DNA from: Podarcis muralis
Taxonomy: Eukaryota
Reading direction: 5' to 3'
Assembly: GCF_964188315.1 (NCBI RefSeq)
Contig: NC_135660.1
Span: 66,588,001 to 66,652,000, forward strand
DNA length: 64,000 nt
Shown: in pieces, positions 1-64,000 of the stretch
Position numbering within the stretch: position 1 is the stretch's first letter
Layout: each line of letters opens with the position of its first letter
Program-made: the position numbers and the translations under genes
The notes under the pieces: model-generated
Told to the model about the DNA's origin: nothing
What the model saw: the letters and a program-made list of their open reading frames with translations, nothing else
Database searches by the model: none

Positions 1-377
1 GAAACTCTTTCATAAAGTATTCATGCAGAACTTATTGCTATATTATTTGACCAAATCTTCCAGCTTTAATTATGATTCACACTTTCCATTTAAATACTTG
101 TTTCTTGTACTAAGAAACTTTTAGAAAAGTTGCTAACTCGAGATTGCTTCAGGTTTCAGAAGCTGAGTGTAAATTGGTACAGAAGAATGCATGAAACACA
201 TAAGTGTTTCCTTTAAAATGAAGGATAGGAAACAGAATATTTCGTGCGCGCACGCACGCACGCACTCACTCACTCACTCACTCACTCACTCACTTTGGTC
301 ATATATACTGTGCAGTATTTTCCTCAGAGAAAAACACAATATTACATTTTTTAAAAAGTAAGCACATCCTTTATGAG

Positions 378-624
378 CAGCGGAGGCTGGTCCATTAGTA
401 TGGATGGGACACTGCCCCACCAACTACAGCTCTCGGCCACACCCCATCCACCTTCTTAATTACAACCGGACAAGAGGATGAAGCTGTCAGCCTCTTTAGT
501 CTCAGCATTAGCCTTATAGAACTCAGCAGGGAAGAGGATGAGGGCAAGGGGGCTCTGGCTCCACCTACTGTTGGCCTCCCTGCCTTCCAGCCTACCAACC
601 CCAATGGGCAGCAGTCACCACTGC
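378..624. mobile_element. Probable degraded hAT-like MITE
   Basis: Imperfect TIRs cagcggaggctgg / gcagcagtcaccactg; only a partial TSD match. Confidence 0.4.
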
Positions 625-1201
625 TTATGTATACAGCTACATAGGCTTTTATTAGCCATATGCTACTACAACTCCATGGAAGAGAGGCATTCTGTGTCAC
701 CCTGATGGTGGTAGTAGTGATGGTCTTACCAAACTGTGTTGAATCTTCAGAAAGACTGACATGTGGAGGAGGCTGGGCAGGGATGAAATGTTTGGCAGTG
801 CAGAAACCACCCTACATCCTACAACCAGCAAGCCATCCAGAGAGCTGTTGGCGATGCGCCAGGACAGCAGTATTCAGTCATTACATTTTCAAACAACACA
901 CGGCATATCGTTAGCACACAGTAAGAGCCAAATAAGTAAGAGTCCTAGATATTCTTAGAATATCGTAGAATTAAGTTGTAGTGACTTGAGGCTCTCTTTG
1001 TACTACTATATCTGAAATTGCTAGGCAAATTTAGCACATGAAGGAATTAACTAACAATGTAAAAAAAGTGGCAGATTAAGTCTTAAGGTAATGTGTGCAG
1101 CATTAGTGGTGGGGGAGGTGGGGAGGGGGAGAGCAAGATGACCTTTTTGCTCAAATATCCAGATGCACAAAGAAATAATAAAAAAGGTGAAAGTAACTTG
1201 C

Positions 1202-1342
1202 TTTTGGATGGCACAGGTAAATTGGAGCGGACCACTTGTAGTGAGTCTGCTTGCACGCGAAGTAAATAGCTTTTCACGGTTTCATAATCCAGTGGGTTTT
1301 TGACAGAGATGACACCTGTTCTGTTATTAATAGCAAACACAT
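1202..1342 (-). CDS. PCDH15: PCDH15 exon (about 25), 141 bp: (D)[46 protein letters not shown](S)
   Basis: ccag|ATGTGT acceptor; homology ends at AAAA|gcaagt (GC donor), which gives the expected 141 bp and phase 1. Confidence 0.92.
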
Positions 1343-1454
1343 CTGGAATGCAGCAAAGAAAAGAAAAATTAGTGACATTTGTTCCCTCCCCTCTCCCTTA
1401 AAAGTACTTTTTATTCATGTATCGTACTAGACCACCTGGGACAGTATTACTTAC

Positions 1455-1564
1455 CGTCTTCATTTCCTGAAACAATGGAATAGATAATCGTCTGATTCAA
1501 AGCAGCAGCAGTTACAACAACAACGTGAGTTCCTTTGGGTGCACCTTCACTCACAGGAGGGGGC
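1455..1564 (-). CDS. PCDH15: PCDH15 exon (about 24), 110 bp: (R)[36 protein letters not shown](D)
   Basis: cag|GCCCCC acceptor, ACG|gtaagt donor; followed by a 112-bp intron. Confidence 0.95.
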
Positions 1565-2835
1565 CTGCAAAATTGGGCAAAACAGATTGCTCTTTCTTAT
1601 TGTCACGTTCTCAGTGCTCTACTGAAATAATATATACAAGATTTTTCTCCTTGTCTGGGAGACAAGAAGAAACTGGAAGCTACGTATGACTAGGATCATG
1701 TAATTCCAGCGGTTGCCTGACATGAAATAAAGCATACAGAATAAAGCAACAACAATGGCTTGAATCAAACATTAGAACAGTGGCATGATTGCTGCCTAAA
1801 TTTGCTGCTACAAGTGAATATGTAAACATTTTAATCCCTTTCCCACATGGGTCTGCCTGATTGCTTGTGGAAGGAATTCCAATATTCTCACAGCCATATA
1901 AGATCCCCCCCCCCCCAGCCTTATTGCAGAAAATGTTGGTGGGCAATCTATGCCATTGATTAAATGCTTTAAGCACATCTATGATTACTCCTGTCCTCTG
2001 CACAAAAGATTTCTGCACAAAAGAGGCTGGATAAACTTGCCGAAAGAAGTAAGCTCAGGACTAAGGCTGAGCTAGAAAGAATAATGTAGTTGCTAGTTAT
2101 TGTCTTTGCAAAAGGTCCATGCAATGGAGACGCACGCCCTAAGAAGCTTCTCTCTAAAATGTCTCTGCTGTCAAGCAGCAGTCACAAATAAATGTGCTTG
2201 GCAATAAAATGCTGTTCCCTGCACCTTTGAACATGAAGCCATTATTCAGTTAGATCAGTTTGAAAGGAAAAGAAAATGCTGAAATCAATTTCTCCACCAT
2301 TTTGCAGGACATCATAGGCCTAAGGGCTATATGAATCTTTTCAAATCAGGTCAAATATGAGCCCTGATCATTCTGTAAATGTCCATGGCAAGCATGGATG
2401 GATTATCCCATTGCTCTTGTTCGATGCATCTTAGAACCGATTTTCATTTTACTTTTTATACTCAGACAGTACATCTGATGACAATATGTATGCATATCCA
2501 GAATGTAGGGTGTGTGCATGCAAATATAAAATTAGAAACAATTATGGGAAAGACTGGATTTTTAAAAATAGAAACACACCTAATTCTGCATGTATGTGTC
2601 TATGCAGGCTATATACAGGGAAACCCACATCTTCTGTATTTAGTTATCTATTCATACCAAAATACAAAATATAAAGAGAGAATTGGCTCTAAGATAACTC
2701 CAGTACTCTAACTCAGCTTCAGTATGTTGGGATGAAATTTCACCGTACGCTGATATACTTGCACGGGAAGGCTAGATAGAGAGGAACCTTCCTAGACTTT
2801 CTTTCTAGACTTAACCTATTGATCTTCCCTTAGAC

Positions 2836-3313
2836 CAGGGGTCTGCAACCTTTAAGACAAAAAGAGCCACTTGGACCCGTTTCCGAAGGGGAAAAAACTG
2901 GGAGCCGCAATACTCGTCATTATAAAAATAACTTTTTTGTCACTTTTTTATTATTTCTTTGTTTGACCCCTCAGAATTACTCCTCCTCATAGAAATAAAC
3001 GTTAAATTAACAAGTTACCTTTTTGTGTGTGTGTGTTCTTCACTCCCCTTCAAAACAGTGACCAGCGTGCATGCCCCCTTTCAATGCAGTGACCAGCGTA
3101 CATGCCCCTTACAATGTAGCGGGCGAGAAAGTGACGTCGGGACGGTGCGTGACTAACGCACGCACCGCCACCATGCGACGTCACAGCCACTACAGCACTC
3201 GCCACAGTGGGGAGTGTCGGGGTGCACAATGCGCCTCCTCCTCCACCCTGGAGCCGCGGCAAAGGTGTAAAAGAGCCACATGCGGCTCCGGAGCTGCAGG
3301 TTGCAGACCCCTG
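2836..3313. mobile_element. hAT MITE (478 bp)
   Basis: 16-bp TIRs caggggtctgcaacct / aggttgcagacccctg; perfect 8-bp TSD ccttagac. Confidence 0.93.
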
Positions 3314-3889
3314 CCTTAGACCAATACTCTCAGAGTTGTTGGCCTCATTTCCTTCTTCAGCCTTTCCTTGGGAGAGGAGACAACTTTGTGTGTGTCTCTT
3401 GCTGAGATGAAAGAGCATGCATGGCTCTTCACATCTCCACCTTAGTTAGAACTAGGATCTTTGCTTTCAAGTATGTACTTCCTGCAATAAACACAGCCTT
3501 TTATTTTCTTAAGAGCAGAGCCTCCTTGTGATTATATCCAGGATAAAGTGTGCTCCTCCAACAGGGATACAGGGATCCATTCTGCTTCCGTAAGCATGTT
3601 AACACCAACTCAGTCATCCTTCCTCTGAATATTGGGCTTCTGCTGGTGTGTTTGCACCTTGCTAGCCTCTGCCTAATCCCCCTTTACCTCCTGGTAAGCA
3701 GGAGCCATGCAAAACAAACAGAGGTCAAGTGAGTACCCTGCATTGTAACCTTTTTCATAGGGTATTTGCTCTATCCCCATTGATTGACTGGGTTGCCCTT
3801 TTCTATCTTTTGTATCCTTGCTTGCCATGCACACAATTAATGTGTGAAAAGAGCTACAGCCTTTGCTAGTAGTGCACCTAAAAAAGGTA

Positions 3890-4244
3890 CCGTATTTTTC
3901 GCTCCATAAAATGCACCCGACCATAAGACGCATCTAGTTTTAGAGGAGGAGAACAAGAAAAAAAAAATTCTCTCCCTCTCTGCGCAGCGCCTCTCCACGG
4001 CTTCAGGGATAGCTGTGCCAAGCCTCTTCAGGGGAAGGGGAGCGTTCTTCCCATTGCCCTGAAGAGGCTTTGTGCGGCTATCCCTGAAGCCAGGAGAGCA
4101 AGAGGGATCGGTGCGCACCGATCCCTCTTGCTTGCCTGGCTTCAGGGATAGCTTCGCAGCCTGCATTCGCTCCATAAGACGCACACACATTTCCCCTTAC
4201 TTTTTAGGAGGCGAGAAGTGCGTCTTATAGAGCGAAAAATACAG
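3890..4244. mobile_element. Tc1-mariner/pogo-type MITE
   Basis: TIRs ccgtatttttcgctccataa / ttatagagcgaaaaatacag; TA TSD. Confidence 0.88.
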
Positions 4245-5599
4245 TATTTAAAAAGTGAAATTTTCACATTTGAATTCCAAGTTGGAGTGACATGCTTTTC
4301 ATTAAAGAACAGCAGAAATGTTTGCTACTTAATGCTTAGTAAGATATTTGGAAATGCAGAGCCACAGAATTATTTTGTGACTGATTTTCCCATATAGAAG
4401 GATTTGGGCTGCAGTTGGGTGCAGACTGAAATCTGATAGCAGACACTATAGTGAAGTTATGGATGACAGGATAAGAATCATAAATTTAATTGTAATCCAA
4501 CAGATTGAACTGGTTTTCAATTAAACTTTTCTCATTTATCTGGCATCTGCATTGGTCTGCATGACACCAAAATTCAAGTAATGATAACAATACGTTATTG
4601 ATGTAACTGGTGAGCAAGGTATGTTTGACAAACTCAAATACAGTACAAACAATTTTCTACCTTGTTATTTTCAGGACCTACAGGCTAGATTCCTTCCATG
4701 TCCACTTTTCTAAGATGAAGTCTTTAAAAATTCAAAATGGATTTTTGGGGGAGTGCGTGTAAAAACCCTTCTTTTGATCCTAACCTGTTTTTAGCACTTT
4801 CTTTTTTTAGTAACATCTCTGTAACTCCTGTTCTGACATTGCTGAATTCTATGGATTGAGAAATCAATATCAATTAGGAAGGTGCTTTTGCATTCAATAT
4901 GGAGAATTTGAAGGAAGTGAATAGAGAAACACCAAAATTCATGTTCTTTGTAACCTTATAGTAATTGTGCCTTATCGATTTAACTTCCTTGAGTTAACTA
5001 ATGCAATCAGGTTCAAAGAACAATACATCACTTCAATGAAAACATACTGCTAGTCCCTTAAGAAACTTCTGTCGAAACATATGGAACTGAATGGGTAAAA
5101 AGGATAAAAGCTAATACGTGGCTGTGTTTGTCCTGTGTATTTTACCTCAAGTGCTTTTCCTGTTTCTGTAAAGGTCAATTATTAAGCCAGAATCTTGCAT
5201 TAATTGCACAGAGGGGCTCCATTTCTACAAAGGGACAGTGGGCCTGTGCAGGTGGCCCTGCTCCTAAGGTTGCCCTGCTCCTCAGCATCGCCGAGGGGAG
5301 GGGTTGTGAGTGGGTCTCGCTTCCTGCCAGCCAATGCGTCTGGCTAGGGGGCGTGGTTTGCTGCTCTTAAGCAAACACAGGACCATGGCTCAGCCTGTTT
5401 GTTTCCTGCACACATGGACCTCCCTCCCTCCCTCCCTCCCTCCCTCCCTCCCTCTATTCTCATGCATTCAACACCTGACCTTGCTATGGACCTCGGTTGG
5501 TCACCTGTTGAAGGGGCCTGGTAGAATTTTTTTCCACTTGGCAGATTGGCACCAGCCACTTGGTTTTTTTGCCTACCTCATAGCAAATCGCCACAACTT

Positions 5600-6007
5600 T
5601 GTAAGGTTTGGTGGTTAGGCATTGGAAAATGCATTGTGAGGGGAGGTTGTGGCCATCACCTACCCATCCCCTTGAAGGGTGTTCCATTAAAGGAATCCGG
5701 TGGTCATGGTTCCTGTCCGAAACCCAGGTGGTGGCTAGGGCCATGGCACGACCCTCCAGTGACTCTAGGGGAGTTTCCAGTTGATTTCCACCAATATGTT
5801 CCCCCTACAGATTGTTAACCCTTGTATGACTTCCTGCAGGGTGGGCAGGAGTCAAGTATAGTCTGTTCAGATCCAGTGTCTAGGCCCTAAGCCAATACTA
5901 CTCACATTCTGTAACCAATAAAGTTGTGGCCATTTTTAGCCCATTAACCTAAAATACTGGTGTCCATGTGTCTTATCAGAAAGTGGGGGACGGGGCCTCG
6001 ACTCACA
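5600..6007 (+). mobile_element. Probable solo LTR (408 bp)
   Basis: TG...CA ends; aataaa at about 5918; flanks aactt / aacat (4 of 5 match). Confidence 0.5.
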
Positions 6008-6189
6008 AACATGTCTTGGCCTTCTTAAGAATATATTTGCTTTTTTATAAAAAAAGTGGTAGTAGTAATCTGTCTCCTTCAGTCATATTCCCATTCCAAC
6101 CCCCCTAAGTATGAAGAATGTGTACATTATAACACACTGTCATGTCTCATGCTCAACATATGCCAACAGAGGCTCTTATGTGTAACAGA

Positions 6190-6345
6190 AGATCTTTATC
6201 CAGGCATATATAGGCTTGGCAACGGCCACAGTTCAGGAGTCACAATTCAGAAATTCAGGCATCAACCAATATGTTCAGAACTGGATGGAAACAACAAAGT
6301 TGTCCCAACAGCTTCCACGCCCTGCCCATCAAGCTCTTAAATAAC
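6190..6345 (+). mobile_element. Degraded LINE 3' end (Rex/Babar-like)
   Basis: Resembles the recalled Rex1/Babar 3' motif (aacagcttc...gccatcag...); boundaries approximate. Confidence 0.3.
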
Positions 6346-6412
6346 AGACTCTGCTGGAATGTCAGGAGTGCAAATGTGTACTCCTTTGAGATGGGTGCTA
6401 TTTGAAGCTGGA

Positions 6413-6485
6413 TGTTGCATTTGGCACAGGTATGGAGACAGGATATGTGTTGCATTTGGCACAGGTATGGAGACAGGATATGTGT
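6413..6485. repeat. Perfect 35-bp tandem duplication
   Basis: tgttgcatttggcacaggtatggagacaggatatg x2. Confidence 0.95.
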
Positions 6486-7402
6486 AACTTCAAGCATTTC
6501 CCACATATCAGATGATTGTAAATTGGGGACCCACAAGCACAGAGGAGGAACAGACTTCTCTCCTGCGGTCTGGGGCTTTGGATATTCCCTTCCTAGTGTG
6601 GTAAAGAGTCACACTGCAGTGACTTCCATTCATGAATCTAAGAAGAATAGTGGTCCTAATGTTCACTCTCTGTTCCATTGAGCACCAGAGAATAAAATCA
6701 TTCTGTTTTAGAGCTCTGTAAAGTTTAGCTGACATATTTTAATTTATAGCATTTCACCTTTGCATGCCTTTGTGCTTGTGTGTGCTGTACCACGTCAGTA
6801 AAACATCTGCAATAGGCTGAGCTGCCAACATTCACTGCTTCCAGAAGGCCAATTTAAATTGTTTCTTTTTCTTCTGTGCAATATTATTTGCAAGGTATGT
6901 TCAGTGGGATTGTGTGTCTTTTCCTATGCCCCCTCCTTACATTTGTCATATTGGTTCATGAAGTTTTGACCTTTTCGGTGATATTTACCTCAAAAAAAAA
7001 GATGACAAGGGAGTTTAGGTATTATTACAATGAACCACTGACATGGCCTATTATCCTTAAAGATAAATGTCAAACTTCATTCTGATGGACTTAATGTCAT
7101 CAGGTGCAATGCATCCTTGTGTAGTCCTTGCAAGGATTCAAAATGAAAGCTAGAAGTCAATATTTTTGTCAGAAATTCTTCAGAATCAAAAGAATAGGGG
7201 TTCAAACTGCACTCTTTAAATAGCTCTTTAACAATCAAGTATTACAGCATAGTTGCCAAGATGAATTAGATATGGAAAGGTTATTCTGTACGCCGAAAGA
7301 CAGTGAAAAGGTGGGATGTGCTGCTAAATAAATAAATAAGAAAAGAAAGAAAGAAAAATGAAGGTGTAAGAATTCTTAAATTTTTATGATAAATTTATAC
7401 TA

Positions 7403-7678
7403 CAGTGGACGCTCGGGTTGCAAACGTGATCCGTGTGGGATGCACGTTCGCAACCTGCAGCGTTCGCAACCCGCAGCGTTCGCAACCCGCATCTGTGTGT
7501 CTGCGCACGCACGTGTTGCGATCTGGCGTTTCTGAGCATGCACAAAGGGCGATTTAGCGCTTCTGCGCATGCGCAACCGCTGAAATCTGGAAGTAACCCG
7601 TTCCGGTACTTCTGGATTGTGGCGGTCCGTAACCCGAAAAAACGCAACCTGAAGCGGCTGTAACCCGAGGTATGACTG
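7403..7678. mobile_element. Tigger-type MITE
   Basis: TA-cagtggacgctcgggtt...aacccgaggtatgactg-TA; internal gttcgcaacc repeats. Confidence 0.85.
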
Positions 7679-9614
7679 TATTTGTTAAAAATGATTTTGC
7701 TGGGGGATGTTTGCCATTAAGAATTTATTCAGCAGCCCCTTCCTTTCTTTTGATAATAGTAAGAGCTGAAAAAACTTTTTTTAAACTTTTTTGTGAAGGT
7801 CAGAAGAAAGTCTTCCTTTACTGTAGCAGTTGATGCAGAATCTTGCTATGATTACATGCCTCATGTCTTCTGTATTAAACTCCCTTAGGGAGGTGTCCTG
7901 AGATTCAGTTATTTGACTTTGAAAGAAGGAGGAGAAAAGAAGTATTATTGTACAGAATCCTCTAAGGAAGAATACTTTGATTTGTTGTGCCTTTTTGAGC
8001 ATTCTAAAGAGAAAGTCCTGCTAGTGAAAATGCTTTGGTTTGTGAGAGCAAAAGATGTTCTTGGGATCATTATACTAAAGTGGGGCCCACACAGAAAATG
8101 AACAGGAAAGAGATGGAATGGCTGGAAAGATATTGGCTTGGTTCTCACACAATGCTAAGCCATGGTTTGTTGAACTATGAGTTGACCATTAGTTGTGTCA
8201 CAGATAAATCAAGCAAACCATGGTTTGTTTCTCAAAACTTTGGTTTGTTTCCCCGCTGTGTCTGTGGTGGGATGGCCATACAAATGATGATTAAGTAAGG
8301 GTGCTGGGTTCAAACGTAACACAATCCACAGTTAAACAAGGATCATGGTTTCTTGGTAATAAATAAGAAAGCATAGTTAAGCTGTTGAGTTAATAGATAA
8401 CATTAGTGTTTAATGCAAAACTAGCTTTTCTTGAACCACCGTGGTGCTTATCCAGAGGAAACCTTAACCAGCAAGAGAAAAATACACGAGCTCTCTTAGG
8501 ATGCTGACATCAAGGCTACCTTTATACATAGGCAATACAAGGGTCTAGTATTTACAAAGCCATCTTCTTTAGAAAGCATGGATTGCTGTCTGGCTGCTAC
8601 AGAAAAATAGTTCCCAGCCATTACTTTTCATATTTTTGGCCACCATGTAAAGTCAAGCTGACAATGTTTACTGCATTTTTTTAGCTGTGGTGTGAACACA
8701 GCTTCATAGTTTATACCACAGATGTACATGCAGGCAAGATGAATGGTGAAATAACAATTTGCTTCCCATGCTGAGGAAGTCAATCTTGTCCACTCTCTTG
8801 TGTGCCAAGTAGGTTGATTAACTTTAAAATATTGCTTAAATAGGCACATTCACGTTTCTGTGTATAAACACTCACACTTCACATTGCAGAAGGAAATTTA
8901 GTAAGATTTCAAACTGTTTACAAAACTACACAGACAGAACTGACAGCAGAACACACACACACACTTTAAGGATAGTAAAAGCAAAGTGCTTCTCTCCTTT
9001 TGAAAGGTTAACATCTGTCTTCACTCAAACTGTCTCCTTAACTGTTATGTACAACTAATTTCTCAGTCACAGTTTTATCTTACCCTATATGGCACATGCC
9101 TGGAAATAGGAACAGAGCAGAGAGGAGAACATTCTGGTCAGTCAAGATCATTCTTGTGAATTAGAAATCTGTGCACTGGATCATGCTTATAGAAAGAAAG
9201 GTCATGTTGCAACAACATCAACTGAACACTGTGACCTTTGGTATTTCACTTTTTCTGCAAGAAATAAAGCCCTTAACAGAAAGTTAGTGTTCCTTAACAA
9301 CAGACCAATTTCCCAAAATGGAGCCTAGGGTTTACTTTGCTGTTTCAATGCATTTGAAAGATGTGACTATTTTCCTTTACTTGACATAAAATGCTTGAAC
9401 ACCTGTTAAATGTGCCCACAGGCAATACTTAATAGCTATTGATTGCACTCTTTAGCTAGCAATTTATTGCCTACAATTGCAGTCCATGGCTATTAACTAT
9501 GACTTTCTAGTTGTGTAAGAGGACAAGATATGCATTAATTAACAAAAATCCAAGGTACCTTTGATCTTTTACTTTTTTAAAAAGGGTAATTAATCACAAG
9601 AGGATGCCATTTCT

Positions 9615-9616
<2 letters not shown>

Positions 9617-9651
<35 letters not shown>
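9617..9651. repeat. (CA)n microsatellite
   Basis: Direct reading. Confidence 0.95.
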
Positions 9652-9652
<1 letters not shown>

Positions 9653-10477
9653 CCAGATATTAATTTAACTATTTCTGCTTTAGGTTTAATTTCACATCTG
9701 GCCTTTGCACATTTTATAATGCTAGAAAGAGTTAGAAGGACTTCTGCGTTCCTTTCCCCCAGAAAGATTCCTTTTTCTTAACTTCAAATTAATTTTGCAC
9801 ATGTACAGATTACAGTCACAGCGATGCTAAAAACATGCCACTGTCAAATTCTGAATGAATCCATAAGCAGCAGAGCACATCATTTAATGAACTCATCTTT
9901 TTTGTTAAAGCACCCAATTATCCAAATGCTGTACATAGCCTGCTGATGTATCCATGCCTACCAGTTCCTGTGTAAATTGTGTAACTTATTTGCCTGTGAT
10001 TCACATAGCTAGAATCACAGGCAAATAAGTGTCCAATGCCATACAAGCCATGCAGGTATATGAAAAATGGATCGATGGAAAAGCAGCACAATAGGGATCT
10101 TTCTTATAATTCCCTGCAACCTAGCATAACAACTCTACTCCTCACATGCTTTAGCTTCAATCAACAAATTATTTTATTTCTCTGCTTGCTCTGACACATC
10201 CTATTAACTATCCCAGAATTCTGTCCCTATTGCATTGCATAATTGTTCTGGTTTTGCTTTGTTCTAGATGTTTTGAGCATAACATACATGGCAAAGTGGT
10301 ATATAAATGAAGTGGCTATGAAAATAATGCCATTACATTTTTGAATGGTTTCATGGTAAATAAGAGAACAATGCAATCACTTCAGTTTAGCAGCTCTAGT
10401 TTTGTGGTAAGAGATCTGAGGTGGACCTGGAGTCTCAACATAAGCAGACGTTGGACCTTTGAAGTCATGGAATGTCT

Positions 10478-10630
10478 GGATAGCTCAGCTGGTTACAGCA
10501 TGGTGCTGATGACACCAAGTTTGCAGGTTCGATTGCCATATGGGAGAGCTACATATTCCTGCATTGCAGGGGGTTGGACAAGATGATCCTCTAGGTCCCT
10601 CCCAACTCTACAATCCTATGATTCTGTGAT
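10478..10630 (+). mobile_element. tRNA-derived SINE with a CR1-like tail
   Basis: A-box tagctcagctgg, B-box ggttcgattg, 3' end ...ttccaactcta...ctatgattctgtgat. Confidence 0.8.
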
Positions 10631-11000
10631 CCTTTCTATACATTAATGGGAGCCATAAAAGGGTACATAATCCAATTATAAGCCCTTCCTATCTGTGTAA
10701 CTGCCCATCAGTGAACTGAAGAATGAATGCAACCAATTAAATAAAACCAGCCAGATGAACGAGACACAGGTAGTTGTCCTTAACGTATAACATTTAACTA
10801 CACAAGACTGTGTCCAGCTAAGCCATAGGCAGAGTAGACCCAGTGGGTTTAAGTTAGTTAAATTCATTTGTTTCAATGGGTCTGCTATATGACTTAAGTT
10901 GGATACAATCCACAAGCCTGACAAGGAAATCACTGTTTATTTCTTGGTGCTAACTTTGCTTCCTGATTACATTATACTTTTCACAGCCTACATAATGACA

Positions 11001-11261
11001 GAGAGCCAGTGTGGTGTGGTGGTTAAGAGCGGTAGTCTCATAATCTGGGGAACCGGGTTCGCGCCTCCGCTCCTCCACATGCAGCTGCTGGGTGACCTTG
11101 GGCCAGTCACACTTCTTTGAAGTCTCTCAGCCCCACTCACCTCACAGAGTGTTTGTTGTGGGGGAGGAAGGGAAAGGAGAATGTTAGCCGCTTTGAGACT
11201 CCTGAAGGGGAGTGAAAGGCGGGATATCAAATCCAAACTCTTCTTCTTCTTCTTCTTCTTC
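11001..11261 (+). mobile_element. Squamate tRNA SINE (Squam3-like), full length, (TTC)n tail
   Basis: gccagtgtggtgtggtggttaagagc head, gggtgaccttgggccagtcac core, (ctt)n tail. Confidence 0.82.
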
Positions 11262-11324
11262 AAATAATAGTTTCTTTCTCCTCCCCTCACATTTCCCTTT
11301 AGTAATATTGATGATATTTTAAAT

Positions 11325-11508
11325 ATTTATTCCTTACATTTACATACCACCTTTATCTTCCAAGGATTTCAAGGTGATATGCATGGTTCTCCTCCTTGTC
11401 ACAGCAACCCTGGGGTTAGGCTAAGAGATGGTGCCTGGCCCAAGGTCACCCAGTGAGCTCCATCCTCTCCCGGGTCATAGTCCAACACTCTAACCATTAT
11501 CCCACACG
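11325..11508 (-). mobile_element. Older MIR/Squam3-like SINE
   Basis: ggcccaaggtcacccag core and ctctaaccat head in reverse orientation. Confidence 0.65.
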
Positions 11509-11537
11509 TAATGGTAGAAATGGAACACATACTATAC

Positions 11538-11650
11538 CTGTATTCATCCTGGGTAAACCTTGGAATTACTGAGGGTTGCAATACTGAAATTTCTACAGTG
11601 GTGGTGTTGAACTTCACAGGATCCCCATCATCATAGGCAATGACCACGAG
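11538..11650 (-). CDS. PCDH15: PCDH15 exon (about 23), 113 bp: LVVIAYDDGDPVKFNTTTVEISVLQPSVIPRFTQDEY(R)
   Basis: tag|CTCGTG acceptor, CAG|gtatag donor; contains the EC9-EC10 linker. Confidence 0.95.
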
Positions 11651-11796
11651 CTATCAAGCACACAAACATAGTGAAGATCAATTCCAGTCTTACACACAAT
11701 CATATTACATGCCATTTGGCTTCTGGTAGAAGTAGACAGCTACAAGCTTTGCAGGTCTCCAGAAAACTCTTAATTCCTTCATCACGGACTAGCCAA

Positions 11797-12080
11797 TTTA
11801 TTATTATTTTTAATATTTTTATTGAGATTTTGTAATTGCAAATTCCAAATATCACATACCATTATCCCATCCTACCTTACCATTACATTTACAATCCTCT
11901 CCCTCCCCACCTGACTTCCCTTTAACTTCCCCTTCTGGTTTGTTACATTGTTTGTTGTATTCTACATGTACATATACTATTGAATGTTGTTACATTATCA
12001 TCCTCTATGTTTAAATTCAATAAAGTTGTGAAAGTTTATTCAAATCCTGCCAGTGAGTCCATTTCCTTTTGTTGTTTCTG
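11797..12080 (-). mobile_element. L1-like LINE 3' fragment with a TSD
   Basis: T-rich tail at the left end; flanking duplication ggactagccaa at 11786-11796 and 12084-12094. Confidence 0.7.
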
Positions 12081-13609
12081 CATGGACTAGCCAACTTTAG
12101 GTGTGACGATGATGTGCTCAGGTGACTGCATCACTGCAAAGCACTGTGAATTTCTTTTGCTGTCAGATTTGCAGCATTTGATTTTTTTTATGAACTTACT
12201 CACTTTTGTTTAAAGGCAAAAATAACATTGAAATAAAAAATGAGTAGCAAAACAAACAAACATAACCAAACTTTTTTTAAAAGCCTGTTTGGAACCCAAA
12301 GTGCAATTCTAACTCTTTAATCCTAAAGCTTAATCCTATAAATATTCTGAACCACAGTGAAATATTAAAGTATATTATGCAAAAAAGAAAAGAAAAAGTG
12401 GAAGGACTTTAATTAGGGGTGTGCTGCAGTCCCCTGGGAAGTTTCGCTAGTCTTACTGAAAAGATTTTCAATTCCCTAAAAGTTATTTGGATCTTTCACC
12501 ACAGGTGTTTGAACCTCAAAACAACTCTAGAAAGCTCAGGGAAATAAATAAATACTAGTTCATAAATTTCCAAACAGAGAATCCAGAAACCAACAGCTTT
12601 TGCTCCATTCCAGATGTGTGCTTTGTTGTTGCATATTATTCATTTATTTATTTATTCATTGAATTTGTATACTGCCCTTCATCCAAAGATCTCAGGGTGT
12701 TTCGTAGCATAAAATACAGAATAAAACCATGGTATATACAATATACATATATACACTATAGTTGATATAGGCTACCCAGTTCATTGTAATGGAGGCAGCA
12801 GATCTGCAGTCTTCATTGGCATGGAATGAGAAGCTCTTGTGGGCAAGGAAGCTCTGTGTAAAAAAGCTTATGCAAAATCTGTTGTAGTCTATTACATTTT
12901 TGAAGCAAAGCATTCAATTTTACATTCAGTACTTCCTGAGCACAATTATTTGAATCACTGCAGATAGCAAATACTAGGATAACAAGATAATGAGTGTAAA
13001 TTATACTGGCATTATTGTATCTCAAAACTTGGTTTCTAGTGTTTTTTACATAGATGCAAATGATGAAGAGATTTAACATTAGTATCATTCTGTCTTCTCA
13101 AAATTTTATTTTAGAACTAATGTGCAGTACAATCCTATGCCTATTTACTTCGTAGTAAGCATACAATCCTGTGGATATTTACTCCCTAGTAAGCATATTT
13201 AGGATTGGAACTTAAATTATTGAAAGGTACACGTCTGCAATCTTTGATGGTCCCAGAATAATTTAATGGATTATTCATGGCAACATTTTCCTGAAGCAAA
13301 GGTAACAAGATGCCTAAAACCCATTAAATACATTCCTTCTACTTATAAAAAGTGAAGCGACTTCACTTTCTGTCATAGTTTCACACACACATATAAGCAA
13401 ATAAGCTAGAAAACCATGGCAAGCAGATGGTGTTTTTCAAGAAGATAGATGAGTGGGTTAAAGTACACAGACTCATTGAGATACCTTTTTTGGGGTTGCT
13501 GGCATGTTTTTCAATTAAGAAAATATGTGATTAAAAAGGAACTGCTTTAACCCAACATATCAGAGAAGAATAATTAATTATCATAACTTGAACCAGTATT
13601 TCCTTCAGG

Positions 13610-13611
<2 letters not shown>

Positions 13612-13653
<42 letters not shown>
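13612..13653. repeat. (AT)n microsatellite
   Basis: Direct reading. Confidence 0.95.
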
Positions 13654-13656
<3 letters not shown>

Positions 13657-14164
13657 CACTCATCCCCCAAATTACACTGAATTCGATTTTCTGTAAAATG
13701 ATGCATTATAATCTGAGCTTTTAAAGCTGCAGCGTCAACTGAAATCCTAACAGACAAATACAAACTGAGTTGCAAACATTAATTAACTTAATGGATCTCC
13801 TCAACCAGCAACTGTCAGTACAAAGCTTTGATAACAAGGAAAAGTAAAAAAGAATAAGAATAAGAACTGCAGGCACCCCCTTCCTCATTTTATACATATT
13901 TGCCTGAGTGTAGATCCCTCTGATTTAATTGGAGATTGTTTCAAACTGAGCAGCTTGGAGACACTGCAGCAGAATCTGTGATTGCTCATCCCTAGTGAAA
14001 ACCCAGCACTGGCTCTGATTTATTTTTTCTTTCTTTTTGGGGCCATTCAGTGGGGTTGTGGAGGACCAGAAAAAAAATACTACGTAGTGTGATGGAGCCC
14101 TCAGGCTGGGAGGTAGCCACTCCAGTGCGAAAATATATTAAAGTGCATATGTGGATGTTATTAC

Positions 14165-14305
14165 CTTAAATAATGTACTGGGCTCTTCATTAAGGTTCAC
14201 ACGAGTAACCACACGTCCAGAATCTTCTTCAACATCAAAGATACTTGCACTGTAAGGGAACTGGACCACATCCACTTTATACCTCACCCAACTTGCTGGT
14301 GTCCC
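14165..14305 (-). CDS. PCDH15: PCDH15 exon (about 22), 141 bp: [47 protein letters not shown]
   Basis: tag|GGGACA acceptor, AAG|gtaata donor. Confidence 0.96.
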
Positions 14306-14970
14306 CTATAAGAAAAACACACGGTTTGTTATTGTATACAGCATGGGCAGTAAAAGGAGACCAAATGTTAAAATACAACCCTATATTATTATGTTGACAT
14401 TTGGAGGAAAAAAAACAGTCAAAACTACAGGATCAACAGCAACCTGCCCACTGACAAGAAAGAGCCAGGGCCACAGAGGGGAAAAACATTTAGCACATTG
14501 GTTACTGATCTCACGACAAAGGGATGTTACTTTGGAGACCCATTTACAACACAAAAATCACGGGGGAAGTCACCTCGTCAAAAATTATCAAGGCTTCTGA
14601 TACTAGAACTGAATTACACATTCAGTCCATTTTGAAATATTCTGGTCCAAGCAAAAGAGCTTTTTCAGTCTGGAACTATGCAACACCTTTAGTTAATGTA
14701 TCTCATTATATTCATAATTCTTAACTTGAAGGTACCATTTGTACTAATGTTATACTGTGGTCTGCAGTATGCTATGGTGGGGGGGGGCTTGAGATAATAA
14801 GGAAAATACTAGAGGTATTTTCTAAAACAAAGAGTGGCAAGTGGTGAATTAAATTTAACTCCCTTTGGACTCTAATGGTATCAGTACAAAACTCACATTG
14901 TGCAGGAAAACTAGAAGTCCATGACAATGCCTATTCCATGCATTGGGAAGGTTTGCCTATCACTAATATG

Positions 14971-14971
<1 letters not shown>

Positions 14972-15015
<44 letters not shown>

Positions 15016-15410
15016 TATACCCTGCCCTCCCCGGCAAAAACCGGGCTCAGAGCAGCTAACATAAAATGTTTAACACATTAACATAAAATCAGGCAATCAA
15101 TTAAAATACATCCTAAAATCAGATCAGGATCAGAATAAAATCCAATCAGATGGCAAGCCACAGATTAGGGTTGGGGACCTTAAATGCTCACCAGGCCCAA
15201 CTGTTTATGCTGATCTTATATGAGCCTGTGAGAAAAAGTTGGGAGGCCACTTTCATGCAAGTTCTTATGGGGGAAAGGGGAGTCAGACTGAACCCCAACC
15301 AAAGGCCTGGTGGAACAGCTCCACTCTTTCAGGCCCTGTGGAAAGATGTCAAATCCCGCAGGGCCCTGGTCCCCTGTGACAGAGCGTTCCACCAGGCCAG
15401 GGCTGGCGTT
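14972..15410 (-). mobile_element. L2-type LINE 3' end with an (AAT)n tail
   Basis: (TTA)n at 14972-15017 followed by typical lizard L2 3' sequence (ggaacagctc...caggccctg...ttccaccag); right boundary approximate. Confidence 0.65.
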
Positions 15411-15874
15411 CATGTTATTCAGCTGAGGTGTCAGTTGGATTGTGAAGCAAAATCTTTACTGATGCAATTTTCTACTTTTCCCTTTGTAAGTAAGCAACTG
15501 GTTTAGTTGTTTTCAATCTTTATTATCCCTGTGCTGTTTTCCTTGTGAGTAAATTCATTGTTATACTTATTGATGGTTATGAGGTGGCAAGCATCAATGA
15601 ATATGTGATCAATAACAACAAAACTATTTTGCATCATATTAGTAAACGCAGCTTGTGGCAACCAATCATGTTAATGAAAACGTCAGTGAAAATTGGTATT
15701 TGATGTTTTGTGTTATTAAGAAAGATGTAGACATTTAAATGGAATCTGGTTGCATTTAGGTAATAAGACAACCTTTTGTTTCTTTTGCAAAACTGATCAT
15801 GAATTTTGGAAGTGAATCATATAGAGCATGACCACCAACCAGCCAATTCACTGATTTATTTATTGCTTTATTTT

Positions 15875-16005
15875 AGGGACGGAGAACCTATAGCTCTAAA
15901 GATGCTGCTGGACTTCCATCAGCCAAAGCCGGCACAGTCCATGGCCAGGGATTATGGGGGTTATAGTCCAACAACATCTGGAAGGTCACAGACTCTTCAT
16001 CCCTG
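15875..16005. mobile_element. Degraded small palindromic hAT MITE (same style as 30592-30727)
   Basis: gatgctgctggac.../...gtccaacaacatctgg inverted similarity. Confidence 0.5.
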
Positions 16006-18559
16006 TTTTGATTTCAGGGTGCTTTATATCCCTCCCCCCAATACAACACAGGCATTAATTCACATCCTGGAGGTGAAACAGAGAAAGGGGATTGGGAGGG
16101 CCAAGTCCAAGCCATTTTGCAGCAAGCAATCAGAGGAATGTGCCCCCTTCGTGCCATAACAGAGAAAGTACACATTTGGAGAATACACAACCATTTAGCC
16201 AGATATGGGATCTATAGGGAATGGGTATCATAAAGCCGGCACACTGGAAGGGCCTGGAACAAGTTTTAAAAGTCATATGCAGATCCAATATTTGCAGAAC
16301 AATCACAGGTGAGTTGGGACACACAACTTTTTGATTTTTTAATGCTATGCCATGGCACAGTGTTGTTCCCACTGGGTTATCCTCAGTGTGGAAAGCCACC
16401 AGGCTGCTCCTGCTTATAGCAGTTCATTTGTGCATGAATGGCAGAAACCCTTTTTCAGAAGAATGAAAATTGCATTGTATCTCCACCAGGTGTTCCCAAA
16501 TTCCCCCACCAACCCACGTATCACTTGAAAAGTGCTTTAGGTTCTTGGTGGACCACTTAATGATTTTTTTGGCCTGTTGTAGCCATTGCAGATGCTAGAG
16601 ATACTGTATGATTCTTAATTGCATTTTTACAGAAACCTTGTAGACCACCTGTATGAAGCTCATGGAGGTGGTCTATGAGACTCACAGACCACAGTTTGGG
16701 AACCCCTGACCTACATGGTACTACCAAAGCCCCTACAAGTTCATGGGTGATGAATGGTTCCATGAAAGGTGACACTTTCTCCTCAGTCACATCTAGAACC
16801 AGATTTTTATACAAACACTTCAGTTTTAGAGTTGTTTATTTAGCAGCACTGGTGCGTATGGACCCTACACACACTTCTTACATTCCATATGGAAAATTAG
16901 TGTTGAGAGGTTTTTTTGTGTGTATTACTTTTCATCTTGTTATTTACAAAATCCTCACAGGAATAGCTATTATAACGTGTGCTACCTCATCACTGTCATA
17001 TCCTGTCCTCACTAAAACATAACACGCCATTCCTGACATCGCTTCTCTTGTCACCATGTGAGATGCCAGATGCTTCGAGGTCAGTCAGAAACTGCAGCAA
17101 CCAGGGAATTTTTTTGCTGTCATCAAGAAATCCCCAGAGAAGCAGATTGGAATTATTGTCCCATCAGAAGGGTAAAGCCCCGGGATTTGATTAATTCTGC
17201 ACACACCGTCAAAAACATGCTAAAATTATTAGTAGCAAGAGGAGCTAATAGAAAGACAAATGTTTAACAATTTTGCAGAGTCCTCCCGCATGCCATCTCC
17301 TGTAAATCAGAATACAAAACTGATTACAAGGATTTTTAGGCGTGTGTGTTAATTACTGTAAGTTCATAAACAATATGTCCTAGAGACAGGAGCTGCTGAA
17401 GCAACTGTATATGCAAGCTATGCAACACATATGTGCCGTCTTTGTGTGAGCTTGTTTTGCTTGTCAGTGGTTTCCATCCTGTATGTGTGGCTTTTCTATG
17501 TCATTCTATAGGACCTCATTTACCTTCTGGGCAACGTTCTGAGGACTTTATGCCGGTGGTGGACAGAGGCAATACTAGGCAGATCAATTGCTGTAAATTT
17601 TACCTGAGCAATTTCCTTCTGTTATGGAGACCTTGTTTATTGTTGTTGAGCTTTTCTTCTTCTTTTTTACAAAAACACCAAAAAAACACTGACCACAGAC
17701 AGTACAAATTTAGCTGTGTTGTTCTATTTCACGGAGAAGAGATTCCGCTTCATGAGATGGCTCCTGTATGCCATAATGAGGTATGATGACTACTCACAAA
17801 GTCTTCCCACTTGACTTGGCTTCTGCAAGTTGGCTTATTATATGGCTGATTCATATAAGCCTTCTGCAAATCAGCTGCCTGAATTCTGTATCACAGACAA
17901 GGTAAACTAAATCACTTCACTATGGTTTTCTTCTAGACTTACATGTTAAAGTTCACTATATCAAACCTTGTCGGTGATACTGCAGCCTCAGAAGAAAATA
18001 AATTACATCCTAAACATGCCATTTCCAGGAAGGGGAAAGAGAACTACCATCCAATGCTGCTTAACAGGAGGCTCTGAAATCAAACTATATATGACTTTCC
18101 ATTCCACATGGGTGTAAATTGAGAAATGCAACTCAAAGAATGGCAGTAATTCCATATATCGAAATTCGATCACATATATAGAAGAGAAAAGATACAGATC
18201 AGGAGACATGGAAAGCAACTTGTTCTCTTTTCTAACAATTCCAGAGTTAATGTGACGAGCCTTCAGAACTCTAATCAGTTCCTTGTGGTGAATTGCAACC
18301 CCCAAAAGTATTTGGAAGATGGGTCTGATTGACATTTTGCAGGCTCTAGCTCAGGTTGCAGAAATGATACAACATTTCAATAGAAGGCACATGACGGCTT
18401 ACTACAGGGCATTCCAAAGAGGCCATTTGTTCTCTCATTGGTTTATTACTGCTGGCACTTCTTCTCTTTGTGCACTGAATATGAAGGTCTGAGAGAAAAT
18501 GTAGGAAGCTGCCTTGTGAGTCAGACCACTGGCCCATCTAGTTCAGAATTGTCTACACT

Positions 18560-18670
18560 GAATGGCAGCAGCTATCTAGGGTTTCAGGAAGTGGTCTCTC
18601 CCAGCTTTGCCTGGATATATTAGGGACTGAACCTGAGACCCACTGCATGCATGCTGGATGCTCAACCACT
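18560..18670 (-). mobile_element. Degraded tRNA SINE (Squam2-like)
   Basis: Similar to 46501-46650 in reverse. Confidence 0.45.
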
Positions 18671-19764
18671 GGTTCTTTCTCAGCAGTTAACATTTTACTG
18701 CATACTTTTGCATGTCAGGAGAGATGGGGTGGAACCAAAAAACATAGGCACACTGCGGGTAGGGTGAGCACATGTACATTTTGTGAACACCTAAAAAGGG
18801 CTTCTAATGTACCAGAATTCAAGAAATCATATATTACCGGAATAGGTAATTTTTAGATCCTTTCAAACGTAAGGTATTCCAATGAGATCAGAAGGCACTA
18901 AGATGATTATACTCTTAATGTCAGGCGGAAACCTGATTTAATAATGTTTTTACAAAATATAATTAGCAAGAAATTACTCAAACCCAGATAATGTGGTTCA
19001 GAATAGCAACAATCACACTCTGTTCCAATGACTAAAACCTACAATTATCATTAAGCATCAGCACATTAGGTAATTAGTTACTGAATTCATAAAGCTGGCA
19101 TGAGATCATTATTTCTGAGGAAGCTACTTTTCTTCCATCATTTTAGAAAACAACAACACCAGGATATTATAGTTATTGGCAAAGTTGCAATTGATTGACA
19201 AAGATCATCAAAGGAAGATTTAACATGGATTTTTTATTTTATTTTAATAAACTTGCTTTCATTATCTGTCACATTCATTATCTGTTTATGTTGCTTCAAG
19301 TCATTCAGAAAGCATGCTTGCTTCTGTTGTGAACATCAAACATTTTAGAACCCCGGGTTGGAGCACATTTATACCAGGAGAGGTGTTATATCCTATGCTA
19401 AGAAAAAGACATAAGCTATGCATTGACTTGATGTGCTGTAGCACATAAAAAGGCTACCACTATCATCCTCCACAAATGCTTTGAAGGGGTGAGTGCTGCC
19501 AGATTAAGAATCTTTATATTAACTAACAGCATGATGTTATGTGTTCTTAAATGGCAATTGGCTCTATTGAACTCCATAGGATTTACTTCCTTGCATAAAC
19601 ACCAAAGATCAGGGCTTCAAAAGCTTCAATTTCCAAAGCATTAAAAATGGAAATGCCACAAGCATTACAATAAAAATGTGTGGTTACTGTCTCACAAAAG
19701 GAATTGTATCCATACCCAAGCTATAGTGTCTATGGAACAGTGAGCAGCCTAGCACAGACATAAT

Positions 19765-19959
19765 GGTAAAAGGTAAAGGGACCCCTGACCATTAGGTCCA
19801 GTTGTGGATGACTCTGGGGTTGCGGCGCTCATCTCGCTTTATTGGCCGAGGAAGCCAGTGTACAGCTTCCGGGTCATATGGCCAGCATGACTAAGCCGCT
19901 TCTGGCGAACCAGAACAGCGCACGGAAACGCTGTTTACCTTCCCGCCAGAGCGGTACCT
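19765..19959 (-). mobile_element. Sauria SINE, 3' part
   Basis: aaaggtaaagggacccctgaccattaggtcc (reverse of the ACCTTT tail); reverse-complement match to 28680-28882. Confidence 0.9.
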
Positions 19960-22473
19960 CAGTTCAAAGCACTGGTTTGTAAATGAGGAATTGACCCGAA
20001 GAACCTATGCTGCACAAATGCCCTTTCCCTTAACTGGTCAGACTTAAACCATAGAGTAGCATTACATCTGTACCTTGCCAAATCTAAGCAACACTAAAAA
20101 AAAAAAAAAAGAGTCCACAATAAGGGTTTGAAGCGGGTTCACAAATATTGGTTCAGGGGTCTAGTGTCAGTTCAAATGTATTACTAAACCATCGTTGACA
20201 GCAACAACGTAAGAGAGGGAAGAGGATGAGAGAAGAGGATGTTGGGGAAGGAGCCTTCCTGATGAAGGCTCCCTGCAAACCACAACTAAAAACTGGAAAT
20301 CCACATCAGAAATGCATGCTTCTCTTTCTCTCTGAAGTGTGAATGTCTGAGTTTCATCTGGGTGTCACTGCTTTAGGTGGACAGCAAAGGCAAGGGCCAG
20401 GGCTATTTTAAACATGTGGGAATAACTTCAGACTCTCCTTCAGACTGGGTGGTCTCTCTCTCTCTCTCTACATGTTAATGTATTTTGCCTGCTACTTTGG
20501 TTTTAATTATCTAGATTATAAATGAATTTGATCAGCCTCCTTTCTTTATTTTAAGCTTGTTTCTGATTACTTGACTTTTGCACTTCTTATTGCAGTTTTC
20601 ACGAGATCATTAACTTTTAATTCTTAGCGTGGCTTATATTGTAATACTGGATTTTGAGCAGTTAGGAATCTTAACTTTTATATTACATTTTTAAAAGTCT
20701 AACAATGGAAATTATATAGCTGGCCATCAATAATTATTCCGTGCATGGTTTACAGACAAAACATTGTTAAAAAATACAATATATCATGAAAATCAACCCC
20801 CACCAAAAATTCTCGAAGAAAATAAAACCGATATAGGGAAGCAGCTGAAAACATAGACAGGTGGGCAAGTGAAAACAAGGAGCTTGTCCCACCAACCTGC
20901 CCCTCATTTCTGTTCACCTGTCATTCACATATGCTGTTAGATTTCTTTCTCACTCACCTATAAATATGCTTTGCCCCTTCTGTGGTCCCTGTCAAATATT
21001 TTCCTGGTGCCGTTACTGCTAACAGCAAGGAAAGGAATAATCAGATGCTCACTTTAAGTTCCTAATTCTTCCTTTGTAGCTACATCATTACCTGCCCCAC
21101 ACCTGATATCTGGAACATGGGAAGTGGTTATGGTTTGTGTGAAATGGCCTTGTGGGCCTTCCTGGGACCTATCCCAGGCTCATGGGCCAGAAGTTCCTAA
21201 CCCTTGCTCTATAGCTATAATTGAGGAAACTATCTGAGCTTTATCATTTGTGTTTCTTTGCAGTCTCCAAAATCGTACTCATCAATATGGTATGAAAAAG
21301 TGAAAAGGGAAAGTATTTTTGCTGCTTTGCCAGCAGGAATGTGTAAATAAAGTATCCACGAGGCTCCCTTAACACCTCATCTCCAGGCTTATTTACTTAT
21401 AAATAAAGCTAGAAAATTATACACACTCTCCTTGGTTGTCCTAATGGCTCTATCTCGCCCCCTGCTAATAGACTGCTATTGAATGACTATTTTGAAGCTT
21501 AGCAGGTTTTGATAAGATTGGCTACAATTACTTGGTGTCCTTCAGTGGCATTATGCTCTCTGCAGTAAATAAGCACTCCACCCCCCACCCCCCCGCCTTT
21601 CTCTAAAGACAATAAAAAATGCCACTCTGACTATGCTAGAATTTAATGTGAAGGGAGGCAGAGAAGATACAGGAGGGACAAGCACAATAATAATGGGCAA
21701 GTTCACTTATTCTCAAACTGATGGGACAAATGTCAGCTCAAGGCACTTTGCCAACGAAAAATTACTAGATAGCATAAATGGCTTCTTCCAACTGCCAGCT
21801 CTAAAGCCCATTTAGAGAGAGGTTTGATTTAGTCTTCAGTGGAATGCTGAAGATGTCCACAGCCCTCTGCCAAAAGCTAGGATTTCATAGCAAAGAGGAA
21901 AATTAACATTTTCACGACTGTTTTGTGGCTTCTTTTACCTTACTGCCACAGTAGCACTTCTCACGGTCCCTGTACAGAAATGCTAGTCAAGATAAATCAC
22001 TGCTGTATCCTAATACCTACATTAAACATGGTGTTGATCATGCAGAGCCCTTCTACAAACAGGCTCCTGTGATGGGATAAACTTCAATTCCTCTATGGAT
22101 TAGATCTCAGGAAATCCCTTAAATCCAAAAAAGGCTAGTGCTACAAAACCCCAAAACACTCATCCCTTTTAAAAACAGCATTATCTGCTGGCTTTGGTAA
22201 CAAGACGTTTAGGGAGAGTAGAGGGGAGTCTCTCTTTCCCATCCTCTGCCAACATTTTCAGCCATTTGTGTAACCTGGAATAATGTTGTGGTCACTGTCC
22301 ATAGTTAGAAGGAGATTACTGAAGACTGCAGAGATACGATCTACTAGGAGAAAACAACTAGATTCTGACCAGTGGGGGAAAGTAACTATTTTGCAGAAAG
22401 TTCCCCCCACACTCCCAGAGGCAGGGAATGTGTTCCTACATGAAATTTGCCCAAGGCACCAAGAACATGGGAC

Positions 22474-22626
22474 CAGTGCTTTTTTTCTGGGGGAACGCAG
22501 GAGTACGTATACCCCTAAACATTTTGTGAATCTAAGTTTGGCCTCATTGAGGGGCAGTATTTCAATATGAGTAGGGAAATGCGAGTACCCCTAAACATTT
22601 TTCTTTTAGGGGAAAAAAAAGCACTG
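22474..22626. mobile_element. hAT MITE (153 bp)
   Basis: TIRs cagtgctttttt / aaaaaagcactg; perfect 8-bp TSD catgggac. Confidence 0.92.
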
Positions 22627-22740
22627 CATGGGACTGTCACGTTCCCACTAGCAACAGACTGGGAAAACATGCATATTCCCTGTGAATGTTAACCAGTCTG
22701 ATAACTATCGAGCTTTTCCCTTTAGGCTCCCTAGAATGTG

Positions 22741-22890
22741 AGACAGCTGAGTCAGTAGAGCATGAGACTCTTGATCTCATGGTCATTGGTTTGAATGCTA
22801 TGCAGGGCAAAAAGATTCCTGCATTGCTGGGGGTTGGACTAGATAACCCTCATGATCCCTTCCGGCTCTGCAATTCTATGATTCTAAGAT
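22741..22890 (+). mobile_element. tRNA-derived SINE with a CR1-like tail
   Basis: tcagtagagcatgagactcttgatctc head; same 3' part as 10478-10630. Confidence 0.75.
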
Positions 22891-23555
22891 CAGTGCTTTG
22901 ACCAACAAATCAGAGTTTACTCATGGGATATAATACAACTCTGTCAATCGAATGCCAGACTGAAACTCAGATGCTGCTGGGAAAGCTGATTCCAACAAAT
23001 CTGCTATATTCTTACATTATAGTAACAAAAGGATTTTTTAATGCGGTGTTTTATTTCTACACACACACACACCCCACTTTTCATGCTTAGAGGCTTACAA
23101 TAATAGCAAATCAAGGAAATAACAGCCCTTCAAAAGTTTTGCTTTGTTTTCTGTTGGAGCCACAAAGCTGTTCCAAATACAGGCCCACCCCTTGCTTTTT
23201 CCTGTTTATCATCAACACACTAAACCCTGATAAGGATTTCACATATAAATGGTTCCATAAGGAAAGAAAGCAGAGCAGGGAGGGAGGGAGGGAGGAGGCA
23301 TTGGGGAGCTGGGGAGAAGTAAAAAAGAACTCTGCATTATGGCTTTATCCGTCTTGAGAACAATAATTGAAGTGCTCAAGCCAGAGGATAGGCTGGCATA
23401 AAAATGCATAGGAGCCACTGCTGGGTTAAAATAAATAAAAATAAATCATAGTAATCACTTATGTTGTTCAGAGGATTAAGGCCACTTATGCGGCTTTTAA
23501 AGAAATCTCTCCTGGGTGCAGGGTATTAAGAATTTTTTTTTGTTGTTTTCCTTAC

Positions 23556-23672
23556 CGGAGGGTCCAGATCCTCAGCTTCAACTGTTGTTATAACCGTGCC
23601 CTTGATTGCATCAGGAGCAACCATGCCCCTGTACAGAGGTTTGTTAAATACTGGGGAGTAATCGTTCATATC
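23556..23672 (-). CDS. PCDH15: PCDH15 exon (about 21), 117 bp: [39 protein letters not shown]
   Basis: cag|GATATG acceptor, CCG|gtaagg donor. Confidence 0.96.
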
Positions 23673-24674
23673 CTGCAAAACATAATTAAGAATTTACTGC
23701 TGAAGCTGAAATGAAATTATGGACACATTCACAATAGTTCTTTCAAACTAGGCTCTGCTCAGCCTCTTCCCGTTATCCAATTCATTTACTATTGTCAGGC
23801 CTTCTGGCTCCTCAATTGTGTTACTTATCTGCGCACAAGACTGGTACTCAAGAGGAGGATGCAAAATTTTCCATGCAATGTAAATGTGTAAAGAATTGAC
23901 ATAGAGTAGATCTGCTTCATCAGAACAATTGTCATTTCAATAAATGAGATTTCCAGGGACTGAGCAAATTCTTGTAGGCTGTGAAAATGCAACCTCTAGA
24001 GTAGCATCTTGAGAAATAAACATATCACTTTTTTATTTTTAAAAATAACTACTGATAGGTAGCTTTCATCTTGTGATCTCTTATGAAATTAGTTTCAGAG
24101 GTTTGGAGTGACTCAACAGGTTTTGAGAGAGGGACTCTTTTTCTTTTTAATGAAGCGTGATGCAAAAAAAATATGGATCAAATCCAGGGTTTTGTAGAAA
24201 CTGTGATCAATCAAATACACTGGCAATAACAAGCTCTGATATGAAATACCTTAACTTTCAGGATCATCATTACTACATGACCTATATATCCTATGGGGGG
24301 ACTTTAACCATGCTCCCATGGAGCCAGTGTTTTGTAGGTTCCACTCACATGTTTAAACAAACGTTACCACTCTCCCATGCATGCAGGAAGAGGCAGCAAT
24401 CAACCAGGAAAAAACGACCAACTCAGTTTAAGGGAATCTGCTTGCACTGGATTTGTAACCCATATTGGCCAGAGTTCTTGATTGGGTATAGAGGGGGTAT
24501 ATGTGTGGCAGGGCCCTTTCACATAAACCCTGAAGGTATAGCTACTCCTGAGTGTGATCCCCATGCATTCACTCAGCATGTGATAGAGCTATTGTGGTTG
24601 GATGTGCTGCTCATCCAGCACAAGAAAAGCTATCAATGCAACAACCAGTCCAAGTAATCACCAATGCCACCAAA

Positions 24675-24747
<73 letters not shown>

Positions 24748-24750
24748 TGT
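24675..24750. repeat. (CT)n(GT)n compound microsatellite
   Basis: Direct reading. Confidence 0.95.
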
Positions 24751-25859
24751 GCTCTGTGTCTGCATTTCTAGTTCATGCGTGTTTGGGGGGGCGGCGGATA
24801 GAGCTCCATGCATCCCCCCCTTTTTGTTTTGCCTCTCACCCACTTTCTCCCACTCATCATTGGTGAAGTTTGAATCTGGTCTAGCTTAGAAAATTAAGTA
24901 GATGGGGAGAAGATTTTTTTTTTGTCAGGTTCAACATGCTAAGTGAAGTAAAGACCACATGCCTGTTTGGGTGTTGCCTGGGGAAAAGCTTTTTCCAGCT
25001 GACAAACATATTCTGCAGATCAAGTAAGGTTCACATGCTTATCCACATGATGGCCTCTACACCAGTGGCTCCAGATTTCCCTTGCCCCTGACAGACCACA
25101 TGAAAAATGCTGAGGGTCTTGGTGGACCACCTAACAAGTTTTCTGCCTTTTGTATCAATTGTAATATACTGTGCTAGTTGCTGAATTATTTTTCAATTGT
25201 CTTTTTACAGCCATGTTGTAGGCCACCTGAATGAAGTACCCATGGACCACAATTTGGGAACCCTAACTCTACACTACAAAGGTGCAATCTGAATAGCCCA
25301 AGAAGTAGGACTAGGAGGAACTGAAGATAAAAGATGAAGATAGTGTGTAGGCTATTGCTTAAATTGCAGTTATTTCATACCAAACATTTCTCTTTATGGA
25401 TATAATCTGTGTAGGAAATACTTGCTTAACTGTAATGTATGAAATATAGTGCCAATATTTTTCAGTACACTGATCGCGCGCCCCGCAAAAATGTGAGGTT
25501 TTTTCCTATTTGTTCAACAACATGTAAAACAAGGGATTATTTCAAGCAAACATCATATTCAGCCCTGTCAGATATTTCTATGTCCCTTTATTGTGTTTGT
25601 ACTGTTTCCCGATAATAGATGACAAATTCAGAATGCCTAAACATTTGTGTTCATCTTCTGCATGTCCTTATGTCCTTTGTGTTAGGAAATCAGCAACTAT
25701 AAATAGATATGCCAAAAAGAGAAATGATGTAGAACATCCTCTGATAAGAATGTTTCAGAACATCCTCTTCTATGGGAAATGACTGGAGGGCCTTATTTAT
25801 ATTTCTAAGGTAAACAAATCAGGAGCAAATAAAAGTATGAATGCAAAGTTGCCTAAAAT

Positions 25860-26077
25860 TAGGGTCGCCATATCTGCAAACGTGAAAATCGGGACACAGT
25901 TGAAGTTTTCTTTGTAGGGGAACCAAAGTTTTTGAGATTTTCTTTAAAGTAAAGCTACAATCATTTTTAAAGGCATTTTTGACATGATTTAACCCCCATT
26001 GTTGATTTCTGAAAAATTATTCTGGATGCAATTTTCAAAGGCTGGTTCCAGGAAAATCAGGACTTATGGCAGCCCTA
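25860..26077. mobile_element. hAT (Tip100-like) MITE
   Basis: TIRs tagggtcgccata / tatggcagcccta; flanks cctaaaat / gctaaaat (7 of 8 match). Confidence 0.8.
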
Positions 26078-26789
26078 GCTAAAATGCTGAAAGACAAGAA
26101 GTTTTTGACCTAAAACCACCTTTTTTCTACTGAGTCAATCAGCACATGAGTATTTGGTGAGGTGAAAGTTGTACAATTAGCAACACAGAATGTTCTTCAA
26201 CAGACATTCAAAAATTCAACCCTAAACCTTTAGCTTTATGTAGTAAAGTTCAAGGAGAACTCTACCCCATGATTTTGCTGATATACAAGCTTTGTTCTTA
26301 ATCCCTTGTAAAGTTCACTGCTTGTAAAAAAAAAAGTTACTGAAATAATATTTGGAGAAATCTATTAAGGGAGTGGACAAGTTGGATATGATAGTAATTT
26401 AGCTAGAGGGAAAGGGCACACTTCCTTTGAAAGTATATGTGAACAATCAAAATTAGGTAAAATGGTAGTTTTAAAAGAGCAGCTATTTTCTATGAATGAA
26501 AAGTTATGTGTCCAGCCTGCAATTTTTTTTTAAAGGAAGGCTTTGTTATCCCACAAAAGGAAAAAGAGGAAAAAAATCTTCTCTCTAGCCTGCATATGTC
26601 AGATGAATCAATCAATATAAATACATTGTAAAGAATTAAAACATTTTAAAAGTAGCAGGGAGATTTGGTCATACAGCTTTTATGTCCTCAAGTAAAGTTA
26701 CTCACGCACAACTGCATGGAGAAGAATGCATTATGGTTGGAGAATTTCTGTCATTGCTAGGAATGGGGGCCTTTTTTTATTTCATTTGC

Positions 26790-27847
26790 CTTCAACTTGA
26801 TGGGGTCTGTTCAACCTGGCATGTCTCCACACCAAGACAAAAGTGTGGTGGGTCCTTATCCGAGAGATGCCATTTGCAGATGATGCGGCCTTGACAGCAC
26901 ACTCTGGGGAAGCTCTATAGAGATTCATCAAATGTTTTGCCCAAGCCTGCAGGGAGTTCAGCCTCACCTTCAGCCTGACAAAGACCAACATTCTGGGTGA
27001 GGACATCACCAGCGCTCCACACATCAGCATTGGTGGCCACATGCTTAAGGTAATAGATGATTTTTGTCTGCTTGGGCTCCACTATAACCAGCAACCTCTC
27101 CATTGACATTGAGCTGAATTGGTAAGGTAGCTATAGCAAAGACTTCTCCAAAAGGGAGAATGTGATGCTAATGACCAATACCAAGATGAAGGTCTTCCAG
27201 GCTTGTGTGTTGAGCGCTCTGCTTTATGGTAGTGAATTGTGGGAAACTTACACTCACCAGGAGCAACACCTCAATGCCTTCGATATGCGCTGCATCAGGA
27301 AGTTTTGGGGCATGAGGTGGTAGGACTTGTTTGAGTCTCAAACAAAGAAGTGCTCTCTCAAGCCCACATTTCCAACGTGTTCACACTCCTGTCTCAGTGA
27401 TGTCTATTGACTTGGTCATGTCCACAGAATGGAAGCTGGTACTATCCCCAAGGACTTGCTCTATGGGGAGCTGGCTTCAAGCACCTGGCCCACTGGCAGA
27501 CCAACTCTGTGTTACAAAGATGTCTGGAAACGTGACATGAAGGCTGGCCAAATCAACCCCACCATGTGGGAATCCCTTGCAGACTGTAGTGCCTGGAGAC
27601 TGTCAGGTTGTGTATCCACAGCAGTGACCAGAGGAGAAATGACCGTGGGGAGGACCTCAGAAAGAAGAAACACCATGGTACATCTGCATCAGCACAACTG
27701 GATGCCTTCATGTGTCCTGCTGCAACAAAACATGTCTCCCCCTTATTGGTCTCTACAGCCACAGCAGATGCTGTAACTTTCCGACAGTTTGACTTCACCC
27801 CTGAAAGCACACTCTGCCCCCCAAAACAAACAGATGCAAACAACAAC
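26790..27847 (+). mobile_element. RTE-clade LINE, 5'-truncated and degraded (RT C-terminal half to 3' end)
   Basis: Frameshifted RT: LFNLA..TK..LIREM.FADDAAL, SL.KTNILG, FQACVLSALLYGSELW, RLGHV.RM..G.IPKDLLYGEL; caacaac tail. Confidence 0.88.
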
Positions 27848-28553
27848 TAGACTTACAAGAACACTGACAGAAATAATTTCATTTGAGTGTTAACTACGTA
27901 TTTCAGCTGATTGCCATTTCCCTTATTATTTCATCTTAGATATTTAATAATACTCTGTTTATGTGTTACTCATCCATACAACATATCATTATTATAAATG
28001 TGACAAAAATGTAGAAAATAGGGAAATGACATTCAGTTTGATGTTGTATCCTAAACATGAAGGGTTTTGTTTCAATTAATTATTTGTATTAGGATTTAGA
28101 GTTATGAAGACAGCAGAGACTTATACCACATCACAAATCCCTGGATTATTTCACTAGGGGGAATTATATGTATGTTAAACAGCATGGGAAACAATATTGT
28201 AGGATTTTGCATTGAGAATTGAGATGTGATAGCCCCCTCATAACTTCTGCTTACTGAAACTGCACAGGCAAAATGGTGGTAGCAAGTGTCCTTTGACATT
28301 ATCAGCCTGATGGGAGAGACACTGAAATAGATAGTACCTCATATCTATTTGGACTTCTCTCAGGTTTCCCATAACTTACACTTCAGTTGTCACTTATCAC
28401 CCACAATTCTGTGGAATAAAAGTTGCACATCTTTGCCAGGCATCAGATATTGCAATCTTTGAGTTGTCAGTTAGAGCTACAGTAGGAACCTCTCTTCACA
28501 TGTTTTGCCACAGTATTATCCTAAGGTAAATATAATCTCTTTCAGTTATCTCT

Positions 28554-28882
28554 GAATCTCTGGGCTTGCCGATCAGAAGGTCGGCGGTTCGAATCCCTGC
28601 GACGAGGTGAGCTCCCGTTGCTCGGTCCCTGCTCCTGCCAACCTAGCAGTTCGAAAGCACATCAAAGTGCAAGTAGATAAATAGGTACCGCTCTGGCAGG
28701 AAGGTAAATGGCGTTTCCATGCACTGCTCTGGTTCGCCAGAAGCAGCTTTGTCATGCTGGCCACATGACCCAGAAGCTGTACGCCGGCTCCCTCGGCCAA
28801 TAAAGTGAGATGAGTGCTGCAACTCCAGAGTCATCTGCGACTGCACCTAATGGTCAGGGGTCTGTTTACCTTTATCTTTACC
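28554..28882 (+). mobile_element. Sauria SINE, slightly 5'-truncated, 27-bp TSD
   Basis: B-box ggttcgaatcc; tail tttacctttatctttacc; TSD taaatataatc(t/g)ctttcagttatctct at 28527-28553 and 28883-28909. Confidence 0.93.
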
Positions 28883-30591
28883 TAAATATAATCGCTTTCA
28901 GTTATCTCTTTCGTTGACTAGGATGACTACCCACAGAAGAACCCTAGAGCTATACCTGTTGTAAACATTCTCAGGGGGTTACTACTTCCCTATCATTTAA
29001 ACAGACTGATGCTAGTTCATAGTACAAAATCAAATATTGCCATGCAAAATATTAATAGTTATCTGCATATTGTTCCTGTTGATTAAAATCCAAATGTTGT
29101 TTCATATTGCAGTAGATACAACCTGAAAGCAGAAGACAAAATGCATGCTTTTCTTCTGAGATTTTATGCTTAAGTCTATGTGAAGATTGCCATATAGGAG
29201 GAACGTCCATGAATTCTGACTGCACATTATGAACTCTGTCTTGCTAGCCTTGGAATTATGCCACAGTAAAAATAAAGACTGATAGACAAGATTTCCGGAA
29301 GCCATCCCTGTCATCTTGGCTCTGGCAAGATCTGCCAACACCCTTCCATCAAGATGTGAACTGACAAATCAGCTCTATTATATTTAAGAGGCTAAGAAGT
29401 TGACACTGACTTTGCAAAAGAGGAAACAAATATAGTAAACAAACAAACAAACACAAGGTCAGTGAAGGACACGCTGGGACATGCATTCTAGAGACATGGA
29501 GAAAGAATGCAAGGGTACTGAAAACTGGCCAACTTTTTACTGCCTGCTTAGCCTGGTCTCTTGCTTCCTCCATTCTTTTTAGTGAGGTCTGCAGGGAAAT
29601 AGTGCTTGCAGGGGCTGCAAGCAATTAGAAGAGATAACAAAATCACTAGCCAATAATGGCAAATAAGATGCTCACTGAAAGCTAGAGTTCTGTTATACAA
29701 GATGAAGATAAATTAGATTATGATGTACATATCAACCTGTAAATCAACTAGATTATGAAAACATAGCCCATTTCACCTGTTAGGCATACATTTCTAGTTT
29801 GCATTTGTTTTAGAAATGAATGAAAAATTAAATAAATGAACCGCCATTTGGTTAATCATTTCTAAAGCACATACAAACGGATAAACATGTGAATGAATAA
29901 AACTTGTTTAACTGCTTTGCGCTGAAGACAGTGTTTTGCATTGATCACACGGGCCAGGATGCTGTGTGCTGTTCACAGAAATGTCACTGTGAGAAGCAGT
30001 TGAGAAAGAGCAGTGGAAATAACAAGCCTATAGATGTCAAAGAAAGATTACTGGGGCATGGGAAATAAAGGGAGGGAAGCACTGAAAGAATACACAATCA
30101 CAAAATTTAGGTATGATAGCATTTAGGCTATGTATGCCATTTCCCTTTCCTCAATCTGTCTGAAATTAGGCTGGATTGAAGTAGTGGGTGGGTGTGCCTG
30201 AAAACATGCCAATAGGATTACACATAGAGAAGTTACAAGCAGGAGATTTGCAGCTGGTTTTTGAACTGAAAGTTACAGGGTGGCCTATGAGGAGGCTTTG
30301 CCCAAACTGCTTACATTTTTGACAGGTCTGATGCCCTGGGAGATAGCGAAATGCCTGCAAAGTTCATGCTGTTTGGAAGGAAAACATGGAACCTACAGAT
30401 AAAAGAAGACTGTGTGGATCTCTAGTTGAAATCAGTGGTAAAAGGAATGATCAAGGGAACTGAATGATAAATGAACTAATGCAATTAAGATCTATTTGTA
30501 ACTAAGATCTATTTTCTAGTTACACATTACTGGAACACATAACTTGTTTTCATTTCTATTTTGTATCAATTAGCAGAACTTGATTCTAGAA

Positions 30592-30727
30592 CAGGCATAG
30601 GCAAACACGGCCCTCCAGATGTTTTGGGACTACAACTCCCATGATCCCTAGCTAACAGGACTAGTGGTCAGGTATGATGGGAATTGTAGTCCCAAAACAT
30701 CTGGAGATCCGAGTTTGCCTATGTCTG
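30592..30727. mobile_element. Palindromic hAT MITE (136 bp)
   Basis: TIRs caggcataggcaaac / gtttgcctatgtctg; inner inverted repeat ccagatgttttgggactacaa; perfect TSD ttctagaa. Confidence 0.93.
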
Positions 30728-32769
30728 TTCTAGAACATACTAATATTTTCTTCAGTCAAACCTGCACAGTTTGATAAAACACAAGAGCTTGATGTAACCC
30801 TCTTTTTTTGCTGCCTGCTCTGATTAAAAAAACAAGGACATGTGCAGGAAGGCATGGGAACGTTAGCTGATCCTCCTTTGTTTAATTGATATTAGAATGA
30901 TTCCCTCTCCCAAATTACATGTTCCAGAAGTCAGTTTATCTAGCCAGTCAAGTATGTGAATCTCACTTTTATTGTATGCATATGCTGTTGCATTACTCTC
31001 ACAATCCTGGGCCGAACTTAAAACACTTATGAATAAATGTTTAGGTTATAAGGCAGAATGGTTGGCAATCAACTATGATAAAGGCAAAGTATTTATCTTT
31101 ACAAATGAATATAAGAAATATATATGTGTTTCAGATCACTAAGCAATTGAATGGGGAAATCATTTCAAATATTTGGGAGTTATTTCTCAGCCAACGTTGT
31201 CCCTGTCAATTCAGATTCAAAACATGACATCTGGTGTATTGAATATTTTAGTGGCAGTACTAAGTTTTTATTATACAAAAGGAGAACTGCGTATACCTTC
31301 AGCTTAAATGATTCAGTTCTCTTGGATGTCCTTAAAAAGACAAGCTTCTCATACAAAATACAGACACATATATATGTATGAGATAATCGGAATATATACA
31401 CTTATTGTATAACGGGCCATGAAAAACGGCAACAAATTTTTCACAAATATTCCTTAAATAAATAAAAGTGTGATCTTGACCCCACACTATAGATGCCTGG
31501 AGGGAGTTAGCCTGCAGCAATAGCACTTTTCCAATGGCCTTTCCGGTTAGTAGGAAGGAGGAAGCAGAGCCTGGGAAGGAAGGGAGCTATTGCTGGTAGT
31601 AGCTGAAAGGATGTGTTTAGTGAAGGGGAGGGGGGGGTCAGCAGTTTTGAATCTGTGGGATCCAAAACTCCACAGATCTTCCAAAGGGCCAGTCTTCAAT
31701 GTCCAGCCATGCCCACCTGGAGCTGGCATTGGAAAAACAAAGAAGAAATGAGTCATTTCTTGGCCCACATTGCCCTGGTCAAGTCAGATTCTAAACATTA
31801 CTTCTGCTGCATCAAATATTGCTGAATTTTTATTCTAGAAAAGGAGAACAGTGCATACATTCAGCTTCAAAGATTCAGGTCTTGCATACTTTTTTAATGA
31901 TACAAACGTTCAGGACAAAGGACAGCAATGGAGTATTTATTTTTCACACAGAAGATGATCAGAATATAGATACGCCATTGTGTAATGGAGCCACTGTTTC
32001 AACACTGGTGTCACTACAATTTACCGATACCTGCACAGAGCTCTGGAATGTTGGGGTAGGAAGCCAAACCTTGCTCCCTTCCTGCTCTTCCTCATCCCAA
32101 GAAAGTGCAGCCAGTGTCTGGAGAGTGTCTCTGCCCTGCAACATGGGCCACTCCTGCTGCTGCTAAGCCATTTCAGTTAATGCCACTTATCATTTTGTTG
32201 TCAGTGGAACTGTCTGCAACAATTATTGGTAATACTGAATCTACAGCAGAATCGTATCAGAAATAAAGGAGATTAAGCAGTGAGGAGTTTACAGTGAACC
32301 AAAGAACCGATTGCAAAGTGATTCAAGTCAGCATGGCAGGATTCACTAATACAGTGCCAAGTGACCACTGCAATGAGAGTCGAGATTTGCTAGGAGAACT
32401 GCAACAATGCTACTACGAGGAGAAACTCAGATTTTCTTCAAATGGCGTCATTAGGAAAATGATATATTTTTAAACCTCAGCCTGTTTTTTGTTGGAGTAA
32501 CGACTGATGGCCAGATGACCATATAATTCCATTACATATTATCAGTCTGCCTGACTCACTGTCGTTCTCTACTCCCTCACAACTGTTTGCAATGGCCTGA
32601 GTCCAAACCTATTCCCTTTCCCTGCATGCCTGCAGCCTGAGGAACTACTCTCACATCTGTTCAGGTGCAGAAAGGGGTGTGTGTGTCCCCTCCCTCCATT
32701 TTGAAACTTACAGGAACCCTTTCACTGCCACCAAAACACAGTGTCTGCTGGGCTGAACTGAAGCAGCTG

Positions 32770-32935
32770 CCATGTCATGTCAGACCTTTGGTCCATCTAG
32801 CTTTGCATTGACTAGACGGCCCTGGCTCTCCAGGGTTTCAAACAGCAGATTTTCCCAGTCCCATCTAGAGATGCTGGGGACTGAACTTCTGCACACAGAG
32901 TATGTGCTCTATCACTGAGTTACGGCCACTCCCCA
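32770..32935 (-). mobile_element. tRNA SINE (Squam2-like), degraded
   Basis: Reverse of the 46501-46650 type; tgctctatcactgagtta is a reversed A-box. Confidence 0.55.
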
Positions 32936-33423
32936 AGATTTTTCATGCAGTATTTCCAGTCTAAATAGCAGCGGTACACCGGACTGTGTAATAAGTGCAA
33001 TCAGAAAACCTATAGCAAGTTAGTGACGGAGTATTGTGAGGGTGGATGACTTTGCCTTGTCCTTTTATGAAAACTTTTTGGGATTCTCCTCGCAAGTCTG
33101 GGCTACTTTTCTTATGACAGTCGAAAATGGCTACTTTCTCTTATTCTCTCTCTTTAAACTAAACAGACCTTAAACTAATTGCAGTAATGTTGTTAACATG
33201 GCACAACGGCCTCTTTTTCATATTTAATGTTCTGCAAGCCTAAAGAAGCTAATTATTTAAATTAAGGGATAATGTTCACAATGAAGTATATGAGGCAATA
33301 AAAGGCAGGCAGACAATTAAACACCGAAGTGAAGTTCAGGAGTCTGGTATCTGTTCAAGCGTCTTTTTACACGAAGTGTCCAGTGTGCCAGTGCATTCCT
33401 TTTCTCCAAATAAAAACAATAAA

Positions 33424-33471
<48 letters not shown>

Positions 33472-33545
33472 TTTCGTAGATTTTCACGGGTACAGGAATG
33501 CAGGTTTTGGTGTCCTCGGGTGTCTTCCCGTGTAAAAGTTGGGGT

Positions 33546-33594
33546 GTCTAGGCGACGTTTCGACGAGGTCTCACTCGTCATCTTCAGGCTGGTG
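33546..33594 (-). ncRNA. Minimal hammerhead ribozyme motif in the inverted left pseudo-LTR (sense to PCDH15)
   Basis: Exact reverse complement of the right copy (core 33554-33587). Confidence 0.72.
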
Positions 33595-33854
33595 CTTTCG
33601 GCTTTCGGCTTCTTGTTACTGGAACAGAGCAGGATCTCAGTGTTTGAGTTCCTATAAATACTGTTGAGGGGTGTGGTGTATAGCCTCCAATGTTCTGGGC
33701 AGAGAGGAAGTTCCCAGGCTAGTGTGCCTTTTCTTCTTTTGTTCCTTAATTGCTTGAGGGATATCTTGAGTGATTTCTTGAGTGATATCCTGAGTACCAC
33801 TTAGGTGGGTCATTAGGTGTGGATTAGTTGCCACTTAGGTGGGTCATTAGGTGT

Positions 33855-34970
33855 GGATTAGCCAAGACCCTCATCTCCAGAACCAAACGCCTGGCTGACA
33901 AAGACCACTTGACAACTGAGTTACAGAATCTCTCAAATGTGTTAATTGCCAATGGATACCAGCAAAACAGGGTTACGAAGCTAATCCAAAAAGAAACACC
34001 CCCCAAAAACCAAGACACAGAAGAAAACAATGGCATGGCCCTCCTTCCTTATATCAAGGGCACTACAGATAAAATTAGCAAAATCCTCCATAAACACAAT
34101 ATCAAAACAGCCTTTTGCGCCAATCAAAAAATAGCCAATATCCTCAGAAACCCCAAGGATAAAATCCAGTTGGAAAACCAAGGGGTCTATGAAATACCCT
34201 GCAAAGTCTGCCCAGCCACGTACATTGGACAAACAAACAGACGAATAAATGCACGTATCGCAGAACACAAGAATGCCGTCAAAAAAGAAGAAAAAACTTC
34301 CTCTCTTTTCCAACACATGAAAGAAACAGGACACGAAATTAATTTTGCAGATTCCAAATTGCTCTCTAACATGGAACATCACCACAAGAGAATAATCATG
34401 GAAGCCATCGAGATAGAGAAACACCCTCACAACATGAACAAGCGTGACGACACATCCCGCTTGCCAGACATCTGGAAATTAGCCCTCCCCACAAAAACTG
34501 ACACCAGATCCAGAGGCACACAGAACGCCATCACCAATCAACCACACCAGACCCAAACCCAGACCCTCTCCACAGATAAATTACAGACACCATCCAGTAG
34601 CCAAACCATGGTGGCACCTCCGGATGCTGCACCCCCCTGCAATCCCTACACAGATCTGGCTGGCACAGGCCACAAAACCACAGCTCGCCCCTATACACGA
34701 AGCCAAGCCAGAGCACAACTAAATGCAGTACAGCCATCTTCTCAGAAAAACTCTTCACAAAGTTCAAGAGGTCAAGACACAAAGGCTTTAGCAACTAATC
34801 CACACCTAATGACCCACCTAAGTGGTACTCAGGATATCACTCAAGAAATCACTCAAGATATCCCTCAAGCAATTAAGGAACAAAAGAAGAAAAGGCACAC
34901 TAGCCTGGGAACTTCCTCTCTGCCCAGAACATTGGAGGCTATACACCACACCCCTCAACAGTATTTATAG
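33855..34970 (+). CDS. Penelope ORF remnant: RT thumb/linker (KTLISR, LPYIKG) plus GIY-YIG endonuclease (GVYEIPCKVCPATYIGQT...EH...MEAIEI) and a low-complexity tail; no true start codon
   Basis: Uninterrupted frame within ORF 33828-34970; its first 9 codons derive from the inverted junction. Confidence 0.88.
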   Translation, partial: GLAKTLISRTKRLADKDHLTTELQNLSNVLIANGYQQNRVTKLIQKETPPKNQDTEENNGMALLPYIKGTTDKISKILHKHNIKTAFCANQKIANILRNPKDKIQLENQGVYEIPCKVCPATYIGQTNRRINARIAEHKNAVKKEEKTSSLFQHMKETGHEINFADSKLLSNMEHHHKRIIMEAIEIEKHPHNMNKRDDTSRLPDIWKLALPTKTDTRSRGTQNAITNQPHQTQTQTLSTDKLQTPSSSQTMVAPPDAAPPCNPYTDLAGTGHKTTARPYTRSQARAQLNAVQPSSQKNSSQSSRGQDTKALATNPHLMTHLSGTQDITQEITQDIPQAIKEQKKKRHTSLGTSSLPRTLEAIHHTPQQYL

Positions 34971-35020
34971 GAACTCAAACACTGAGATCCTGCTCTGTTC
35001 CAGTAACAAGAAGCCGAAAG

Positions 35021-35069
35021 CACCAGCCTGAAGATGACGAGTGAGACCTCGTCGAAACGTCGCCTAGAC
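35021..35069 (+). ncRNA. Minimal type I hammerhead ribozyme motif in the right pseudo-LTR
   Basis: CUGAAGA (35028-35034), U, stem II GACGAG/CUCGUC with loop UGAGAC, GAAA (35054-35057), palindromic ACGU stem III, GUC site ending at 35061. Stem I pairing is weak. Confidence 0.75.
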
Positions 35070-35724
35070 ACCCCAACTTTTACACGGGAAGACACCCGAG
35101 GACACCAAAACCTGCATATATATATATATATATATATATAATACATCCATTATAAGAATTCTCCCTTGTGGGAGCAGTCAAAAATGGATACCCCCACCTG
35201 TAGTCTGAAGTGCATCCTCCCCAAGAGGGTTGTACCATGTTTTATTTCTGCATCCACCATCCAGCTTTAAGAGAACGATCTGGAAGTTGCCTCATGCACC
35301 TTAGGAGCTGGCACAAAGTCAAAGTAGTAGAGGATCTGTGCTCATGGTGAAGCAATCAGATAATATTTTCCACATCCCTCACAAGTTTAGCAAGCCATGC
35401 CTTGACAAATATTGTTTAGGGCCCATGTCACAACTGACATACCACTACTTTAAGTCAATCTACATGGCTTTTGCCACCATGTGATGAGAAGTCCAGGTGT
35501 AGTGGATCATCATCCAGACTAGGTAGCTTTTTCTAATCCAGATCTGTAGTGACATGGGGGGACGGACCAATTCAATCGGTGCCTTGAGATAAACTTACGT
35601 GTGGTTCATCACATGACAACATCCCCACATGGCTTTCAGCTGTCCAGTCATGTTATATGCACTAGAGTCTAGTTCGAGTTGATATCAACACAATGACTAC
35701 TGCAAAGATGCCCCAAAATGACTT

Positions 35725-36189
35725 TTATAGAAACACAGATTTGCAGAGTTGGAAGGGATCCCAAGAGTCGTCTACTTCATCCTCCTGCAATGCAGGAATC
35801 TCAACTAAAGCATACATGACAGGTAGCCAGTCAACCTCTGCTTTAAAACCTCCAAGGAAGAAGACTCCCACCTTCTGAGGGAGTCCATTCCACTGTCAAA
35901 ACAGCTCTTACTGTCAAACAGTTCTTCCTGATATTTAGTCAGAAACTCCTTTCTTGTAACTTGATTCCATTGGTTTGGGTCAAACCTTCTGGGCCAGGAG
36001 AAAACAAGCTTGCTCATCTTCCATGTAATAGCCCTTGAGATATTTGAAGATGGTTATCATACCTCCTCTTAGTTTCCTCACATCTAGGCTAAACATACCC
36101 GGCTACTTCAACTGTTGCTCATAAGGCTTTGATTCCAGGCCCTTGATCATCCTGGTTGCCCTTCTCTCAACACCTTCCAGATTGTCAAT
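35725..36189 (-). mobile_element. CR1 LINE 3' fragment
   Basis: gagttggaagggatcccaagagtc tail and cccttgagatatttgaag (reverse FKYLKG motif). Confidence 0.85.
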
Positions 36190-36469
36190 ATGTAAATTCA
36201 TACATGCACAAGGATATGAGCATCCTGACATACTTTCCCCCTTGATGCTTATCCCATAGTACATGTGGCAGTGAGACTTCTTTTTTCCATGTTCATTTGT
36301 ACAACGTTACAAAGTAAAAATCAGATAAAAGTGGTCTGGCATGTACACAAATGTCAGAACAATAATTTCTAAAGAAAGCTACATAATAACTTTTCCCAAC
36401 AACCACATCCTGTTGTCTTAGTACAACTACGAAGACAAATTATGACCACAAACACTAAATACAACTGCT

Positions 36470-36542
36470 AATAGCAAGCAATATATTACTTTTAATAGCA
36501 AGCAATGTTTTAGTTTAATAGCAAGCAATATTTTACTTTAAT
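36470..36542. repeat. Short tandem repeat, three copies of aatagcaagcaat at about 23-bp period
   Basis: Direct reading. Confidence 0.8.
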
Positions 36543-37834
36543 CTTTTTTGGGGAAACGTTTTTATCTACAGTGTCTCTAAGGTGCTAACAACCAATGTTT
36601 TCATTTGATAAAAAACATTGGCTTTGTTTGCATGCACAAGCCTTGCCCCACTAGCACTATCTCATTCCTCCTCGTGCAGCACAATTGTAGACTACTTGGT
36701 TAACTAAGCATAGTTTTCTGTTACTATGTAACCAGAATACTATGTTTACAAGGTACTGCAGTTTGTATTCCTGGTTTGCCCCGAACCTGCTATCTATAGT
36801 TTCTTTGTTCAGATATTACAGGAAACTATGGTTATTTAACCCAGGAAGTTTTCGATCATGGCACGCCAAGAAGGGGTGGCATGAAGGCAGAACTTGCTTG
36901 CACAAAGCTAGTACATGTTTTGGCTTAATAAGCTGAGATATGTACGTCCAAACTGGGTGTATTGTTAAGGACTCTTTTTAAGACAATTCAGTCGCTTACT
37001 GGTCCTGAGAGATAGGTCTTTGCACACACCAATATGTACATTAATAGAGATCGCATAAAATATGTGAGAGCAATAGTATGCATTCAAATGATGCTAAAAA
37101 ATCATTTTTTTTAAAGAGAGAGAATTAAAAAACCCACAAATGAAAATACAAACTGTCTCAGCTCAGATACTAGAGAGGGTTTTTTTTTTTGCACTGTATG
37201 TAAATATGTCAGAGTACAACCGGAGAAATCAATAGGCATGCCATGTTAATTTCAACGAGTCTACTCTGAGTTGGATACCTAACAGGATATATAATAGCAA
37301 CATAACCCTAACCAACAGCAACAGTGTCTCATGTACAACAGAAGAAATAGGGAAAAAAGCTCACTGCACAGAAGACCATTAAATGACCCAAAATGAAGAT
37401 GGGAAAGGAGGTAAAGTATGATCAGTGAACAGAACATATGGGAAAGGAAGAGTAATCTGTGCTAAATGATGCACAGGGTGAACTGTGCTAAATGATGAAA
37501 AATAAGAAGCATAAACATAAGGTGTGTGTCTTGCTCAAACAAGCCCTGCCTCTAATACCCTGGCTCTACTTCAGATCTGTATGTTCACCACCAAAGCCCA
37601 TTGAATGTGGCCAGAATCCTCCCTGAATTCAGGAATCCTATACAATCAGCATTCCGAACTGAAGGGGCAATTCTAACTGTGTTCGGCTGATAGCAGTTAG
37701 ATTCTTGCCGCAGAGGTTTCTGCTCACTGTACAAAAAAGAACAGATAGTGATATTGGGAGGCAGGGCTGGTGTGTGCCCCTGAAACACCATACACAGTTT
37801 GAGCCCTTACACTTTCTTTTGAATGTCTGAAAAC

Positions 37835-37835
<1 letters not shown>

Positions 37836-37903
<68 letters not shown>
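37836..37903. repeat. (GT)n(GA)n compound microsatellite
   Basis: Direct reading. Confidence 0.95.
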
Positions 37904-37913
<10 letters not shown>

Positions 37914-38168
37914 GGGGGGTATGTCTGGTACTATTCACATGTGGAACAGTTTAATGTTCCCATTGTACAGAGTATGTAAAATACTCTGGCATCGGACTAG
38001 GTTAATATTCTGGCTGAGATAATATTCACTCTTCTGTGGTTACTTCAGGCATTTACCACCGTTTAGTTGAAACATTCCATAGCAAGAAGATTGACAAACG
38101 GAACCCAGCTACCAATAGTTTAGATTAAAACCACTGAACAAATGAAAAAGAAAGAAGTCAAGCTTGTA

Positions 38169-38394
38169 CAGTGGTACCGCGGGTTACAGACGCTTCAGGT
38201 TACAGACTCCGCTAACCCAGAAATAGTACCTCAGGTTAAGAACTTTGCTTCAGGATAAGAACAGAAATTGTGCTCTGGTGGCGTGGCAGCAGCAGGAGGC
38301 CCCATTAGCTAAAGTGGTGCTTCAGGTTAAGAACAGTTTCAGGTTAAGAACGGACCTCCAGAACGAATTAAGTTCTTAACCCGAGGTACCACTA
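38169..38394. mobile_element. Tigger-type MITE
   Basis: TA-cagtggtaccgcgggtta...taacccgaggtaccact; caggttaagaac internal repeats. Confidence 0.87.
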
Positions 38395-38688
38395 TATCTT
38401 CTGCAGAGATGAAAGATGCTAAAACACTGCCCCTTTCAGATAAACACGTCTTCACTGCCCTGCTGCAGGCAATCTAGTAAGCACCTCTGCAGTTGCCCCA
38501 TGTGTGCCACTACTGGGTCATTCCCCATTCCAAGAAAATGTGGAATGGGCCACCAACGTGCATTTAGCAATGAACAATAGCCAATCACAATCCCTTGAAG
38601 AGCATACATTTCAAGCATGTGTTTGTGTCATGTTCACAATTTACATCACTACCATTACACTTAAAATGTATTGATTGTACACTTAATA

Positions 38689-39564
38689 CCGTATTTCTCT
38701 CTCTATTACACGCATATTTTTTCTCCTAAAAAGGAAGGGGAAATGTCTGTGCGTGTTATTGAGCGAATGTGGGGGGGGGGGTCCCTGGAGCCGATTAGGG
38801 GAGCGCAGAAACAAAAATCAGCAAAAATCAAATCGTGCGTTGCTTCGGAGAGGGAAACCTGAAAAGAGGAAGTTGCTGCTTTCCTGCATTCTGCCTCAGG
38901 ATCTTACTGCCCACTCGCTTGTGTTTCATTGCTGTGTTTGCTCAAATGGAACAAAGAGCAGGCAAATCCCCTCCCCTCCAGGCAAGCAGAGGGGAAAGCA
39001 GAGGTCTTTCCTTCTTATTCCTCTCCGTGCTCCTCGCAGGCAGCCAGAAAACATGCAGGAGAGAGAGAGCTGGCTTCGGTTTGGGGAAACTTTTGCCTTT
39101 CTTTCCTCCCTCCCGTTAAATCCCTCTCCTGCATTCTTAGCCAGCTGCTTCTCTGCACACCGCTCTCGTGCTCCTTGTCCCTTCTGTGTTTTTCCTTCCC
39201 TCCCCACTTAAAATGTAGTTACAAAGCATGGATCCACATGGATCCTCAGGATCTTTGGATTGGGCCACCCCAAATTCACCATCAGATCACATAGCAGCCT
39301 GCCCCCCAAAAATCACACACCCACTGTTGCCTGGGGCTGCAATGGTGCAAAAATGTGGTTAAAAAGCATGGATCCACATGGATCCTCAGGATCTTTGCAT
39401 TGAGCTACCCCAAATTCACCATCAGATCACATGTCTGTGGCCACAGCATGAAGCACAAAAATGATACATCCACTGTTTCATTCAGAATTTTTTCCCTTGT
39501 TTTCCTCCTCTAAAAACGATGTGCGTGTTATGGTCAGGTGCGTGTTATAGAGCGAAAAATACGG
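38689..39564. mobile_element. pogo/Tc-mariner non-autonomous element (876 bp), related to 3890-4244
   Basis: TA-ccgtatttctctctctatta...ttatagagcgaaaaatacgg-TA; internal direct repeat of about 70 bp (about 39223-39292 and 39362-39432). Confidence 0.85.
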
Positions 39565-40153
39565 TAATTTAATGTCTTTAAAAAGCAGGAAGAATAAAGT
39601 AACAGGATCCCGCACTAAATTATGACCAAGAAATATTTATAATGAAAAAGCAGCTTTCACACGGCCATTTCTTTTGGAAAGCTGGAGCTTCTGACAGCAG
39701 AAATTGAAATTCTAATGCAGCATGTACAAGCAGTTGCTCCATAAGCGAGGCTCATAAAACTATGGGTTTATGCAAACTTAAACTGAAATATAGATGTTGC
39801 TACTTTGGCAAACAATTCTGTTGAGTGTTTATTTCAATCTTTGGGGGAATTTAAAGGATTCACCAATCTAATTTTGTAACTCACAAATCTAGGAGCCAAG
39901 GCATAGCTCTGTAATTATGTACATTTGCAAAGCAATTATATTTGTTAGTACTGTACATTTTAAATGTGAACAAGTTCCTGCTGTAACGTCTGCAGATATA
40001 TGCAAATGAAAGAGAATGAACATTATAAAACTGTAGGGAAAAGAAGAGTTTTTCTCTTGGGTGCCTCTGCTTCTGCAAGAATACATTTGGGTCTCTGTTT
40101 AATGGTACTATACAGCCAATTAAGTTAGAAGATAGGAATTTTTTAACTCTTAC

Positions 40154-40378
40154 CCTTATTCTCACAGTGACAGTAGCAAGGCCTGGAGGCATTGTTCCCC
40201 CAATATCGAAGGCTTCCACTAAAAAAGTGAATGCTGCATCTGGGTCAGGAAATGACTCAAAATCCAAGGACTTTATAAGTGACAGGTCCCCGTTAAATCT
40301 GTTCAGCGAAAAATACTGCAACGCTTCCCGGGTTCGTATTCCATAGGTAATATTGGCTCCAAGGTCAATATCCTTAGC
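40154..40378 (-). CDS. PCDH15: PCDH15 exon (about 20), 225 bp: [75 protein letters not shown]
   Basis: ctag|GCTAAG acceptor, AGG|gtaaga donor. Confidence 0.96.
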
Positions 40379-41830
40379 CTAGAAGACATAAAGAACTTTA
40401 TTTTGGCTTCCAGCAAAGACAGTATACACAGATTTCATTTAAAAACACCACCACCACCACTTTGGAGGCCAAAAATTATTATTGCTTAATTTAATCTGAG
40501 TAATTACGTTTCCCCAAATTGTTTTTTTCTTAAAAATATATTAAAAAATCCGTTGACACAATATATTGGATCCAATAAATCCTAACACAGGCACTTCTGT
40601 TCTTCTGAACTCCAGACTGTAGGCACAATACCTCCATGAAAACACAGACCCACAGAGACAGACGCAGAGACAGAAGAAGCTCTTTTCTCTGCCCCACACA
40701 CCTTGGTGTGCATTGTCCTTTACCTGGAATAGGAGGCTGATATGCCTACATATATAGTGCTTTCTTCCCTCCCCAGGATCCTGAGAATTAAATTACTCCT
40801 ATGCCACTGAACCATATTTCAATTGCTCACTGTGCAGCTATATAGGAGGAGGTCAGCTATTTTGCCCTGTGTTTATAAGGCCACTGCATTCTCCCCCCCC
40901 TTCAGTTTTGTGACTTGGCATGAAAAATGGGATAGGAGGTAGGGAGAAAGCATCTTGCACTGGATTACAGGCAACCTGTTTGTACTGCAAGAGTCTGAAG
41001 ATGCACATAGATCTCTACTGGCTGCAACAGCTTTCTCAGCCATTTCATGACCACATGTGAATTTCTTGGCACACCAAGATCTTCTTTCTCCTTTGGACAA
41101 ATGGGTTTGTGCACATCTTGAACAAATCCCGGAGTACCTTCAGACCCCCAAATTATAATGCATATGCTTTCTCTTGCTAGTATAAAAGTTTTGCTTTACA
41201 ATCATGAAAATAGTAAGGAAGCTAAAACAAGTTGCTGAATTTCAAGAAGTCTTCAAGGTGCAATCAGGGGTAGGGAACCTCCAGCTGTTTCTGGATTGTG
41301 TCATTCTAACAATTAGACATGTTGTTGGGGGCTGTGGGTAAGTTGAAATTCAACAGTGTTTGGAGGGCCACAGGTTCCCTTTTCCTGTAGTTTACTGTAT
41401 CTGCACCATAAGAAAGGAGTTAGATTCTATTAAGAAGACTTTATTAAATTCAAGGAGATGCTGAGATTAATAAGGAGTCATAATTCAGGAATTCAATTTT
41501 TTAAAGTACCATTTTGGGGTGGGGAAGAAGATCTAATGGTGCCTCAAGATATTTTAGTATTAATCTAATTTCAAATATTGATGATCTTTCTTTTAATTAA
41601 TTTATTATGAAGACTGCCAGTGTTATAGACTGCCTTTTGTAGGTTAAAAACTTAATATAAATCCCAGAAATAAATGATTAGAAGTTTTATTTTTTTGTTC
41701 CCTACTCTCTCAACTAATTTTAATTTTTTCTTTTAAGAGATCGCCAACTAGGTGGACTGGTTTTGATGCAATACGATTAAGATATATTCTTCTTCACAGA
41801 GAATATTCAGGAAACTCATGGCTCTCTTAC

Positions 41831-42136
41831 CTCTAAACGTAAGAAGACAGTGCCTGGGGGCAGGTTTTCAGGAATAGTCACTGTATAGGAGGCATTCGTG
41901 AACACAGGGCTGTTGTCATCAATATCCAGAACTTTGATTCCCAGAGTTAACGTTGTACGGCGGGCATCCACAGCTCCATCTGTTGCTTCAACAATGAGTT
42001 CATAATAGTCCCTGTTTTCTCTATTTAGCTTCACTGAAGTGTAAATACTGCCATTGGATGTTATGCGGAAAAGATTGTTGAAGTTTGCCAAACTGTAACG
42101 GACTTGACCATTTACTCCAGCATCTGGGTCAGTAGC
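41831..42136 (-). CDS. PCDH15: PCDH15 exon (about 19), 306 bp: [33 protein letters not shown]...[32 protein letters not shown]
   Basis: ttag|GCTACT acceptor, GAG|gtaaga donor; overlaps ORF 41816-42091. Confidence 0.97.
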
Positions 42137-43294
42137 CTAAAAGATAAGGGAGGGGAAGAAACATGAAATCAGGAGTTTGTAGCACAAATAGACCCTTTTC
42201 AGGTTAATGGAAGGAATTCAGATTCTTTGATATCAGATTCATAGCCCCACAACCCTAAGAAAGCATGGGCATCCAGGGCCACTAATCCAAACCTCCTTGA
42301 CAGAAATCCAGCTTCAAGAAAGCAAGGTCCCTGAAGGTTGTGGGAAGGTGCAAAAATAAGCCTACATAGCTGCCTGGGGTTGCTCTAAAACTGGATGCAG
42401 GAATGCTAAATTCAAGTAGGGACCAGGAATTAAGAAGGCGGCTAGGAAGTCCACACCTGCAACGAATAGTTAAGCAGTAAGGATAAATAAACAGTAGCCG
42501 GTACAATACTCCATACAGACCCATTTCCCAAAGTCTACACTTTTTCCCCGAATCTCTTGAATTATATCTATAACGAAAAGAAAGAAACTCTGCTTGCTTC
42601 CACTTTCTGTTGGGTGTTACTAGTTGCCAGGGTGAATGAAATCCTCGACTCTGTTCCTTTGGTCACTTGCTGCCAGTCCTACTTGGACCCACATCCAGCC
42701 CTGCTCCATTACTCCATTAGAACCATGGAAGAGGAACAGAACTCAGAATATCAGCAGATGTGACACCATACCTCCTCTTCTCTTTACCTTAAATAAATCA
42801 AGGCCTAAGTAACTTGGCTGCATAAGAGAAGGGAATGCCTGCTTGTGTAAGGCAATTTCATTTGTGCACATTTCTAAGAGCCTGCAGATAACACCCCATA
42901 AGTTGTTACATAACATAAAAGTCCCTGGTTATCAGCACTACTGTCAGGAAGTTTCCAAAGACATTTAATATCCTGCCATGGTGCTCAGTGGGAGGCATAA
43001 TAATGAAACCATTTATCTTCATGGAAATCAATTAAAAGTTAATTAAAATGGTTAATAAAAATCACACACTTGTTTCTCTTTTGTACTACATCAACACAAT
43101 AAACATTGGTGGTTTCAGCTTTATTTGTGTCTCAGGTTAACACATCCTTGCAAACAACACCTTATCAAAGGTGCCTATGTGGTGCCTACGGTGGCTTCTG
43201 CAATATAAGTGTTAATGTTTAGAGAGTTGAAAGAAGCTGCTTTCACTGGGATGGGGGGCTCAGGTACAATAGTAGCATATGCTGCACAGGTTAC

Positions 43295-43368
43295 ATTTTT
43301 GCCTGATAGGCTGCTGCTAGAGGAATAGGATATTTTTGCCTGATAGGCTGCTGCTAGAGGAATAGGAT
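43295..43368. repeat. Perfect 37-bp tandem duplication
   Basis: atttttgcctgataggctgctgctagaggaataggat x2. Confidence 0.95.
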
Positions 43369-43833
43369 CTGTGCCCCAAGATTACTATTTTAGACACACA
43401 TTCAGCAGGTGCAACATTTACTACTAGACTATCTGCTTCTCCATCCAACATCTACAGCAGTGTTTCCCAAACGTTTTTGGGCAACGGCACACCTGTTTAC
43501 CGGAAAAAAATCTCGCGGCACACCACCATTAAAGCCCCGCCCCGTGACGTCAGCGCGCAGCGTCACGCCGGGAGGGACGCACAAAAGTGAAAGTTTTTTC
43601 CCTTCCCCTTGCCGGGGTGGGAGGAGGCAGCAGAGCGAGGGACTGAGGGACGGCGGCAGCTGAGGCGGCGGCGATAGCGGGCGGAGGAGGAGCCGTTGCC
43701 GGGAGTTGCTGCTGCTGCTGTTGCTGCTGCTGCCCGGACATGCCGGCCTCCTCCTCCTCCGCTGTCTCGCAAGCAACCCACCCTCCCCCCGCTTCCCCAG
43801 ACCGTCTCCCCCCCCCACCGCCGTGTCCCCTAC

Positions 43834-43961
43834 CTGTGCTGCAGCCCCACTAGCCCCAGCGTGATCACATGGGGCACGTCCAGCTCCGTGGGCCACAGGC
43901 CGGAGGCGATGCACCCGAACACGCCGCACTCCTCCCGAATCCCCAGCTCCTCGAATTCCAT
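43834..43961 (-). pseudogene. PPAT: Captured PPAT (amidophosphoribosyltransferase) coding exon 1 inside the hAT element: [42 protein letters not shown](R)
   Basis: ggcaccATGG Kozak; 128 nt coding; CAG|gtaggg donor. Near-identical to the recalled vertebrate PPAT N-terminus ([43 protein letters not shown]), including the 11-aa propeptide and catalytic Cys12. Below the ORF-track length cutoff. No further PPAT exons are present. Confidence 0.95.
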
Positions 43962-44400
43962 GGTGCCCGAGCGAACACGTGTTGTTGTCAGCGCAGCTGC
44001 TTCTGTTATTGCCGCTGCTGCCTCCTGCCGCCGCCGCCGCCTGGGTTTGAGGGGGGGGGCGGAGGAGGAGGAGAAGGAGGCGGCGGCCTCAGAGGCGCGA
44101 GTTCCTCTCCGCGCCCACCCCTTGCGCCCGCCTCATTTACATGCATACATTACGAAGGGGCGAAATTCCCCGCCTCGGGGCTGCTCCGCGTGGTGGAGTT
44201 GGTTTCCCCACCCCAGAGGAGCAGAGCAAGAGAGGTCGCCTTCGGGGCGGGGGGGGGCTACTTTGTATCTGCCTTTGGACACAAGTTAGCTCCCGCTCGC
44301 TCTTTCTCTCTCCCCACAAGTTAACTTTGTTTCCCTCTCTCTTTCTCTCCGCGCGCGCGCTTCTGAGAGCGAGTTTTGCCCAGTGGCTCCGAGAGTGTAA
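43962..44400. promoter_or_regulatory. Captured CpG-island sequence upstream of PPAT: probable PPAT 5'UTR and PPAT/PAICS bidirectional promoter
   Basis: Directly 5' of the PPAT ATG; dense CpG, GC-box-like cccgcc/ccccgcc motifs and a (CG)n run at 44350-44360. PPAT and PAICS are known to be head-to-head in chicken and mammals. Confidence 0.7.
44383..44396 (+). pseudogene. Possible degenerate PAICS first coding exon (GTG GCT CCG A GAG T|gtaaac)
   Basis: Position and orientation fit PAICS. It resembles an MAP(A)E-type start plus GT donor, but has GTG rather than ATG and is 14 nt rather than the about 16 nt I recall. Speculative. Confidence 0.25.
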
Positions 44401-44996
44401 ACGGCTGGCTGAAGTGCTGAGGAGACCGCGAAGGGCGGAGGGAGCTGGGCTTTGCGCGCGACGGAAGGGGTTATTCCCCCCCCCTTATGGAAACGGGGTT
44501 TGAGGGAATAAGGGGTAGGGAGGAGACTTCGGTTTTTGCGCGACTGAGCAGGGGAAGGGGGCGTCGGCGGGCGCTCGCCTCAGATTGGAGAAACGCTACC
44601 AAAGGGTTGTGAGCGGGGGGGGGGTGTTAAAAACATCCCTCCCTCCGTGGGTGGAGGAAAGGGGGCTGGGAGGCAGGATGTGGCCCCGGCGGAGAGTTTT
44701 AGGTGGCCCAACCCCTTCCCTTTCCCAATGAGGTGGAAGCATTGGCGGGTTTCTGCAACCGCGCCCCGCCCCCTTCCGCCGTCCGTGCCCCCCCCCTCCC
44801 TTCGTACGCAGCCCCAAAAGTGCCTCCGGACTCCGAACGCGCTTCTTTTTCGGGTCGCTTCCCTCTCGCGCGCTGCTCACTTGGTTTTGTTCTCTCCTAG
44901 GCGCCCGACTCGCCCGCCTCCCTCCCACGGCACACCAGCCGGTGTCTCACGGCACACTAGTGTGCCGCGGAACACCGGTTGGGAAACACTGATCTA

Positions 44997-45352
44997 CAGT
45001 GGTACCTCGCAAGACGAATGCCTCGCAAGACAAAAAACTCGCTAGACGAAAGGTTTTTTTGTTTTTTGAGCTGCTTTGCAAGACGATTTTCCCTATGGGC
45101 TTGCTTCGCAAAACGGAAACGTCTTGCAAGTTTGTTTCCTTTTTCTTAACACCGTTAATACAGTTGCGACTTGACTTCGAGGAGCAACTCATAGCACGCG
45201 GTGTGGTAGCCTTTTTTTGAGGTTTTTAAAGACTTTGGTGATTTTTGAAGCTTTTCCAAAACTTTCCCGACACCGTGCTTCGCAAGACGAAAAAAATCGC
45301 AAGACGACAAAACTCGCGGAACGAATTAATTTCGTCTTGCGAGGCACCACTG
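44997..45352. mobile_element. Tigger/pogo-type (Tc1-mariner) MITE
   Basis: TIRs cagtggtacctcgcaagacgaa / ttcgtcttgcgaggcaccactg; TA on both flanks; internal gcaagacg repeats. Confidence 0.9.
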
Positions 45353-46500
45353 TATTAGATTTCTGCCCTCCTTAAGAGTAACCTGTCATCAGGGGCAAAA
45401 AATAGCAATCCTAGTAGGTATTTGGATATGGTAGCAACACATATAAACAGGGTCTTGTCATAAAAGTGTATATAATATGGCGGATCTCTGTTATTCTCAT
45501 TTCACAGATGGGGAAATGTGTTCTCTTGTCTTCAAAACACCACCTGCTGTTGCCATTTCTGAAGGGGGAGACAGGGAAGGAGGGGGGAAGGCCATTTGGC
45601 TCAGTGCAGTCTCAGGGCCAGAGAGAATTTAATGATCTCAGCACTGTGGCTGCCCATGTCAAGCTCCCTTCCTCGCACCTCTCCCTCTTGATAATCAGCA
45701 GCAAGGTGTGGTGTTGGGATGCTGGGAGAGCAACACAGTTCCAACCACGCAGCCCTGCCAGCTGCTACTGGGTAAGTATGTTTGTGATGCACAGATCGAT
45801 TGGAAATCTAGGCCAGGCCTCCCAAGACTGGCTGCACTGGAGTTTTGCAATAAAAGTTGCTAACGGTAGCTAGTCATAGAGAGTACAAATTAAAAACATT
45901 TTTTAAAAACCTTGTTGCAAAATATTGCTTTCTTTTTTTTAAGCCAGAATGCATTGTGGGGATTTTAGCTGAGGGAGTAGTGACAGAACACTATATCTTC
46001 AAAGCCTTAATCCATGGAGCCAATGTGTGTGCTCAGATAGTTTTGCTTTAAACAAGGGCCACATGAAAGCAATTAAACAGCTGCTAACTGGATTACAACC
46101 AACACCCATTAAGACAATAGTAAATTAAAAAAGATTTATCGCTGTCTAAAATTCAACAGCCAAGTTAAGTTGTATAAACATGTAGCTCTTAATTTATCAG
46201 GGGAGCAGAAAGCGGAAATGCCCCCAAGTAACAAGAGAATTTTTATTTGTTAAAAGAACACTGCCACTGCCACACACAAAAAGCATTATTATTATTGCCA
46301 TTTTCTTCATTTGAAAAGTTCAAAGCGATTTTTGCTCCAATAAGCCCTCACGAAAAGCCTATAAAAGTAAATGAAGGTTTGGAAGAAGCCTATGACCCTA
46401 TTACTACACTACATATCCTGAATTAGCTGAAAGAAAGAAAATCAAGACTCATGCTCAAGGGAGGAGATAAAAATATAGGAACATCAGAGTTGGGAAATGC

Positions 46501-46650
46501 CATAGTGGTAGAGCATCTGTTTTACCTGCTCCCAGGTTCCACCCTTGGCATCTCTAGGTAGGACTGGGAGAGACCACTCTGAAACCCTGGAGTGCCGCCA
46601 TCAATCAGTATAGACAATACTGAACTAAATGGACCAATTGACTGACTTCA
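46501..46650 (+). mobile_element. tRNA SINE (Squam2-like)
   Basis: agtggtagagcatctg head, caggttcc B-box, ctgaaaccctggag core. Confidence 0.65.
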
Positions 46651-46689
46651 GATAAGTCTGTTTCCTATATTCCCAATTGCCTTGCTGGG

Positions 46690-47350
46690 CCCATCAAGTC
46701 TAGCTCACTGTTTGCCTTGCTGGAAGAGAAGAGAAGGTACAGCAACTTGAGGCCCACCTACCCACACTTGGCGCTAATGGGCAAGATGAGGAACTTCTTG
46801 GTAGACCAGAGTGGGCGGTACTGGAACAGAATGCAGGTGGGGTGCCCTTAGGGGGAAGGGAGATTGCCAGTGCAGGAGATGAATTCCCGAAAGAACGTGA
46901 CATAAAAAAGCATGCTGCTGTAAAATCAATTCCATTCCATCCCCTTGGACACTGATTCTCTGCCAGAGAAGAAACAGTAGTTTCAGACCTCAGAACAAAC
47001 TGGAGTGGCAATAGAAGGAAGATACCGTGCACAGAACAATTCCTGCCACTACCAAGAAAAGGAAGAGACATCTGGTAGTGGAATGTGACTCCCTTTGGAG
47101 AGGGATGGAGGAAGCTGTGTGTGGAAGGATAACTTAGGGTTTAAGTTGTCTCTATATTAATGCACAGTGTATGTGCATTAAGCAAGAAGAATTTGAGTTC
47201 TTAATACAGAAAGACAAATATGACCTAACAGACATTACTGAAACCTGGTGGGATGAGACTCATGAATGGAATGTAGAAATTGAAGGGTATAAACTATTCA
47301 AAAGGAGTAGATTAAACAGGAAGGGAGGAGTAGCAGCATTATATGCAGAA
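46690..47350 (+). mobile_element. CR1 LINE internal fragments (ORF1 and the start of the ORF2 AP-endonuclease)
   Basis: LLEEK..VQQLE and VV.(C)DSL.RG.E resemble CR1 ORF1; KQEEFEFLIQKDKYDLTDITETWWDETHEWNVEIEGYKLF is CR1 endonuclease. Confidence 0.8.
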
Positions 47351-48399
47351 GATGAGAAGAGATCCATGATATTGAGCATGAAAGACAGATTGAGATCATA
47401 CACCATCAATGCAGCCAGATTTCGCAGGCCACTGTCCATAATGGCTACAGATCAGTATCATTAAAGTAATATCTATTCACAGAATTCTCACATAAGAGAA
47501 CAGATAAATGCTGCTAATATTTATCTACACCTATCTGGAGGCGGGCTTGTTTATATTCAATGCTGAATCAATACATTGTCTGTTTAGAATGAAACTCTGC
47601 ATAAATATGAATTAGGGTTCTTCCCCCCTTTTTTTCTAGAAGCAAAAACTTAAATTTATTCTCTGCCAACAGCTGCATCTTGTCAATGACTGTAACAAAG
47701 GAAGAGGGTGATGATATGTGCTGTTGGGGCTGTACTTTCATTATACACAATCAGAATTGTAACAAGCCAGTTCTTTTGAAGTTTCTACAGTATTTGCTAC
47801 TGCCTGATCTATTTGACTATCATTTTTTGTAATGTACATAGTGTAATACCTTGGATTCAGAGGCAAGGCATGAGGAATTTTCACAGCATGAAAAACAAAC
47901 TGCAGCAAAGCACAAAAATTTAAAATAAAATGACCTTACACTAAGCAGATACTAAGCAAACAGAGATACCTAGAGAGATGCAGCAGTATGATTCTGAAAA
48001 TTTACTGAAGTTCTCCTTTCTTAAAGCTCTGGAATTTAATATTTGGAGCAAAAATGTGCCAGGAAGTTTGAATGCAGAAAAAATCTTCAGGTTTATTAGT
48101 TTAAAGTATTTGTGGAATGCTCTCCTTGGTGAGGCTCGCCTGGCTCCTTTATTACATATCTTTAGATGCCAGGCAAAAAAATTCCTTTTCTCCCACACCT
48201 TTGACTAATTTAATGATCTATGGACTTTTAAACTGTGGGTGGGTGCATGGGGTATATAGTTTTTAGTTTTTATTATGGTATATTTTTGTGTTTTTATCTT
48301 GTAAACTGCCGTAATCCTTGGATGAAGGGCGGGATAGAGATTTAATAAATAGCAATAATATATAATTAGAATTATAGATTGAAGTCTGCTATCTCTATA

Positions 48400-48649
48400 C
48401 AGTCGTACCTTGGATCCTGAACACCTTGGTACTCAGACATTTTGGCTCCCAAATGCCGCAAACCCGGAAGTGAGTGCTCCGGTTTGTGAACGTTCTTCTG
48501 AACCCAAACGTTTGACAGGGCTTCTGTGGCTTCCGATTGGCTGCAGGAGCTTCCTGCAGCCAATCAGAAGCTGCATTTTGGTTTCTGAACCTTTTGGAAG
48601 TTGAACGGACTTCTGGAATGGATTCCGTTTGACTTCCAAGGTACAACTG
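48400..48649. mobile_element. Tigger-type MITE
   Basis: TA-cagtcgtaccttgga...tccaaggtacaactg-TA. Confidence 0.87.
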
Positions 48650-49420
48650 TATACTTGTAAACCAGACATGTGTGTGACCACATATTTTAACAGGAACCTG
48701 AATGTGTGCCAACTAGTCATTTCCATGATGCTGATAACCAAATACTAATATTAAATTGCCACTGTCCTACAGTCTGCACCTTCTCCATTATCCTAATTGG
48801 AATAACTGACTCCATTCTAAACATATCTGTTTTGCCCTAAAGGCTAATGGAATGACATTTAGTTCTTCCACAAAGTTTAAAATATAGAATTCAAACCTAT
48901 TCACAGGAATTACAAGAATAACACTTGCATTCCTTTACAGGGGAACTATATGGAGGCCTCAGTTAAACCAAGAAGCCCAGTCCAGAAAACTGTGGGTGCA
49001 GAAAGCTACACATCCACTGCTGCACTTATCTTTTTGAAATGTCGCTCATGTAGCAAGGACCAGGCAATTTCCATCATGCTAACATAAATCACCCACAAAA
49101 TTCTGATGAGGCATGGTGCTGTAAAAATTACTGGATCCAAAGTAACGGCCAACTGCAAACTAGTGTGTAGTACAGAAATCATGTTCTCTAAAGTGCCGGT
49201 GATGTTTTCTTAAACTGGACTTTCCTTGAATAAATCTCTGTGTCAACAGGAGAACTCAATGAATCAGGCACTTATCCAGTTTTCTGTTTAATTAGCTTTT
49301 CTTTTAAAGCCATTTGATCAAAGCTGCAGATTTTTAAATAGTGATGTGGAATTAAATATTTAATGAAACCTTTCAACTAGTGGAAAAAACACACATTTGA
49401 ATGGGAAGATCATAATTTAA

Positions 49421-49625
49421 TTATTATTTAATAGATTTATATCTCACCATTCCTCTAAAGCGTACATGGTTCTCCTCCTCCTCAACAACCTCAACAACAA
49501 CCCTGTGTGATAGGTTAGGCTGAGAGTGAGTGACTGGCTCAAGGTCACCCGGTGAGCTTTTTGGCCAAATGGGGATTTGAACCTTGATCTCCCACGTCCT
49601 AGTCCAAAACTCTAACCCCTATGTC
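49421..49625 (-). mobile_element. MIR/Squam3-like SINE
   Basis: ggctcaaggtcacccgg core; gatttgaacc is a reversed B-box. Confidence 0.7.
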
Positions 49626-52600
49626 ACAGAATGCAGCATAACTAAGCTCAGCAAAGTGAGAATTATCTTAGAAATAAGGGGGTTTTTTGGGGGTGGAGGG
49701 AAACTTAGATCTTCCACTACAGAAACATTTTTTCCTCCATCACCCAAGGGAAATTGGCACTCAGAAAAATATGCACTTCCCAGCAAAGCACTCACATAAA
49801 TTAGTTTTGAAAAGATATCACAGGTGGTTATTTTAAGGTGTAGCTTGATAAACTAAACCACCTAAAATAACACAAGAACCCTCCAAAATCCATGTAAAGG
49901 TGTATATTTCAATTCTTAGAACCTTCACATTAACGTACCTAAGCATAAGAATGTAAGAACTTTATTGTGCTTTTAAGTCCCAATAGTTTCACTGGGATTT
50001 AAATGCATTTTAACTTGGTATTGCGTCCTTTGTCTACATGACACCTACAGTACCTCTTTCTGGAGTGCCTTTCTGAAAACCCCCTGCTAGGGAAGGATTA
50101 GGAATGTTACACACATACCAAAAGGGAGCACTTAGCTCTTAGCCATTTCTATTTATTTCCCAAAGATTAAACTTGCCAATGGATTCTTAATTGAGAAAGA
50201 GATTCAGTGCAAAGGGATGTAGGCATTTTTACATTTCACATGTCAGAGCAGAATATGTAACATGCCGTGCCCCATTGTGTGAAGTAGCTTCTTAAAAATG
50301 GAAAATATTTCAAACTTTGTAATTATGAATAATTCAGGAAGTTAATTCCGACATAATCTATTCTCCTCTCTTCCCCCTTCAAGGACTCCCACTGTGACAT
50401 TAAGAAAAATAACCAAGGAACGGGATGATCCCTGCCTAGGAAGTAATAGTTCAATTTCATAGAACATTAGGGAATATGCTGTAATTTTCTTATAAATTCA
50501 GTTTATTTGGTCAACATTTCAAAGCCAGAGAGTGTACTCTGTACTCTACACACTGCTATTTTGTCCTCCCCCCCCTTTTGCACAATATCACAACTCCCCC
50601 CACTAATCCCTCTGTGAGTTTGATGCCCAGTTCATAAATTAAGGCTTCTCTCTCCAAAGGTGGTCAAAGAGTATTATTGAATTAAGGCATAAATAAAAAG
50701 ATCACCTGCAGGTTACAATTATATATTTATTATCCAGCCCTTATGATGTGATAAACTGTTGCAGGCTTATAAAAGAACCAAAGAACTTAGGAAGCGGTGT
50801 GTGGAAGGAGAGTGTAAGCAGACAAGCCTGGTAGATTTCCCAAGGTTACTGTATGGAAAGTGGTTGGGAATTCTCAGCCAATGGGCTGAATGCTGGCCAC
50901 AGCATCTCCCCACTTTGTCCCACCCACTCCACACAGCAAACAGGATTGATTAAAAATAAAATTGAAGCAGCTTACACTGGTGCCAGTGGAAGTTTCTAAA
51001 GCTTAATTGCCACAGTGGTTAGCCATCCACAGCACACACATTCCAAATTTCCCCAGGCAGCAATCAAGATGGTGAGGGAAGCCTTCAATTGGCTGTAACT
51101 GGAAGCTCCCATTAACCGTGGGGTGTCATTTTCCTGGAAGGGATCACAGCTGAAAAGAGAAGGGTTGAGTCTCCCATGCACTGCAGGTGCCACCACCAAA
51201 AATCACTCTCCATGCAGTACTTAGTCTTGGGGAAAGAAAAGCTCCTACCAGCCTTAATGGTGCACTGTTTTTAAGCCTAATTGTCACAATGGGGGGTGGG
51301 GTGGGGAGAATCTTTGTGGATTGCAGCTGGAAACAAAAGAGTGTCTCCATGAAGATCATACCCATATCTAGCAATTAGACTTGAAAACAGAGAGAGAATG
51401 TATGAAAAGTGTGTGTATATGTATGTGTGAGAGAAGTGCACAGTCCTATCTACTTTGTGTTAGTCCCATCACTGCTGGCATGTGGTCTCCATAAGGTGAG
51501 CCACAAGGGGATCTGGCATTTGAGCAAAGGTTCTCCCCTCCCAATACAGAATAAAGAATGGAGGAGGATTGTGGTCATTTCTCTCAAATCACAATAGGAA
51601 AGGATCGTGAACTGGAAGAAGATAGAGGAGTCTGGTCAATTTCCAATCATTCCAATTTGTACTGATGTAGACACAGTCACAATCAGAAACAAAAAGGAAT
51701 CTGGGTTTAAATATTGGAGTTCTTTGACTCAAAGGAGGGCGGTGGACCAGTAGCGTTAGTTTTAGATTATTTAACCTGAAGATGAAATGCTACCCAGTGG
51801 GATATGGCCAAAGAAGACAGACAGAGCCACGCAATGTTAGCATAAAATAGATCATGCATATTCAAAGAATAAATAATAGGACCAAGAAGAAGGAGATGAA
51901 GCATCAGCCCAGACCAGCCATTGCCACATAACCTCGCCTCCGTGATGATGGGAATGGTCCAGAGCTGAGATGGGAAACCACCACCAGGAAGTAAGGAAGC
52001 CCAGTATTGTGGCCCCTTCCTTTGGGCAACACATTTTCTGGGGAAGCAGCTCTGGTTTTGGCACAGGGGTATCAGATCCCACTCAAATGCTCACCACAGG
52101 ATCCTCCCCTCCTGTCTTCAGGGAAGGTCTCATCAAGACTGAGAGCAGAGACTTGTGGGTCACAGCCTAGTCACTGCTGTTACTGAATGGACTTAGGATA
52201 AATTGTTAACGTGATTGAGAATAAACAGCTCTGTAAACTGGAACTGGAACTGAAATAATAGTATTTCTTATTTCCAGTCATAAGAATCTTAAATTCAACC
52301 TAGTTTTGAAATGTACTGGGCCTCTCCAGCATCAATATGTCCCCTTGCCCACCAGCAATATAAATGGTTGCTTAGAACCCAGGGAATTGTGTGATCCACA
52401 CTCATGTTTCTTAAAAATGGATTAGTTGTAAATATTAAAATATGATCTCGCAAGACATCTCGGATATAATTTTTGATCAAAATATTTAAATGTTCTACAG
52501 AAGATAAGTCAATAGCTATAAGAAAAGTGGTTTGATATGGTTGAACTTCGCTGTCAGCTTCATGCATTTGAACTCTCAAATCTTTCTGCTTCACAGTGGC

Positions 52601-53912
52601 CTTCTAAAAAGAAGAAAAGGAATTGCATTCAAAAATTGACTTTGGGGGATCCCAATGATAAAATTAAAAGAACAGTGGGGAATCTGGTACAACTCCAATT
52701 TCCACAGTCAAGTAAGTACTGTGTGGAGTTTAAAGGATATGAAATGCATCCACAACACTTTGAGACTTGTCCTTTTTAGTTTTTCTTCTTTTAATCTTCT
52801 TTGCCTTCCCCCATTCCCAGCAGGGGTTTTTCCTATGCCACCACCTACAAGGATACCAGCTGTGAGCTCTTTTACTTCATAAGATATTAACACTTTCTAT
52901 TGGCTCTGAATATGCAATGAGGTTTATTGATGTAGCTTGGAGTTTCCAAGGAACTATGCAGTCGAAAATTATCTTGTTTTGGTTTCAGCAGCATGTTCAA
53001 ACGAAAACTCAAGGAAGGATATCCATACTCAGGTGGGAAAGATATGTTTAACACTCTGCTAACAATAGTTCCATTCCAGTTTTCTGAGTTGTCATGTGTT
53101 TCTTCAGACTGATTTGTGGTGTGCTGTTGTTGTTGTTTTAAACTGTCAGGTGTGCACTGGCAAAGCTCTGCTGAGGCTCCTGAACAAAAGACTACTATGC
53201 CTTTAATTAAAAGCTTCCTCCTTGCCATTCCCTTTATTGTTTCCTGTTCAGCATGAGTAGCGGATAAATGATGTATTTCCATTTAACTGCTCAGTTTATT
53301 TGAACAATTAGTGGGGAATTAATAATTTATGCCCCCAGTCATGCTGGTTTTAATTACTGCATTCTTTTTGTTCCTTTTTCTTAATTTTCTTTAATAGAAC
53401 CAGTCATTAAAGTCTCGTGCCCTGCAGAGAACTGAATACTAATTAAAGGGTAATTCATCACTACTCTACCTTCAAGTGTCCTGTTTGCACAAAACCTGTG
53501 GATGTAAATACAAACATGCATAGTCTTCGGTATGGACAGATCCCTTCACGGAAGAGACATATCTTGCACTGGGGAGCTTATGCATATTCAGCTGTCTGCA
53601 ACAGAACACTTGGACATGTGGAGGTTGGGGTGGGTGAGGACCCAATTCTCAGTAAGACTATAGACTTCAGTTCCTTTTGACAATGTTAAAGATTTTCATG
53701 CTACATGAGTTACAAATCATGATGGCTACTCCTTGCTTGTTAGATCTACAAAGCAACTGAAGGAGTCAAACTCAAATTGCAACCAACATTTTCAAATTAA
53801 GGCAGTTTTTTATTTGCATTGTTATTTATCTTTTCTTTGTGCACAGCTAAGTGTATGGCTCAATTAAACTGGGAGGGAAACAAACCACTCTAAAGCTTCT
53901 TGAAAGAAAGAT

Positions 53913-53914
53913 GA

Positions 53915-53950
<36 letters not shown>

Positions 53951-53983
53951 GAAGAGAAGAGAAGAGAAGAGAAGAGAGAAGAG
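53913..53983. repeat. (GAAA)n(GAAGA)n microsatellite
   Basis: Direct reading. Confidence 0.95.
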
Positions 53984-54998
53984 TTACGTTTTGCCAACAC
54001 TTTTATTGTTATTTCCATATTACTACTAGATGACAATTCTGGCTTCAGTGAAGACAGCACTTTGCATGATTTAAAAATTACAATGACACAGAAGATATAG
54101 ATGTGATGGAGGACTGATATATTCTATTCTGCTACTCAAGCTAAGGAATAAGTTGCATTTTGTTGTTTGAAATGACACACTGGCAGCATCCCGACAGAAC
54201 ATAAAACGGATTGAAAAAGATGTTTATTGCTACTCTAAAATGACATGACTATATCCTATAGAATGTAAAAAAATCCACCAGCCACAATTTAATCCCAGTT
54301 TCAAATAGTGTAGGCTCACTTCAAATTTTGTTCTGGAATATTTTATGAACACTGTTTTCACATTTCTTACTTAATATTCCAAAATTGGATTTGCACATTT
54401 GTGGAAAGCATCTCTCCACAGATGAGAAACGAAGGCTCCATTTTAGATGTCATCAAACGGGTACCTCCTATTTTTCTGCACAAAGTGAAGTGGTTCTAAC
54501 ATCACATGTTTACTCCAAAGGAAATCCCACTACATTGAATAGGGCTTACACTTTAGTGTTTAGGACTGCAGCCTTAATCACAATGTGGGCCAGAAAAGAA
54601 TTTTAGAGGGAAGTTTGTAAACATATTTCATTTCCACCCAAGTACTATGAGAGCAATACAGGAGAGGTTTGAAGTTGGTTTCATGGGGAACAGTTACCCA
54701 GATACCAAGGAAAGCTGTGAACAGGAAGGGTTTAGTATCCATGTGTCCCTTTTGCAACACTCCATTTCACATTCCCAACAGTTCATGCATGGATTTTGCC
54801 TCATGGTGGGTTGGGAGGCAGGGAGGGGTCATTAGCAAATTATATCTACTGAGATATGTTTAAGTTCATTTTTTTACCGAAAATGTGGTTAAAACCAACT
54901 TCATAAATTGGTGCCATCCACTGGACAACCTGGCAGCTTTAATTCATTTAGAGACAATTTCAAATCAGTATGTTCACCTTTGCTAGCAACAGACTTAC

Positions 54999-55127
54999 CC
55001 TCACTTGACCAACAAATGCATTGGCTTCCTCTTCTAGTACTGTAAGGTTCTTAGGCAGAAAAGGGTCAAAGACTGGCCCATTGTCATTTACATCTGTTAC
55101 AACCACATTCACTGTAGCAGTTGATGT
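54999..55127 (-). CDS. PCDH15: PCDH15 exon (about 18), 129 bp: [43 protein letters not shown]
   Basis: cag|ACATCA acceptor, AGG|gtaagt donor; DxNDN calcium-binding linker motif. Confidence 0.96.
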
Positions 55128-55390
55128 CTGCAAGAAAAAGGAAATAAAATTATGAAGCAGATGTTTTTACCTTACAGGAGGATACTTAGTGCTTATTATT
55201 GAAATTTGTATTCCACCATTCACCATAAGGGTAACATCCATAAGAATATAAGCAAATTAGAAACCATACAAAACACTAAACTATCTAAAACCATTATAAA
55301 AATGAATGCTACAGAGTTGGATTATCACAATTACATTGTACCTGGTGATACTTAGAAGGTACTGCGTTAGTAGGGTAGGAGAGATGATAC

Positions 55391-55394
<4 letters not shown>

Positions 55395-55426
<32 letters not shown>
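55395..55426. repeat. (AC)n microsatellite
   Basis: Direct reading. Confidence 0.95.
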
Positions 55427-55428
<2 letters not shown>

Positions 55429-56128
55429 AAAGTGTGCACTGTAGATTATTTTTGACAGTATCAAAGGGGTGCATTGGTTGTCGGATGTGTCCCAGGCTTT
55501 TTAGACCTGTCTACCCGTGTACTATCTGAAACCAAAGGTGCGTGTTGGTTGCCAGATAGATTTCCCCCCCGGCTCTCCTACCCAACTGCAGTGGCAGAAG
55601 ACAAGACTCAAAAACTGTTTTGTGGATGAATTATGTCGTCATTTAAAAGTTCAACAAAGGCTGTAATTGTGCATGTGCAAGTAAAATATCCCAGTTACAG
55701 AGCAACTGGATGAACATGAGCTTTTTTTTTTTCCCCAAGGGAAGAAGACAATAAACAGGATGCTTTTGCAATGTGCTACTGCTATTGAAATGTAAAATGT
55801 ATGGATTTAAATAGAGTCTGAGTCACAGAAAAGAAATTACCTGAAAACTGGGAGGGGAAATTTTAGGCAAAGCCTAAAATGTTCAGCTATGAGAGTATAA
55901 AAGAAACTATGAATATACAGCACCTTTGTCTACATACACTGATAGCCTTGTATAAATGATACCCTGATCAAGCAAGGAAGATCTGCCATGCATATGGTTT
56001 CCAAACATGCACACTTGGATGTGTATCTACATCTGCACCACAGTGCTCATTTGGACCCCACTGAATGAACTGGATCATCTTTTGAAGTAACGATGGGGAT
56101 CTGCATTCCCTTTCAGAGCCACTAGCTA

Positions 56129-56682
56129 ATTAAAAAACGCCTGCTTCTTGGGAGAAAAGCGATGACAAACCTAGACAGCATCTTAAAAACCAGAGACATC
56201 ACCTTGCCGACAAAGGTTTGTATAGTTAAAGCTATGGTTTTTCCGGTAGTGATGTATGGAAGTGAGAGCTGGACTATAAGGAAGGCTGATCACCAAAGAA
56301 TTGATGCTTTTGAATTATGGTGCTGGCAGAGACTCTTGAGAGTCCCATGGACTGCAAGAAGATCAAACCTATCCATTCTGAAGGAAATCAGCCCTGAGTG
56401 CTCACTGGAAGGACAGATCCTGAAGCTGAGGCTCCAATACTTTGGCCACCTCATGAGAAGAGAAGACTCCCTGGAAAAGACCCTGGTGTTGGTAAAGATG
56501 GAGGGCACAAGGAGAAGGGGATGACAGAGGACGAGATGGTTGGACAATGTTCTTGAAACTACCAACATGAATTTGACGAAACTGTGGGAGGCAGTGGAAA
56601 ACAGGAGTGCTTGGAGTGCTCTGGTCCATGGGGTCACAAAGAGTCAGACACAACTAAATGACTAAACAACTAAACAACAACA
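56129..56682 (+). mobile_element. BovB (RTE) LINE 3' fragment
   Basis: MTNLDSILKTRDITLPTKVCIVKAMVFPVVMYGSESWTIRKAD..RIDAFELWCW.RLLRVPWTARRSN is hallmark BovB ORF sequence; 3' end ggggtcacaaagagtcagacacaact with a (caa) tail. Confidence 0.93.
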
Positions 56683-59326
56683 AGACAGTCCTATTATACC
56701 ATTACCCCAATCTCCAAGCGATATGAGATTCCAGGGGGTTCAAGAAAGGGAATATCCTGAATTTGTACACTTGGATGCTACATCCTACTGATGGAAAGCT
56801 CAATACATTCCTCTTTTACTTTATGTATTGGAGCTACAAGCTGAAAATAGAGTGCAGTAATTAGAAGCAAAGATGCAAATGTGACCTTTCCCATGAAAAG
56901 GTGTAACCACAGTGACAGTTAACTAGCCAAGATGAAGCAACTGAAGCAGGAGCTCCCATTCTGTACCTCATTACAGTCTTGCTGATGCTCCTATAAATGC
57001 AACTGCAAGTCTTAGAAATTTGCATTTTTTTTCCTGCTCACCAAACATTCTGTTTAAAATGAAATAAAGGTAAAAGTACTAAAATCCAAGTGCTAATATA
57101 CGGAAGGTTGCACCTTGGACAGATTGCCCCCCCCCCCACCCCTTGAGTTATATCTTCATTAGAGAAAACTGTGCACTAAACAGAGAAGGCATGCAAAGTC
57201 CATAGATGGAAGATGCATATACTGTATGATATGTTTATTTTTGTTTTTCTCACGTAGCATTTTCCTTTCCGCAAGAATATCCACAAGAAAATAATGAAAT
57301 AAAAATGTGAAATCTACATGGACTTTGCAGGAAAGTTCAACGAACAACAGGACAGAATCTAGCCTGTTGCTCATTGCTTACTTGACAAAATCCTTACTTG
57401 AGTTGTTTGGTATTCCAATCCCCACTCCCACCCTGGGGAGTATCTTCCCAAAGATAGGGAGGGGGGAAAAGACATCAAAATAATCTTCCTTATGGGCTTT
57501 CCACAGACAGGCACAGAAGAGGGATTTGGTAGATTGGGACCCCCAGACTATATCGTAGAGCCAGTGGAGAAAAAATAACATTTCAAAGCTAAGGATGAAA
57601 GGTTTAGGTAAAGGATTGTGCCATTTGTCAGCCAGGAAGTTTTGCCCGAGGCTGGTTTGCCCAGGCATCCTTTACCAAGTGGTGAATTCAACGTGTGATA
57701 AGACATCACAGATCTTACAGCATGGAAAGAGCTTTCACATTTTCTCACAATTGCATTCAGTAACAGGGTATAGGTAGAAGGAGTCATAGGGAATAGGTAG
57801 AACTCCATGTGGGGGCTGAAGGTCAGAAAACCATCTTGGCAGGCTGGGACAGAGGCACAGAGATGCCTTGGAAAGCCAGTGCTGCACTGCTGGGGAAACA
57901 AGACCCCCTTGAATTGTGAATGCTGTAAACTCTGCATTCCCTCCCTGGAGGGACAGTCTCTGCCACATCTTAATTCCCCACAGAAGCATGACCCTGAGTG
58001 AGTGCATAGAACTCCCCTGGAATCTTGCTACTTCTCGGCAGAGATTGGGGGTGGCATAGAACCTTTGCAATATTACGCATGTGAGCCAGCCTGTAGTCTC
58101 CAAAGCGCGGAACGAAATGTTATGGCAGACACAAGCGTACTTTCGAAACAGCAGCACTGTGTGACATTATCATGCTGTAATCCTCCCTGGGTCCACTCCA
58201 CTGGCTGCAGCATTGTGAGATAGGGAAACATAATATCATGTATTGAGTATCCCTTGATTTTCAAGAGGAGAACAAGACACAACATTGCCATTTTTTTGTG
58301 GCAGTCCTCTGTCATTCATAATATATAATTCCTCTCTAAGCTTGCCTCCTTATGGACACTTGTATCTAAACGCAGCACATGAATTTCACTGTTAAGAGAA
58401 TAGTATCGGTTTAGTAGCAACTCATTGCTCATAAATGCTTTCATTATTTAATTTTAGCACTATAAACACTACTGAAATCTTACATTATAAGCAACAGTTC
58501 AATTCCCCAAAATGTTGCTTCATTTACAGTAGCAAGTATGAACATTTCAGGTGGAAGAAGTGGAACCATGATCCAAAGAAAGACTACTATCCAGGATATG
58601 TTGACAGCATTTAAGAGAAATGTAGTATTAGGCAGTAAATGGAAGATTACCTTTTAGTATTAAGAAAGATCACTTGTCACTAGCAGTCAATTACATCATC
58701 ATTGATAACAAATAATGTAAGAAAGCAAAACCTCCTAACATCTCAAGAGCTAACCTAATTTGTAAAAAAAATGTTCTCTATACCATAGCTAGTGGAAGAA
58801 AACATTTGATATAGTTTTCCTTATGATTTGTCACACAACCTTTTCAAAATGATTTCCCCAGTGCTAGGGGGGAAATTGAACCAACTATATCTGCCATGTG
58901 CAAAGTCTCTGTAGAGATTCTGGTAAAATGTTTTTATATGGCACAACAAGTATCTCAGGTTATGAGTGCAAAGGAAAATGTTCAAAAATGATATGTGAGA
59001 GACTTGGGCAGTGTCCTGGCCCCAGGGAGCTGGAACAGCCATAAGATGTCCCCCATGGGATGTCCCTCGCAGTGTGCAGTGTCTGTACTGGCCATAAAAA
59101 AAAACCAATGGGAGGTCAGAGGATGTGACACAAATCATTTCAGTTGCAGCTCTATTTCCAAAACAGCACATTGGAGGCATTCACACAAAACCTCCCAACA
59201 TAAAGGGGAATTACTGAGGGTTATAGACAGTTTAACAAAGACTTGCCCTGTTTTGGCTGCGCTGCTCTCAGTGCCCTGTTGTTTAGGTCTCAGAAACTTG
59301 TTTTTATATTTCTACAAGAAACTTAC

Positions 59327-59420
59327 CCCATCTGGCCGGCCATCTGAGGCTGTAACAATCAAAATGTAGCGATCGGTGCTTTCTCTGTCTAAAGGCTTTC
59401 CTAAGGCTAGAAGTCCAGAT
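59327..59420 (-). CDS. PCDH15: PCDH15 exon (about 17), 94 bp: (T)[31 protein letters not shown]
   Basis: ctag|ATCTGG acceptor, GGG|gtaagt donor; frame continues from the previous exon; absent from the ORF track. Confidence 0.95.
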
Positions 59421-60705
59421 CTAGCAATAAAACAAACATGTATGTTACATAAAAATATGGCTCCTAAAAATTGACAAGCACTATATATATATATGCTGCT
59501 GGGTTGGTTGCATTAGTGAATACTTCTCATTGTGATTTTCCTCTGTAAAAACTGCAGACAAGTACTTTGTTTTCACATTAAAAAATAAAACAAACCACAA
59601 ACCACTAAGTGCTAGGAATAGACCAAAACTATTCTCACGGAGGAAGTTACAAGGCAAGTATGTTTTTTTCATTAACTTCTGCTGATGCAGAAGATCAGAA
59701 CTCTCAATTCAGGGACATCTTTATTATACCATTTTGAGTAAACTATATTCTTTCCTTATAGCTTACCTAATTTGGCAATATAAGCAGCAAAACAATTGTG
59801 GCTTTCACACACAACCAGTCACAATAGAAATCTGAATTCATGACCAACTCTTCAGGCAAAAGGTTCACAGCAGACAATGGATGTGAACAATCCACTTTCT
59901 CTGTGCAGCTACATACTGAGTTATTTGTATTACTGGCTAGCAAACATTTCCACATGGTGCTATACATGGAGAAAGGGTTTCCCTATTCCCATAGTTCCAT
60001 TTTGCTCAACCCCTATCTGCAGAAGATATGAGAAACTGGCACAGCATGGGAAAACCGTAATTGGTTCTTTAAGAGCTATCTGACACTGATGTGCCATGCC
60101 AGAATGGCCTTTGGAGGTGGAGAGCATGTCCAGTTACTTCCAACTTCATTTTAGCTTTTAAAGGACGCCCCTGGACATGGGATTGTATTTCAAGCCTCTC
60201 CGATCTGCTTGATCATTCGAGAAGTGATCGGTTGTGGCATCCAAATACTAGAATTAAGTATTTTGTTTTTCTCCATTCCTGTTTTGTATTCAATGGCTCC
60301 CATTATCCTAGGATCATCTGAGTTCAATGGAAGCAGAGACAAACTGCTCTACATCAGTCAGTTCTAAGGCATGTATATGCTGCAGCACCATTTCACCACC
60401 AAATTTCTTCCAATTCTAAAAGCTTGCATACATAACATAGACCTGCCCTTCTGTCCCAGGAACATCAAAGTGCAACGGAGATGCCATTTGGGCTCCTACA
60501 ACATGACCTGGCTCTTCTGACGATACCACTCAACAGCTGCCATCTCCTAAAGGGAGCACTGGCCCTGGATTACCAACAGGGCATTTTAAAACTCTTTTAT
60601 TCTGAAATCAGAAGAAACCCTTGAAATGAGAAGAGCAGTGCTGTGTTTATATTTTATTTCTATTTTTTTGCTGTTAATTAGGTGCTAGTTAATTAATCAG
60701 TAATA

Positions 60706-60947
60706 CAGTGGTACCTCAGTTTAAGAACAGTCCGGTTTATGAATGATTCGGTTTACAAACTCCACGAAACCGGAAATAAGTGTCTTCATTTGACAACTTT
60801 ACCTCGGTCTAAGAATGGAATCTGAACAGTGGAAGGGCACTGGTGGTGGGAGGCCTCATTAGGGAAAGCGTGCCTCGGTTTAAGAATGGTTTTGGTTTAA
60901 GAACGGATTTCCGGAATGGATTAAGTTCGTAAACTGAGGTACCACTG
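60706..60947. mobile_element. Tigger-type MITE
   Basis: TA-cagtggtacctcagttta...taaactgaggtaccactg-TA. Confidence 0.9.
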
Positions 60948-63526
60948 TACCAGAGTTACAATATTAGACCTACAGGAGGACTAATCAGGGAAGGGCTGCT
61001 TGGTACTATCCTACCCCTACCTGGTCTGCTTTTCCTAGCCAATAAGAGTGGGTAGGTTTTTGGGTTTTTTTTTTGTCCTGTAAGATACCTGCCTGCAGGT
61101 AAGGTGCTGATTGCAGTGTGGGGTATTGTTTGATTCCTGGCTGAGTAGATAGAGCTGGGGTCTGAGTGTGCCTCCAGAGCCTGCCTCAGTATAGACTCTG
61201 CCATAGCTCACCCTTGAAATGGCCACATCAAGGAGGTCCCATATATTGACTGATGATTTCCCCTTGCCCCACCCCATAGGCCAGGTACTGTGGGTGACAG
61301 ACAGGCCTGTGACCCTTATCCAAGGTAAAAGATTGTGCTCTCGCAAAGTTTGGTTTGGTAGGGTTTCTTCTGAGGGAGACAGAGGAAACAGAGTGTTATA
61401 GTGGTTATTACCTTTGGCCTGGCAGTGCACGATGCTCCTACTACTAGGCCTTAGTATATCATCCATGAACTTAATTTCCCAATTGCATGTAGTGATGGCA
61501 TATGATGGTGCTACAATGTGCCTAGGTAGGCAAAGAAGCAGGAAGTTGTGAAGATGTGCCCCCAATATCAGTGGTAGTGGGCAGGCGAAAATGCAGCTGG
61601 ATCAGAGGGGCTGAGCATGATATCAGGGAAGACCTAGATGTTTGGCTCCTGTTCCTGATTTTAGCCCTGCCACTTCTCTGGTAGCTTTTCAGCACCTGCT
61701 TCAAACATTTTTGTTCAGTCATGCCTTACTGCCTTCATGCCTTACTGCCTTACTGATTTCTTTAAAGTTTTTAATGACTTGTTTTGATTGGCATTAAAAT
61801 TATTTCATGTAAAATATAAACAAAACACTTAGAGGTTTCATTACAATCAAGTTGCTTAGAGATTTTGTTAAATAAATAAAATGGATTAAGTAGTTATGTT
61901 GGTTCATATCAGAAATGGAGTACTTCTGTTTTCTTACAGCTGACTAGAGAGAACCTGTCAAAATATTATACTGCATGTTCTGAACATGGATGCTCTGCAG
62001 AGCATCTCTGCTATACTTGCTTCTAGGGACTGCATGAATAACTACTGTATGTATTCAAATGCAAATATTGCCCATTACTTTCATTGGAATAACCTGGAAA
62101 TATGAATGCCTTTTGTAACTTTTAATGAGTGCACACAGAAAAGCATATTATAAAGTAGTGCTAGCTGGAAGTTAGTTGGCCCAGACATTTTGATAGAGGG
62201 GTGGAGAGGGGGTGGCATTTTGGTTAAATTTTCTGAAGTTGCAGAGAAAGAAATTTCTAGCGTTTTTCAGGGAAAGAGTTTCCCATGATAGATATAAGAC
62301 AGAAAGCTACAGTCACTCATTTTTAAAATATCTAGTAAAAAAAGTAAGCTGGCCACGGAGGCAGACATCTTTCCTTTTGTAAAGGAAGTCAAAAACAAAA
62401 TACCCCTGGGTAATTCCTACTGGACTATTTTGTCAATGAGAAATGCTGTCAGGATGCTACTGCTTAGAGCAGCTCCTTTATCTCTCGAAGAAATCTTTTT
62501 TGCCAGTTAAGTGAGAGGCATTTTCAGCCCAGTCTCATTCAAAAGTAGATGCTGCCCTCAACTTTTGATGGTTTATGCATTTGCAAACCTCCAGCTACCA
62601 GGTGCAACAGTTTCCACAGCCAGACCCCAATATGTATATATATTTCCCCCTACAATGGAAAGTAAATTGCATAGAAATAACAGAAAACAGGTTCAGGATA
62701 ACAATCTGCAGTGGCAGAAGCATACCATCAACCTGAGGAGTGGAAAAGTTCCTAGATTATTGCAGCATCCTCTGTTTTTAGTATGTTGCTTATACCCGCA
62801 TTCACACTGGTGAACAAATGTCTTAGTACATGAGCTTTGAGAACATAATGATAAGACTCTTGCTTGCTCTTTTCCTAATTTCTGAGAGGGGAAAACCTTC
62901 CCTCGATATATCCTTCTTTCTCCATTTACTGCAATTAATATTCAAGCAAATAATAGCTTTGCAAATGACAGGCCCTTAAAGGAAAGGTTTTCACTATTTC
63001 TGGTACATATGCTTTCAGTGTTCCAGGGCTTTTCTTTTCACTAATTAAGGTGGCATCCATTTAGGAAGAATGCTAAAAGCTTTCTCAGTTAGTAATGCCT
63101 GGAATGTCTGGTGCTGAATTCAGACAATGGGCCCAAAAGGTCTTCCTTTTCATTACAGTACATTTCATTTTTCCAGACAAGAAATGGTAAGTAAAAAAAA
63201 AAAAAAAACAAAACAAAAAAAAAAACTCACTGTCATTAGGAGAAACCTGGCAAGTCTAAAGGCTTCTAATTAATCCCAGGTCACTCATATAATGGAAGTT
63301 TCCATCTCAGTGGGTTTTACCTAGTCAAACATTTAAAATAAATAAATGGTCTCGGGTGTACAATTTCAAAGTTCACTACCATTCACAGAGCTCCCATTAG
63401 TGTCTGAGAGCTCAACTTCAAACAGCTGAATACCTCTGATTAGAAGCTGTGTTATTTGCACACAATCTGCATATTCACAATCTGCTGGGAAGTTGAAAAT
63501 TCAGCCATAAGGGTTATTCTACTTAC

Positions 63527-63606
63527 GTTCGAGAAAGGTTAAATACTTGCTGAGGATCTCCATTCTGTATGACGTATGTTATGGGGTCACCCTCTCGATC
63601 AGTTGC
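63527..63606 (-). CDS. PCDH15: PCDH15 exon (about human exon 16), 80 bp: [26 protein letters not shown](T)
   Basis: gaag|GCAACT acceptor, GAAC|gtaagt donor; phase 0 in, phase 2 out. Confidence 0.95.
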
Positions 63607-64000
63607 CTTCAGAAGAACAACAGAGAAAAAGTGACATGTTACAGATTGCAATGGCTTCTTTTTTTTATTAGGAATTTTTAAAAAAACAAAAACAAAGAAC
63701 AAATCCTGAGTCGTGATGGGCAACACATTTTAAATGCTAATCAACTCATTCATAACAATTAAACATTTGACAGCTTTAACTCTAGATCAACTGATTGTAT
63801 GTGTTTGTCCCCCTCTAGAGAGTGTCTGCATTTTGGCTTCATGGAGAGTGTGCTCTCATAAGCATGGTAATTGCTTATTGGAATTTCAGGAAATTAGAGT
63901 ATTTGCATACTTAAGCTTTAATCAACAATGACTGACAGAACGAGAGGTAATAAAGAGGTTTTCGGCGGGCAGTAAATTCTCCAGCTAATTTTCAAAATAA

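What the first reader, a model, noticed from the sequence alone, without database searches (positions are those of the whole stretch)
41831..43961. Captured PPAT exon is sense to PCDH15 with a live donor 1.7 kb upstream of a PCDH15 acceptor: possible chimeric transcript or intragenic promoter
Seen: the PPAT donor CAG|gtaggg at 43834 and the next PCDH15 acceptor at 42136 are both on the minus strand, 1698 bp apart. The donor is phase 2 and the acceptor phase 0, so the splice would read ...[10 protein letters not shown] (50 aa) and stop early. The only downstream phase-2 acceptor in the window is the exon at 1564. Inference: a ubiquitous housekeeping promoter could drive ectopic PPAT-PCDH15 RNAs (NMD targets or uORF-led truncated PCDH15) or interfere with a tissue-restricted hair-cell/photoreceptor gene.
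Basis: inference. Interest (0 to 1): 0.72.

Follow-up and report, generated by a model that had tools for sequence, protein, structure and literature searches.

The report
Transposon-carried PPAT gene start inside PCDH15
A young jumping gene (hAT type) in a wall-lizard genome carries a copy of the promoter and first exon of the purine gene PPAT and sits, in the same direction, inside an intron of the hearing gene PCDH15.

Summary
Observation confirmed. On the minus strand an intact PPAT exon 1 (ATG 43961, 128 nt, donor CAG|GTAGGG after 43834) lies 1698 bp upstream of a true PCDH15 exon (42136-41831, phase 0). The join does read ...[10 protein letters not shown] (50 aa).

The exon is cargo of a 1534-bp non-autonomous hAT element (43458-44991) with 13-bp perfect terminal inverted repeats and a perfect 8-bp target-site duplication, ATCTACAG. 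It is the only CpG island in the window.

New here: four UniProt short proteins of Podarcis muralis start with these same 42 residues and break exactly at this donor.
- One (A0A670KLX4, 74 aa) is reproduced exactly by splicing 43834 to a cryptic acceptor at 43659, inside the element and not in PCDH15.
- Two others have tails not encoded in this window.
- No 50-aa PPAT-PCDH15 product appeared in the protein collection.

Exon 1564 is indeed the only frame-compatible acceptor, and it lies five exons away.

Verdict: a real, young promoter-plus-donor cargo in sense orientation. Chimeric RNA is plausible but untested and would be a decay target. This is a known kind (Pack-TIR). The scan has already noted similar promoter-carrying hAT elements elsewhere in this genome.

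The parts
43458..44991 (.). Non-autonomous hAT-type transposon carrying host cargo (Pack-hAT), 1534 bp
   Evidence: Terminal inverted repeats and an 8-bp target-site duplication. No Pfam domain in any of its six ORFs of 110 aa or more. GC 64.5%, CpG o/e 0.81, the only CpG island in the window.
43450..43457 (.). Left copy of the target-site duplication ATCTACAG
   Evidence: (family D11). It fits the hAT target consensus nTnnnnAn (PMC2803484).
44992..44999 (.). Right copy of the target-site duplication ATCTACAG. It overlaps the TA and the first 3 bases of an older MITE.
   Evidence: D11, I1. It is an 8/8 match with the left copy.
43458..43473 (+). Left terminal inverted repeat, CAGTGTTTCCCAAACG
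   Evidence: 0 mismatches to the pattern. The first 13 bases are identical to the right repeat.
44976..44991 (-). Right terminal inverted repeat, CAGTGTTTCCCAACCG. A subterminal GGCACAC repeat and hairpin region lies just inside it.
   Evidence: I2, I3, D9. The hairpin has z -3.77.
43834..43961 (-). Captured PPAT exon 1 coding part (42 codons plus 2 nt)
   Evidence: 29/31 identical to solved PPAT, E 6e-14. (identical to the first 42 aa of four Podarcis muralis UniProt entries).
43832..43833 (-). GT of the splice donor CAG|GTAGGG
   Evidence: Heuristic score 9.0 against 10.2 for the genuine PCDH15 exon donor. All four UniProt models diverge exactly here.
43962..44919 (-). Captured upstream CpG-island region (5'UTR and presumed PPAT/PAICS shared promoter)
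   Evidence: CpG o/e 0.81-0.84. GC boxes, CCAAT boxes and a GCGCGCGCGC stretch are present, with no TATA. Logan contigs L001-L003 are collinear over 43821-44773 at 99.2-99.4%.
43976..43981 (.). Canonical E-box CACGTG, 15 nt upstream of the ATG
   Evidence: PPAT is a direct MYC target that shares a bidirectional promoter with PAICS in mammals (PMC2444028). This is consistency only.
43563..43659 (-). Cryptic second exon inside the cargo. The acceptor AG is at 43661-43660, the tail of 32 aa follows, and the stop TGA is at 43565-43563.
   Evidence: The tail of UniProt A0A670KLX4 (P0002) maps exactly to 43658..43566. The sequence was read.
41831..42136 (-).
   Evidence: Acceptor score 10.2, the best in the interval.
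54999..55127 (-). Preceding PCDH15 exon
   Evidence: 5w1d residues 306-348, directly before the 349 start of the next exon..
40154..40378 (-). Next PCDH15 exon, phase-0 acceptor
   Evidence: 5tpk 135-208, 4xhz 29-102; Cadherin, 2.8e-5.
23556..23672 (-). PCDH15 exon candidate, phase-0 acceptor
   Evidence: It fills 4xhz residues about 104-142, between (inferred).
14165..14305 (-). PCDH15 exon, phase-0 acceptor
   Evidence: 4xhz 143-189, E 1.2e-19.
11538..11650 (-). PCDH15 exon candidate (37 codons plus 2 nt), phase-0 acceptor
   Evidence: It fills the 4xhz 190-227 gap between (inferred).
1455..1564 (-). PCDH15 exon whose acceptor takes a 2-nt carry-over, the only one in frame with the PPAT donor
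   Evidence: 4xhz 228-263, E 1.5e-10.
43120..43125 (-). AATAAA poly(A) signal between the donor and the PCDH15 acceptor (a second signal, ATTAAA, starts at 42969)
44997..45352 (.). Older TA-flanked MITE with 22-nt inverted ends (CAGTGGTACCTCGCAAGACGAA). The hAT element landed on its edge.
   Evidence: (I1, D1-D5).

Best explanation
Structure (shown):
- A young, non-autonomous hAT transposon has replaced its interior with about 1.4 kb copied from the 5' end of the lizard PPAT gene. The cargo comprises the CpG-island promoter region, the 5'UTR, an intact exon 1 with its splice donor, and the first 300-370 nt of intron 1.
- It inserted by cut-and-paste, leaving an 8-bp duplication, into the 12.9-kb intron between two consecutive PCDH15 exons. 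By chance it faces the same way as PCDH15.

Likely behaviour (inferred):
- CpG-island promoters tend to stay unmethylated wherever they land. PCDH15 is silent in most cells. The cargo therefore probably fires at some level as an independent small transcription unit.
- Its exon-1 donor then pairs with the first usable acceptor. The only pairing with annotation support is a cryptic acceptor 174 nt downstream, inside the cargo, which gives a 74-aa ORF.
- Some RNAs may run on or splice into the strong PCDH15 acceptor 1.7 kb further on. That join stops after 50 codons, so such RNAs would be decay targets.
- An in-frame fusion would need five exons to be skipped.

Net effect (inferred): no productive PPAT-PCDH15 protein and little or no effect on PCDH15.
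For: - Transposon anatomy: perfect 13-bp terminal repeats, a perfect 8-bp duplication that fits the hAT target consensus, and no transposase.
- PPAT identity of the exon.
- PCDH15 exon continuity around the insertion.
- CpG o/e 0.81 against 0.28 for the window.
- Donor score 9.0, close to the real exon donor at 10.2.
- Four Podarcis muralis UniProt models share the 42 aa and the exon end. One of them is reproduced exactly by the 43834-to-43659 splice in this window.
- The tails of two models are absent from the window, so they come from other loci.
- The 50-aa product was not among the 19 relatives of 23-75 aa.
- Phase map of the downstream exons.
- In animals, 30% or more of Pack-TIRs are transcribed, mostly as chimeras (PMC8277862).
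Against: - No RNA data could be consulted, so transcription of this particular copy is unshown.
- The 74-aa model could have been annotated at the parental PPAT locus or at another identical copy. Reads from the parent can also multi-map to young copies.
- The internal acceptor scores poorly on a consensus matrix (3.1), while the PCDH15 acceptor scores 10.2.
- Absence of the 50-aa ORF from a protein collection is weak negative evidence, because short ORFs on RNA assemblies are rarely called.
Confidence: 0.5

Rival explanations
1. The copy is silent. Like most transposon insertions, it is methylated or otherwise repressed. All annotated short PPAT-head models stem from the parental PPAT gene or from other copies, and the donor here is never used.
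For: - The insertion is very young: the target duplication and terminal repeats are perfect, and it shows one substitution in about 950 bp against the Logan contigs. High CpG content may therefore simply not have had time to decay.
- The gene models could not be placed on the genome.
- A sibling model (P0024) carries a CpG-to-TpG type change, as expected of a methylated copy.
- In humans, Pack-TIR transcription is mostly driven by host promoters.
Against: - The 74-aa model matches this copy at every residue, including 32 residues of unconstrained intron-derived sequence.
- From general knowledge, CpG-island promoters usually re-establish an unmethylated state at ectopic sites.
- The host gene is inactive in most tissues, so transcription-coupled methylation should be weak.
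Confidence: 0.3
2. The captured housekeeping promoter is an active intragenic promoter whose main product splices 43834 to 42136. This would give widely expressed PPAT-PCDH15 RNAs that are decayed or serve as uORF-led truncated PCDH15 messages, and may disturb PCDH15 expression.
For: - Sense orientation, an intact donor, and the PCDH15 acceptor being the strongest in the interval (score 10.2).
- Complete CpG-island cargo.
- Chimeras with host genes are the common fate of transcribed Pack-TIRs.
Against: - An annotated nearer acceptor at 43659.
- Further acceptor-like sites at 43353, 43316, 42817 and 42567, and poly(A) signals at 43125 and 42969.
- No ...LLTQMLE protein in the collection.
- The product stops after 50 codons, and any re-initiated PCDH15 would lack the signal peptide and the upstream cadherin repeats.
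Confidence: 0.15
3. Artefact or true gene. Either the PPAT promoter was mis-assembled into the PCDH15 intron, or this is the genuine PPAT gene nested in PCDH15.
For: None beyond the presence of an intact exon 1.
Against: - Precise terminal repeats flanked by a perfect 8-bp duplication, which restores a continuous older MITE edge when the element is removed.
- No PPAT exon 2 anywhere in the 64 kb.
Confidence: 0.02

Closest known systems
Pack-TIR / Pack-hAT transduplication in animals (Tan et al. 2021, PMC8277862)
   Same: It is a TIR transposon whose interior is host-derived sequence, with a target-site duplication. hAT is the commonest carrier (208 of 370). An appreciable share are transcribed as chimeras with host genes.
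   Different: The cargo here is about 1.4 kb against a median of 224 bp. It is a whole gene head (CpG-island promoter, first exon, donor). In the human cases examined, transcription was driven by host promoters, not by captured ones.
Pack-MULEs of plants (cited in PMC8277862; own knowledge)
   Same: Gene fragments are mobilised between terminal inverted repeats. They are often transcribed and are mostly non-coding in effect.
   Different: The superfamily differs (Mutator, 9-bp duplications) and so does the kingdom. Pack-MULEs commonly carry internal exon fragments.
Engineered promoter plus splice-donor transposons used for activation tagging, such as Sleeping Beauty T2/Onc (own knowledge)
   Same: The design logic is the same: a promoter followed by an exon with a splice donor, which can splice into downstream host exons when it lands in sense orientation in an intron.
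   Different: This element is natural, not engineered. Here the frame does not fit the next five host exons, and a cryptic acceptor inside the cargo competes.
The native PPAT/PAICS head-to-head gene pair with a shared promoter (PMC2444028)
   Same: Exon 1 sequence, a TATA-less CpG island and an E-box next to the start codon.
   Different: Only the head is present. There is no PPAT exon 2 and the rest of the gene is missing. The PAICS side was not identified here.

Membership tests
hAT superfamily, non-autonomous element | 8-bp target-site duplication | tested here: met
   ATCTACAG at 43450-43457 and 44992-44999, 8/8 identical.
hAT superfamily, non-autonomous element | Target consensus nTnnnnAn | tested here: met
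   T at position 2 and A at position 7 of ATCTACAG. The consensus is from PMC2803484.
hAT superfamily, non-autonomous element | Short terminal inverted repeats beginning YARNG | tested here: met
   CAGTG... at both ends, 13 bases perfect, 81% over 26. The YARNG rule is from own knowledge.
hAT superfamily, non-autonomous element | Transposase with BED and hAT dimerisation domains (autonomous members only) | tested here: not met
   No Pfam hit in the six largest ORFs. The element must therefore be mobilised in trans. The partner autonomous element was not looked for.
Pack-TIR (gene-fragment-carrying TIR transposon) | Interior is homologous to a host gene, not to transposon sequence | tested here: met
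   PPAT exon 1 at E 6e-14, and identical to Podarcis muralis PPAT-type proteins.
Pack-TIR (gene-fragment-carrying TIR transposon) | A separate parental locus exists elsewhere in the same genome | tested here: inconclusive
   No exon 2 in the window. Other loci with the same exon are implied by foreign tails and variant copies. The parental locus itself could not be fetched.
CpG-island promoter | Length over 200 bp, GC over 50%, CpG o/e over 0.6 | tested here: met
   1534 bp, GC 64.5%, o/e 0.81.
CpG-island promoter | Transcription start activity | not testable with these tools
   No RNA, CAGE or methylation data are available. Motifs only.
Transposon-host chimeric transcript | Reads or cDNA spanning the 43834|42136 junction | not testable with these tools
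The exon-wise search found no protein with the predicted tail.
PCDH15 gene | Consecutive exons collinear with solved PCDH15 ectodomain | tested here: met
Functional PPAT gene | Exons beyond exon 1 that encode the amidotransferase and phosphoribosyltransferase domains | tested here: not met
   No exon-2-like sequence in any frame of the window.

The most novel reading that the evidence does not exclude
This copy is a live, self-contained promoter that produces the annotated 74-aa model nested in PCDH15. By splicing on into exon 42136, it also makes widely expressed 5'-truncated PCDH15 RNAs. Together with the other promoter-carrying hAT elements noted in this genome, it would show a transposon family acting as a natural promoter and splice-donor trap that scatters housekeeping promoters into host genes.
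Probability: 0.15. Interest if true: 0.65.

Novelty: new member of a known kind. Interest (0 to 1): 0.38.

Why it matters
If captured promoters on mobile hAT elements really fire, wall lizards carry a natural equivalent of the activation-tagging transposons used in genetics. Such a system could create new first exons, nested genes and ectopic host-gene transcripts at each landing site. That would make the birth of chimeric genes and promoter dispersal directly testable in a vertebrate with recently active DNA transposons.

For PCDH15 itself the expected consequence is small. Every frame-compatible outcome is either a short ORF or needs five exons to be skipped.

Tried and rejected
- Pfam and NCBIfam on the 42-aa exon gave nothing useful. 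The solved-structure search settled its identity.
- A word search with the 166-aa read-through ORF across the left transposon end found nothing. The 72-aa intron ORF found only P0002. Copy number, other insertion sites and the parental intron therefore could not be obtained.
- Exact look-ups of P0001, P0002, the junction ORF 44950-45192 and the ORF 43553-43741 found no contigs.
- The three Logan contigs that carry the exon stop at homopolymer runs (43821 and 44773). They cannot show whether they come from this copy, a sibling or the parent.
Exons were searched apart by reference, and the 74-aa match rests on a database protein whose two parts were located separately.
- Several short hits (P0006-P0009, P0012-P0014, P0017-P0019) carry the mammalian, possibly human, form of the exon. 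Their contigs were not fetched, saved or compared.
- The mis-assembly and true nested PPAT gene readings were rejected.

Full report
**1. The observation**

Read on the minus strand, the window holds an ATG at 43961 in a good Kozak context. An open frame of 42 codons plus two bases follows, ending at 43834, and then comes GTAGGG.
- The 42 residues match the N-terminus of solved amidophosphoribosyltransferase (PPAT) at 29 of 31 positions, E 6e-14. The match includes the catalytic cysteine that follows an 11-residue propeptide.
- Pfam and NCBIfam do not see so short a piece.
- 1698 bp downstream, after a long pyrimidine tract and an AG at 42138-42137, lies a 306-nt exon (42136-41831) with phase 0 at both ends.
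- That exon hits the Cadherin family at 6.5e-17 and solved protocadherin-15 over its full length (5tpk residues 33-134, 1.4e-48).
- Joining the two gives AG|G = Arg, then LLTQMLE and a stop, 50 residues in all.

Every number in the finding is right.

**2. The host gene**

Exon candidates on the minus strand were found by splice-site and open-frame scanning and placed on solved PCDH15 chains.

| Exon (minus strand) | Placement on solved PCDH15 | Acceptor |
|---|---|---|
| 55127-54999 | 5w1d 306-348 | not needed |
| 42136-41831 | 5w1d from 349; 5tpk 33-134 | codon boundary |
| 40378-40154 | 5tpk 135-208; 4xhz 29-102 | codon boundary |
| 23672-23556 | fills 4xhz about 104-142 (inferred) | codon boundary |
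| 14305-14165 | 4xhz 143-189 | codon boundary |
| 11650-11538 | fills 4xhz 190-227 (inferred) | codon boundary |
| 1564-1455 | 4xhz 228-263 | takes a 2-nt carry-over |

- The PPAT piece lies in the 12.9-kb intron between two consecutive PCDH15 exons, in sense orientation.
An in-frame fusion would need five exons to be skipped.

**3. What carries the exon**

- The GC-rich block is bounded by CAGTGTTTCCCAA at 43458 (plus strand) and at 44991 (minus strand). Each end is flanked by ATCTACAG.
- An 8-bp duplication with T at position 2 and A at position 7 is the hAT signature (PMC2803484). The CAGTG start fits the hAT terminal rule (own knowledge).
- GGCACAC motifs repeat inside both ends, and the right end folds into a strong hairpin.
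- None of the six largest ORFs has any Pfam domain, so the element is non-autonomous.
- Removing the element and one copy of the duplication restores the TA-flanked edge of an older 356-bp MITE (44997-45352). This rules out mis-assembly.
- No PPAT exon 2 exists in the window.
- The cargo is about 1.4 kb: roughly 960 bp upstream of the ATG, exon 1, and the first 300-370 bp of intron 1.
- It is the only CpG island in 64 kb (GC 64.5%, CpG o/e 0.81 against 0.28 for the window).
- It has GC boxes, CCAAT boxes, a GCGCGCGCGC stretch, no TATA, and a CACGTG E-box 15 nt before the ATG.
- In mammals PPAT shares a bidirectional promoter with PAICS and is a direct MYC target (PMC2444028). The motifs are consistent with that but prove nothing.

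**4. Species and age**

- The exon peptide is identical to proteins that UniRef assigns to Podarcis muralis. This agrees with earlier notes of this scan.
- Three Logan contigs from different runs are collinear with 43821-44773 at 99.2-99.4%.
- All three differ from the window by the same synonymous base (T rather than C at 43911, minus strand), by one homopolymer length, and in the length of a GC repeat.
- They may represent the parental locus, a sibling copy or another population.
- Either way the copy is very young, as the perfect duplication and terminal repeats also indicate.

**5. Is the donor live, and what does it join?**

A word search with the 43-aa genomic ORF and a cluster look-up returned four short UniProt entries of P. 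muralis. All begin with the identical 42 residues and all diverge exactly at the donor.

| UniProt entry | Session id | Length | Tail after the donor |
|---|---|---|---|
| A0A670KLX4 | P0002 | 74 aa | encoded exactly at 43658-43566, minus strand |
| A0A670HW21 | P0024 | 79 aa | same stretch with two substitutions and an acceptor 15 nt further upstream |
| A0A670I8T7 | P0001 | 60 aa | not encoded in this window |
| A0A670HP41 | P0022 | 51 aa | not encoded in this window |

- The A0A670KLX4 model corresponds to a splice from 43834 to an AG at 43661-43660. This gives a 174-nt intron, a first exon base at 43659 and a stop at 43565-43563, all inside the cargo.
- A0A670HW21 must come from another copy.
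- The tails of the other two entries are absent from all six frames of the window, so they belong to other loci.
- The tail of A0A670HP41 faintly resembles the start of PPAT exon 2 and may come from a decayed PPAT copy.
- The list of 23-75-aa relatives contained no protein ending ...LLTQMLE.

Caveats:
- The genomic positions of these models could not be retrieved.
- Models confined to the cargo could have been built from parental reads that multi-map to copies.
- Absence of a 50-aa ORF from a protein collection is weak evidence.

**6. Competing signals**

| Site (minus strand) | Type | Score |
|---|---|---|
| 43834 | PPAT exon 1 donor | 9.0 |
| 41831 | genuine PCDH15 exon donor | 10.2 |
| 42136 | PCDH15 acceptor | 10.2 |
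| 42567 | other acceptor-like site | 10.0 |
| 42817 | other acceptor-like site | 9.8 |
| 43353 and 43316 | other acceptor-like sites | 8.4 each |
| 43659 | annotated internal acceptor | 3.1 |

- Poly(A) signals lie at 43125 and 42969.
- Donor-like sites in the transposon's left end (43501, 43493) could close a small second exon, which might then splice onward.
- The outcome of splicing cannot be predicted from sequence alone.

**7. Most likely mechanism**

- Shown: a Pack-hAT element with a complete gene head landed in sense orientation in a PCDH15 intron.
- Inferred: the island stays unmethylated and fires at some level. The donor mostly uses nearby cryptic acceptors, as annotated. A minority of RNAs may reach the PCDH15 acceptor and be degraded, because the frame closes after 50 codons.
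- A re-initiated PCDH15 product would lack the signal peptide and the cadherin repeats encoded upstream of this exon. It could not function as the normal tip-link protein.

**8. Comparison with what is known**

- Tan et al. 2021 (PMC8277862) catalogued 370 Pack-TIRs in 100 animal genomes, 208 of them hAT, with a median cargo of 224 bp.
- They found that 30% or more are transcribed, mostly as chimeras. In humans these were driven by host promoters.
- This element belongs to that kind but carries a large cargo that includes a promoter.
- The scan has already noted sister cases in this same genome with the heads of RANBP9, PRKAR2A, PKD2 and FH, and similar untested chimeric-transcript ideas. I did not check those notes.
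- Functionally, the layout resembles engineered promoter plus splice-donor transposons (own knowledge).

**9. Verdict**

This is a new member of a known kind, of moderate interest. The decisive data lie outside these tools: model coordinates, copy-specific junction reads, start-site mapping and methylation.

Noticed in passing
window 44997-45352: A TA-flanked 356-bp MITE with 22-nt inverted ends (CAGTGGTACCTCGCAAGACGAA) and many internal 16-17-nt TCGCAAGACGAA-type repeats. It is probably Tc1/mariner-like. The hAT element inserted exactly on its edge.
   Followed up: partly
window 43295-43368: A perfect 37-bp tandem duplication (2 copies, 100% match) in the PCDH15 intron just outside the left transposon end. 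Each copy carries an acceptor-like CTCTAG|C site.
   Followed up: no
window 44935-44982: The right subterminal region of the hAT element forms a near-perfect 24-nt palindrome (folding z -3.77), while the left end does not. The asymmetry may reflect transposase-binding repeats.
   Followed up: partly
window 43962-44919, plus strand: The plus strand of the cargo should hold the PAICS side of the shared promoter and would point antisense to PCDH15. No PAICS exon was identified.
   Followed up: no
proteins P0022 and P0001 (UniProt A0A670HP41, A0A670I8T7), loci unknown: These are two further Podarcis muralis models with the same PPAT exon 1 but foreign tails. The tail of A0A670HP41 (ESVGIHSA) resembles a decayed start of PPAT exon 2, which hints at another PPAT-derived pseudogene or a larger duplicate elsewhere.
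   Followed up: partly
window 43911; loci L001-L003: Three Logan contigs from different sequencing runs all carry T where the window has C (minus strand, a synonymous Cys codon), plus a shorter C-run. This is a usable marker to tell this copy from another copy or allele.
   Followed up: partly
window 16693-16708: A single hAT-like end, CAGGGGTTCCCAAACT, with 3 mismatches to the terminal-repeat pattern. It may be a remnant of a related element, and no partner end was sought.
   Followed up: no
window 34001-36000: Strong strand asymmetry (GC skew -0.21, AT skew +0.22) with short tandem repeats nearby at 33749-33861 and 34827-34873. It is probably a repeat or retroelement fragment.
   Followed up: no

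Follow-up and report, generated by a model that had tools for sequence, protein, structure and literature searches.

A non-autonomous hAT insertion carrying PPAT exon 1 and its CpG-island promoter in a PCDH15 intron of a wall lizard

On the minus strand of the window, by which we mean the whole 64,000-nucleotide stretch of DNA analysed, cadherin-repeat open reading frames (ORFs) match solved protocadherin-15 chains at consecutive residues. Because the ORFs to its two sides match residues 676–720 and 719–790, the element described here is placed in a PCDH15 intron of about 12.9 kb, between two consecutive exons, and this location had been claimed correctly in the original prediction. The element, at 43458–44991, is a single hAT-type insertion of about 1.5 kb and is non-autonomous. 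It contains the first exon of PPAT in the same orientation as PCDH15. Its right end abuts an older miniature element (MITE) that we assign to the Tc1/mariner-like type because it has 22-bp inverted ends and a TA duplication; the ends start with CAGTGGTACC and match each other at 21 of 22 positions. The coordinates of all features are collected in Table 1.

Table 1. Features of the PCDH15-intron insertion and its surroundings (positions in the window)
Feature	Positions	Strand	Remarks
PCDH15 exon downstream of the element	41831–42136	-	Phase 0-0; 1.7 kb from the PPAT donor; solved protocadherin-15 residues 719–790
Target-site duplication (TSD), left copy	43450–43457	.	ATCTACAG; agrees with the pattern nTnnnnAn
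Left hAT arm	43458–43600	+	13-bp terminal inverted repeat (TIR) at 43458–43470 and two copies of CGGCACAC; inner limit (about 43600) approximate
GC-rich segment, origin different from PPAT	43601–43770	-	(CAG)n-rich ORF and splice acceptor
PPAT intron 1 remnant	43771–43833	-	63 nt; starts with the donor GTAGGG
PPAT exon 1, coding part	43961–43834	-	42 codons + 2 nt (phase 2); ATG at 43961 in strong Kozak context
Captured upstream DNA	43962–44903	.	PPAT 5' UTR and CpG-island intergenic promoter; right limit good to about 10 nt
Right hAT arm	44904–44991	+	TIR at 44979–44991 and three copies of CGGCACAC
TSD, right copy	44992–44999	.	ATCTACAG; last 3 bases are the first 3 of the neighbouring MITE
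Tc1/mariner-like MITE, older	44997–45352	+	356 bp; TIR CAGTGGTACCTCGCAAGACGAA; TSD TA
ORF with the preceding PCDH15 exon	54963–55166	-	Protocadherin-15 chain 11iy_C, residues 676–720

The ends of the element are perfect. The 13-bp TIR reads CAGTGTTTCCCAA at the left end and its reverse complement at the right end, and the 8-bp TSD is identical on the two sides, so that the original description of one hAT insertion bounded by these repeats was accurate. The chance of an 8/8 direct repeat exactly flanking both ends may be put at about 4^-8. The TSD has T at position 2 and A at position 7, in agreement with the target pattern of hAT elements, nTnnnnAn. The consensus for hAT TIRs is YARNG, and CAGTGTTTCCCAA starts in this way. 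Within about 80 nt of the ends, the motif CGGCACAC occurs five times (0.43 occurrences are expected for the whole window); these are the kind of subterminal repeat found in hAT elements. The exact CAGTGTTTCCCAA pattern was present in the 64-kb window only at the two ends of the element. When two mismatches were allowed, matches in the window were at chance level, and no further copy of the element or of its TIR was found there.

The element lacks a transposase, as had been stated, since none of the eight element ORFs scanned (63–197 aa) has a Pfam match above threshold. In composition it stands apart from its surroundings: its GC content is 0.64 and its CpG observed/expected ratio (o/e) 0.81, versus a CpG o/e of 0.17–0.20 in the flanks. 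The features of a Helitron (5'-TC...CTRR-3' ends, a 3' hairpin, A/T insertion, no TIR or TSD) were not found, as TIRs and an 8-bp TSD are present. Nor did we find those of a processed retrocopy (intronless and promoterless structure, poly(A), an L1-type TSD); intron and promoter are present and poly(A) is absent.

The exon had been predicted to be the N-terminus of PPAT, with a strong Kozak sequence and a GT donor. It does translate into the 42 residues given at the time and its end was placed correctly. Over residues 12–42, 29 of 31 positions are identical to solved amidophosphoribosyltransferase chains (E 6e-14), which bears out the identity. The Kozak context of the ATG is GCACCATGG and the splice donor is CAG|GTAGGG. 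The N-terminus is squamate-like: the residues GLWPTELD also occur in Crotalus PPAT. Searched against 1.84 billion representative proteins, the 42-aa exon peptide led to the three Podarcis entries described below; a Pfam search with this peptide was uninformative, the peptide being too short. For lacertid PPAT, two large protein searches and a cluster listing returned only Anolis (the cluster representative) and Zootoca isoform X2.

The limits of the captured DNA were located from the points at which contigs assembled from public reads leave the window sequence. On the left, a contig from the sister taxon (run X10) matches the window from 43770 rightwards and continues leftwards for 763 nt that are unlike it, and contigs that match from the left part from the window at 43770. 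PPAT contigs of another squamate (L004–L012) lose homology at 43780–43802; at 86% identity they are too diverged for anything beyond bracketing the intron boundary. On the right, a contig from run X4 matches up to 44903 and is then unlike the window for 313 nt, and backbone-type contigs begin matching at 44911 or 44944, positions at which loose contig ends lie in the right arm. Because the contigs diverge at 43770 and 44903 and the distant-squamate homology ends at 43780–43802, the PPAT-derived cargo is about 43771–44903 (about 1.13 kb) and the intron remnant is 63 nt. The start of intron 1 is thus present as had been described, but not its extent to about 43590: PPAT intron sequence runs from 43833 to about 43771, some 63 bp and not 240. 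The GC-rich upstream DNA, put earlier at about 900 bp, is a CpG island of about 940 bp with a CpG o/e of 0.82. It probably includes the start of the divergent PAICS transcript.

Between the left arm and the intron remnant lies the segment 43601–43770, which is either a second captured fragment or element-internal DNA. Contigs diverge on this side at 43596–43614. The segment has no Pfam match; its (CAG)n-rich ORF has an ATG at 43741 and starts MSGQQQ. It also contains a splice acceptor, with a pyrimidine tract and AG at 43661–43660, so that a second exon would begin at 43659. Three Podarcis muralis UniRef entries carry an exon 1 identical to that of the element: A0A670I8T7 (60 aa), A0A670KLX4 (74 aa) and A0A670HW21 (79 aa). 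Since these entries have exactly the same N-terminus, the window is from P. muralis or a very close relative. Splicing from 43834 to 43659 (a 174-nt intron) recreates A0A670KLX4, an annotation model, exactly. A0A670HW21 consists of exon 1 and the same backbone tail (...GKGKGKNFHFCASLPV) with two substitutions. Its acceptor lies 15 nt upstream, where the PCDH15 copy has TA instead of AG; because this acceptor is absent here, A0A670HW21 derives from a different copy, built as the same chimera. For A0A670I8T7, no match to the tail was found in the window, which points to a third locus. The RNA run described below yielded no splice joint, and the spliced transcript is known only from the annotation model. 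Exact look-ups of A0A670I8T7, A0A670KLX4 and two ORFs of the element (197 and 132 aa) gave no match, and a search with A0A670KLX4 gave no more Podarcis-type chimeric ORFs.

We compared four runs of public reads over 42700–45800. One of them, X10, carries a different species label (the sister taxon). The word depth of single-copy flank was 18.6 in X1, 13.4 in X4 and 11 in X10. In X1, position 43449 is joined to 44992: 1542 bases are skipped, 8 letters are shared at the joint and the depth is 17.9, versus 18.6 for unique sequence. The X1 allele therefore has the MITE only and a single ATCTACAG. This is the exact empty site that had been predicted, found in another individual. In X4 (depth 7.2) and X10 (depth 11, with a unique depth of 11), 43452 is joined to 45353, with 1900 bases skipped and 2 letters shared. 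This allele is the ancestral one, without the MITE and without the Pack element, so that the MITE is itself polymorphic. The allele in the window has the full insertion of MITE and Pack element. The order of events is thus a TA site in the ancestor, insertion of the MITE and, last, insertion of the hAT element, whose target took in the TA with 3 nt of flank on one side and the initial 3 nt of the MITE on the other. Because all three historical alleles are visible, the insertion in the PCDH15 intron is very recent and was made by a transposase; it is polymorphic.

The left junction was also looked for at read level with a 60-nt stretch centred on it, of which two 31-mer words were sampled. A single sample had both words, in two of its runs. 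Every other run with a match, three more species labels among them, had just one word, presumably that which falls nearly entirely within the MITE arm. This makes the insertion rare or private, and present at read level in at least one sample. This sample may be the source of the assembly, and hence weak independent support.

The cargo is far more abundant than its flanks. Cargo contigs had depths of 427.6, 283.6 and 197.4 in X1, 140.9 in X4, and 77.1 and 114.8 in X10. This is about 7 to 23 times the unique depth, and it is found also in X1 and X10, which are without the PCDH15-intron insertion. The contig word depth, which is not a copy number, suggests roughly 10 to 20 nearly identical copies. 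It had been proposed what would follow if the element were multicopy, and the excess depth and the sharing of the exon by three P. muralis gene models make it appear that it is. The arms belong to another order of magnitude: the word depth summed over 43428–43635 and 44884–44987 was about 1e5 to 2e5, versus 11–19 for unique flank. This depth places the hAT backbone in a family whose copies number in the thousands.

Three independent Logan contigs are 99.2–99.4% identical to 43821–44773, and the differences are mostly repeat-length slips. A look-up with the 43-aa exon ORF led to three short contigs that end within the cargo. The Pack family is very young because its identity to collapsed contigs is at least 99.2%; undecayed CpG (o/e 0.81) is consistent with this. 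One variant, with T at 44873, A at 44878 and a 17-bp insertion at 44864, had a depth of 9 in X10, which is about single copy. In X4 the same variant is on the contig that runs 313 nt beyond 44903. We presume this variant to be the parental PPAT/PAICS locus. Its nearly single-copy depth and the contigs that pass the cargo limits by 313 and 763 nt suggest that there is a separate parental locus.

Transcription was analysed in RNA run X23. Plus-strand RNA, which is PAICS-sense, was present at 44780–44883, and all 30 of the 30 RNA reads at the variant site on the PAICS side carried the presumed parental variant. For this reason, the Pack copies look silent on the PAICS side in this tissue. RNA over exon 1 was strand-specific and sense (depth 8.45 versus 0) and may stem from the parent or from the copies. 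At least some copies seem to give transcripts that are spliced to cryptic acceptors.

What could the insertion do at PCDH15, a deafness gene? The PPAT donor has phase 2 and the downstream PCDH15 exon phase 0, so the predicted splice is out of frame and reaches a stop after 8 codons, giving a 50-aa product. An in-frame PPAT–PCDH15 fusion is ruled out by these phases and this stop. Since the splice is out of frame, any effect at PCDH15 would be promoter interference or a nonsense transcript, not a fusion protein.

We consider it very probable that these observations are explained by a non-autonomous Pack-hAT (of the Pack-TIR type) of P. muralis or a very close relative that has spread from a capture at PPAT/PAICS. 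About 1.13 kb of the head-to-head PPAT/PAICS locus would have been substituted, at the DNA level, for the interior of a member of a very abundant hAT MITE family. This cargo would extend from 63 bp within intron 1, through PPAT exon 1 and its donor, over the entire CpG-island promoter and probably into the start of PAICS. Some 170 bp of GC-rich DNA from a different origin would have come along. The likely mechanism is template switching in repair or replication, which corresponds to FoSTeST, the capture route that Tan et al. proposed for multicopy Pack-TIRs (PMC8277862). A hAT transposase acting in trans may then have moved the chimera by cut-and-paste to roughly 10 to 20 copies. The PCDH15 copy would be among the most recent to have jumped; its target, ATCTACAG, straddles the border of the older MITE. 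In structure, each copy would be a promoter, a first exon and a donor, that is, an exon trap, and the promoter activity of the copies is predicted from this structure. Here, where the element lies in sense orientation within an intron, the PPAT donor could be joined to the PCDH15 exon that follows after 1.7 kb.

Other explanations have to be set against this one. The PCDH15 copy could be the sole Pack copy, and the excess depth due to duplication of the PPAT/PAICS promoter region, whether segmental or in tandem, or to longer duplicates that are not hAT elements. Such a reading would account for the majority contigs that pass both capture limits (763 nt on the left in X10, 313 nt on the right in X4), and no second copy with its own TIRs and a different TSD was seen directly. 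Nevertheless, the mean depth of these extended contigs fits a blend of multicopy and low-copy sequence; in X1, which is without the PCDH15 insertion, the window-type sequence at 44873–44878 stands beside the right arm at a depth of 273; and A0A670HW21, with its two substitutions in the GKGKGKNFHFCASLPV tail and its acceptor that is absent here, points to a second copy of the same chimeric architecture. We therefore regard a sole copy as improbable. Still less likely is that a hAT element resident at this site was broken and repaired with PPAT filler, independently of transposition, even though most animal Pack-TIRs are single-copy products of such gap filling (PMC8277862). The cargo is multicopy, and the empty alleles, which show the ancestral TA site in one case and the MITE, intact and with one ATCTACAG, in the other, are free of any hAT element; gap filling in situ is rejected on the latter ground. 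Because the empty alleles carry no hAT here, the chimera arrived as one unit and made a fresh TSD.

About equally slight is the chance of an assembly chimera, that is, of a PPAT promoter contig misjoined between repeat ends. Misjoins typically happen at repeats of very high copy number, as the two arms are, and in the four runs neither junction is bridged by a short-read contig. Against this, the perfect 8-bp TSD abuts perfect TIRs, deletion of the element and one TSD copy gives precisely the X1 allele, and left-junction 31-mers are in two read sets of one sample. We give almost no credit to a PPAT retrocopy or another RNA-mediated duplicate. The one thing in its favour is the presence of an exon, but the element holds about 940 bp of untranscribed promoter and an unspliced intron, has no poly(A) and ends in TIRs with an 8-bp TSD. 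Promoter and intron refute the retrocopy from the sequence, and the proposal of capture at the DNA level and not by retroposition was thus correct.

Elements of this kind have been described before. Tan et al. 2021 (Nat Commun, PMC8277862) listed 370 animal Pack-TIRs in 100 genomes, 208 of them Pack-hAT, so the earlier remark that such captures are seldom reported from vertebrates gives too little weight to prior work. Lizards are not mentioned in the main text of that survey (PMC8277862). Like other animal Pack-hAT elements, the one described here is a non-autonomous hAT with TIRs and an 8-bp TSD, and its interior is a piece of a host gene acquired as DNA. It also appears to have reached distant sites by transposition, as in the rare multicopy class, only 4 of the 370 (PMC8277862). 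Pack-hAT-N8_XT of Xenopus tropicalis has three copies with a 291-bp piece of the CAPSL 5' UTR as cargo (PMC8277862), whereas depth suggests about 10 to 20 copies of the lizard element and its cargo is a complete bidirectional CpG-island promoter with first exon and donor. A further difference is that at least one insertion of the lizard element is polymorphic, each of its three alleles being represented in the reads.

In function, the lizard element comes closest to HelibatN3, Helitrons of vespertilionid bats with a cargo of the NUBPL promoter, six codons and a splice donor (PMC4778049, PMC4224331). In the bats, and apparently in the lizard, a housekeeping promoter with a short N-terminal coding piece and a donor has been multiplied, giving a potential exon trap wherever it is sense-intronic. 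For HelibatN3, exon trapping was shown experimentally and promoter activity was demonstrated (PMC4778049), whereas promoter activity of the lizard element is a prediction. Promoter captures from 15 genes have been amplified in bat Helitrons to 4,690 copies in total (PMC4778049). Helitrons transduce by rolling circle past a weak terminator and have neither TIRs nor a TSD, unlike the lizard hAT, which moves by cut-and-paste. There is also a resemblance to plant Pack-MULEs and Pack-TYPE elements, TIR elements with host gene fragments that are often chimeric from more than one locus; the lizard element may likewise be chimeric from more than PPAT (43601–43770 and the PPAT piece). Plant Pack-MULEs differ in belonging to the Mutator superfamily, with a TSD of 9–11 bp, long TIRs and far more elements per genome. 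As to an active partner, recently active hAT and non-autonomous hAT families are known from Anolis carolinensis (Novick et al. 2011, PMC3014272); many young hAT and Tc1/mariner families are known from squamate genomes, in keeping with an active source of transposase for the lizard element. The terms "captured" and "host gene" are absent from the text of that paper (PMC3014272). Pack-hAT elements in vertebrates and the capture of a promoter plus donor (in bat Helitrons) are thus already known. The lizard element is unusual for how many copies it appears to have, for the complete bidirectional promoter that it carries, and for an insertion that still segregates and whose historical alleles are all visible.

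It is possible, though we think it rather doubtful, that a hAT family is transposing now in wild wall lizards and carries a working bidirectional CpG-island promoter with first exon and donor. If so, an exon-trap or promoter-insertion mutation would arise naturally with each insertion, chimeric transcripts confined to particular lineages (the three annotated mini-genes among them) would segregate as polymorphisms, and an amniote system would be at hand in which to watch regulatory evolution driven by gene capture as it happens. Cut-and-paste transposons that are still mobile are uncommon in amniotes. Multicopy ones that carry genes are rarer still, with four in the 100-genome survey (PMC8277862). 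The element lets one test whether scattered captured promoters remain unmethylated and active, and it can show how often host exons are trapped and how selection acts on the insertions, including that in PCDH15. The short "glutamine amidotransferase type-2 domain" proteins of the P. muralis proteome are most likely products of such elements and not real genes.

We examined RNA reads over the captured promoter of the Pack element, the 1.5-kb non-autonomous hAT that carries PPAT exon 1. Over 44780-44883, all plus-strand (PAICS-sense) RNA reads carried 44873T/44878A (30/30), a variant assigned to the parental PPAT/PAICS locus, and reads from Pack copies were absent from this set (0/30). The captured promoter therefore seems to be inactive on its PAICS side in the tissue sampled. 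In six small runs of public reads that we guess to be RNA (X15-X20), the fraction of words sampled from 43300-45150 that were present was 0.50-0.63, promoter DNA included. This content could come from transcripts that read through copies lying in introns, from true transcription of Pack copies or from a type of library in which open chromatin is enriched.

The RNA run X23 also contained 11 reads, with 10 start points, that link the right end of the Pack element (44992) to its left end (43451). The joint passes via TSD-like letters and goes back 1542. Such an end-to-end joint could stem from two adjacent elements at another locus, from a tandem copy or from a circularised element, or it could have arisen as an artefact of the library.

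Within the element, a GC-rich segment separates the hAT left arm from the PPAT-derived piece. Its minus-strand ORF starts with an ATG at 43741 and reads MSGQQQQQQQQQLPATAPPP..., and a second capture, of a 5' exon from another gene, may account for the segment. Elsewhere in the window, the first 16 bases of a separate hAT-like terminus were compared with the Pack-element TIR and agreed at 13 of 16 positions. This likeness in sequence hints that the two belong to a related Charlie-like hAT lineage.

Features in and around the Pack element
Feature	Position	Strand	Characteristics
hAT-like element terminus, separate from Pack element	16690-16712	minus	CAGGGGTTCCCAAACTGTGGTC
GC-rich, (CAG)n-bearing segment	43601-43770		between hAT left arm and PPAT piece
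Tc1/mariner-like MITE	44997-45352		ends CAGTGGTACCTCGCAAGACGAA + TA duplication
Cadherin-repeat ORF	59315-59512	minus	LDRE, DxNDNxP
Cadherin-repeat ORF	54963-55166	minus	LDRE, DxNDNxP
Cadherin-repeat ORF	41831-42136	minus	LDRE, DxNDNxP
Cadherin-repeat ORF	39884-40378	minus	LDRE, DxNDNxP
Cadherin-repeat ORF	1086-1397	minus	LDRE, DxNDNxP

The MITE beside the Pack element has relatives within the window at 38171-38392 and 60708-60945. It is polymorphic, being present in read run X1 and absent from X10, a run labelled as another species (a sister taxon), and from one allele of X4. Its summed read depth was ~1e6, and RNA reads were rich in its sequence.

Two of the five cadherin-repeat ORFs were confirmed as consecutive exons of the host gene PCDH15, and the window thus contains about five exons of this gene. 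Near the left junction of the Pack element, a perfect 32-nt direct repeat at a spacing of 37 nt (43300-43368) reveals a 37-bp tandem duplication. A contig of X10 omits 37 bases at this place, with a joint of 43294 to 43332, and thus contains a single copy of the repeat.
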